Shown piece by piece: positions 1 to 39,384 of a DNA stretch of 39,384 nt. The stretch comes from a virus. Taxonomy: Duplodnaviria; Caudoviricetes. The stretch spans positions 1 to 39,384 of IMG/VR virus record IMGVR_UViG_3300010366_000023. The stretch is one strand, 5' to 3'. Each line of letters begins with the position of its first letter. Position 1 is the stretch's first letter. The position numbers and the translations under genes were made by a program. The notes beneath the pieces are model-generated. The model saw only the letters and a program-made list of their open reading frames with translations, had not been told where the DNA came from and did no database searches.

Positions 1-89
1 CGCTTGACCGGCCGGGGGCATTGGGCGCATTCCCCTTCCGCTTTCTTTCGCTCCAAGCACCGGGCGTTTCTGTCGTAGGCGGAAGTCAT
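1..89 (-). CDS. N-terminal half of a 58-aa CxxC...CxxC zinc-finger protein spanning the circular junction
   Basis: ATG at 89 gives MTSAYDRNARCLERKKAEGECAQCPRPVK plus 2 nt, which continue in frame at 39384. Confidence 0.7.
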   Translation of the reverse strand, partial: MTSAYDRNARCLERKKAEGECAQCPRPVK

Positions 90-128
90 GCCGCGTCCCC
101 CGGGCCCTCGTCCACGTTCCAAAACTTA

Positions 129-410
129 TCAAGTCCCCGGCGCATTGGTCCCTCGCTTGCGGCGGGTGTAGATGGAGACGAGTCGCCAGCATCCGCCGAC
201 CACGCGCACCGCCGTCACCGCCGCTTTGCGCGTCGGGTAGATGGTTCGTTCCGATGCACCAACGAATCCGCCGCGACCGAGCCACCACGTGGTGGACTCC
301 ATGGTGAGACACCGGAGCGCCACGCCTACGAGGCGCCTCGGTTTGGGAATGCGCACCACCGCAACGGTCACCTCATCCATGGTCCACCTCCCGGTCTGGT
401 TTTCTTCCAT
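129..410 (-). CDS. Hypothetical protein
   Basis: 93-aa ORF co-oriented with its neighbours; upstream GGAGG-like sequence; no recognisable motif. Confidence 0.5.
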   Translation of the reverse strand: MEENQTGRWTMDEVTVAVVRIPKPRRLVGVALRCLTMESTTWWLGRGGFVGASERTIYPTRKAAVTAVRVVGGCWRLVSIYTRRKRGTNAPGT

Positions 411-555
411 GCGTCCCCGACACCTCCCCGCCCTCGTCCTCCTCTAGCCAAACCTCCATGCGTCTCCGCCATCGCCGGGCCTTGAGGTGCGCATCTAGAA
501 CGGCAAACGCCGCACAGATGGACGCGACACCCGCAAGGCCGGCGAGGAGGAGCAC
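373..555 (-). CDS. Small single-TM membrane protein
   Basis: Hydrophobic N-terminus LLLAGLAGVASICAAFAVL followed by basic KARRWRRR. Confidence 0.5.
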   Translation of the reverse strand: MLLLAGLAGVASICAAFAVLDAHLKARRWRRRMEVWLEEDEGGEVSGTHGRKPDREVDHG

Positions 556-580
556 GGGGCTAACCCTCCACCGTGGATAG

Positions 581-655
581 GGTGAGCCGCCCGAGGGAAT
601 CGAACCCTCCTAGCTCCGATACAAGCGGGGGTTGGCTACCAAGCCGGAGCGGCCC
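581..655 (-). tRNA. Atypical/degenerate tRNA-Thr(UGU)-like gene
   Basis: Minus strand reads GGGCCGCTC...GGC-TTGGTA-GCC...CCCCG-CTTGTAT-CGGAG...GAGGG-TTCGATT-CCCTC-GGGCGGCTC-ACC. T arm is perfect and the anticodon is TGT, but the acceptor helix can extend to 9 bp, the D loop is short and CCA is not encoded. Confidence 0.6.
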
Positions 656-682
656 AATTTTTGGCTGCTTTCTTTTGGGGGG

Positions 683-887
683 ACTCCCCCCAATAGGTTC
701 CCCGACCCGGCCATACGTGGCTCTAACTGGCCAAGTCACCATGACTAAGTGAGCGAAACTATTGGACCGTGGCCCCGGTTCGCCGGATTCAGGTTCCTGT
801 GGGACTAACTCCCGTAAGGGTTCAAATCCCTTCTTTCGCACGAATCGGAGTGCCGACTCCCCCCGTACTCCCCCCGAATGGGTCCCC
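683..887. repeat. Putative integrase arm-type binding sites flanking attP
   Basis: ACTCCCCCC at 683-691, 856-864 and 867-875. Extended similarity between ACTCCCCCCAATAGGTTCCCC (683-703) and ACTCCCCCCGAATGGGTCCCC (867-887). Confidence 0.6.
785..840 (+). other. attP: attP core: 3' portion of a tRNA-Leu(CAG)
   Basis: GGA-TTCAGGT-TCC anticodon arm, long variable arm GGGA-CTAAC-TCCC, T arm AAGGG-TTCAAAT-CCCTT, acceptor 3' strand CTTTCGC-A. Lies 48 bp past the integrase stop codon. Confidence 0.8.
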
Positions 888-888
888 A

Positions 889-2004
889 TCAGCGCCTCCC
901 CGTCGCCCGACGCATCGGAGGCAATCCAAGGGCCTCCCGAGCCTGACGGCGTTCCGGGTGGGTATATTTGTTAGTGGTGGTGATGTGCTTGTGACCGACC
1001 AAGAACGCGACGCCCACTAGGGTGGCTTTCTTCTGATCAAGTAGGTCGGTGATTCTGCCGTGGCGAAAGTCGTATGGCGTGGCCTCTTCCGCTTTCCACT
1101 TCTCCAGCTTCCCTTTCGCAGCGGCGGCCCGGCATGCCTTACGGAACGGGACCCGCAAGTCATGGGCGCCAAAGACCGGCCCGATGTCCTTCGCCCACCT
1201 GTCAAGCGCCGCTTGGGCGATGGGGGTGACATCGATATCCCGCTCGTAGGCGACCTTATCGATCGTCTCGGTGATTTTGATCTCCGGTGTCCCCCGCCGG
1301 TAATGGGTGGGGGCTTCGATTTTTTCGACCGTTACGGGGCGTAGGCCCGTTTCCCAAAGCACGATGAAGAAATCCCGGACCGAGTGACGGTGCGGCCCAC
1401 GACGCGCCCGCTCCGACACTTCCGGCATCTCCCGCAAAATGGCCATTGCCTCCCGGCGGGAAAGGGGGACGGCCTTGGTCTTATGCTTCCGCTCCTTGTC
1501 CGGAGTCCCCGGCATGTCCTTCCCCGGATAGGGCAGGGCGGGGACGGCGGTAATGTATTTGTGCTCAGGCGCCGCCGCCCACGTCATGAAGCGGCGCAGT
1601 GTGGAGATCTCTTTAGTAACAGTACTGCGTTTAACCACTTTCAATCGAGCCTTTGAATAGTCTGCTGTCCCAGTGACCCGGTCCAGCGTTTGGTAAAACC
1701 GCGCGAGCCTTCGGGCGTGCCGCTCCAAAAACTTGTAAGTTTGCTTGGCCACAAGCCCCTGCAGGCTTTCGAGCCATGCGGCCATTACTTCGTCAACCGG
1801 TTGGCCTGGGCGGGCGATGACAAGCTGTCGGTCCCACCTACCGGAAATAACTTCGGAGTAGATGAGCGCGGCCTTTTTCGAAGCGAGGCCAATATCTCTT
1901 TCACCCGTTGTGATTTCGCGACGCTGGCCTTGGTGACGGAAGCGAACTTGATAGATTCCATACTTGTTGAGGCGGAGCTTCCACCCTTGTGCTTGGCGAG
2001 CCAT
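889..2004 (-). CDS. int: Tyrosine recombinase / phage integrase
   Basis: TGLR catalytic Arg, YDFRH (HxxRH-like box), VGH, and TTNKY nucleophile Tyr; N-terminal arm-binding-like beta domain. Confidence 0.93.
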   Translation of the reverse strand: MARQAQGWKLRLNKYGIYQVRFRHQGQRREITTGERDIGLASKKAALIYSEVISGRWDRQLVIARPGQPVDEVMAAWLESLQGLVAKQTYKFLERHARRLARFYQTLDRVTGTADYSKARLKVVKRSTVTKEISTLRRFMTWAAAPEHKYITAVPALPYPGKDMPGTPDKERKHKTKAVPLSRREAMAILREMPEVSERARRGPHRHSVRDFFIVLWETGLRPVTVEKIEAPTHYRRGTPEIKITETIDKVAYERDIDVTPIAQAALDRWAKDIGPVFGAHDLRVPFRKACRAAAAKGKLEKWKAEEATPYDFRHGRITDLLDQKKATLVGVAFLVGHKHITTTNKYTHPERRQAREALGLPPMRRATGRR

Positions 2005-2204
2005 TGATCAATGTCCTCTTTCAAAAACCGAGGGCGCCCACCTCCGATACGAATGCAGGGGAGCGCCGCCCGTTTGCGGTCGAAGTCCCGCCGACTCATA
2101 CGGCAATAGGCAGCGGCCTCGACACGGCTTAGGAGATCTTCGCGAATTGCAGGATTGCTCATCATCGGTCCCCTTTGTTCCTGTGAGTCTAGCCCATCGC
2201 TCAT
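1785..2204 (-). CDS. xis: Excisionase-like HTH protein
   Basis: LLSRVEAAAYCRMS...LPCIRIGG.RPRFLKEDIDQWL is a typical Xis/HTH_17 signature. ATGA-coupled to cro and directly upstream of int. Confidence 0.75.
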   Translation of the reverse strand: MSDGLDSQEQRGPMMSNPAIREDLLSRVEAAAYCRMSRRDFDRKRAALPCIRIGGGRPRFLKEDIDQWLAKHKGGSSASTSMESIKFASVTKASVAKSQRVKEILASLRKRPRSSTPKLFPVGGTDSLSSPAQANRLTK

Positions 2205-2428
2205 GCCGCCGCCTTCCTGCGACGGGGGAGCGGTATCAGGCGGACCACGATCCAGTCTTCATAGCTCGTCCCAAGCTCCCGGTTCAGCCGGGGGCACTGC
2301 CCTAGCGTCGGTCGCCTAATCCGGCGACTTATCAGCGAAATAGCCGACTGTGGGACCCCCGTACGCCGTGCTAGCTCCGCCTGGGAGATCTCACGTAATC
2401 GGCGATTGAGCCTGTCAATCGCATCCAT
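2201..2428 (-). CDS. Cro-like XRE HTH regulator
   Basis: SQAELARRTGVPQSAISLI HTH; 75 aa; divergent from the cI-like gene. Confidence 0.85.
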   Translation of the reverse strand: MDAIDRLNRRLREISQAELARRTGVPQSAISLISRRIRRPTLGQCPRLNRELGTSYEDWIVVRLIPLPRRRKAAA

Positions 2429-2435
2429 CTAGCGC

Positions 2436-2464
2436 CCTATAGCAATCGCGATAGGGATACGCAA
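2436..2464 (-). promoter_or_regulatory. Sigma70-type cro promoter with embedded operator; likely leaderless mRNA
   Basis: TTGCGT-17 nt-TATAGG with TG extension, 7 nt before the cro ATG. Contains the 17-mer CTATCGCGATTGCTATA (2438-2454). Confidence 0.7.
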
Positions 2465-2536
2465 CACCTATCGATCGTCACCCCTAAGACATACAAGGTA
2501 TGCTAAACACTTCATTCCCGACCGTGGCGAACGGAG

Positions 2537-2565
2537 TTGGTTTTCCACAGGCTTTGACCTAGGAT
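2537..2565 (+). promoter_or_regulatory. Candidate cI promoter
   Basis: TTGGTT-17 nt-TAGGAT shortly before GTG 2575; no Shine-Dalgarno sequence. Confidence 0.4.
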
Positions 2566-2574
2566 TCAACGAAC

Positions 2575-3099
2575 GTGAGTAACGACCGAAAGCGGAGCCA
2601 GATCTCCCCGAAGCAGACCGAGCTACTTAAGCGTTGGCTTGATTCCCTCCTTCATCCGGACGGCGGTACGGCCCGGACGCAAACGCAACTAGCGGAGCTT
2701 TTGGGGGTGAGTCAGCCGCTTATTTCGGATGTCCTCCGGGGAAAGCAGATCCCAAGCATGGGGACCGTTCGCCTCATGATCGAAAACGGGCAAAAAAGAC
2801 TAGGCCCCAAGGCGGATTTTACTTCCCTAATGCAGACTGCCCTTTACTGTCTAGGCCCTTACGAGGCAAGGGCCATGATACGAGCGAGGGGGCAAGCCCT
2901 AGATATTCTGTCGGCCGTCTATGACGAGGATTTCCTGCAGGCCATTGAAGCCGCCGATTGTCCGCCCCAAGGTGAAGGGTGGAACGTGGAGCAGTGGATC
3001 GAATACATCGTGCAATGCCGCCGCCTTTGGCGCGGTAGCAACCCCTCCGCCGCCCATATCCGCCGCATCGGCCCCGCCATCGCCAAAAAGGGCGGATGA
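2575..3099 (+). CDS. CI-like repressor (XRE HTH)
   Basis: TQTQLAELLGVSQPLISDVLRGKQIPS HTH; divergent from cro and flanked by operators. No S24 peptidase motif evident. Confidence 0.8.
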   Translation: MSNDRKRSQISPKQTELLKRWLDSLLHPDGGTARTQTQLAELLGVSQPLISDVLRGKQIPSMGTVRLMIENGQKRLGPKADFTSLMQTALYCLGPYEARAMIRARGQALDILSAVYDEDFLQAIEAADCPPQGEGWNVEQWIEYIVQCRRLWRGSNPSAAHIRRIGPAIAKKGG

Positions 3100-3248
3100 G
3101 CCGCACGATTATCCGAGGCCGGGGACGCGCCCCGAACGGCCACCGCTCCTAATTCCGCCGCCGGCCCCATGCCCATTTCCGGACCCGCGTAGCCCAATGT
3201 AGGCCAATCCGCTCGGGTGGCCTACCTCACATTTGCGGCTAGCTATAT

Positions 3249-3267
3249 CTATCGCGATTGCTATAAT
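3249..3267 (+). promoter_or_regulatory. Second operator copy overlapping an extended -10 promoter for the rightward early operon
   Basis: CTATCGCGATTGCTATA at 3249-3265 is the exact reverse complement of 2438-2454; TGcTATAAT at 3259-3267. Confidence 0.75.
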
Positions 3268-3328
3268 CCGGATATGAGCCAACGTCGTGGGTGTACGGGG
3301 GGGATCGACGGGCGGAGCTTGCCGGACG

Positions 3329-3556
3329 ATGCGCAAGGCTAACCAAGCCCGCCCCGATTGCGCCGATTGCTTGGATGCGGGCGAAACCTGCGATCGGCAT
3401 GCGGGCCGCTGCATTGGGTGCGGTTCGGTCAACGTGAGCCACCCCGACGTGCACGCCTATCGGGACGGCGTGCGGGCGTGGTGGTGCCGCGAATGTGACG
3501 GCGAATGGCGCCGTGAAGAGCAGGCCGAAATCAGGGCCGAATTGAGGAGAGGTTAA
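3329..3556 (+). CDS. Cys-rich zinc-binding hypothetical protein
   Basis: CADC, CDRH, CIGC and CREC motifs. Start uncertain (GTG 3287 or ATG 3329). Confidence 0.65.
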   Translation: MRKANQARPDCADCLDAGETCDRHAGRCIGCGSVNVSHPDVHAYRDGVRAWWCRECDGEWRREEQAEIRAELRRG

Positions 3557-3561
3557 GTCGA

Positions 3562-3816
3562 ATGAGTTTACCGTTTAAAATCCACGCGGCACCCGTTGCC
3601 AACAAAGCCGCCGCCAAGGGCAAGCTACTTGCCACCGCGGCACATGCGGAGGACGCGGCGGCCATCGTTTCCGCGCAGGGCGACGGAGCTTCTATCTGGT
3701 ATATGGGCGTTTGCGTTTGGCGGGAGGGTGCCGAGACGTTCCCGGCCGGGGAAAGCTACGATGCCGTTGCGGAAGTCATCCACAGTCGCATCGATGGCAG
3801 TGAGGGGGAGTCATGA
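3562..3816 (+). CDS. Hypothetical protein
   Basis: 84-aa ORF with GAGG RBS; ATGA-coupled to the next gene. Confidence 0.7.
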   Translation: MSLPFKIHAAPVANKAAAKGKLLATAAHAEDAAAIVSAQGDGASIWYMGVCVWREGAETFPAGESYDAVAEVIHSRIDGSEGES

Positions 3817-4427
3817 AAAGCTTGTTTCGGACGATTGGGCACATCATCGGGTGGATCCGCTACGTGGCGGCCCACATCAAAAAGGACCACAGCGATCCGG
3901 GCGCGCTTGTCGCCCTCGCCGTGATCGCCACCATTGGGGCCATCACGATGGGGTGCCTGCGGTGTCGTCCGGTGGTGATCGTGCTCGATTCGGGCTTCAA
4001 CGATACGGAAATCAAGGCCGCCGAAAACGCCGCGCAAGCTTGGGAGGATAGCTCCGGGGGCGCGCTTCACCTTGATGTCATCTCCCGCCGCGTGACCGCC
4101 GTTGGTTACTCGCCCGCAGGCCGGGTCAACGTGCATCCGTCGACCTGGAACGAGGTGCAGGCGATGCGCGCCAAGCTTGGCGCCTCGGGTGACCTTTGCG
4201 GCGGCGGACTGACCGGTAGTGCCGTGCGCGATGCGGATATCTGGATCGTCATGGATAAGCCCGAAATCTGCCCGCCGACCTACGTTCTATTCCTCCATGA
4301 ATTCGGCCACATTCTGGAGGACAACGGAAACCACGTTGGCGAGGGCGAGGGCGTCATGGAGCCGAATCCCAATAACCAACACCGCGAAATCACGGCCGCC
4401 GATCTGGCCCTGGTGATGGGACAATGA
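3813..4427 (+). CDS. Membrane-anchored zinc metallopeptidase (matrixin/metzincin-like)
   Basis: TM segment ALVALAVIATIGAITMGC; AAQAW motif; DADIWI; LHEFGHILEDNGNH zinc site; GVMEP Met-turn. Confidence 0.75.
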   Translation: MKSLFRTIGHIIGWIRYVAAHIKKDHSDPGALVALAVIATIGAITMGCLRCRPVVIVLDSGFNDTEIKAAENAAQAWEDSSGGALHLDVISRRVTAVGYSPAGRVNVHPSTWNEVQAMRAKLGASGDLCGGGLTGSAVRDADIWIVMDKPEICPPTYVLFLHEFGHILEDNGNHVGEGEGVMEPNPNNQHREITAADLALVMGQ

Positions 4428-4759
4428 AAGACGAGGCCTACGCCCATGCTGTCCGCCTCCTAGAGGCTCGCATTGTCCAGCTTGAAACGGAGCTAGAGCG
4501 AGTACGGGGCGAGCGTGATCGACTGATCGGCCGGGAGCAAGGGGCCGAATATGCGCCCGGCGTAGCGGCTCCCTTGGCCAAGGTCGATACGCTCATCCCG
4601 CCCGCCGCTTCCGAGGCCGTAGCCAAGCTCCTAGAGGCCGCAAAGGCCGCCCACGGCTGCATGCTGAGTCCCCGCTCCGGAGTCGCTATCCAATTGGCGG
4701 GCGCTATCGCCACCATCGAAAGTCTCGGTCGATTCGTGCGGGGGAGGTGGGTGCTTTGA
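4424..4759 (+). CDS. Coiled-coil hypothetical protein
   Basis: Heptad LEARIVQLETELERVRGERDRL; overlaps both neighbours. Confidence 0.65.
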   Translation: MKDEAYAHAVRLLEARIVQLETELERVRGERDRLIGREQGAEYAPGVAAPLAKVDTLIPPAASEAVAKLLEAAKAAHGCMLSPRSGVAIQLAGAIATIESLGRFVRGRWVL

Positions 4760-5433
4760 ATTCCTGGTTTCGCCTACCCTGGCCGGAGGTGCCCACCGTA
4801 TGGATCGATACGGAGACCACGGGAACGCACCCGGGAATCGATCGCGCCGTGTCGATTGGGCTTGTGCGTTTTGAGCGTGGACAGGCTGTGGCGGAATACC
4901 ATTCCTTGGTAAACCCCTGCTTTCCTATCCCCCTGGAGTCCACCGCCATCCACGGGATTACGGATGACATGGTGGAGGGGGAATCCCGCATTGAACACAT
5001 TGTGCAACGCCCCGAATTCAAGGCCATTGTTGAGGGGTGTCAACCGGGAGCCTATAACGCGCCATTCGATCGGTGGATGGTGCCGCCGTTCACGTTCGAT
5101 AGGACATGGCCCTGGCTTGATTGCCTATCGCTTATCAGGAAGGTCGATCGGTTCGAGAAGGGGCAGGGCCGCCACCGCCTGGCCAACGTTGCCGCCCGCC
5201 ACGGTGTCCCGCTAGCCAAGGCCCATAGCGCCTTGGATGACGCCCGGGCGGCGGGTGAAGTCTTCTATAAGCTTGCTCCTCGCGTCTACGGCCCCGACTG
5301 GTGGCTTGGAAATGTGCTCCACCGCCAGGCCATGGACGAGGTGATGGAATGGTACAGATTCAACAAATGGCTGTCCGGACAGCCACCCTTACCCCTTCCG
5401 GAGGAGAGTAACAGTGCAAGTAGCGAAGCGTGA
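4747..5433 (+). CDS. DEDDh 3'-5' exonuclease (DnaQ / Pol III epsilon-like)
   Basis: ExoI IDTETTG, ExoII YNAPFD, ExoIII HSALDD. Confidence 0.92.
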   Translation: MGALNSWFRLPWPEVPTVWIDTETTGTHPGIDRAVSIGLVRFERGQAVAEYHSLVNPCFPIPLESTAIHGITDDMVEGESRIEHIVQRPEFKAIVEGCQPGAYNAPFDRWMVPPFTFDRTWPWLDCLSLIRKVDRFEKGQGRHRLANVAARHGVPLAKAHSALDDARAAGEVFYKLAPRVYGPDWWLGNVLHRQAMDEVMEWYRFNKWLSGQPPLPLPEESNSASSEA

Positions 5434-6289
5434 ATTGGGCCCCGGTATCTACAAGCGTCTACCCTATGGGCTTTATGAGGGTATCCCCGCCACTAACTCC
5501 AGCTCCCTACGGGAATTGCTCCGGAGCCCGAAGCAGTACCTTTACCGAAAGGAGAACCGGAAGGAATCCGAGGCCCTCACCTTGGGCCTAGCCGCCCACA
5601 CCGCGATCCTTGAGCCGCATCGGTTCTTGGCGGAGTACGCGCTATGGGATGAGCGTTCCGATAACGGCAACGTCCGGCCCCGCCGCGGCAAGGATTGGGA
5701 TGCTTTCCAGGCCGCGCAGGGAGCGCAAGGCCGGCGGATCGTACGGGCGGACGAGTATTACCTAGCCGCTGCGATGCGGGACGCGGTACGAGGCCATGGG
5801 CCGGCCCTTCGCTATCTCAAGAAAGGGGACTCGGAAATCTCCATGGTGTGGGATGACCCGGAGACCCGCTTTAGGTGCAAGGGTCGGGTCGACTGGATCG
5901 CAGACGATAATGACGTCCCGGTCCTTGTGGGCGTCAAAACCGCCCGGGAATGCGGCCCTCGCACCTTTGCCGCCGCCGCCTACCGCTACGGCTACCATAT
6001 CCAATGGGCCTTCTACCACGATGGATTCGCGGCCACCACCTCTGTCCAGCCACGCGTGATCGAAATCGTCGTGGAAAAGGAGGCTCCCCATGACGTTGCG
6101 GTCTACCAGGTCCCGCCCGAAATAATCGAACTAGGTCGGGACGAGTACCGCCGCCTGCTTCTTCTTCTTATGGAGTGCGAGCATACCCACAATTACCCCG
6201 GATGCGTCCCGGGCGAACAGATCCTGAGCTTTCCCGCTTACGCTTACGATATGGATAACGACATTGAATCCCTAGGGTTGGAGGCATAA
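5414..6289 (+). CDS. RecE / exonuclease VIII-like PD-(D/E)xK protein (DUF3799-like)
   Basis: SSSL...SP, G.AAH.AILEP, E.S..W.D..T...CKGRVDW, KT and YGYHIQ.AFY motifs. Confidence 0.85.
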   Translation: MQVAKRELGPGIYKRLPYGLYEGIPATNSSSLRELLRSPKQYLYRKENRKESEALTLGLAAHTAILEPHRFLAEYALWDERSDNGNVRPRRGKDWDAFQAAQGAQGRRIVRADEYYLAAAMRDAVRGHGPALRYLKKGDSEISMVWDDPETRFRCKGRVDWIADDNDVPVLVGVKTARECGPRTFAAAAYRYGYHIQWAFYHDGFAATTSVQPRVIEIVVEKEAPHDVAVYQVPPEIIELGRDEYRRLLLLLMECEHTHNYPGCVPGEQILSFPAYAYDMDNDIESLGLEA

Positions 6290-6747
6290 TGAGCGAGTTT
6301 AAGAAACCGGTCGATTGGGATGAATTGTACCCCGGTCGATTTTTGAAGGCGGGCCAGCTCCTTGGCCGGAAGGTCACGCTAACGATCGCGAGTGTGGACG
6401 TGGACGAGCTAGAGGGCGACAAGGGCAAGAAAATGAAGGGTATTGTCTCGTTCGAAAAAACGCCCATGCAGCTAGCCTTGAATCGCACGAACGGCGTTTG
6501 CCTAAAGGCGATGTTTGGCCGTCACCTCGCCGATTGGGTGGGCAAAAAGGTCACCCTCTTTCCGTCCGAATGGAACGGTGAGCCGTGCATTCGGGTGTGG
6601 GGATCGCCCGATATCGAGGCCGACATGGCGATCGAAGTCCAGCTCCCCCGCCGTCGCCCGATCGCTATGACGCTGCACAAGGTCGGGACCAAGGCGGAGG
6701 CCGCCGCCTCGGACGGCGCGCTACCCTCGTCTCCGCCGCCGTCCTAG
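6289..6747 (+). CDS. Putative ssDNA-binding / annealing protein
   Basis: FLKA..L.G..VTLTI..V...LALNRTN...L..MFG....WVGKKVTLF...PCIRV pattern of OB-fold-like phage proteins; directly after the RecE-like gene. Confidence 0.55.
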   Translation: MSEFKKPVDWDELYPGRFLKAGQLLGRKVTLTIASVDVDELEGDKGKKMKGIVSFEKTPMQLALNRTNGVCLKAMFGRHLADWVGKKVTLFPSEWNGEPCIRVWGSPDIEADMAIEVQLPRRRPIAMTLHKVGTKAEAAASDGALPSSPPPS

Positions 6748-6772
6748 CTGGCCAATCTCAAAACCTCTCCAC

Positions 6773-6808
6773 GGGCCCGGTAGCGCAAGCGATCGGGCCC
6801 TTTCTTTT
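6773..6808 (+). terminator. Rho-independent terminator ending the rightward early operon
   Basis: GGGCCCGGT...ATCGGGCCC hairpin followed by TTTCTTTT. Confidence 0.8.
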
Positions 6809-6882
6809 GCCCTACCGAATACCATTGATCCCCCGGTGGCTCCCGATTATATGAATCCTGATAATTGGGAAGCGAGGGGATC

Positions 6883-7185
6883 ATGGCCTGGAATTGGTCG
6901 ACGGTTCTTGAAAGCGCCCCGCGTTCGGCTGCAGGCCGGTTCCTAAACGAGCAGATCGGGCGCCATGCCCCGGGGGCATGGCCAAACGGAACGCGGGTCC
7001 AGCGGGCGATCCTGACGGCTAGGGACCTCGATAGGGTCAAGGACGAGGGGGAGGTGGTGGGCTCGGTCGGTCCCGTCATCATCGCCCACGAGAGGGAATA
7101 CGCGTATCTCGTGGCGTGGGACGACTTCCCCGCCGTCCCTATCCTTACCCTTGGATATCGGCTAGAGCGGATCGATGGATCCTAA
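6883..7185 (+). CDS. Hypothetical protein (possible SH3-like barrel)
   Basis: GAGGGG RBS before ATG 6883; PNGTRV...EGEVVG...YLVAWDD beta pattern. Confidence 0.6.
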   Translation: MAWNWSTVLESAPRSAAGRFLNEQIGRHAPGAWPNGTRVQRAILTARDLDRVKDEGEVVGSVGPVIIAHEREYAYLVAWDDFPAVPILTLGYRLERIDGS

Positions 7186-7300
7186 GGACCTCCACCCCGC
7201 CGCGCGCGCCATCCTCTACACCTTTCTCGGTCTCATGGTGGCGGCATGCGTGGCGCTGGAAATTCTGCTTCTCACGCATGGGAGCCTTTTGGACCCCTAA
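7175..7300 (+). CDS. 41-aa single-TM peptide (not in ORF track)
   Basis: MDPKDLHPAARAILYTFLGLMVAACVALEILLLTHGSLLDP*, translated by hand; overlaps the upstream stop. Confidence 0.5.
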   Translation: MDPKDLHPAARAILYTFLGLMVAACVALEILLLTHGSLLDP

Positions 7301-7445
7301 CGCCGTAGCCGACCGGGCCGCCAACGCCCGGCGGAAGCGCCTTCTTTTTGGCCCGCATGCGCCGAATATCAGCGTCAAATTCGGCGGCCACTTCGGGCTT
7401 GACCGCATGCAGAAACCGCCTCTGCTTAGCGCTCTTATAGGGCAT
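7272..7445 (-). CDS. 57-aa basic protein ending the morphogenesis operon (not in ORF track)
   Basis: MPYKSAKQRRFLHAVKPEVAAEFD...; starts 3 nt after the fibre gene stop. I recall MPxKSxKQRR N-termini from small phage proteins. Confidence 0.65.
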   Translation of the reverse strand: MPYKSAKQRRFLHAVKPEVAAEFDADIRRMRAKKKALPPGVGGPVGYGVRGPKGSHA

Positions 7446-7448
7446 GGC

Positions 7449-8159
7449 CTATGCGCACGCTGCGCCCCATCCGGCGGCGGCATACCTTTCCACCTGGAGT
7501 TTTTCCGGATCGGTGAGGACACGGGAGTAAAGAAGCACCTCCGGTATCGCGCAATTGGCAAACGTGGTCCCCGATCCGGTACAAAAGAGCCGAATTCCTG
7601 CCGCATCGGTACTCGCGACGCTAGCGCCGCTGGCCCGGTTAACCCCGCTTGTCCGTAGGTTCTGCGCCGTTCCCGAGGTTGACCCCGAATAGATGTAGGT
7701 TGTATTGATAAGGGCATCGGTACCCAAAGCGTCAATTTCAGCCGCACCCGAAAGGAATAGGCGCACATCGGTATTCGGTCGCGTTCCAAAGAAGATTCCC
7801 GACGTCACGCCACCATTCGCCCCGCCGATCTGGCATGCGTTGGCGGAAGCGGTCAGCTGGCGAACGATGTAAAAGAGCGTGTAGGGCGGGACCAAGGTGA
7901 ACGCGGCTTGGACGAAATCGTCGACCCCGTCGCCCACCGGGGCGAGCTTACCGTTAACGGTGGTGGTCGTGGGAACGAGGCCGCCTGTCGTTTGGGCCAA
8001 GTCCTTACCGCCAATCTTATCTAACCAATGAAACGAGGTGGCCGGAACGATGGTGAGGCCGCTATCGGCTTTCCACCATGCCATCAGATTGGCAATGGAA
8101 TTAGGATTGAAGCCGCCGCCGCCCTGCATGGCCCACCCGGGCCAACGATTCTTGAGCAT
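7449..8159 (-). CDS. Concanavalin A / LamG-like virion fibre or receptor-binding protein
   Basis: NLMAWWKADSG...WLDK.G...GDGVDD...I.EVLLYSRVLT.PE..QVERY...W pattern. Confidence 0.7.
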   Translation of the reverse strand: MLKNRWPGWAMQGGGGFNPNSIANLMAWWKADSGLTIVPATSFHWLDKIGGKDLAQTTGGLVPTTTTVNGKLAPVGDGVDDFVQAAFTLVPPYTLFYIVRQLTASANACQIGGANGGVTSGIFFGTRPNTDVRLFLSGAAEIDALGTDALINTTYIYSGSTSGTAQNLRTSGVNRASGASVASTDAAGIRLFCTGSGTTFANCAIPEVLLYSRVLTDPEKLQVERYAAAGWGAACA

Positions 8160-8428
8160 TACGCGGCCTTTCGCCCACCCGAGCAGGCTACGAGTCCGGT
8201 GGCGGTGGTGGCGGCCATCACCCGCTTGAACCGTCCCGGAACGTATTGTCCGGCGGTGGCCACGATGGTGGTAGAGACGCTGTCGTAAACGCCTTGGATA
8301 ACGAGATTCCCGGCGCCTCCTACGAGAATACCGAGATTGCAGGTAGCCGTGAGATCCGTAGTGTCGCTAGGTGTAATCGCGGCAAAATTGGTCGGCTGTG
8401 TTAAAAGCGCATTGGTCGATGCCATCAC
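8159..8428 (-). CDS. Head-spike base protein (RcGTA Rcc01079-like)
   Basis: AAITPSDTTDL...ILVGGAGNL...AGQYVP.RFKRVMA.TTATGLVA matches my recollection of that family. Confidence 0.7.
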   Translation of the reverse strand: MMASTNALLTQPTNFAAITPSDTTDLTATCNLGILVGGAGNLVIQGVYDSVSTTIVATAGQYVPGRFKRVMAATTATGLVACSGGRKAA

Positions 8429-8435
8429 TACCCCC

Positions 8436-10976
8436 TTAGGCGGTTTCTAGTTGCTGTGTCCTTGTCTCAATCGCTTTGGAGGTGTCCACCTTGTGGGCAC
8501 TACCGCCTGCCATGCCCTGCGACGGCTGGATTTGCTCCGGAGGCTTGGCGGTATCGCTATTCATGCTCGCGAATAGATCTCCGATCGCTTTGGTGAATTG
8601 GGGCGATTGGGTGGGATCCACCGCCACGCCGAACAATCGCCCGATCTGCAGCTTTTGCGTATAGGCAACGGTCTTACCCTGCTCCGCCATGGCCGTTACC
8701 CGGTCCATCACCTTGGTTTTGACGTCGGAGTAGGTCTCCGGTAGCACAGCCTTAAGCGCCTCCACCGATTCGCTGGACAGCTTGTTATGGGAAAGGTCAT
8801 TGATCGCTGTCATCGGCCTTTGAAGCGTCTTTACGTAACGCATGAATTTCGCCTTAGCCATATCAGTGACGCCCCGTTGCGGCGTCATGGAAAGGGGCGG
8901 GGCGACCGCTTGCATGGGCATCTTGGCCTTTAAGAAGTCAATCGCCTTGGCCTGTTTATTTTGAATCACCATGGCCACCCCGGGCGCATTCTGGATCATG
9001 GGGCCGAGGGTCTGTTCGGTATGGTCGCGGGTCGCCTCCGCCTGGCTTGCAAGCTTGGACACCGCGGCCGTGGCCTGATGGTATTGGCCATCCAAGCTCT
9101 TGGGTGTTTTGGAGGTCTGCAGGGGGATGACGTTGGGGCCGGGACCTACCGTGCCCGCCGCCAGGGCCCCGATTTGATCGGGATTCTGCGCCGCAAGCTT
9201 GGCCGGTACCGCCGCCCCCTTGGATAAAAACTTATCAATGGCGTCCCCTATCTTCTTATCAACGGAAGCCGCCTCCTCCGCCACCGCCCCGACCTTGGAG
9301 AGCTTATCAGCCGCATAGGCAAGAACGGAGGACCCGCGCTCCCTTAGGACCTTGTGCGCCGCGGTCGTGAGAAGGGCCGCCGCCGCCGCCTGCGGATGAA
9401 GGAGAGACAAGGCCGATAGACCATGGCCGGAATGCTCCCCGAAGCCCGTCAGAGCCCCGAAGCCGCCCGCGATTTGATCGGTAAGCGATGCCCAATTGTT
9501 CCCAAGCTTGCCCGCTAGGCCATCGCTCGCCATGTCCGAGGCGAACCGGAGGGAGGAGTAAAGCCGCTTGGTTTCCTGCCAATCCTTAGCGAACGTATCC
9601 GAAATCCCAAGGTCCCGGGCCGCCTTGTCGGCCGATGTCGTTAGCTCGTCCTCCAGAATGCCGCGGAATTTCTTTAACTCATCGGCCATTGGATTGGCCG
9701 CCCGCGAATCCCACCGGATCCGTTCGTCAAGGCCTTTTCGGATATCCCATAGCTTGGCGTGGCCAATCTCATTCCCGGCGAAATCCTCAACAAATGGCTC
9801 TAGCCGCTTGGCCATCGCCTCGCCCAAGTCCCGCTTGGCTGGATTGTCAAGAAGGGGTTGCACCACCTCCTCGTAAGCGCGCTTAACGACCTTGGAGCCG
9901 TCCACCAGATTGCCCTCGCCTCTCGCAACGGCCGCGGCGTCCAGCTCCTTCATCATGTTGCCAAGCTTTTGACCGGTGGCCTCCGCATCCTTACCGACGC
10001 TTTCGGCCACCTGATCCACGCTCCATCCGGGCTGAATGTGCCCTCGCGCCAAAAGGTCCTTGCTGATTTCCTCCGCCCCGCCCGCCCTGGCCTCCGCCTT
10101 CTTGGCCCACGACTTCAAGCCACCCGCGGCCTTGAATGCCCGATCCTCCGCGAATTCCTCTACCGCCCCGCGAATTTTGGGCATGACGGTTTTCGCAGCA
10201 TCCTCAATCAAGCTAGACCCTGCTCCAAGCCCGGCCCCTACCGCGCCACCAAAGAGGGCCCCGTGCTTGGCACCCGTCCAAAGCCGCTCCGCCGTGAGTG
10301 GCTCATTGTCCAAAACAGCATCGGAGTAGGCCCCGCCAAGGCCATAGGCCGCGCCCTCGGTAGCTCCCCTCGCTGCATAGGGCAGTGCTTTCTGTGCGGT
10401 ACGAGCAAGAAGTCCCGCCCCGCCCTCACCCGTTAGCGCGCGGGTCCCGGCCTCCGCCAGGCCGCCGAGCGTATCCACGCCCCGGACGCCCGCTCCGACC
10501 CCGCGAATTCCCTCCCCGGCCAATCCTTCGATTCCGCCGAAGGCGAGCGGGGCGACCGTGCCCACCACTTCGCCCGCGATGTTTGCGGTAGGATTCGTCT
10601 CGGTATAGCCCTTGATGGCCTCCCGGGTCCGCTCCCCGGCGCCTGGACTCCCGAACGCCTCCGCCGCCTTGACTGCGAGGCCCTTGCCGCCTCCAAGTAA
10701 GAGCGCATTGCCCGCTCCGATGGCCCCGGAAATAGCGGCTCCGCCAACGCCTCCGTATTGCTCCTCCCGTGCCGCGGCGGCCTGCTCCTCGGCGGTGGGG
10801 ATCGCGTGCTTGTCGGGGTCATATTGAGAGGCGGGAATCGAACGAACGGCTCCATCCGCGCCAAAGGTCGGGACCATGGTCCCGGGAGCAAATCCATATT
10901 GCCCGGACTTGAACGCCGATCCTACATCCGCATCGGGGATGTCATGGATTTCGCCGTTTCGGTCGATCATATCCAT
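8436..10976 (-). CDS. Internal virion / DNA ejection protein (large)
   Basis: 846 aa; Gly/Ala-rich hydrophobic and helical; third of three such genes after the nozzle. Confidence 0.65.
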   Translation of the reverse strand: MDMIDRNGEIHDIPDADVGSAFKSGQYGFAPGTMVPTFGADGAVRSIPASQYDPDKHAIPTAEEQAAAAREEQYGGVGGAAISGAIGAGNALLLGGGKGLAVKAAEAFGSPGAGERTREAIKGYTETNPTANIAGEVVGTVAPLAFGGIEGLAGEGIRGVGAGVRGVDTLGGLAEAGTRALTGEGGAGLLARTAQKALPYAARGATEGAAYGLGGAYSDAVLDNEPLTAERLWTGAKHGALFGGAVGAGLGAGSSLIEDAAKTVMPKIRGAVEEFAEDRAFKAAGGLKSWAKKAEARAGGAEEISKDLLARGHIQPGWSVDQVAESVGKDAEATGQKLGNMMKELDAAAVARGEGNLVDGSKVVKRAYEEVVQPLLDNPAKRDLGEAMAKRLEPFVEDFAGNEIGHAKLWDIRKGLDERIRWDSRAANPMADELKKFRGILEDELTTSADKAARDLGISDTFAKDWQETKRLYSSLRFASDMASDGLAGKLGNNWASLTDQIAGGFGALTGFGEHSGHGLSALSLLHPQAAAAALLTTAAHKVLRERGSSVLAYAADKLSKVGAVAEEAASVDKKIGDAIDKFLSKGAAVPAKLAAQNPDQIGALAAGTVGPGPNVIPLQTSKTPKSLDGQYHQATAAVSKLASQAEATRDHTEQTLGPMIQNAPGVAMVIQNKQAKAIDFLKAKMPMQAVAPPLSMTPQRGVTDMAKAKFMRYVKTLQRPMTAINDLSHNKLSSESVEALKAVLPETYSDVKTKVMDRVTAMAEQGKTVAYTQKLQIGRLFGVAVDPTQSPQFTKAIGDLFASMNSDTAKPPEQIQPSQGMAGGSAHKVDTSKAIETRTQQLETA

Positions 10977-10982
10977 GGGGCG

Positions 10983-12707
10983 CTATTCCTCATTCGCACC
11001 CGTCCCGCCTGCTACCTGACGGGAGGAATGCGCAAACTTAGTGCCCAAAGCCATATTGGCCGTGCTTTCCGCCGAATTCAGTTCGAGCGCCAATTGCTGT
11101 GGCGACAGCGTGCGGAGGTATTTCTTCTCGTTTTCGAATTCCGTTTCGGTAGCACCCGTCGGGAATCGATTCTTGACAATCTCGGCCCCTACCGCATGGA
11201 TCAAATGCTCGCGCGCATTATAGGCATCGGTCCCGACGGCCGCGGCGGCCTTCCAAAGCTCCGGAGCGCCGATCTTCCATTGGCCGCCGCTGGTGCGCTC
11301 CAAGCCCATGAGGGGCGCGTCGTTTTCGAGCGTATGAAGGAGGACGCGCGCCGGGTGCTTTGCATTGTATTCGGGAGCCGTCCACGCATCCTCGCTCCCC
11401 CCTTTGCCCATGAGAAGGCCTGCGGGAGCGTATTTCGTTTGGTTCGAAGTGGACATGGTATAGCGGTTCAGCTTTTGGATATTGTCGATGCGTTCCGACT
11501 GGATCTTAGCCTGCAAGATCTTCCATTGCGCCCTTTGCTCGGCGGGCAAGTTGCGCGCGCCAATCTCATTGACTTTTTGCTCCACCATTCCGAGCATGGC
11601 AATCCGGACCCCCGTTTCCGCCGCCTGTCTATCGCCATATTCTTGGCGCAATTGACCTAAGAGGTTCGTCTCGGCTTGGATGGTGTCGCGCTTGTTTTTA
11701 AGGTTCGCCTCTTGGGCATGGATATCGTTATCAATGTTCTGTTTCATCTTGTCTACGGCGTAAGCGGGGCCGCCGTTTAGGCTCGCTCCGAAGCCGGAAA
11801 GGCCTTGGAATAGAGCGGACTCCAGCTTATAGGCGGTGTCCTTGTCGCCCCAAAAATGTTTCGGATCAATCTTCTCCGCCGCCGCCTCCCGGGACAACTG
11901 ATCAAGCTTCGCTTGCCGTTCCCCCATCACCCGCCGCCGTTCGGCCTCTATCGCGGCCTGGCGTTCTTGCGATGCCTTCAAGTCCCCTATCGTTTGCGTG
12001 TAGAGGGAACCTAGCTCCCCCGCCTTCTTGCCCTGGACATCCAAAAGGCCCTCTTCCGCCTTGGCCCTGTCCGCATCGGCCCCTTGTTGCTGGGCAATTT
12101 CAGCTTTTGAATATTGATTCTGCCCGACTTTGGTGGTGGTGGTGGCACCCCCCATGCCTATCATTTGAAGGGGATTGATAGCGGGGCCCTGATCCTCTTT
12201 CTTCTTGTCATCGATGAAGATACCGCCCGCCGCCCTTGCCTGCGGGCCGCCTCCGACATCCCCCGGTCGCGCCAAAAACGGAGGAGCCACACCCGGAGCC
12301 GCGGGCTTACCGGACAAGGCGGACTTATATTGCTTATCCTCCGCCTCTGCCTTGGCCTCCGCTTCTCTCTTTAGATCGTTTGGATCCTTGTAGGCATGGC
12401 GCAACCCTGCCTTGAATTCATCAATCGCGTTTTGTCCGCGTTGAAAGAAGTCGGGAGGCTTCGCCGGGAGCGGCGAGGCGGGAGGCGGCGGCGGAGCGGG
12501 TGTCATGGCCGGCCCCTCGGACGCCAGCGGGCCGGGCGATGACATGACGTCGACCGATGGGGGGGCCGCCGAGGGCGGGGCGCCCGCCTGGGTCGCTAGG
12601 TAATCGCGCGCCGCATCGCCGCGCAGGAAGGCGGGGCCGTCCGGGTCATCGGTCGGCACCATGATCGTTCCATCCGGCATCGATGCTGCGCCCGGGCCGA
12701 AATTCAT
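10983..12707 (-). CDS. Internal virion / DNA ejection protein
   Basis: 574 aa; Pro-rich N-terminus and long coiled coils; podoviral gene position. Confidence 0.6.
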   Translation of the reverse strand: MNFGPGAASMPDGTIMVPTDDPDGPAFLRGDAARDYLATQAGAPPSAAPPSVDVMSSPGPLASEGPAMTPAPPPPPASPLPAKPPDFFQRGQNAIDEFKAGLRHAYKDPNDLKREAEAKAEAEDKQYKSALSGKPAAPGVAPPFLARPGDVGGGPQARAAGGIFIDDKKKEDQGPAINPLQMIGMGGATTTTKVGQNQYSKAEIAQQQGADADRAKAEEGLLDVQGKKAGELGSLYTQTIGDLKASQERQAAIEAERRRVMGERQAKLDQLSREAAAEKIDPKHFWGDKDTAYKLESALFQGLSGFGASLNGGPAYAVDKMKQNIDNDIHAQEANLKNKRDTIQAETNLLGQLRQEYGDRQAAETGVRIAMLGMVEQKVNEIGARNLPAEQRAQWKILQAKIQSERIDNIQKLNRYTMSTSNQTKYAPAGLLMGKGGSEDAWTAPEYNAKHPARVLLHTLENDAPLMGLERTSGGQWKIGAPELWKAAAAVGTDAYNAREHLIHAVGAEIVKNRFPTGATETEFENEKKYLRTLSPQQLALELNSAESTANMALGTKFAHSSRQVAGGTGANEE

Positions 12708-14335
12708 GCGGCCTGCCCCCCTTCGTACGGATCCTTAATCCCGTCGTCGATTTGATAACCCGTATCCTTCGGCGTAACCGCGGGCGTTCCCGTCCCCGGG
12801 GCCCCGGTGTTCCCGGGCTTCCCCGATTGGGAATCGATGTAGCTTTGACCCAAAGTGGAGGCCCCTTGCGCCGCGGCCCCAACGTATTTGTCGGTACGGT
12901 TTTCGCCGAATTCCTTGGACTTCTCGGCAAGCTCCCCCGTATTGGTATTGGCGTTTTGTTGCGCGATCCCCACTTCCTGGTAGCCGTGCGCTTGATTGTA
13001 GAGCGCCGTCTCCCGATTAACGGCCATATCCTGCGCGCGGTTTTGCTGGCCAAAATATTGATTGGTGTAGTATTGGACTTGGGTGTCGTTAAGACCGCGT
13101 TGCCTTAGTTCGGCGTCTAGTTTGGCCTTGGCCTCGGACGAGGTAATGAGGCCCTGCTGGACGGCATTGTTGTATTTGTCGGCAAGGACCGTGGCCTCGT
13201 TCCTCTGCGCCCCGCCAAGCTCATTGGCCGCCACGTTCTGCTCTTGGATCCCCGCGGTTCTCTGCTGGCCAAGAACGGTCCCTAGCGCCTCCCGGGCTTG
13301 CGCATATTCCTGCGCCCGAAGCTCCGCCTGCTGGCGAGTCGTTTGCTGCATAAGGTTCTGATTTGCGCGCAACGCCTCTAGCTGAGTAAGCCCTTGGGTC
13401 GGCCCTCGCGCGCTATTGGCAAGCGAAAGGCTATTGGCCATCGCAATGTCGCGACCCTCCAATAGCTGTTGTTCGGCCAAGGACGGCGCCCCGCCCTCTA
13501 GATCGCGATTGAGCCTGTCAATGAGAGCCTGCTGCCCCGCCCCGGACGCCCCTGTCATCAAGGTCTGCGCCTGCTGGCGTTGGAGGTCCCCCAAGTCACT
13601 GACGCGTTGCTCTTGAGGAGCGGCGCTGCTGAAATCGATCCGGGTATCCGCCATCGTCGGAGCGGCCCGGTTCGCGGCGTCCTTGGCGTTTGCCGCTAGC
13701 TGGCGGGTATCGGTCTGTGGGTTTTTGGCGATTTGGGTCTGCAGATCTTGCTTTTGCTGGATCGCCAGATTGAGCGCCGCTTGGAGGCCTGGGTTATTCT
13801 TGACGTCCTCGGACAGGATCGCGATCCGCTTGTCGAGGTTGTCAAGTTGGCCCTGCTGGACCGGGGTGACGATGGGCGTCCCATAGCCCGCGCTAGCGGG
13901 CGTATCCCATGCTGCAGGATTCATTTGATACCCCACTCCTTGGACGCCACCCGCCCCCGGGCTCCCCACCGGAACGACATTTCCATTCGCATCTAGCGTC
14001 GTAGGCCCGGAGCCCTTACTGCTGGCGCTTTCGGTAAGCTTATCCCCGGCGGCCTTTCCAAGTGAATATCCGGCGGCGGCCCCCGCCGGCCCTCCGGCGA
14101 CAAATCCGCCCACCCCCCCGGCGATGCTAAGGACCGTCCCCATATCGGGGCCATTCGGGGACTTAGTCCAATTGTCTCCGTTTTGCATATAGGTCCAGAC
14201 GTTATCCGTCGCCTTTTGCACCTGTTCCGGAGACCAATCCGGATGTTGCTGCGCGATGGATTGGGCCCATCCGGCCATAAACCGGTCCTTATTCTCCGCT
14301 AGCGCCTTATTGCGGAGGTCATCGCTCCAATTCAT
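12704..14335 (-). CDS. Internal virion / pilot (ejection) protein
   Basis: 543 aa; GGVGGFVAGGPAGAAAG glycine zipper; Gln/Ala-rich helices. Confidence 0.65.
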   Translation of the reverse strand: MNWSDDLRNKALAENKDRFMAGWAQSIAQQHPDWSPEQVQKATDNVWTYMQNGDNWTKSPNGPDMGTVLSIAGGVGGFVAGGPAGAAAGYSLGKAAGDKLTESASSKGSGPTTLDANGNVVPVGSPGAGGVQGVGYQMNPAAWDTPASAGYGTPIVTPVQQGQLDNLDKRIAILSEDVKNNPGLQAALNLAIQQKQDLQTQIAKNPQTDTRQLAANAKDAANRAAPTMADTRIDFSSAAPQEQRVSDLGDLQRQQAQTLMTGASGAGQQALIDRLNRDLEGGAPSLAEQQLLEGRDIAMANSLSLANSARGPTQGLTQLEALRANQNLMQQTTRQQAELRAQEYAQAREALGTVLGQQRTAGIQEQNVAANELGGAQRNEATVLADKYNNAVQQGLITSSEAKAKLDAELRQRGLNDTQVQYYTNQYFGQQNRAQDMAVNRETALYNQAHGYQEVGIAQQNANTNTGELAEKSKEFGENRTDKYVGAAAQGASTLGQSYIDSQSGKPGNTGAPGTGTPAVTPKDTGYQIDDGIKDPYEGGQAA

Positions 14336-17300
14336 TGCCTAGCCTCCACCTGTAGGGCATGCCCGCGGCTCCCTTTCTTCGGGACCACCTCAAGAATCAA
14401 GCCGCTCATCCAAACGCTATTGCCGTTGGCGGTAGCCGCCTGCTGAGTGGAAATGCGAAACCGCACCCCCGCACATTTCTGTTGAATGAGGTGGTAGGAA
14501 ACCTCCTCCTTGACGGCCAGGCCGTCTAAGGTCGCCCCGTTAATGGTTTTCGATTCGCCGAAAGTAGAGGATCCGTCGTAGGCCACTTCAATCTTTAACG
14601 CGTGGTTTTGCTGGCGCGTGCCTAGAAAGGTGGCGGTTCGCACCCGGCCGTAGGCTTGACGGCCTCCAAATGGATAGATGTTGGCCATTTCCACCACGGC
14701 AGGGATAAAGAGGCCGAAGTCATCATAGGCCGTCAAGGATTCGAGCCAAATGGCAGGCTGAAATCCGCTCGCCCACATGAGCTTATACGAAATGCCGTTA
14801 ATACATTTCGCATCGATGTAATCGAGCAAAAACCCGACGTCGAGACCCGCATAGTCAAACGTGGACCATGTCCCCCGGGGGCTTGCCTGCATGGTGTTGC
14901 GCGTATTGAGCACCAATTCCTGATGGCGGGGCATTAGGGCGGGATTGTTGATACTGAACCGCACCTCGTCCCGATCGGTAGGCACGTAAGCCGCCATAAT
15001 CTCGTAGTTTTCAAGCCAGCCGTCTACCTCATGGCCAATCGGGACAAGCGTTAGGGCTCGGTCAAGGAGGAAAATACCTTTTTGGGACCCGAAGTAAACG
15101 CCCGCCTCCGCCACCACCACACTCCGCCAATCGGTGGCGCCCACGTCGGAGGCGAGCTTATTGATTTGGATATTGAGGCCTTGCCCCCGATCGTCCGGCC
15201 AGGCCCCGCTAACGACAAAGGCCTCCGTTGCCGTGAAGGCGATAAGCTTGTCGTCCACGCTCGCCAATGCTGTCGGCTGTCCTCCGGTCGGCAGGCGAAA
15301 TTGCAGGGCATCGTTGAAGCCCGGAGCAATCCCCGGAACGTATTCCTTGGAGTACCAGATCGATCCGTCCTCCGCCGAAATCAGAAATAGGCGGTTCGCG
15401 TGGGTGATGATGACATCCGTGCTAGGCGGGGCGTAATTGGCGAGCGCTCCACCGTCTGTATAGAGGGTGGGGAAGCTCTGGATCGTGGCGTCCGGATTGA
15501 TGAGGCTAAAGATGAGGGGGGTATCGCTACCATTGTTGCTCGCCACATTGGTGGGCGTTTGCTGACGATAAAACGTGGTCCCCGCCGCCGTGGTTCCATA
15601 GATCATGAGTCGCACGGGCGAAAGGGCAGGCTCCGCGACAGAATCCCGGTTCGAGAAGGGGAGCGGTTCAACCTGTCCTTGCACCGTTTGATTGGGTGCA
15701 ACGATGGTAATGGATGCCGCAAGGCCCGGGGCCGATCGGTGCTCATTGCCCCTAGCGTCCGTCCACTCCCACACCGCTAGGTATTGATGGACGCCAGCAT
15801 CGATTGTCCCGCCTGCATTGATGGCCGCCAAAACAGGCGCTTGAGGCTGTGCGGAAAACCCCACTTCAAAACAATCCCGGCCATCGAAACAGCAGAGATG
15901 CCCTCCCGCGAGGTAGGTGAGGCCGCCTAGCTCGGTACTGCAGTAGCGAGCATGGGAGACATAATCCAAAAAGACAAGGTCAACGCCCGATTGTTCGATG
16001 ACCGTCGTATAGTCATAATTGATTCGCTGCTTTTGCTTGGTGACAATCGTTGTCAAAAGCCGCCCATCCGGTAGGGTGATGACGGACGGAACGGTAAAGC
16101 CAAAGCTAGGCTCAAATCCGGCGATGAGGCGGGCGCATTCCGCATCGAATAGAGTGGACAGAAACCCACTAGCGGCGGTACCGAGCGGGACGACGATCGC
16201 CGCCCCTTGGATGGGGTCAACCTGCAGGCCCCCCTTGATGTTGCTCTCCAGGGCACGCGTTACCCCGTTGCGATCCAGCCAGGGCTTCGTTAAAAGCTGG
16301 CGAGCATAGCCGACCGAGGTGCTACCGAGCACACCAGCATTGGAGACGTCCCGCGTATTGGTTCGATAGAGTGGCCCCGCCACGGACGTGGTCCATACCG
16401 CCCTCGCGTGGGTCGCGTCCTCTCGACATAGCGCCACGACTTTGCCCGCTGGCCAGGCCGCCTCAAGAGTCACGGCCGCAAAGGCGGCTACGAGGTTGGA
16501 GCCATTGGAGGTGTAGCCTCGACACTTGAGGTCCCCCGTGGCGTTTTCACGATAGGCGAGGTAGACCCGCTCATTGGCCGTGCCGCAGGTGGCGATGCAA
16601 TCGGCACTCGGAACGGTGGGGAAGGTTACGCTGGCAAGCTGGCCCATACCGGAATCACGGATCCCAAGCTCATTGCTAGCGACTGTTTTAAAGGCAAAGA
16701 GAAACCGATCCGTAAACCCCCCTAGCGGAGCCGTGTCGATGGGCCCGTCCCCATTGGCGTCAAAAACCCCATCTGCGCTATCGATGGCCATCGTTGCCGT
16801 ATTGATGCGGAAAGCGCGGATGCCGGAACCGGTGGCGAAGTAGAAACACCAAAACCATTGATTCACGGCCGCAATGCGCGGCCGGCTCGAATTCGTGGTC
16901 TGATAGGGGGCGAACCGCTTAATCACCTCACCCGTCTTTGCGTCCGCCAACATCCAAACGATATAGTGGGTGGAGGTATAGACCGATCCTGGCCAATGCT
17001 GGCAGGCCCCGACAAGGATGTACCGGCCATCGATGGAGAGGGCAATGTCCGTTTCCGATACCCTCGCATTTTCCCGCACGATCGATTGACGTTTGATTCC
17101 AGCAAGGCCCCCCAAAAGGGTCCCATGAAGGATCCCCGTCATATCGCGGATCGTGGCGTTCACCTCGTCCGTAATGAGGTACGGGGTTTTATTGTGCTCA
17201 AACAAGCGAACGCCGTTGAAGGGCGTTCCGAGGGCGAGCGTGAGCGGCGTATGCCCGTTGCGAGTCCGTAGGGCCCCCGGGGTAGAGAACACGACGTTTT

Positions 17301-17397
17301 GGGCCGTAAGGAGCTTGGTCGTTACCACGGCACGTGGATCCGTTCGGGTGTCGATGCCATCCCCGAAATTCACCTCCACTAGCTGCGAATCGGCCAT
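14332..17397 (-). CDS. Tail nozzle / tail tubular protein B-like
   Basis: About 1020 aa, beta-rich; N-terminal GIDT..DP...AQNVVF...GAL..RNG; C-terminal propeller-like RLF/IWYSK/DVGA motifs; follows the adaptor. Confidence 0.7.
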   Translation of the reverse strand: MADSQLVEVNFGDGIDTRTDPRAVVTTKLLTAQNVVFSTPGALRTRNGHTPLTLALGTPFNGVRLFEHNKTPYLITDEVNATIRDMTGILHGTLLGGLAGIKRQSIVRENARVSETDIALSIDGRYILVGACQHWPGSVYTSTHYIVWMLADAKTGEVIKRFAPYQTTNSSRPRIAAVNQWFWCFYFATGSGIRAFRINTATMAIDSADGVFDANGDGPIDTAPLGGFTDRFLFAFKTVASNELGIRDSGMGQLASVTFPTVPSADCIATCGTANERVYLAYRENATGDLKCRGYTSNGSNLVAAFAAVTLEAAWPAGKVVALCREDATHARAVWTTSVAGPLYRTNTRDVSNAGVLGSTSVGYARQLLTKPWLDRNGVTRALESNIKGGLQVDPIQGAAIVVPLGTAASGFLSTLFDAECARLIAGFEPSFGFTVPSVITLPDGRLLTTIVTKQKQRINYDYTTVIEQSGVDLVFLDYVSHARYCSTELGGLTYLAGGHLCCFDGRDCFEVGFSAQPQAPVLAAINAGGTIDAGVHQYLAVWEWTDARGNEHRSAPGLAASITIVAPNQTVQGQVEPLPFSNRDSVAEPALSPVRLMIYGTTAAGTTFYRQQTPTNVASNNGSDTPLIFSLINPDATIQSFPTLYTDGGALANYAPPSTDVIITHANRLFLISAEDGSIWYSKEYVPGIAPGFNDALQFRLPTGGQPTALASVDDKLIAFTATEAFVVSGAWPDDRGQGLNIQINKLASDVGATDWRSVVVAEAGVYFGSQKGIFLLDRALTLVPIGHEVDGWLENYEIMAAYVPTDRDEVRFSINNPALMPRHQELVLNTRNTMQASPRGTWSTFDYAGLDVGFLLDYIDAKCINGISYKLMWASGFQPAIWLESLTAYDDFGLFIPAVVEMANIYPFGGRQAYGRVRTATFLGTRQQNHALKIEVAYDGSSTFGESKTINGATLDGLAVKEEVSYHLIQQKCAGVRFRISTQQAATANGNSVWMSGLILEVVPKKGSRGHALQVEARQ

Positions 17398-17726
17398 CAC
17401 CAGATCCAAAGGGTAAAATTGGCGGCCGTTCCGCCCGCCGCCTGCCGTACGGTTACCGTCTTAGCGTCGCCCGCCCGAAAGATGAGAGGAGCCACCGCCG
17501 CGACAGTGCCATCGCAGCGGCATGTGATGATGCCACGGGGAATCCGTTTTAGCCCGTGCGAAATGATAACATCATTGGTCGTAATCGAGATGGGCCCCGT
17601 CATCTCCCCCGACAAGAATGGAAAGGACTTCGCCAGCGCCCGAAACGCCTCTTGGATCCGCTCTTGGATGAAGCGTAGATCCTGGACTCCGGTATATTGA
17701 TTCGTGGGGGGACGGACTTCGGGCAT
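17397..17726 (-). CDS. Small virion protein
   Basis: IISHGLKRIPRG motif; lies between adaptor and nozzle. Confidence 0.55.
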   Translation of the reverse strand: MPEVRPPTNQYTGVQDLRFIQERIQEAFRALAKSFPFLSGEMTGPISITTNDVIISHGLKRIPRGIITCRCDGTVAAVAPLIFRAGDAKTVTVRQAAGGTAANFTLWIW

Positions 17727-17728
17727 GG

Positions 17729-18409
17729 CTACTCCCCCCACCAACTTGTCAGCTCTTGGATCACCAGCGGTTCGGACTGATCACGCTCCCCTAACGCCCG
17801 GATGTCCTTTAAAACTTCGTTGGCCTTGCTGATGGCATAGGAGGGATCCGATTCCTCCTTGGCTAGGGCCGCCGCCGTGACATCCCAAACGACATATTCC
17901 TCCAAGCCTACGTAGCCGTCCAGCGGATCGGCGGGGGCGGTTAGCTTAACCGGAGCCTTGACGTAATTGAGGCGCAGGGAGTGGACGGCGGTAGGGGTGG
18001 GGACGAACCGGATTACCGCATTGCGGATGGCATAACCTACGCCGCATTCGGTCGATCGGGAGCCAACCCAAATCCCCCACCCGGACCCGGATAGCTGATC
18101 CTCCAGCTGCTGTTCAGTCGCCCTCCGGAGGCGCTTTTTAACCCCGCTTCCGTCATCCCACCATAACGACAGTTCCTTGAGAAAGTCGGTCGGGAGATTG
18201 ACGGACTCGACGTTGGCCGTGGTCGTAAGGGTGGCGGTGCTATTGAAATACTCGGCCCCGAATGTTTGCGTTAGCTCCCGGTAAAACTTCCGGATGGACG
18301 CATTGATGAGATCCGTCCATTCGGAGGCCGCCACCGGGCCGCCGTTCTCCATGTGCGAGCGTTGCTGCGCCCATGTCGTTAGTTGCGCTAGGGTAACCGT
18401 CAGAGCCAC
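17729..18409 (-). CDS. Head-tail adaptor / tail tubular protein A-like
   Basis: TLAQL...QRSHME...DLINAS; LPTDF; RFVPTP...L.Y...P; YVVW..A..AL.KEESD pattern. Confidence 0.75.
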   Translation of the reverse strand: MALTVTLAQLTTWAQQRSHMENGGPVAASEWTDLINASIRKFYRELTQTFGAEYFNSTATLTTTANVESVNLPTDFLKELSLWWDDGSGVKKRLRRATEQQLEDQLSGSGWGIWVGSRSTECGVGYAIRNAVIRFVPTPTAVHSLRLNYVKAPVKLTAPADPLDGYVGLEEYVVWDVTAAALAKEESDPSYAISKANEVLKDIRALGERDQSEPLVIQELTSWWGE

Positions 18410-18426
18410 GGGGCCCCCTTCTTGGC

Positions 18427-18681
18427 TTACTCCTCGTAGGCGCGCTCGTCATTGGCCATCAGACAGGATTTCATGGCCTCTTTAAAGGCGTCCCGGTCGC
18501 CCGACTTGATTGCATCGAACGCGGCATCGAGATGCATGTCGCGATCGTCGCCCTCCCGCTTTTCCTCTTCCGGCGATTCGCTGGCCTCTTCCTCCGGCGA
18601 TCCCTCTTCCATGTCCTCATCGCCCTTTTTGGGCTTGCCAATGCCGATGATGAGGGCGGGGCCTTTGTCCTTGGGACTCAT
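18427..18681 (-). CDS. Small acidic protein
   Basis: EEGSPEEEASESPEEEKREG; ATGA-coupled to the upstream gene. Confidence 0.7.
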   Translation of the reverse strand: MSPKDKGPALIIGIGKPKKGDEDMEEGSPEEEASESPEEEKREGDDRDMHLDAAFDAIKSGDRDAFKEAMKSCLMANDERAYEE

Positions 18682-19073
18682 TTGACGGCCCCCACTTGGC
18701 AAACCGCGATGATGTTAATGCGGTTCGATGCATTGGCGGCAATATCCGCCACCGCTCCGCCCGGATTGTTGCGGATGACTACCGTGGCCTTGCTCCCCGC
18801 CGTGAGGGTCACGGCCCCGACCTGGATATTGGTATCCACGTTGGCCGCCGAATTGATTTGCACGTAGGCACCGATCGCCACAATGGCATTGACGGCAATG
18901 GACAGGGTTACTGTCCATGTCCCGGTCGACGTCCACACCACCGAGTCAATAAGGGAACCTTTGTTGACGGTGGCATCCGGATTGCTCCCCCCATTGGGGG
19001 CAAATGAACCGGCCACCACCAATTGACCCTTGCCATAGGTCCAAAGGCGATCAAAGGTTTTGCCCGCACTCAT
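18678..19073 (-). CDS. Putative virion structural protein
   Basis: Beta-rich; SVVWTSTGTWTVTL motif; in the capsid gene cluster. Confidence 0.6.
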   Translation of the reverse strand: MSAGKTFDRLWTYGKGQLVVAGSFAPNGGSNPDATVNKGSLIDSVVWTSTGTWTVTLSIAVNAIVAIGAYVQINSAANVDTNIQVGAVTLTAGSKATVVIRNNPGGAVADIAANASNRINIIAVCQVGAVK

Positions 19074-19075
19074 GG

Positions 19076-19585
19076 CTAGAGGCTCCTAACAAGGACTCGG
19101 ATCCATCCGGCCGGGACGACGACACCTGTTGACGCTTTGGTAATTTGAAAGGACAGGACTTGGCCGGCCGTCATTTGGCGAGTAGCGGGTGTGGCGGAGA
19201 CGGCGATATTATAGGGAACACCCGCGGCAATGTTTCCGCCGCCGCCGCCGCCTGTCGTTTTGGTATCCGTTTGGGCTACGACGGTCCCCGCACCTCCGAG
19301 GCCATCATGCTTATTGATGATGATGGAGGCGTAGGTGGCATCGTTAGCGGTTAGAGTCCCCGCCGAAACGAATTTGACGTCAATAATCTCCCGATCGCGG
19401 TAGGGAACATGGAAATAGTCGGCGGCGGTGGTGGTGGAGGCCATGGCATCGGCGGACGCCTTGACGTACTGCACCGCTTCCTCGAAAATGCCGTCAACTT
19501 GATCCTTAACGTTTTCGGGTGAGATGTCATGGGCCGAGAAAAGGCCGCGGAGCCACAGCTTAAAATTCGAATAGATTGCAGCCAT
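19076..19585 (-). CDS. Putative capsid decoration/cement protein
   Basis: Directly after the MCP gene; jelly-roll-like AGQVLSFQITKA.TG..VPAG; strong AGGGAGG RBS. Confidence 0.55.
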   Translation of the reverse strand: MAAIYSNFKLWLRGLFSAHDISPENVKDQVDGIFEEAVQYVKASADAMASTTTAADYFHVPYRDREIIDVKFVSAGTLTANDATYASIIINKHDGLGGAGTVVAQTDTKTTGGGGGGNIAAGVPYNIAVSATPATRQMTAGQVLSFQITKASTGVVVPAGWIRVLVRSL

Positions 19586-19596
19586 TTTTCCCTCCC

Positions 19597-20829
19597 TTAA
19601 ACCGTGGGAACCGTGATCCGGCCATTGAGACCGGGGGCCAATCCGAGGAGGTTACCCCTCCATCCGGCCCTGATTTGGACACCGTCCGCCGTGGGATCCA
19701 CGACGAAGTTGGAGCCGGAGGCCTCGGTAAAAAACCGAGGCGTTTTCCCGAGGCTTTTCCATTGCCACGTCCGTTTGGTAAGCGCCCAAGCGATGTTGGC
19801 TTGGCAGTTGTGATCCGCCATCACTTCCACCGGACGGCCGCCGGAATGGACTTTGATGGTGTCATAGCCAACCTCGCCGGTTCCGGACTCCTTGCGCATG
19901 GCCTTGGCGCCAAGGTCCAAGGAGAAGTCCGCGAATCGGTTGTAATCCGTGATCACGGTGTCAATGGATCCGGACCCCGCCTCCACCCGGAATTGGGCGA
20001 GGGCTTTGATGATAGCGTCGGAGATATTGAGGAGCGAACCGTCATAGCGGAGGCCGCTAAGGCGGGTGTCTACGCTCCGATCAAATCCAAAGACCGCATC
20101 TCCGGGCGATGGGGCCGCGGCGGGAATATACGAATCGAATCCGTAGATCCCAAGGCCGAAGTCTCCGGCGGGAAAGATGAAGTCTCCTCCCGCTCCAAGC
20201 GATGCGCCGGGGATGTCCGCCGCAAAGGTAGGGGCAAGCGTAATCTTGCCGTTCGGCCGATCGACCGAGAGCACCGATGTTTGGCCCGCTCGCACTGATC
20301 CGGAGGTGCCATCGGTAGTGGCCAGATTGATTTTCATGTTGCGGCGATAGTTGACGATATCCCCTTGGTTAAGGAGGGTGACCGTTGCGGTCGAAAGCCC
20401 GTTGGCCCGCCCGATGGATCCGCCGTGGTTTCTGAAAAGCCCGTTTCCCAACTTTTCCGTGGTGGCTTTGATGCCCGTCGAAACCTCTTCCTTTTTGAGG
20501 TCCACATAGGCTCCGTCATCCGAGGCGGAGGCCTCCATCGTCTCATTATCGAGATTGATGATTTGGTAATAGCGGGCCCGGCGAATGGTGAAGGTCGCAT
20601 AGGAGCCATTGCCCGCATTCATGAGGGCCGTATTGAAGTCCGCGCTCATTCCGGCGGGGACCTCATAGGCAACGTCAAACTGCAGGCCTGCGGTGGCGCG
20701 GCCGTAGAAATTGGTATCCTTGGGGAGCATCCCAAGCGTGGGTTGCTCCTCGTACCCAATCCGCTCCATACGCGGGAAAAAGTACGTTTTAAAAACGTTA
20801 TCAACGGTAGCGAAATTGACTTGGCCCAT
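19597..20829 (-). CDS. Major capsid protein
   Basis: 410 aa after the scaffold gene; HK97-like layout; C-terminal DGVQIR.GW.GNL...APG.NG. Confidence 0.85.
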   Translation of the reverse strand: MGQVNFATVDNVFKTYFFPRMERIGYEEQPTLGMLPKDTNFYGRATAGLQFDVAYEVPAGMSADFNTALMNAGNGSYATFTIRRARYYQIINLDNETMEASASDDGAYVDLKKEEVSTGIKATTEKLGNGLFRNHGGSIGRANGLSTATVTLLNQGDIVNYRRNMKINLATTDGTSGSVRAGQTSVLSVDRPNGKITLAPTFAADIPGASLGAGGDFIFPAGDFGLGIYGFDSYIPAAAPSPGDAVFGFDRSVDTRLSGLRYDGSLLNISDAIIKALAQFRVEAGSGSIDTVITDYNRFADFSLDLGAKAMRKESGTGEVGYDTIKVHSGGRPVEVMADHNCQANIAWALTKRTWQWKSLGKTPRFFTEASGSNFVVDPTADGVQIRAGWRGNLLGLAPGLNGRITVPTV

Positions 20830-20898
20830 GGGGCCCCCCGTGGCGCGATTCCCTCCCGGAACCTACGCGGCATTGGCTCCGCGCCGGATCGTTGCGTC

Positions 20899-21900
20899 TT
20901 ATCGTCGGATACCGGCGGCCCGCATGATGGCCTGCCAGTCTTCATCATCCGAGACTTGGCGCCCCGTACTCCGTTGCGTCGCTAGTTGGTTATTCAGCGT
21001 TGCGGGCCGCTGCGCCGATTCGCGATTGGCCGGGGTGGCCTTCCCCTCGCGCGGGTCCTCTAGGGGAGGTGCGCCTAGCCGCTTATTCCGCCGCCCTTCA
21101 CGGACGAGGTAACGTTGCTCCTCTTCACTTTCCAGGGTCGCTAGAACCTTGTCAAGGGGCAGACTTATCCCCGTCTTTTCCCAATGGGCCTTGATTCGCT
21201 CCCACGCGGATTGTCCTACAAGCTCCGCGGAAAAGGCGGGGAGATGGACGTAGTCATCGGCATGTTGAGTCACATAGCGGGCAATCTCCGTAATGTAATT
21301 GGAGACTTTGATTTGCTGCGCCGTCCTATCGTCGTCCTCCCGCCGCTGCTTCTCATCCTTCTCGCGTTTCGCCTGCTCCTCGTCCCGCCGCCTTTGGTCG
21401 GCCTTCATCCGGTCCAGTTCCTGTTCCACCGGAGTCTTTCCCTCTAGGACGTAGGAATTAATATAATTAATGGCCTTGGTTTCGCTAATGCCCTGCTTTT
21501 TGGCGATGTAGGCTATCAGCGCCCTCGGGTCCGCCTCCAAGGCGTCCAGCATCTTGGAACGATCATCCAGCTCCCGCCCTCGGGCCTCCCTAGCGCTATC
21601 CTCCGCCTTGGCCCGCTCCACCCTCTGCGCGTATTCGGCCTCCCTGGCCTCTAGGCGCTGGCGCTTCTCATGGTACCGCTTCCATTCGCGATAGGAGACG
21701 CGTTTATCCTCCTCGGTTTTCTCGGGTGGCGGCGGAGGGGCGTCCTCCTTCTTAGCAGTAGCCTTGCCGTTTTTGCCCTGTTCCGGAGCCTTAAACGCCT
21801 CCGCCTTGGCGTTTTCCCAAGCCCGGGCATCATCGGGCGTCCCATTCGGGGGAGCGGTCTGCGGGGCCGGTACGGGCTGTGCGGCGTTTGCGTCAGGCAT
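20899..21900 (-). CDS. Capsid scaffolding protein
   Basis: Highly charged coiled coil; TLNN.L motif near the C-terminus; between portal and MCP. Confidence 0.75.
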   Translation of the reverse strand: MPDANAAQPVPAPQTAPPNGTPDDARAWENAKAEAFKAPEQGKNGKATAKKEDAPPPPPEKTEEDKRVSYREWKRYHEKRQRLEAREAEYAQRVERAKAEDSAREARGRELDDRSKMLDALEADPRALIAYIAKKQGISETKAINYINSYVLEGKTPVEQELDRMKADQRRRDEEQAKREKDEKQRREDDDRTAQQIKVSNYITEIARYVTQHADDYVHLPAFSAELVGQSAWERIKAHWEKTGISLPLDKVLATLESEEEQRYLVREGRRNKRLGAPPLEDPREGKATPANRESAQRPATLNNQLATQRSTGRQVSDDEDWQAIMRAAGIRR

Positions 21901-21909
21901 GATCGAACC

Positions 21910-23880
21910 TCATGAGGGCGGGCCGCCGGGTGGAGTCCCGGGGGCGGTAGGAGCGGGCGTAGGTCCGCCGGGTGCAGGGGGTTGGGGACCGTTTTCGCCG
22001 GTAGGCGCTGCACCCGGCGGAGCTTCGGGGCCGGGCGGTGGTGGTGCGCCCGGCGGCGGAGGCGGGGCCGCTCCCGCCGCATCGGGCGAGGGGGCCGCCG
22101 TTGGCTCCGGAGTAAGGCAATCGGTAATGAATTGCCGCAACAGTTCCATATGCTCTTCCGGATAGGCCGCCTTGGGATCGACAAGGCCTTGGACCTTGGC
22201 GCGCGAATAGCGTTGCACCCCCATCCGGGCTAAGAGCTGCTTATCCTGCAGCGGTTCCACCACCACCGATTCCCCATCGTTCAACATCAAATCGATCATT
22301 TCCTCGCCCAATTCATACATGGCGGTTTCTAGGGTGGAGGCGTCCTCCAGATCGGGGAAATCGGCGAGGCGCTTGTAGTCGGACTTGGAAATGAGCTGTG
22401 CGTTAAGCCATTCATCCAAGGTGGCGATGCGGGCGGACGGCTCCGGGGGGAGCGCGCTAGTCGGGTAGACCCTTAACCACCATTGGTCGCGCGATAGGTT
22501 GATATCCTTCAAATCGATTAGATCGATCTGGCGCTTGCCGTGATAGGCGACGGCATAGTTGCCGAATTTCTCCTCGGCCTCCTTGGCCAGATCGATTTTG
22601 CTTTCCGCCACCTCGCGATCGAACGTTTCGCAATCCCGCAAAAAGGGTAGGCGACGGCGGGAGGAGACCGAGTCCGCCATGCGGATAGCGCGCCCGCTCG
22701 CCTTATCCATGCCTTGGGGCAAAAGCCCTTGAGCACTCATGGCGTTGACCCCCTCGACATTGTACATGGAGGAGGCAATCCACCTTGCATGGTCGATCAC
22801 TTGGGGAGAAACGACGTCATGCACCACGTATTCGGGCTTGGCCCCGGAGCCGCCGTTGTAGGTGACGATCGTGCCAACCCTATCGTTAAGGTGGGTTTTG
22901 AGCACGCCAGAATTGGCGTCCAGAAATACCTTCAAATTCCCCGCCCTTTTCATGGACAGTTGGATATGGCGGAGAACGCGGTTTAGCTCCGTCTGTTGAC
23001 CGAGTAATTGCTCCACCATGCCTTTTCCCCACATGCCGATGCGGGGTTTTATCCAATAAAGGAACGTGAAGGGAAACGTCCCCTTTTTCCACGGCTCATC
23101 AAATAGGGTGGCGCCTTGGACAACGATCGCATGACGGCCGTCCCCGCTCCCCTCGTCCTTTTCCTTGCGTGGATCGGCGGGGCGGGAGGGAAGGTGCCAA
23201 GATTCGGTCACCACAATCAAGTCCGAGGCCACATCGACGAAATACGGGTAATCGTCGATATTCCCCCGCCGGGCCCGATCGATGTCCTCCGCCTTGTCGG
23301 GATAGCAAGTTTTGAGAACCGCCCGATCGACGACATACCATTGATAGATGGTGCGCGGTTTCCCGTAGCGGGCGTCATCCTTATCGGCGCCGATGTCCCA
23401 AGCGATGACCCGCTCGCCCCTGACGCGATTCGTGGCGGCGTCGATCAGGGTCTTTTCTACGCCCGTTCCCCATATAAGAGCGTCTAGCTTCGCATCGTTG
23501 CCAACTTGCTCTTGGCCGTCCTCGTAGGCCTGGCCCTCGCTGAATTTGTCGAGGTCCTTGGCCCTCTTTTTCATCCTGTAATCGCCGCCGGAGGTAACGA
23601 CGGTCATCCGCGTACGGTTCTGCACGCATTCCGCGTGAACCGTATGGACCATGTTTTCAATGTGGTTTTGCGATAGCCGCTCGAACGTGCCCGCCGCCCG
23701 CCCTCCAAAGGAAGAGCCAAGCTCATCTTGGGCTTGATTGCTGTATAAGCATAGCTGCTCCACCATCCGGAGCTTTCGATCTAGATCGCTTTCCCGGACC
23801 TTATCAGCGGCCATCAAGAGGCGTACGTGCGGGTCTCCCTCCTCCAGCCACCACCCGTACCGATCCCCCGCGGGCATCAT
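21910..23880 (-). CDS. Portal protein
   Basis: About 656 aa; DALIWGTG.EK, FPF...W......WGKG..E.L...Q.ELN motifs of P22-like portals; Pro-rich tail. Start inferred from the ATGA overlap. Confidence 0.85.
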   Translation of the reverse strand: MMPAGDRYGWWLEEGDPHVRLLMAADKVRESDLDRKLRMVEQLCLYSNQAQDELGSSFGGRAAGTFERLSQNHIENMVHTVHAECVQNRTRMTVVTSGGDYRMKKRAKDLDKFSEGQAYEDGQEQVGNDAKLDALIWGTGVEKTLIDAATNRVRGERVIAWDIGADKDDARYGKPRTIYQWYVVDRAVLKTCYPDKAEDIDRARRGNIDDYPYFVDVASDLIVVTESWHLPSRPADPRKEKDEGSGDGRHAIVVQGATLFDEPWKKGTFPFTFLYWIKPRIGMWGKGMVEQLLGQQTELNRVLRHIQLSMKRAGNLKVFLDANSGVLKTHLNDRVGTIVTYNGGSGAKPEYVVHDVVSPQVIDHARWIASSMYNVEGVNAMSAQGLLPQGMDKASGRAIRMADSVSSRRRLPFLRDCETFDREVAESKIDLAKEAEEKFGNYAVAYHGKRQIDLIDLKDINLSRDQWWLRVYPTSALPPEPSARIATLDEWLNAQLISKSDYKRLADFPDLEDASTLETAMYELGEEMIDLMLNDGESVVVEPLQDKQLLARMGVQRYSRAKVQGLVDPKAAYPEEHMELLRQFITDCLTPEPTAAPSPDAAGAAPPPPPGAPPPPGPEAPPGAAPTGENGPQPPAPGGPTPAPTAPGTPPGGPPS

Positions 23881-24092
23881 GCGAGGATCCCCCGCCGCTG
23901 CATGTGCGCGATAATCTCGTCCGCTTCCCGGTCGCGCGCGGCCTCGCATTCGGCGCACTTGCACCCGGGCTTAAGACCGTTGCGACGCCGCTCCTCGCTC
24001 CACGCGCATCGATGGGCATCGCCAAACGTGACGCGGGTAACGAGGCCCTGCGCCTTCGTCTCGAATTGAAACTGAGAATGCCAGGCCGTCAT
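23877..24092 (-). CDS. Small Cys-containing protein
   Basis: H.C...GCKCAEC; ATGA-coupled on both sides. Confidence 0.6.
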   Translation of the reverse strand: MTAWHSQFQFETKAQGLVTRVTFGDAHRCAWSEERRRNGLKPGCKCAECEAARDREADEIIAHMQRRGILA

Positions 24093-24361
24093 GCCCCCTC
24101 CCCATCGGCCGAGGGATGAGGCAATCGGGACCCGGGAGCACGAAGCCAAGCGGGCTTACCTCCGACATGCGCCCATTTGTCCCGCTCGTATTCCTCCGCC
24201 TCTAGCGTCTCCTCCGCCTGTTCGTTTCGACCGAAACCGGCGGGCGCCGTGGCGTCCGATACTTCGATGATATCCGCCGATAAACGGCGGAGGCGGTACC
24301 CATGGCGGTGGAGCAAGTCCAACACCAGCGCCAGCTTTTCCGCCGTTACAGTTGAGTCCAT
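24089..24361 (-). CDS. Hypothetical protein, first gene of the morphogenesis operon
   Basis: 90-aa ORF with G-rich RBS; coupled to the downstream gene. Confidence 0.6.
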   Translation of the reverse strand: MDSTVTAEKLALVLDLLHRHGYRLRRLSADIIEVSDATAPAGFGRNEQAEETLEAEEYERDKWAHVGGKPAWLRAPGSRLPHPSADGEGA

Positions 24362-24496
24362 TCCCCCGCCACCCTCCCCCGGTAAACCACCCTAGGGGGG
24401 CTTGCGACGGGTGGCGGCGGCCTAGATACGCATCAATTTCCTTTTCAGGTCCGCCGCTTTTATGGCAACGTGCCTGGCGGTTAGGGGATCGGCCGG

Positions 24497-25009
24497 ATGG
24501 ATGATGAGGCGTTAAGGGGTTATCGGGAACAAATGGCCGCGCAGCGGGCGCTTTGGCCGAAGGGGCCATGGAGCGATGAGCCTGATCGCGTGGAATGGAC
24601 CTCCCATGGGTTCCCGTGCCTTATTGTCCGCAATAGCCTTGGCGCCCTTTGCGGTTATGTGGCCGTCCCCGCCGACCACCCGGCCCACGGAAAGCATTGG
24701 GCTAGTGTCCCCGCCACGGCCCACCGCGGCCTCAATTACTCCCGCCCGTGTCAAACGGTGATTTGCCACGCGGGAGCGGATGAGAATGTGTGGTGGCTGG
24801 GCTTTGATTGCATCCACATTGGATTCGATGAACAGGCGGACCTCGCGCCGGGGGAATTTATCTTTGGCATGTTGGACGGGTCCCATGCGCGTTCTTTTTT
24901 GCGTGGCGGCGGCCCGCAGTATCGGACGATCGCCTATGTGACGGGGGAGGTGGAGTCTTTGGCGGAGCAATTGGAGGCGATGAAGGGGACCGAATGCCGC
25001 AAACCTTGA
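24497..25009 (+). CDS. Conserved phage hypothetical protein
   Basis: GALCGYVAVP..HP...HRGLNY...WWLGFDC.H, a pattern I recall from many phage proteins. Confidence 0.75.
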   Translation: MDDEALRGYREQMAAQRALWPKGPWSDEPDRVEWTSHGFPCLIVRNSLGALCGYVAVPADHPAHGKHWASVPATAHRGLNYSRPCQTVICHAGADENVWWLGFDCIHIGFDEQADLAPGEFIFGMLDGSHARSFLRGGGPQYRTIAYVTGEVESLAEQLEAMKGTECRKP

Positions 25010-26055
25010 AACCGGAACACCTCGAAAACTTGCGATCCATGATGAAGGCGGCCCATGCGAACGGCCAAAGGAAAGCCTTTCTTGATGGGGGGATAACGTC
25101 CAGTATCTATTCCAAGCTCTTAAACGGCGGAGGGGTCGGCCTCATCAACGCCAACAAGATGCTTACGGTTCTAGGTCAACCCTTGCTCGATGCAACGGCG
25201 CTAGCTCCGTTCCCCAATAACCGGACCCGCCCACCGAATTCGGGATCGGTCGGACCTAAGAAGCGTGGCCGGCCGCCGGGGAGGCCACGGCAGGCGTCCC
25301 TTTTTGAGGAGGAGGATAAGACCCGCCTTACAGAAAAAGAGAACGAAGCGCTCCGAGGCCGCGTCATGGGCATCGCCAAAACGCACGGCCTTTCGTGGAA
25401 TCAGATGGAGAAGACGATATTTCCCGGGCGGGCCAATAGCTACTTCCTAAACCGCTACGTCAATCGGAGGGAGCCCGCCCTTGCGCGATTGGAGCACGCC
25501 GTTCCGATATGGGAAGGGCTTAAGCGGTACGGCGTCCAGGGTCCTCCCCCATGGGAGAAACGTCTCGGGCCTACGGCGGCTCCCGTCAAGCCCAATCGGC
25601 GGGGCGGAATGCCCAAGATTCTAACGGCCGTTGAGCTGTTGAAAAGGGAGCGGCCCGGGCTGATTCGATCGGAGACGCGCAAGCTAAGAGTGGCTGCGAT
25701 CATGAAGCTTCGGGACCACTTCAAGGACGACAGGCCCGCCATGGCCAACGCGCTAGGAATGACAACGGGCGAGCTAGGCCGGTTTTTCCAGGGTAACGTC
25801 CCGCGCGATACCGATCTAGAGGCCATCCGCCGCTTGGTCGGCCCGCCCGATCAGTTCCCGATCCGTGCGATGCAAACGGCGAATTCACCCGCACCGTCTA
25901 CGATGAGTCTCGATCAATTGATGGCCTCCCGGTTGACACCTCCGACCATGGCGCCTGCTACGATGGAGCAACTTTTGGGCGGCATCGATCAATTGGTGAT
26001 GGAAATCGGTCGCCAAACGCTTTTAGTCTATCTCAATCAATGGAAACCCAAATGA
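24994..26055 (+). CDS. Multi-HTH DNA-binding protein with AT-hook
   Basis: Three XRE-like helical units (GITSSIYSKLLNG; GLSWNQMEK...YFLNRYVN; MANALGMTTGELGRFFQG) and KKRGRPPGRPR. Confidence 0.6.
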   Translation: MPQTLKPEHLENLRSMMKAAHANGQRKAFLDGGITSSIYSKLLNGGGVGLINANKMLTVLGQPLLDATALAPFPNNRTRPPNSGSVGPKKRGRPPGRPRQASLFEEEDKTRLTEKENEALRGRVMGIAKTHGLSWNQMEKTIFPGRANSYFLNRYVNRREPALARLEHAVPIWEGLKRYGVQGPPPWEKRLGPTAAPVKPNRRGGMPKILTAVELLKRERPGLIRSETRKLRVAAIMKLRDHFKDDRPAMANALGMTTGELGRFFQGNVPRDTDLEAIRRLVGPPDQFPIRAMQTANSPAPSTMSLDQLMASRLTPPTMAPATMEQLLGGIDQLVMEIGRQTLLVYLNQWKPK

Positions 26056-26786
26056 AGGGGACGACGATCATGAAAGCAGACAACCTAACCGCACTCCAGA
26101 GCGATGCCTTGCGGAGTCAACTAAGACAGGCTTGCGCCGAGCACACCAAAGCATCGATCATGCTGGCCAAGGGACTCTTTGAAGTCTACTACGGGAGCGT
26201 GCTTGACAAGGGAACCTCGAGGCCGCTCCATGAGGCGTGGGGGTATGAGTCGTTTGGCGAATACGCGGAGCATGAGCTATCGATCCACGCGGGAACCGCG
26301 CGCCGCTATGTCGAGGTTTACGATGAGCTAGTGATTAAGCGGAGCTTTCTGGACCCGAAGACCGGGGCCTCCTACGGAAAGACCGTGCTCCCGGATTCGA
26401 TCGGCAAGCTCCGCACCATCGCCGGGATTTCGCGCGTCGTGAAAACGGAGCGAGAGCTACTCTCATGGATTAGCCGCTCCTTGGAGCTGTCCGCCTGCGA
26501 TTTTGAGGAGGAGGTTGACAAGGCCTTCCACCTCGGCTCGTCCAAAAAGCACTCCATCTCCTTCTCGCTCCCAAGCTCCCGCCTCAAGGTGATGATGAAG
26601 GCGCTTGATGCGGCGAAAGAGCGGTTCTCGGTGGGGAGCCGGGCGGAGGCGCTTACCGCGATTGTCGAGGCATGGGCGGCGGATCAAACGGAGCCGCGGG
26701 TAGCACCCAAGGTCGGCAAGGCAAAGCGAAAGCACCGCCATTCACACTCTCACGCGACGGATAACAATACACCCGCCATGCAGTAG
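26052..26786 (+). CDS. Hypothetical DNA-binding protein (possible C-terminal ribbon-helix-helix)
   Basis: WGYESFGEYAEHEL.I..GTARRY; C-terminal SISFSL...ALDAAK...SRAEALTAIV. Confidence 0.6.
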   Translation: MKGTTIMKADNLTALQSDALRSQLRQACAEHTKASIMLAKGLFEVYYGSVLDKGTSRPLHEAWGYESFGEYAEHELSIHAGTARRYVEVYDELVIKRSFLDPKTGASYGKTVLPDSIGKLRTIAGISRVVKTERELLSWISRSLELSACDFEEEVDKAFHLGSSKKHSISFSLPSSRLKVMMKALDAAKERFSVGSRAEALTAIVEAWAADQTEPRVAPKVGKAKRKHRHSHSHATDNNTPAMQ

Positions 26787-26790
26787 GGCC

Positions 26791-26828
26791 AAGGGGGGCG
26801 GCTCCTTGGCGGGGGAGCCGCCTCTTTC
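26791..26828 (+). terminator. GC-rich hairpin, probable terminator
   Basis: GGCGGCTCC (26797-26805) pairs with GGAGCCGCC (26814-26822), then TCTTTC. Confidence 0.55.
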
Positions 26829-26861
26829 ATCGAAAGGGAGGGGAGAAAAGGACCGGGTGCC

Positions 26862-27089
26862 ATGATCGGTGAGATGCGAACGATGGACGGAACGGGGGAT
26901 ACCAAGGTGACTTGGGACACGGAGAAACCGGCCGAGGTGGAGGCCGCGCGCGAAACGTTCTACTCCTTGAAAAAGCAGGGATACGCCGGGTATCGCGTCA
27001 CCCGCGGCGGGGAGAAGGACGAAATCCTCCATGAGTTTGATCCCCACGCCGGGCTCCTCATCATGGCGCCTCCGATGGTAGGGGGCTAG
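26862..27089 (+). CDS. Small protein with C-terminal di-glycine (candidate ubiquitin-like modifier)
   Basis: 75 aa ending ...LIMAPPMVGG-stop; purine-rich RBS. Confidence 0.75.
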   Translation: MIGEMRTMDGTGDTKVTWDTEKPAEVEAARETFYSLKKQGYAGYRVTRGGEKDEILHEFDPHAGLLIMAPPMVGG

Positions 27090-27090
27090 C

Positions 27091-27744
27091 GTGCCGACCG
27101 TGGCCCGATGGCCCGGATGGGTGGTTTCTAATTGCACCAATTGCACCACCGCCACCACCGCCACCTCCTATAACGTCACCACCGCTTGGCAGATTTGGAC
27201 CAACCAAACGACGGCCTACAACAATGCGGCGGCCATCTACGTTTGGCCGGAATGGGCGCAAACGTACGCGGCCATGCGTGAGGAGCAAATCCAAGCGCTT
27301 TCCAATGCGCAAGGCGCCCTTGCGGGGATTGGGAAAAACGTCAACGTCCAACCCAAGATTTCCGAGGAGAGGCGGCGGGGGATTCTTGAGGAGCGGGAAC
27401 GCTGGCGAAAGATCCAAGAGGAGGCTACGGCCAAGGCGGCGGCGGCGCTCAAGCGGGCGGAGGCGCTCCTTTTGGCGTGCCTTACGGACGAGCAGAAACA
27501 CGAACTAGTGACGGACAAGCGGTTCCATGTGGTGACTCCGAGCGGTAAACGCTACCGCATCAAGCGGCACACCCACGGAAACGTCCTCCTTCTTGACGAC
27601 CACGGGGAACCGGTCCGCCGTTACTGTGCCCAACCGGGAGGCGTCCCCGATGATGACGCGATACTCGCGCAAGTCTTAGCGCTTCGAACCGATGAGGCCG
27701 CGTTTTTACGCGTGGCCAACGAAACCATTTTAAGGGCAGGGTGA
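27091..27744 (+). CDS. Hypothetical partner protein with Cys motif
   Basis: Starts 1 nt after the GG-protein stop. Thr/Asn/Trp-rich N-terminus, coiled coil, C-terminal domain RYCAQPGGVPDDDAILAQVLALRTDEAAF. Confidence 0.75.
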   Translation: MPTVARWPGWVVSNCTNCTTATTATSYNVTTAWQIWTNQTTAYNNAAAIYVWPEWAQTYAAMREEQIQALSNAQGALAGIGKNVNVQPKISEERRRGILEERERWRKIQEEATAKAAAALKRAEALLLACLTDEQKHELVTDKRFHVVTPSGKRYRIKRHTHGNVLLLDDHGEPVRRYCAQPGGVPDDDAILAQVLALRTDEAAFLRVANETILRAG

Positions 27745-27748
27745 AGCC

Positions 27749-28120
27749 ATGATTGACAGCAACGGAAATTCCGCGGTTACCGTGGACCGTCTCGAGTTAC
27801 TGCAAGTAGTGGCCAAAAACCTGGAGGGCCACCGGACGGCCTTTCTGGAGGCCCAAGCCGGGTTTAGGGAGGCTTTTATCAAGGAGCTGGACTCCATGCT
27901 TGCCGACGCGCGGGCGGGCCGCCAATACCGCCGGTCGATCACCCTCCCGGAGCCGCTGGACCATTCCAAGGATTACCGCCGCGTGATCCGCATGCTGGAA
28001 ATGTCCAGGTCTGAGCAAGTCACCATTACAGAGCACGATTTTGGCCAATACGTTATGGACGAATGGGGGTGGAAAGAGGAATTCTCCACCGTTGCGTCTA
28101 ACTACTCCAAAAGAGGATAG
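27749..28120 (+). CDS. Conserved phage hypothetical protein
   Basis: V.R.ELL.....N...H...F.EA...P.DH..DY.R.I.MLEMS...YVMDEW.W. Confidence 0.75.
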   Translation: MIDSNGNSAVTVDRLELLQVVAKNLEGHRTAFLEAQAGFREAFIKELDSMLADARAGRQYRRSITLPEPLDHSKDYRRVIRMLEMSRSEQVTITEHDFGQYVMDEWGWKEEFSTVASNYSKRG

Positions 28121-28123
28121 CCA

Positions 28124-28480
28124 TTGCGGGTGCTCGTCTGCGGTGGTCGGCACTATGAAAACAGGGTCCGGGTGTACTCGGTCCTCGACTATATCCATAA
28201 GCCAACACCGATCACGCTCCTTATCCACGGGGCAGGCTTTGGAACCGATATATTAGCTGGACAATGGGCGGCGGCGCGAGGGGTCAAGGTTTATGCGATC
28301 CCCGCTCTTTGGGACGTCTATGGAAAGAAGGCCGGGCCCATTCGAAACCAAATGATGATAGACGGTGGCAAGCCCGAAATGGTGGTGGCGTTCCCGGGCG
28401 GGCGAGGAACGGCCGATATGATCGCACGGGCGAACCGGGTCCCCGGGATCAAGGTTACTATCTTGGGGCCGGACGCATGA
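28124..28480 (+). CDS. SLOG-superfamily protein (DUF2493 / YspA-like)
   Basis: MRVLVCGGR, IHGA..G.D, W..YGKKAGPIRN..M, VVAFPGGRGT.DM. Confidence 0.88.
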   Translation: MRVLVCGGRHYENRVRVYSVLDYIHKPTPITLLIHGAGFGTDILAGQWAAARGVKVYAIPALWDVYGKKAGPIRNQMMIDGGKPEMVVAFPGGRGTADMIARANRVPGIKVTILGPDA

Positions 28481-28704
28481 ACGCTACTCATTGGGCCTCG
28501 ATTCCGGACCTGGCCAAGCTAGGCCGGATCACCATCGCCTGCGATGAAACATGGGGAGCGGACACCGGGGATCAATTCCGCATTGCCCGGGATAACCTGG
28601 AGGTGTTCATTGCACCGGATGGGACGCGGTACACGTGGGACGATAGCGCGGTAACCTGCGAGGCGTGCTTGGCCAAGCTCGCGAATGTGGAGCCGTTTCT
28701 ATGA
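28477..28704 (+). CDS. Small hypothetical protein with CxxC
   Basis: ATGA-coupled; THW...IAC...VTCEAC. Confidence 0.6.
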   Translation: MNATHWASIPDLAKLGRITIACDETWGADTGDQFRIARDNLEVFIAPDGTRYTWDDSAVTCEACLAKLANVEPFL

Positions 28705-29048
28705 AAAAGCCGAATCGGGCCGCCGTGACGGCTAGGATAGTCGCCGCGCAATTCTCGCCTACGCCGCTTTCGGCGGCGGCATACCGGAAGGCGATACGCG
28801 CTACCTGGAAAGCCGCCGCCGATTACGCGCAGAAGCAACGAAAACCGCCCCTTCCTAAGGGGGAATTGGCGATCGTGCTTATCGCAACCGGCCTTAGCAT
28901 GTTGGCGGAATGTGTCGGCAAGGAGCCTGCTGCCGCATGCGTAGCCCTAATGGCCATAGAAATGAACGGGCCGCGCGACCTTCAACGCCAAATTAGAGCG
29001 CAAATGAAGCGGGGGAATAGCCTTCTAAGGAGCGGCGCGAAGAAATGA
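28701..29048 (+). CDS. Hypothetical protein
   Basis: ATGA-coupled on both sides. Confidence 0.6.
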   Translation: MKKPNRAAVTARIVAAQFSPTPLSAAAYRKAIRATWKAAADYAQKQRKPPLPKGELAIVLIATGLSMLAECVGKEPAAACVALMAIEMNGPRDLQRQIRAQMKRGNSLLRSGAKK

Positions 29049-29488
29049 GCACGGCGCAAAATCCCTTAGAGCTAGACGGCCGCATCATCATTGTCGGCGG
29101 CCCCCGATGTGGGAAGTCGACGATCGCCCGCTCCTACCTCGCCCGCGGCGTTCCCGTCTATTGCGGCGATCCGGCTCACTTGGTCAAGGACCGGGAGGAC
29201 GGCATTACCTACCTTCCGCCTGGCCTTACTTGGTCCGATGGCTCCGCCTACGTGGCGCAGGAATGGTTCCCGATGCCGGGCCCGTGGGTGTGCGAAGGGC
29301 AGATCATGGCGAGGGCGCTCCGCAAATGGCTACGGGGGAGCCCTCCGGCCGATCATATCGTCGTGCTGGGACACCACCACCCGAAAGCCAGGCCGACACC
29401 GGGACAACGGGCGATGCACACGGCCGTCATGAGCATTTGGCGTGAGATTGCCCACAGGTATCGGGCGATTGTGGTGATACCCGCATGA
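29045..29488 (+). CDS. Small P-loop kinase-like NTPase
   Basis: IIIVGGPRCGKSTIA Walker A; WVCEG motif of NMP-kinase-type folds. Confidence 0.75.
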   Translation: MSTAQNPLELDGRIIIVGGPRCGKSTIARSYLARGVPVYCGDPAHLVKDREDGITYLPPGLTWSDGSAYVAQEWFPMPGPWVCEGQIMARALRKWLRGSPPADHIVVLGHHHPKARPTPGQRAMHTAVMSIWREIAHRYRAIVVIPA

Positions 29489-29572
29489 GGGGGAAAACCT
29501 ATGCGGCACCGATATGCGGGGGATGTCCGGTCCCCGACACTAGCCGGGAAGTGGCCGCAGGGGCCCGGCCTA

Positions 29573-29628
29573 GCCAGGGTGGCGGAAATGGCATACGCGG
29601 CGGACTCAAAATCCGCTCACCCTTTGGC
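29573..29628 (+). pseudogene. Truncated tRNA-Leu(CAA)-like element lacking variable and T arms
   Basis: GCCAGGG-TG-GCG-GAAATGGCATA-CGC-G-GCGGA-CTCAAAA-TCCGC, then directly CACCCTTTGGC. Confidence 0.7.
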
Positions 29629-29751
29629 TGGTGGGCCTTGTAACCCGCCGGCCCGTCGAAGCGGGCGGCAGTAGGGAGGAATTCGCCGCAGTAGCGAGAA
29701 GGGCTTACGATGTGGAGCGGTTCCGGATGATGCGGGAGGCCCGTCCTCGCC

Positions 29752-30003
29752 CTAAGCGCCCGCACGCCTTGATTCGTCTCGGGCCCGGTAGTATTCCCGG
29801 TGGTGCGCGCATAAGGACAGGCCAGGAACGGCGCCGCGACCGCAAGTGACACAGAGGCCCGCCGCCCGACGATCGGCACGTTGGCGGGCCTCCAGGGCGC
29901 GGCGTTCGGCCAAATGCGGGGCGCAGCGGCGATGCCCATGGGCGGGCGGGGAGGCGCAATCTGTGCACGCTTTCCCCGCTGCGCGCTTGATGTGGGCGCC
30001 CAT
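29752..30003 (-). CDS. Tandem zinc-finger protein
   Basis: CTDC..CAPH and CVTC..CAHH. Confidence 0.7.
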   Translation of the reverse strand: MGAHIKRAAGKACTDCASPPAHGHRRCAPHLAERRALEARQRADRRAAGLCVTCGRGAVPGLSLCAHHREYYRARDESRRAGA

Positions 30004-30335
30004 TACTTCTCTTCCTCCAGGACGTCATCCGCGAAAGTTTGGACGAGTCCAGTTAGTTGGGCCTCGATATCGGCGACCGAGGCTAGGCCTTTTTTGCCCA
30101 CATATTTGGCAAAGGCGCGGCGGGTTTTCCGGTCAAGGCGGAGGGTCACCACTGCCCGATCGCGGGTGGCGGTGCGTAGGACTTCCTTGGCATAACGGAG
30201 GCCGCGCGATGTGCCGTCGCTCCATGCGTCATCCACCTCCTCACCCGCCGTCGCGCGACTTAAGCTGCTTCGATGCTGCTTTTGAATGGCAGTGAATCGC
30301 TCTAGGAGAAGCCCGACGAATCCAGTACGCTTCAC
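30003..30335 (-). CDS. Hypothetical protein
   Basis: 110 aa; GAGG RBS; stop overlaps the next start. Confidence 0.55.
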   Translation of the reverse strand: MKRTGFVGLLLERFTAIQKQHRSSLSRATAGEEVDDAWSDGTSRGLRYAKEVLRTATRDRAVVTLRLDRKTRRAFAKYVGKKGLASVADIEAQLTGLVQTFADDVLEEEK

Positions 30336-30341
30336 GTTGCC

Positions 30342-30485
30342 TCAAACCGGGCTGATACATACTAACCGAATGCCGCGCTTCCGAAGAGCCTTCGCGAATG
30401 TGCGGGCGGACTGCTCATCGCCGAATGTCGTGAAACCACAGGATTTGCCTCGGTACCACCACTGAACGCGAAACGGTGTCGTCAT
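30342..30485 (-). CDS. 47-aa protein (not in ORF track)
   Basis: MTTPFRVQWWYRGKSCGFTTFGDEQSARTFAKALRKRGIRLVCISPV*; GGAGG RBS and its own promoter. Confidence 0.65.
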   Translation of the reverse strand: MTTPFRVQWWYRGKSCGFTTFGDEQSARTFAKALRKRGIRLVCISPV

Positions 30486-30507
30486 CTTCAATCAACCTCC
30501 ACTCCAG

Positions 30508-30537
30508 AGTCTAGCAACTTCAGCGGAGCCGCGCAAG
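30508..30537 (-). promoter_or_regulatory. Sigma70-type promoter with repeated operator-like spacer (copy A)
   Basis: TTGCGC-ggctccgctgaagttgc (17 nt)-TAGACT. Confidence 0.7.
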
Positions 30538-30582
30538 AACTATTTGGGGCAAAGGGGGAGGGTCAACCCTCCCCACCCGGGC

Positions 30583-30774
30583 CTACTTCGCCTTTTTGAA
30601 GTTTTCGCAGGAACAGATCTCGATATCGGCGAAGTCCGCCGCGATGCACTGGCGCTCCGACCCGGCCTTACCGCTCCCCGCGGCGTGATGGCCGAGACGG
30701 TGGCCGCACGTGCAGATCTTGTCCATGTCCTGCGTATCGAACTGCCCGTTTCGCTTGCGTCCTTGAATCACCAT
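30583..30774 (-). CDS. Small zinc-binding protein, probably leaderless
   Basis: CTCGH.LGHH...C...CSC; ATG 30774 lies 6 nt after the -10 box. Confidence 0.7.
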   Translation of the reverse strand: MVIQGRKRNGQFDTQDMDKICTCGHRLGHHAAGSGKAGSERQCIAADFADIEICSCENFKKAK

Positions 30775-30780
30775 ACCCAT

Positions 30781-30810
30781 ACCTTACCAACTTCAACGGA
30801 GCCGCGCAAG
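30781..30810 (-). promoter_or_regulatory. Sigma70-type promoter with repeated operator-like spacer (copy B)
   Basis: TTGCGC-ggctccgttgaagttgg (17 nt)-TAAGGT; 22/23 identical to copy A over 30788-30810. Confidence 0.7.
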
Positions 30811-30820
30811 GGGTTTTGCC

Positions 30821-30850
30821 AAAGAAAAAGGGCCCCGGCTAGAGGGCCCT
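30821..30850 (-). terminator. Rho-independent terminator
   Basis: Minus strand AGGGCCCT-CTAGCC-GGGGCCCT-TTTTCTTT. Confidence 0.75.
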
Positions 30851-30875
30851 TGTGGGGTGGGTTAGGGGTAGTGGG

Positions 30876-31178
30876 TTACTTACCCGCGCGCTTGCGGCGT
30901 TCGAGATACTGGGCGGCGGCCCGCTCCCGCGCTGCTTCGGTGGCAAAATAGCGGGTGTGCTGGCAGGCGCCGAATTTCTTACCGTTACGGGTGGATTGGA
31001 CGCATAGACCGTAATAAGTCCCCGGCTCCCGCTCGTAATCCTGCGTCCAGCCATCGGCCGGGAGGGCCAATAGGGTAAAGACCGCGGTAGAACGCACGAG
31101 GCGGGCTCCGCGGGTTTCCGTGATATCGATATGCTCATTTGAGGTGGTGATGTTAGATGCGATCTTGGTTCGGGTCAT
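30876..31178 (-). CDS. Hypothetical protein
   Basis: 100-aa ORF between repeat copy C and a terminator; ends RYFATEAARERAAAQY. Confidence 0.7.
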   Translation of the reverse strand: MTRTKIASNITTSNEHIDITETRGARLVRSTAVFTLLALPADGWTQDYEREPGTYYGLCVQSTRNGKKFGACQHTRYFATEAARERAAAQYLERRKRAGK

Positions 31179-31192
31179 GCCCAACTAGAACG

Positions 31193-31207
31193 GCGGCTCC
31201 GTTGAAG
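31193..31207 (+). promoter_or_regulatory. Repeat copy C (inverted relative to A and B)
   Basis: GCGGCTCCGTTGAAG is the exact reverse complement of 30791-30805; 14 nt upstream of ATG 31178. Confidence 0.65.
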
Positions 31208-31223
31208 CCTTAAGCCCTTTCTT

Positions 31224-32660
31224 TTAGGTCCCTATATCCCACCCTTCATCGTCCTCGGTCTGCCAGAAAGGGCGGCGGATTTCGCGCTCCTCCCGCTCCT
31301 CCGCCTCCTCCTCCCGCCGGACCATGTCCGCCCTCGTCCCCTTGGCCGGGATTTCGGGTAGCGGGTCCTCGGCAAAGGACCAGCATTCCCGCCAGGCATA
31401 AAGAAACGCGTCGCTTGCGTGATCGGCGAACCGGCGATCGTATTCCTTTCGCTCCTCGTCCCATTGCAAGATCTCCACCTCGGCTATTAGGTCATCCGTA
31501 CGGCCCTGGACGAACAGGATCCGCCCCCGGTCAAGCTCGCCGTTGCAATGCTCCACGTAGGCCAGTTTGCTCGTTTTGGTGGCGGCCTTGACCGGGAGGC
31601 CTTCACGCTTGCGCCATTCGTCGCCATAGCCCTTGCCTAGGCCGCCCTCGTCCAAAACGATAAGGTCAATGGGGTATCGCTCTTTAAGCCGCTTTAGCTC
31701 TTCGGAGATGGACCAAGGCGAGAGTGCGGCGTATTTCTTGGCGTAAAGGACGCGGGTGGTCTTATCGTTATCCGTCCAGCCGACGACGACGATCGCGGTG
31801 GTGCGCTCATCCTCGGAGGTGCCTAGGTCAACGCCCGCGATACAACGGGACGGGCGGGGAACGCGATCTAGCGCTATCTGATGGGCGCCCCGATCGAAGC
31901 GGAAGACGAGGGAGGAGGAGTCCCGGACCCATTGGCCGAGGTATTCCCGGCGATAGGTGGGGTTGTCCTCGGTCCACTTACGCTCCGCTCGCTTACGCGT
32001 CAGCCAATCGGCAGCATGGGGGATGTGCGGGTTTTCGAGAACGGTCCAATGGTGGGTACTGATGGCCGCCACCGCGGGGTTTTTCCCAGTGGTGAGATCA
32101 TGGAAATGCCCGGCGCATGCGGCGTTGGGGGTGCCAAAGAGCCACGTGTCCCCATTCAAATCGAGGAGGCTAGCGTCAAGAACGTCCTCAATCATGTAGC
32201 GAAGGAGGGTGGTGGGGAAGGCTTGCGCTTCGTCCACCACGACGCGGCGATATTTGCCGCCGCGAAGGGCCTCGACTTTCCTCGTTTGGTCCCCGCCGAC
32301 CAAGATGATTTGGCTCCCGTTCGGAGCGTGCGCCGTCAGTTCATGATCCTTCATCCGTAGGCCGAGGCCATAGCGCGTATTGAAGGCGTGAAGGATTGGC
32401 CACAGGATGTAGCGCGCGGACTTGGCTGATAGCGCGATGTAGGGGTTAATCGAGCCGGGGGCTTGAATGCAAGCGTCATAGAGGCCAGCGGAGCCGACCC
32501 ACGTTTTCCCCGCTCGACGGGAGGTTACAGCGGCCTTGGTCTGCGCGGTATCGTCAAAAAGCTTGCGCTGCGATGCGAATAGCTCGTCACGATACCGGCG
32601 CGCCGCCCGTTCCACCCTTAGTGCCTGGATTAGTTCGTCCCGATTCACTGCCCACCCCAA
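31224..32660 (-). CDS. terL: Terminase large subunit
   Basis: Walker A SRRAGKT, Walker B VVVDEAQ, motif III GTP, REYLG.W, RNase H-like GVDLG...DHASDAFLYA. Confidence 0.93.
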   Translation of the reverse strand: MGWAVNRDELIQALRVERAARRYRDELFASQRKLFDDTAQTKAAVTSRRAGKTWVGSAGLYDACIQAPGSINPYIALSAKSARYILWPILHAFNTRYGLGLRMKDHELTAHAPNGSQIILVGGDQTRKVEALRGGKYRRVVVDEAQAFPTTLLRYMIEDVLDASLLDLNGDTWLFGTPNAACAGHFHDLTTGKNPAVAAISTHHWTVLENPHIPHAADWLTRKRAERKWTEDNPTYRREYLGQWVRDSSSLVFRFDRGAHQIALDRVPRPSRCIAGVDLGTSEDERTTAIVVVGWTDNDKTTRVLYAKKYAALSPWSISEELKRLKERYPIDLIVLDEGGLGKGYGDEWRKREGLPVKAATKTSKLAYVEHCNGELDRGRILFVQGRTDDLIAEVEILQWDEERKEYDRRFADHASDAFLYAWRECWSFAEDPLPEIPAKGTRADMVRREEEAEEREEREIRRPFWQTEDDEGWDIGT

Positions 32661-32961
32661 AGAGCTGGATTTCTAGCAGATCAATGCGTTCTTTGGCTTT
32701 CTTCAATTCGACAAGCGGGGAGGCTTTTAGCATGCGGCGGATATCGTCAAGAAGACGGATCTTCCATCCGTCAAGAGCCACGGCCCGGGCGGAGACATAG
32801 ATCCCCCCTGTCCATTGACAGGTGAGCTTTATTTCGAAGGAGTCACAATCATCAAGGACGCGCGCTTGCACCCGCACGATCCCCGCTTCGTCTAGCTCCT
32901 TACCCAATGCGCAACGTATCAGCGCCGGAAGGTCGGCCGGATCTGCCATCGTTTCCCCCAT
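32587..32961 (-). CDS. Hypothetical protein
   Basis: 124-aa ORF in a tightly packed leftward run. Confidence 0.5.
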   Translation of the reverse strand: MGETMADPADLPALIRCALGKELDEAGIVRVQARVLDDCDSFEIKLTCQWTGGIYVSARAVALDGWKIRLLDDIRRMLKASPLVELKKAKERIDLLEIQLFGVGSESGRTNPGTKGGTGGAPVS

Positions 32962-33280
32962 TAAACAGACGTGCTATCAGCATTGCGAACCAATCCGCCA
33001 CTGCCCGATAGAAGCTAGGCCCGGCCTCCTCTCTGAGCCCGGCCTCCTCTCTGACGGCTAGAGCGTTTCTCCGGGCAATGATCCAGCCGAGGGCGGACAC
33101 CGCCATAATGGCCGCGATTGGCACCGCGATTTCGGGCGGCGGCGGGGCCGGTTCATGGATGCGCGCAACCCATGAGGGCGAACCGGAACCGGGGTCAAAG
33201 GTGAATCGCATTACCCGATGCGGCGTAAAGTACGTCTTAAACGCGGCGTCCATTCCTGCAAAGCCATTGATGGTGTTCAT
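32900..33280 (-). CDS. Membrane protein with capsid-like N-terminus
   Basis: FAGMDAAFKTYFTP N-terminus, poly-Pro linker, TM IAVPIAAIMAVSALGWIIA; ATGA-coupled. Confidence 0.65.
   Translation of the reverse strand: MNTINGFAGMDAAFKTYFTPHRVMRFTFDPGSGSPSWVARIHEPAPPPPEIAVPIAAIMAVSALGWIIARRNALAVREEAGLREEAGPSFYRAVADWFAMLIARLFNGGNDGRSGRPSGADTLRIG
33019..33054. repeat. Perfect 18-bp tandem duplication (in frame)
   Basis: GCCCGGCCTCCTCTCTGA x2, encoding REEAGL/REEAGP. Confidence 0.9.
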
Positions 33281-33558
33281 TGCCCCTCCGCGGCTCTTTC
33301 CCGGACCCGTACAAAGAGCTTGATGGCAATCGCCCGTTGCAAGTTGTGGAGGCGCTCTATCAAATCGCGGGCGTCCGTTAGCTCTACCCTCCCATCATCG
33401 AAATAGATGCGGACGGCAATATGGACGATTTCCCGATCGGTCCCGTGCTCCCAACGGCTGATCCAAGGGACAAGCGGCTTGCCCGGCGCCTCCGAAAGAG
33501 GAGGGAAATCCTCTTCATCGGCTTCCGACCGTTTCAGGCGATAGGCGAGGGTTTTCAT
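33277..33558 (-). CDS. Hypothetical protein
   Basis: ATGA-coupled; MKTLAYRL start. Confidence 0.6.
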   Translation of the reverse strand: MKTLAYRLKRSEADEEDFPPLSEAPGKPLVPWISRWEHGTDREIVHIAVRIYFDDGRVELTDARDLIERLHNLQRAIAIKLFVRVRERAAEGQ

Positions 33559-33950
33559 GCGGGCGGCTCTTCCTCCGGCGGGGGCGTTTCCAAGGCCGCC
33601 AGCTCCGCCTTGGCCGATCGCAACTCCTCCATCCACCTTGCCGCTTGGAGCATGGCTTCATCGCGCTGGGCGATGGTCCTTTTGAGATCTCCCTCCAAGG
33701 CTTCTATCTCCCCGCCTCGCGCGATCACCTCGGCGATTTCGATGCTAAGTTGCTTGGCGTTAAGGTCACGGTCTTTTTCGACCGTGTGCAGGGTTTCGAA
33801 TAGCGTCCCCATGTTTTGGCGGACATCGGTAAGCATCACCAGCAAATCCCAGATGGCCTGCAAGTCGGTAAGGGCGGCGGGGATGTCGGCCCGGGAATGG
33901 TAGCCCTCTAAGAAACCGCGGATTTCCTTCTCTCGCTCGGACATGCTCAT
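33555..33950 (-). CDS. Coiled-coil hypothetical protein
   Basis: GGAGG RBS; heptad-rich. Confidence 0.7.
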   Translation of the reverse strand: MSMSEREKEIRGFLEGYHSRADIPAALTDLQAIWDLLVMLTDVRQNMGTLFETLHTVEKDRDLNAKQLSIEIAEVIARGGEIEALEGDLKRTIAQRDEAMLQAARWMEELRSAKAELAALETPPPEEEPPA

Positions 33951-34198
33951 GGGTCCTCCAGGTATTCGAGGGCCGAGTCTAGCTTTTTCCCGGCCTGCCG
34001 CAGGAATTCCTCCGTGTACTCCCGTCCGGCTAAGTCATCAAAAAAGACGGTGCATGTCTTGCCGCCCCGCTGGAAGGTAACGGTAATGGCGTCAATGGCT
34101 ACCGAGTCAAACCACTGCGGGCGCCAATGGCGGACCCAACAGAGAAAGAAGTTGATATCCCGCTCCGGGGTGGGGGTGAAAAGACCGAACCACTTCAT
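33947..34198 (-). CDS. Hypothetical protein
   Basis: ATGA-coupled on both sides; GGAGG RBS. Confidence 0.6.
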   Translation of the reverse strand: MKWFGLFTPTPERDINFFLCWVRHWRPQWFDSVAIDAITVTFQRGGKTCTVFFDDLAGREYTEEFLRQAGKKLDSALEYLEDP

Positions 34199-34431
34199 CG
34201 TTTGATCCTCCACCGTGGCGGGCGACTCACTTTCTCAACGGCCTTGGCCTTGCGTAGCTCGGTCAAGGTCGTCCGTACTTGCGTCCGGGACAGATGAACG
34301 CGAACCGTCCAACAGATCTCATCCACGGTAAGCCCGTCCGGCTCAAGGAGCAGGGCATCAAGCACGCGCGCTTGTTTGGTGGTGGTATCCACCGGCCTTG
34401 CATTATGCGACGCATCCTTACCGCGGGTCAT
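34195..34431 (-). CDS. Small winged-helix protein
   Basis: RVLDAL...DGLTVDEI...LSRTQVRTTLTEL....VEKV.RPPRWRI. Confidence 0.65.
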   Translation of the reverse strand: MTRGKDASHNARPVDTTTKQARVLDALLLEPDGLTVDEICWTVRVHLSRTQVRTTLTELRKAKAVEKVSRPPRWRIKR

Positions 34432-34443
34432 CCGGGCCCCCGT

Positions 34444-34758
34444 TTAGGCGCTTGTCCCTTTGCATGTCTGGCGGTGTTTACTTAATGCCAATGGGGTGGT
34501 GAAGGGAAGCCCGCAAACGCACACGTTGGCCGTCCGCTGATGGCGGCTGATAAGCGGAATTGCCTCTGTTTCGGGCTCCGTTTTGGCCAGACTAGGTCCA
34601 TCGGCCGGGGGTTTATCGCCGATTATCACCCGCTCGAACGGCACCCACCGCCCATCGGGTAGCCAAAGGACCCGGGCCGCAAAGTCGACGCGGGAGATTT
34701 CGGGGTGCTTGGTTTGCGCTCCGAATTGGTGAATGTGATCGGTTAAGGTTGCGCGCAT
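34444..34758 (-). CDS. Hypothetical protein with C2HC-type zinc finger
   Basis: CVCGLPFTTPLALSKHRQTC at the C-terminus. Confidence 0.65.
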   Translation of the reverse strand: MRATLTDHIHQFGAQTKHPEISRVDFAARVLWLPDGRWVPFERVIIGDKPPADGPSLAKTEPETEAIPLISRHQRTANVCVCGLPFTTPLALSKHRQTCKGTSA

Positions 34759-34763
34759 CGGAC

Positions 34764-35207
34764 CTAATGCCGGGCTCCGTTCGAGGCGGCCATCTCATCG
34801 GCGAGGGCTTGGCGGAGGAGCGTAATCCGCTCGCCACGCGGCAATTGGGCCAGCTCAGATTGAGCATGAGTCGCCGGGCGACCAATCGGAGTCCGGTCCA
34901 CATGGCCACCCAGGGCGCCGTAGACGGCGAGCTTGGTCCGGATGACTTGGAGGAGGAGGTTATGTTGTCCTGTGGCAAGCGCGATTTGCTGCAGGTTCTC
35001 CAGGTCGCAGAGGGCTAGATTGACTTCGTGGGTCCAGCCACTTTCGGACGAGAGGCGGATCGCGCCCGCCGCCTCCCCCGTCAACCGGTAGACATCGCCG
35101 GGTGTGCATCCCCACCGCTTGCACAACTCCTCCCTGCTCTTTGCTCCCCGCCACGTGCCCGTTAGCAGCATGCGGGCGATTTCGTGGCGTTGCTCGTCCT
35201 TGGTCAT
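34764..35207 (-). CDS. Putative terminase small subunit
   Basis: N-terminal HTH (ELCKRWGCTPGDVYR) followed by oligomerisation-like helices; GAGGAG RBS; upstream of terL. Confidence 0.5.
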   Translation of the reverse strand: MTKDEQRHEIARMLLTGTWRGAKSREELCKRWGCTPGDVYRLTGEAAGAIRLSSESGWTHEVNLALCDLENLQQIALATGQHNLLLQVIRTKLAVYGALGGHVDRTPIGRPATHAQSELAQLPRGERITLLRQALADEMAASNGARH

Positions 35208-35215
35208 TAGGCTCC

Positions 35216-35761
35216 TCACGTGGCGGCGAAGTCCATCGCATCGCCGTCCGAGATGGTGAGCGGGGCCGTTTCCTCCGGCGGGCCAAGGTCGGCCGAACCA
35301 ACGGGTGGAGCTTGGTCCGGGAGCCAATAGCGGGTGGTGCGGCGGCTTCCCCGGGCGACGATCCGGCCTTGCTTGACAAGCCTTTGGAGGACGTCTCCGG
35401 CCTGGCGCGGCGTGACACCGTGGCCAACATTGGCCGCAAGCACAGAGGCGCTGGTCCAGCTACCCGCTCGGATGTCCGCCATGGCCGCCTCTAGCAATTC
35501 TGCGCCGGTAAGGCTTGCCGCGGTGGTGCTCGCCTTGGCCTTCGGCGGCCGTCCGGGCTTGCGTTTCGCGGGCTTGGGTGCTGGTACGGAACCGGTTCGA
35601 ACCGGTTCCGGCGGTGGCGCTGGGATCGTGTCCGCCTTATCCGCCGTGGTCCGATACTCCACAAATCCGGGGAGGGTAGCGGGGAAGGAGTTGGCGAGCG
35701 ATTGGCGGAGTAGCTCCCGCACCTCTTCCCTTACGATCCGTTCAATGTCGATTGTCATCAT
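35216..35761 (-). CDS. Nucleoid-associated-like DNA-binding protein (AT-hook plus winged helix)
   Basis: N-terminal IERIVREEVRELL helix; KRKPGRPPK; wHTH ending LVKQGRIVARGSRRTTRY. Confidence 0.6.
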   Translation of the reverse strand: MMTIDIERIVREEVRELLRQSLANSFPATLPGFVEYRTTADKADTIPAPPPEPVRTGSVPAPKPAKRKPGRPPKAKASTTAASLTGAELLEAAMADIRAGSWTSASVLAANVGHGVTPRQAGDVLQRLVKQGRIVARGSRRTTRYWLPDQAPPVGSADLGPPEETAPLTISDGDAMDFAAT

Positions 35762-36174
35762 AGCTTTAGGTCCCCTTCGAATAGGATCTCGATGGCGCTT
35801 TCTCTTACGCGCCCTCGCCTCTGTGCATAGTTCCACGTGCAACGCTTGTCCTCATCTTTGGTCGCTAAAAAGTCCGCTATCCCATCCACCACCGGTTTCA
35901 ATGCCGCTCTAAGGCCGTCCCATTCATTGAGCGGGCGAGGGGAGATGCGGGTAATGGTGATGCGGAAAGAGCGGTGGATAAGCCACGGATCGGCGCTTCC
36001 GCATTGCCACCGGCATTGCCACGCCGTCCTGAGCCGGAGATGCTTACGCTTGGCGGCCCGGGCCAGCATCCCCGCCCTCGTCCGGCCCTGGCTTCCGTTC
36101 AATGGGTTTTTGGTGGGCATGTCGATGCGGACGGTGGGGCCGGGAGTGTAGCGCGCACGGGCATATTCGGTCAC
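35758..36174 (-). CDS. RusA-like Holliday junction resolvase
   Basis: P..N; ITITRISPRPLNEWDGL..ALK.V.DG.AD....DED..W.Y.Q pattern. Confidence 0.65.
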   Translation of the reverse strand: MTEYARARYTPGPTVRIDMPTKNPLNGSQGRTRAGMLARAAKRKHLRLRTAWQCRWQCGSADPWLIHRSFRITITRISPRPLNEWDGLRAALKPVVDGIADFLATKDEDKRCTWNYAQRRGRVRESAIEILFEGDLKL

Positions 36175-36491
36175 GGCACGTGCTCCGTTTGAAACGCATT
36201 CCAAGCCTCAATCGCCTGGACAATCCAGCGGTCGTCAGGATCGCCGGGTGGACTAAAGCCAAGGAAACAGACTCCGCTCCCGTCCTCGTAGGCCAGCTCG
36301 CTCGATTCATCAATGAAGACGCCCACGGGGCGCACCTCGTCCTCTTTGCCTTGGCCGGATAAGGTGACCGTACCCCATGCCACGACAGGATAGAAAACGG
36401 CGCTAGTCGGCTTGTCCACGGTCGGCGGCCATTCGACTAGCCGCCATCCGGGCTGTGCAGCCGTGAGACCGGGGTTAAGAGTCATGGCCAT
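36171..36491 (-). CDS. Hypothetical protein
   Basis: AGGAG RBS; AAQPGW...PVVAWG pattern. Confidence 0.65.
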   Translation of the reverse strand: MAMTLNPGLTAAQPGWRLVEWPPTVDKPTSAVFYPVVAWGTVTLSGQGKEDEVRPVGVFIDESSELAYEDGSGVCFLGFSPPGDPDDRWIVQAIEAWNAFQTEHVP

Positions 36492-36495
36492 TGGC

Positions 36496-36864
36496 TTATT
36501 TCTCCTTTAGCTCGCGCATGCGATGAGGAGGGCGAAGGGGCAAGGGTGGCGTCGCAACGGTCCGGGCTGGTGGGAGCGAGGGAAGGCCGCTCAATCGAAG
36601 CGCCATGGCCCTTTGATTTTGCGTAAGATGCTCCCAGGGACAGCGCGAAAGGTCACGACATAAGTCTTTTATGGTGTGATGGGCACCCACTAGCGGGCCA
36701 TCCCAGCGGCCCTCGGCAAACATTCGCTTGCGATGGGCGTCTAGCTTTCGGAAAGCTATGTGTAAAAGGGCAAGGTCCCGCTCATTAATCGGGTCTCCGC
36801 CCTGCGCCTGCGATATGGCTTGCAGCCACTTCCCGCCCCCGCCTCTATTGGGTGAGCCTCTCAC
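36496..36864 (-). CDS. Hypothetical protein
   Basis: GTGA-coupled ORF. Confidence 0.55.
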   Translation of the reverse strand: MRGSPNRGGGGKWLQAISQAQGGDPINERDLALLHIAFRKLDAHRKRMFAEGRWDGPLVGAHHTIKDLCRDLSRCPWEHLTQNQRAMALRLSGLPSLPPARTVATPPLPLRPPHRMRELKEK

Positions 36865-37178
36865 GACGCCCGCCTCATGGTGAAAGGTCCAAAGCCATTG
36901 GCATGGAGCAGGCGGTAATAGTCCCGGACCCGCCTGATCGATAGGCCGAGGGCGAGCGCCAAGTGCATCGGGCGCACGGATTCAAGGACACAACGGCGGG
37001 TGGCCTCCAGGCGGGCGGCATAGATGAGGCCCCCTTTATCCTTTTGACGGCCTAGTTTGGCCGTGCCGCGAATCTGGACGATGGACAGGTTATAATGCTC
37101 GGCGGCGGCCTTGACGATATCCTCCGCCTTGTCGATGTGCGAGCGTAGCGGATAGAGCCGTGGGTTAGGTCGGAACAT
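36861..37178 (-). CDS. DnaA C-terminal (domain IV)-like HTH protein, divergent copy
   Basis: IVKAAAEHYNLSIVQIRG...AAR.EA...LALALG; AGGAGG RBS. Confidence 0.55.
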   Translation of the reverse strand: MFRPNPRLYPLRSHIDKAEDIVKAAAEHYNLSIVQIRGTAKLGRQKDKGGLIYAARLEATRRCVLESVRPMHLALALGLSIRRVRDYYRLLHANGFGPFTMRRAS

Positions 37179-37449
37179 AGGCCTCCTTGGCGGGGCGGTG
37201 GTGGTGGTGATGGGCGGTAATTCCGTGAATGACGGTGGAATGGTCAACGCCGCAAAGTTTGCCAATGGCGAGATAGCTCCAATGGCCTCGGGAATAAAGC
37301 TCCGCCCAAAAGTGGTGGCGCGCATAAGCCATCGGGCGGTGACGGTCCCGGCCCATCATCTCCTCTACGGTCACCCGATAGAGGGTGGCGATGCGGGTGG
37401 CGTCCTCCAAAAGGTCCCGTGCCGCTAAGAAGGTGATGGTTTCATGCAT
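37165..37449 (-). CDS. DnaA C-terminal (domain IV)-like HTH protein
   Basis: YRVTVEEMMGRDR....AYARH...SYLAIGKL.G.DHSTVIHG; GGAGG RBS. Confidence 0.82.
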   Translation of the reverse strand: MHETITFLAARDLLEDATRIATLYRVTVEEMMGRDRHRPMAYARHHFWAELYSRGHWSYLAIGKLCGVDHSTVIHGITAHHHHHRPAKEAYVPT

Positions 37450-37750
37450 GGCGCCTCCGCTTGTAGGGGCCGAGGTGCTTGGGGTCCTCACGGCGGTTCC
37501 GGTAATGCTCCTCGGTGAAGGGCCACCCGGGGTCAATGTTTAAGTCCGTCTCGGGATTGATGTAGGGCCGTTCTGGTAATTCGCCAAACGCCCGCTCTAA
37601 TGACTCCAAGACTTTGGCGGTGAGCTTGTCCATGGCGACATAGGAATAAAGCGTCCCATATTTCTCCCATTGGCGACGGATGCACTCCACCCGCCATTGC
37701 CTTTTGGTTTGACCCGCCCGTGGCCATCGCCAATCATCCGGGCCCCTCAT
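37442..37750 (-). CDS. Hypothetical protein
   Basis: 102-aa ORF in the operon. Confidence 0.55.
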   Translation of the reverse strand: MRGPDDWRWPRAGQTKRQWRVECIRRQWEKYGTLYSYVAMDKLTAKVLESLERAFGELPERPYINPETDLNIDPGWPFTEEHYRNRREDPKHLGPYKRRRHA

Positions 37751-37876
37751 TGAAGCCCCCCCAAGGTTCGATCCTTGTGTAATGTGCAGGTGAATCGAAT
37801 TCGGTAATCCATGATCTCCTCACGCCGCATAGCCACTACGACATGCCGTCGCATGTTTGGTCCAAGCTCGGCCAAT

Positions 37877-38086
37877 TCAGACGCAATAGTAACAAGGCTT
37901 TGCGGAGAACGGATGGCCGCCTAATTTGAAGTCTATCTTATCTGTTTCGCCCCTATGGTAGATGACGCCTGGCGCCCCGTGGCGAGCCGCTACCATGGCC
38001 AACCTCCCCGCGATCGGATTCCGACTAAAGACGCGTCTCCGAGCATCCTCGTGCCAGCAATGGCCATTCTCACGGCACACCACCAC
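37877..38086 (-). CDS. Small Cys/His hypothetical protein
   Basis: C..NGHCW...CYYC; overlaps the rep stop. Confidence 0.45.
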   Translation of the reverse strand: MVVCRENGHCWHEDARRRVFSRNPIAGRLAMVAARHGAPGVIYHRGETDKIDFKLGGHPFSAKPCYYCV

Positions 38087-38951
38087 CCTCCCCGGCCATC
38101 TTCCCCGCCAACCGGGCCACCAAGGCCGCCGCCCGGGTAGCCTGCTCGTTGGTCGAGATTGGCGATATTAGCCGCTCCGGTTCGCGCTTGACTTTGACCA
38201 CCGGCTTTTGGCTTTTGGCGTGCTGCAAATAGCCAATGAGCTTAGCTTGGAGCTTGTCAATGGGCATGCCCTCGGGGGTCTTTGCGGCACACTCGGCAAT
38301 GGCCACCGAGGCCGCTTGGATTGATTGCCCATTCTCCGCCATCCACTCGGCATGTCGATTGGCAATGGCACCCGCATCGAGCCGGTCAAAAACCTTTTCC
38401 TCTCGGATTGAAATCTTCAAAAAAGCCGCCGCCGCCGCCGCTTTTTCAGGGTCGCGCGTGAGCGCGTCTGATCTGCTGCTGCTGCTGCTGCTGATTTGAT
38501 CTGATCTGATCTGATCTGATCGGTCGACATGGTCGACGGGTGTCGATGGCTGTCCACTCGTGTCGACGGGTGTCGACGTGTCGACGGGTGTCGATTGCTG
38601 TCGACGCTTGTCCCGGACCCAGTCCGCTTGGTATCTTTTCCGGTCGTCCTCCCGGTGAATGTCCCTATACTTCTCGAACGATACGACGCGATAATTGAAA
38701 CCCTCCTCGTGCACAAGCCGCCTCCCCTCCTCGGCCCGGTTGCGGCTCATCGGGTCCGGTTGACACAGCTTGTCGACAGCTGTCGACACGTCGACAACTG
38801 TCGACCCAATGAGAGTCGCGAGGAGGACGGGGTTTAGGTCGACCGTCCCGTTTCTGCAGTGAGCGATAACGTATCCCCACACTGCAAATACGTCGGCCCC
38901 CGCTCCGATCATGGAACCGGTATACATTGACTCAAATGCACGTCCGTACAT
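38070..38951 (-). CDS. Phage replication initiator / replisome organiser
   Basis: N-terminal wHTH-like domain (F.SMY.GSM...PDP.SR...EGRRL...Y.VV...KYR), repetitive linker holding iterons, helical C-domain. Confidence 0.75.
   Translation of the reverse strand: MYGRAFESMYTGSMIGAGADVFAVWGYVIAHCRNGTVDLNPVLLATLIGSTVVDVSTAVDKLCQPDPMSRNRAEEGRRLVHEEGFNYRVVSFEKYRDIHREDDRKRYQADWVRDKRRQQSTPVDTSTPVDTSGQPSTPVDHVDRSDQIRSDQISSSSSSRSDALTRDPEKAAAAAAFLKISIREEKVFDRLDAGAIANRHAEWMAENGQSIQAASVAIAECAAKTPEGMPIDKLQAKLIGYLQHAKSQKPVVKVKREPERLISPISTNEQATRAAALVARLAGKMAGEGGGVP
38461..38843. repeat. Putative replication origin inside rep: GTCGAC iteron clusters, (TGATC)5 and CTG runs
   Basis: GTCGAC at 38523, 38532, 38562, 38572, 38580, 38600 and at 38772, 38782, 38790, 38800, 38838; GATC at 38498, 38503, 38508, 38513, 38518. 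Confidence 0.75.
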
Positions 38952-38994
38952 TCGCGCCGCCTTGCCGATGACCGGCGATAGATTGTCGATACTC

Positions 38995-39303
38995 TTAAGC
39001 GATATTGTCTTTGCGAGCCGCCGCCTCTTTAGCGTCTCGCTCTTCCTTAAGCCGATTCACTTTGGCCTTAAACGCCATGAGCCGAAACCGTTTCAAGTCC
39101 GGCGGGGATAATCGCCAATGGCTAAGCCGGCCTTTGCCATTATCCAAAGCCGACACCTTGCGCCGTCCCACCTCGTTACCGGTGGCCAAAAGGAACGTGA
39201 GCCAAGCGCCGTTGCCATAGTAGACCCGGACCCGGGTCTCCCCCTCTAGTTCGGCGTCTTCACACTCCCGGGTCCCGCCACCCCAATGGATGATGGTTAC
39301 CAT
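38995..39303 (-). CDS. Hypothetical protein
   Basis: GGAGG RBS; overlaps the stop of the junction ORF. Confidence 0.65.
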   Translation of the reverse strand: MVTIIHWGGGTRECEDAELEGETRVRVYYGNGAWLTFLLATGNEVGRRKVSALDNGKGRLSHWRLSPPDLKRFRLMAFKAKVNRLKEERDAKEAAARKDNIA

Positions 39304-39384
39304 GCGCGCCTCCGCCGCATGCGGGCCCGTGCCTTACCGAGGCATCGGCTGCAAAGCGAGTAAAATCCCCACCCGTTCGTGCTC
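39297..39384 (-). CDS. C-terminal half of the junction-spanning zinc-finger protein
   Basis: Continues ...RSTNGWGFYSLCSRCLGKARARMRRRRAW*. Confidence 0.7.
   Translation of the reverse strand, partial: STNGWGFYSLCSRCLGKARARMRRRRAW

What the first reader, a model, noticed from the sequence alone, without database searches (positions are those of the whole stretch)
26862..27744. Gly-Gly-terminated mini-protein plus Cys-motif partner: candidate minimal phage ubiquitin-like conjugation system
Seen: a 75-aa protein (predicted by eye as two strands, a helix, then strands) ends in an exposed ...PPMVGG-stop. The next gene starts 1 nt later and has a low-complexity N-terminus, a coiled coil and a compact C-terminal domain with RYCAQPGGVPDDDAILAQ. 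A strong hairpin at 26791-26828 separates the pair from upstream genes. Established: a free C-terminal GG marks ubiquitin/ThiS/MoaD/SAMP-type modifiers, which are transferred via enzyme Cys thioesters, and bacterial ubiquitin-like defences conjugate such proteins onto virion proteins. Inference: this is a two-gene tagging module, or a decoy for host Ubl/E1-E2 defence. I recognised no E1, canonical E2 or JAB protease anywhere in the genome, so the chemistry would be novel or borrowed from the host.
Basis: partly seen in the sequence, partly recalled or inferred. Interest (0 to 1): 0.8.

Follow-up and report, generated by a model that had tools for sequence, protein, structure and literature searches.

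The report
Phage ubiquitin-like tag with cysteine partner
This phage carries a widely conserved, apparently undescribed gene pair: a small protein ending in Gly-Gly, predicted to fold like ubiquitin, and a partner whose near-invariant cysteine is predicted to grip that tail; it is likely a stripped-down protein-tagging kit that borrows the host's activating enzyme, but no chemistry has been tested.

Summary
Observation confirmed and far beyond chance. The two genes (26862-27089, 27091-27744) lie together in 54 of 55 distinct loci. The 55th starts inside the partner. The small protein's last glycine is kept in 149 of 149 aligned homologues; the partner's Cys179 in 92 of 94 domains. The small protein has about 2,650 cluster-level relatives and no Pfam, PHROG, NCBIfam or PADLOC family. 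It is predicted to be beta-grasp. The partner only weakly resembles the E2/RWD fold (Z below 5). A complex model passes its controls (0.75 vs 0.36), with the tail at the Cys-bearing loop. No E1 or JAB was found in this contig (about 43% complete) or in 6 of 7 near-complete related phages. The pair is also chromosomal in 7 of 10 genomes of one actinobacterial family. Best reading (about 50%): a minimal E2-like carrier charged by a host ThiF/MoeB-type E1. Rivals: non-covalent plug or decoy, deconjugase, sulfur relay, self-sufficient ligase. It is not a member of Bil, Bub or E2-CBASS. The hairpin is real but unremarkable. The scan noted what reads as the same pair on other DNA before.

The parts
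26862..27089 (+). Small Gly-Gly-terminated protein (75 aa), predicted beta-grasp (ubiquitin-like) fold
27081..27089 (+). Gly74-Gly75-stop; Gly75 kept in 149 of 149 aligned, Gly74 in 146 of 149
27091..27744 (+). Partner gene (217 aa): Thr/Asn/Trp-rich, Lys-poor N-terminus, long helix, C-terminal alpha/beta domain with Cys179, Pro186, Asp189, Asn210
27391..27741 (+). Partner residues 101-217, the part modelled (pLDDT 95.7): helix, helix, four-strand meander ending in Cys179, two helices, strand; weak UBC/RWD-like resemblance; predicted to bind the GG protein
27625..27627 (+). Cys179 codon, the predicted active-site cysteine (92 of 94 domains)
26795..26824 (+). 11-13 bp hairpin with weak T-tract upstream of the pair; possible terminator, not above chance for the region

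Best explanation
The two adjacent genes likely form a minimal ubiquitin-like tagging module: the small protein, predicted to fold like ubiquitin, would be activated at its final glycine by a host enzyme, passed to the partner's conserved cysteine and then attached to a target protein. Steps. (1) SHOWN in sequence: the genes are co-inherited, the last Gly and Cys179 are near-invariant, and no activating enzyme is linked. (2) PREDICTED: beta-grasp fold; 1:1 complex in which the tag's sheet patch (M8, A42, Y44, I67, A69) packs on the partner helix D189-T200, and tail residues 70-73 contact residues 180-182, next to Cys179. This recalls the closed E2~ubiquitin arrangement (comparison from memory). 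(3) INFERRED: a host ThiF/MoeB/MoeZ-type E1 adenylates Gly75, because a free carboxylate cannot form a thioester without energy and about 90% of tags have nothing after the Gly. (4) INFERRED: Cys179 takes the tag as a thioester, with Asn210 near the tail possibly stabilising the intermediate. (5) INFERRED, weakest: the tag is transferred to a target lysine, perhaps chosen by the variable low-complexity N-terminus. Target and biological purpose are unknown; in the phage, tagging of host proteins is my guess.
For: Co-occurrence: 54 of 55 distinct loci, 18 of 18 cellular loci. Tail pattern: the last Gly is fixed while the one before is replaced by A, S, R, K or P. Among the top 150 representatives 135 end GG, 5 end xG and 10 carry GG plus an extension of 1 to more than 100 residues. 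This is the pattern of a reactive terminal Gly with occasional pro-forms, as in BilA (PMC10557695 passages). Cys179 92 of 94, Pro186 93 of 94, Asp189 91 of 94, Asn210 80 of 94 (His in 7); the two misses at Cys are a contig end (L040) and a sequence that diverges just before it (L039). Fold of the tag: about 44 of the 50 VIA rows are beta-grasp by my reading of titles and recall (best Z 5.5, rmsd 3.4, 59 aligned, protein L; SUMO, Ufm1, ISG15, TtuB and BubA also listed); top Foldseek rows are Smt3 (E 0.027) and MoaD. Partner: about 10 of the top 14 VIA rows are UBC/RWD/UEV-type. Complex: ipSAE 0.75/0.72/0.75, best control 0.36, at least 97% contact agreement, partner pLDDT at least 87; the mark was reached by 116 of 157 solved and 2 of 215 mismatched pairs, counts that hold only roughly for my own alignments. 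ThiF-family genes are present in 5 of 5 pair-carrying bacterial genomes tested, although 11-12 of 14 control genomes have them too.
Against: No biochemistry. Partner fold matches are all Z below 5 (best 4.8, rmsd 3.2, 82 aligned, likely the RWDD3 RWD domain, which is not an enzyme), and phage P1 head chain 9ukm_I scores 4.9 in a second look; Foldseek found nothing at E <= 0.001. I could not check whether Cys179 superposes on an E2 catalytic Cys. The HGN motif that resembles E2 HPN is not conserved (His162 42 of 94, Asn164 54 of 94). The best-pair list of the complex names tail residues up to 73; residues 74-75 and Cys179 are in the interface list, but their distance was not given. The pass may partly reflect memory of E2~Ub structures. 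PMC10557695 states that ThiF/MoeB pathways do not encode E2s and do not mediate conjugation, so step 3 has no precedent that I saw. No E1 is linked in any locus examined, and operons of known systems carry their own.
Confidence: 0.5

Rival explanations
1. Non-covalent pair: the Gly-Gly tail plugs the partner's cysteine site as an inhibitor (toxin-antitoxin-like, small gene first), or the tag acts as a decoy substrate for host Bil/CBASS E1-E2 enzymes.
For: Strict two-gene coupling with the small gene upstream and no third shared gene; a confident complex is predicted without any E1; 10 of 150 tags have extensions after GG, so a free carboxylate is not universal; a narrow cleft would also select glycines.
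Against: Terminal Gly plus stop is kept in about 93% (140 of 150), which suggests the carboxylate matters. Retention at a fixed chromosomal locus in 7 of 10 genomes of a bacterial family fits poorly with an anti-defence decoy. No PADLOC match in 9 proteins tested.
Confidence: 0.17
2. The partner is a tag-specific cysteine protease (deconjugase or pro-form processor), and conjugation is done by unlinked host machinery.
For: Extensions after GG need trimming and no JAB is linked; the tail lies along the Cys loop as a substrate would; a lone bacterial E2 has this activity (10.1101/2022.05.25.493364, section 6).
Against: No conserved His for a Cys-His dyad, which the E2-CBASS enzyme needs (H87A is dead); about 90% of tags need no processing.
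Confidence: 0.13
3. Sulfur relay: the tag is thiocarboxylated by host MoeZ/MoeB like ThiS, MoaD or Urm1, and passes sulfur to Cys179 (persulfide or acyl-disulfide), with any conjugation a by-product.
For: Host ThiF-family enzymes are the only activators at hand; sulfur carriers are among the fold neighbours (MoaD, TtuB, Mth1743); thiocarboxylated Urm1 conjugates without E2 and persulfidates cysteines (PMC9574740, abstract only).
Against: No sulfur-metabolism gene is shared: none among 21 viral loci plus the window; the chromosomal neighbours tested are SCP2, NlpC/P60, SDR, metallo-beta-lactamase fold and MaoC.
Confidence: 0.12
4. Self-sufficient ligase: the partner alone cleaves and ligates the tag with no E1 or ATP, like the E2 of E2-CBASS.
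For: No E1 in 17 of 20 carrier records and in 6 of 7 near-complete ones. Precedent in E2-CBASS, where purified proteins link in vitro and removal of the residue after the Gly had no effect.
Against: His not conserved. Most tags have no bond after Gly75 to transpeptidate from. Cleavage between Gly74 and Gly75 is disfavoured because Gly74 is the substitutable one.
Confidence: 0.08

Closest known systems
Bil (BilABCD) bacterial ubiquitination (PMC10557695 passages; PMC11601596 section 5)
   Same: Beta-grasp modifier with a reactive C-terminal Gly, sometimes as a pro-form; a Cys-bearing partner; no E3.
   Different: No E1 (BilD) or JAB (BilC) in the operon; the partner lacks the Cys-plus-His motif and is only weakly E2-like; carried by phages and by a chromosomal locus rather than being a described defence operon; no PADLOC match.
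Bub operons (PMC11601596 abstract, sections 5 and 12)
   Same: Diverged Ubl/E2-type machinery; chains of the Bub structure 9eav appear weakly in both fold searches (chain C Z 3.5, chain D Z 3.4).
   Different: Bub encodes E1, BubE and (type I) a JAB, and uses Tyr/Ser oxyesters; here there are two genes and a Cys.
E2-CBASS (type II short), lone E2 (10.1101/2022.05.25.493364 sections 4 and 6; PMC12948482 passages)
   Same: A single Cys enzyme beside a Gly-ended substrate, no E1 in the operon.
   Different: The substrate there is a CD-NTase, here a beta-grasp protein; E2-CBASS needs His87, and no His is conserved here.
Sulfur carriers ThiS/MoaD/TtuB and Urm1 (PMC9574740 abstract; the rest recalled)
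   Same: Beta-grasp fold with GG end; would use ThiF/MoeB-type activators.
   Different: No Pfam ThiS match for the window protein, no linked cofactor-synthesis genes, and a dedicated Cys partner of an unknown family.
RWD/UEV domains (4Y1L contains the RWDD3 RWD domain, PMC4927773 passages)
   Same: Best weak fold neighbours of the partner (Z 4.8 to 3.4).
   Different: RWD/UEV domains lack the catalytic Cys (recalled); the partner has a near-invariant one.

Membership tests
Beta-grasp (ubiquitin-like) fold | Strand-strand-helix-strand-strand-strand topology with beta-grasp structural neighbours | tested here: met
   AF2 pLDDT 86; about 44 of 50 VIA rows beta-grasp by my reading, best Z 5.5; Foldseek top Smt3, E 0.027. 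Each match is weak; the consistency carries the call.
Ubl modifiers / sulfur carriers | Conserved exposed C-terminal Gly | tested here: met
   149 of 149 in A7; 140 of 150 end in Gly and 10 more have GG plus an extension
Ubl modifiers / sulfur carriers | Sequence match to a named family (ThiS/MoaD, ubiquitin, BilA) | tested here: not met
   No Pfam, PHROG, PADLOC or NCBIfam match for the window protein; none among the 25 of 63 weak Pfam families shown for 149 members; ESM Atlas nearest named cluster 0.77 with ThiS on 24% of members, a lead only
Ubl modifiers / sulfur carriers | Adenylation by an E1, then conjugation or thiocarboxylation | not testable with these tools
   needs biochemistry
UBC-fold E2 enzymes | UBC fold | tested here: inconclusive
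   UBC/RWD/UEV chains fill about 10 of the top 14 VIA rows but all Z < 5; Foldseek none; 9ukm_I Z 4.9
UBC-fold E2 enzymes | Conserved Cys placed at the modifier's C-terminus | tested here: met
   Cys179 92 of 94; Cys179 and tail 69-75 both in the predicted interface; prediction only, distance not given
UBC-fold E2 enzymes | HPN-type or Cys-plus-His motif, or profile match to UQ_con/Prok-E2 | tested here: not met
   His162 42 of 94, Asn164 54 of 94; no Pfam hit for the window domain, none among the 25 of 53 families shown for 58 members
UBC-fold E2 enzymes | Forms a thioester and transfers the modifier | not testable with these tools
   needs biochemistry
Bil (BilABCD) | Operon with E1 and JAB beside Ubl and E2 | tested here: not met
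   No third shared gene in 21 loci plus the window; ThiF in 3 of 20 and JAB in 3 of 20 records, the JAB-linked copies far from the pair
Bub | E1 and BubE in the operon; Ser/Tyr nucleophiles | tested here: not met
   Two-gene unit with an invariant Cys
E2-CBASS | CD-NTase substrate and Cys-His dyad | tested here: not met
   The neighbour is a 75-aa beta-grasp protein; His not conserved

The most novel reading that the evidence does not exclude
The smallest protein-conjugation system: a new modifier family (about 2,650 cluster representatives) and a roughly 100-residue stripped-down E2/RWD-like cysteine enzyme, spread by phages and fixed in some actinobacteria. It would tap housekeeping sulfur-carrier activators, which are reported not to feed conjugation, or dispense with E1 altogether. 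It would be a ubiquitin-like weapon on the virus side of the phage-host conflict.
Probability: 0.4. Interest if true: 0.9.

Novelty: new variant of a known kind. Interest (0 to 1): 0.74.

Why it matters
The bacterial ubiquitin-like systems in the papers I read are host defence or candidate defence operons and, apart from E2-CBASS, carry their own E1. A two-gene Ubl plus Cys-enzyme unit with no activator, common in uncultured phages and fixed in a bacterial family, would show that viruses also use this chemistry. It would also give a living intermediate between sulfur carriers and E1-E2 cascades. It is directly testable with two small proteins.

Tried and rejected
Single-protein scan of viral contigs: 0 relatives among 9 pattern hits. 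Cellular genomes by pattern: the partner pattern gave 11 stretches, none confirmed; a loose DNA motif for the tail gave 120 loci, 0 of 120 real by HMM, from only 5 of 64 parts of the collection. Not found in 301 genomes of the Acidobacteriota phylum or 151 of the Gemmatimonadota phylum searched, nor in 5 single genomes. PDB sequence searches gave only chance-level hits. Agrobacterium phage Atu_ph07: BFVD suggested a partner-like fold (E 2.7e-3), but neither profile matched its genome, so it is not counted as a carrier. The unlinked JAB-Ubl-ThiF genes of three jumbo phages hold no member of either family; rejected as the pair's regular activator because 6 of 7 near-complete carriers lack ThiF. 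The HGN-equals-HPN idea was rejected (His 42 of 94). Sortase-like cleavage between the two glycines was rejected as unlikely (Gly74 varies, Gly75 does not). Co-divergence of the two proteins (Mantel Spearman 0.45, 0 of 500 permutations reach it) is noted but not counted as co-evolution, since kin share both genes. No RNA holder was listed for the region; this is no evidence either way. Earlier-finding look-ups by sequence and by place gave nothing. The UQ_con search of the contig had no positive control. Literature searches (listings only) showed no paper on this pair; the library lacks most subscription journals, and I did not examine supplements of comparative-genomics surveys of prokaryotic Ubl/E2 families, which could list it.

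Full report
OBSERVATION. The window is a phage contig with integrase, terminase, an SU10-type portal and adaptor, and a weak major head match. These scans plus searches covered 64 of the 223 ORFs of 60 aa or more, chosen by me as likely genes. CheckV puts the contig at 43% complete. The upstream hairpin exists (11-13 bp, 26795-26824), but the region folds no better than shuffles (z -0.85), and terminator-like sites are at chance level.

THE SMALL PROTEIN. It has no match in Pfam, PHROGs, PADLOC or NCBIfam. A profile of the first 16 homologues finds 2,656 representatives at E <= 0.001 and 1,172 at 1e-10. Of the best 150, 135 end GG, 5 end xG and 10 have GG followed by an extension. The profile itself rewards GG, so the unbiased test is the partner-anchored set: 23 of 23 loci with upstream DNA carry the small gene, 21 ending GG-stop and 2 AG-stop (20 of 20 after removing duplicates). 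In alignment A7, Gly75 is kept in 149 of 149 and Gly74 in 146 of 149. AF2 gives strand-strand-helix-strand-strand-strand with a looser tail (pLDDT 86). About 44 of the 50 VIA rows are beta-grasp proteins by my reading of titles and recall, though none is strong (best Z 5.5). Foldseek's top rows are Smt3 and MoaD at E 0.03-0.07. I take the fold as beta-grasp, with no named family.

THE PARTNER. In 94 distinct C-terminal domains (loci plus database proteins), Cys179 is present in 92, Pro186 in 93, Asp189 in 91 and Asn210 in 80. His162 is present in 42 only. The N-terminal regions of the database homologues are rich in Thr (17%), Trp and Tyr and nearly free of Lys (0.5%); in chromosomal versions they are short. 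The AF2 model of residues 101-217 is confident (95.7): two helices, a four-strand meander ending at Cys179, two helices and a strand. Foldseek finds nothing significant in the PDB. VIA puts UBC/RWD/UEV-type chains in about 10 of the top 14 rows (RWD domains of GCN2, RWDD2 and RNF25, VPS37A, FANCL, a Bub chain), with UBE2S and Cap2 lower, all at Z < 5. The top row, 4y1l_C (109 residues), is likely the RWDD3 RWD domain, not Ubc9 (PMC4927773 passages; chain assignment inferred from length). An unrelated phage P1 head chain scores 4.9 in the second look. The E2 likeness is a lead, not a membership.

THE PAIR. 15 of 15 viral loci found with the small protein have the partner directly downstream. 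Over 55 distinct loci with either gene (six duplicates dropped: L003, L012, L018, L022, L024, L030), 54 have both on one strand in this order, the partner ending 329-1135 nt after the tag. The exception, L038, begins inside the partner. One locus has a short ORF between the genes (L042), and two records carry a second partner copy (L015, Rctr197k). No third gene is shared among 21 viral loci and the window; the metagenome loci L023-L040 were not clustered for this. The predicted complex scores 0.75 (0.75, 0.72, 0.75) against a best control of 0.36, with at least 97% contact agreement and partner pLDDT at least 87. The mark was reached by 116 of 157 solved and 2 of 215 mismatched pairs, roughly applicable here. 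Tag residues M8, A42, Y44, I67 and A69 pack on the partner helix 189-200, tail residues 70-73 touch 180, 182 and 185, and Cys179, His162-Gly163 and Asn210 are in the interface. From memory, this mirrors ubiquitin's Leu8/Ile44/Val70 patch on the E2 crossover helix. The model may lean on such structures, and it does not show binding or chemistry.

DISTRIBUTION AND ACTIVATOR. ThiF occurs in 3 of 20 carrier records and in 1 of 7 near-complete ones; JAB in the same three large phages. Neither occurs in this contig. In those three phages the JAB-linked E1 genes lie far from the pair and hold no member of either family. The small-protein profile matches 16 of 401 genomes of the phylum of G019 (a Solirubrobacterales record, hence Actinomycetota by my knowledge), 0 of 301 Acidobacteriota and 0 of 151 Gemmatimonadota genomes searched. 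All 18 cellular loci fetched (18 of 19 matches; the long-frame weak match in G446 was left out) have both genes, 17 ending GG-stop and one GGAA-stop. In one family, 7 of 10 genomes carry the pair, mostly in a shared neighbourhood of SCP2, NlpC/P60, SDR, metallo-beta-lactamase-fold and MaoC genes. ThiF-family genes are present elsewhere in 5 of 5 carriers tested, as in most bacteria. Among GenBank phages only the uncultured Rctr197k and LR756511 matched; no cultured carrier was found.

MECHANISM. A fixed last Gly with a variable preceding residue and occasional extensions points to chemistry at the Gly75 carbonyl. A near-invariant Cys at the tail-binding loop points to an acyl-enzyme. With no bond after Gly75 in about 90% of tags, a thioester needs activation, and no activator travels with the pair. 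I therefore favour a minimal E2-like carrier charged by a host ThiF/MoeB/MoeZ-type enzyme (0.5). Rivals are a non-covalent plug or decoy (0.17), a deconjugase (0.13), a sulfur relay (0.12) and a self-sufficient ligase (0.08). Against my reading: PMC10557695 says ThiF/MoeB pathways do not mediate conjugation, and the E2 fold match is weak. The target is unknown.

KNOWN SYSTEMS AND NOVELTY. It works like a Ubl-E2 pair but fails membership of Bil, Bub and E2-CBASS on gene content and motifs. Papers seen: 10.1101/2022.05.25.493364 abstract and sections 4 and 6; PMC11601596 abstract and sections 5 and 12; passages of PMC10557695, PMC12948482, PMC11153139, PMC7824862, PMC6102473 and PMC4927773; PMC9574740 abstract. 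Six topic searches (listings only) showed no description of this pair. Subscription journals and survey supplements were not seen. Four earlier notes of this scan describe what reads as the same pair on other DNA. They are not independent evidence, and sequence look-ups did not link them to this window. Their actinobacterial lead I tested myself.

VERDICT. A real, widespread and apparently undescribed two-gene module with strong comparative and structural-prediction support for a ubiquitin-like tag plus cysteine enzyme, and no evidence yet on chemistry or target. New variant of a known kind; interest 0.74.

Noticed in passing
L044:4523-5763 (G018); L043:3757-7429 (Rctr197k); L046:4617-6542 (LR756511): Three large phages carry nearby JAB and ThiF (E1) genes far from the pair. 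In G018 the order is JAB, an 86-aa protein ending RPKTPFG-stop, then ThiF, downstream of a vWA protein; Rctr197k gp224 has a similar N-terminal sequence with a C-terminal extension (by eye). This looks like a separate phage-borne Ubl system.
   Followed up: partly
P0112, P0172, P0204; L041:4815-5246 (Rctr197k gp113): Tandem or partly duplicated forms of the small protein, with only the last copy ending in Gly (GG, KG or PG), as in multi-domain Ubls.
   Followed up: no
L015:5222-6153; L041:5264-6070 and 7150-7989: Two partner paralogues per record, both with the Cys.
   Followed up: no
P0144, P0207, P0095: Tags with long C-terminal extensions after GG; these may be fusions, pro-proteins or read-through artefacts.
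   Followed up: no
window 28124-28480: YspA/cpYpsA-related SLOG protein (PF10686, E 9e-17) two genes downstream; homologues also occur in 2 of 21 related loci (L008, L017).
   Followed up: no
window 27749-28120, 24497-25009, 29045-29488: Neighbours: phrog_34511 (unknown function), phrog_2164 (unknown function) and a small P-loop protein with weak AAA matches.
   Followed up: no
L041:3327-3581: Annotated CRISPR repeat region about 1.2 kb upstream of the pair in Rctr197k.
   Followed up: no
L039:114-509: Partner frame that diverges right after the HGNV motif and lacks the Cys; possibly a broken gene or an assembly artefact.
   Followed up: no
window 8436-17409 (-): Four long ORFs (846, 574, 543 and 1025 aa) after the head genes, with almost no family match; probably internal virion or tail proteins.
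   Followed up: no
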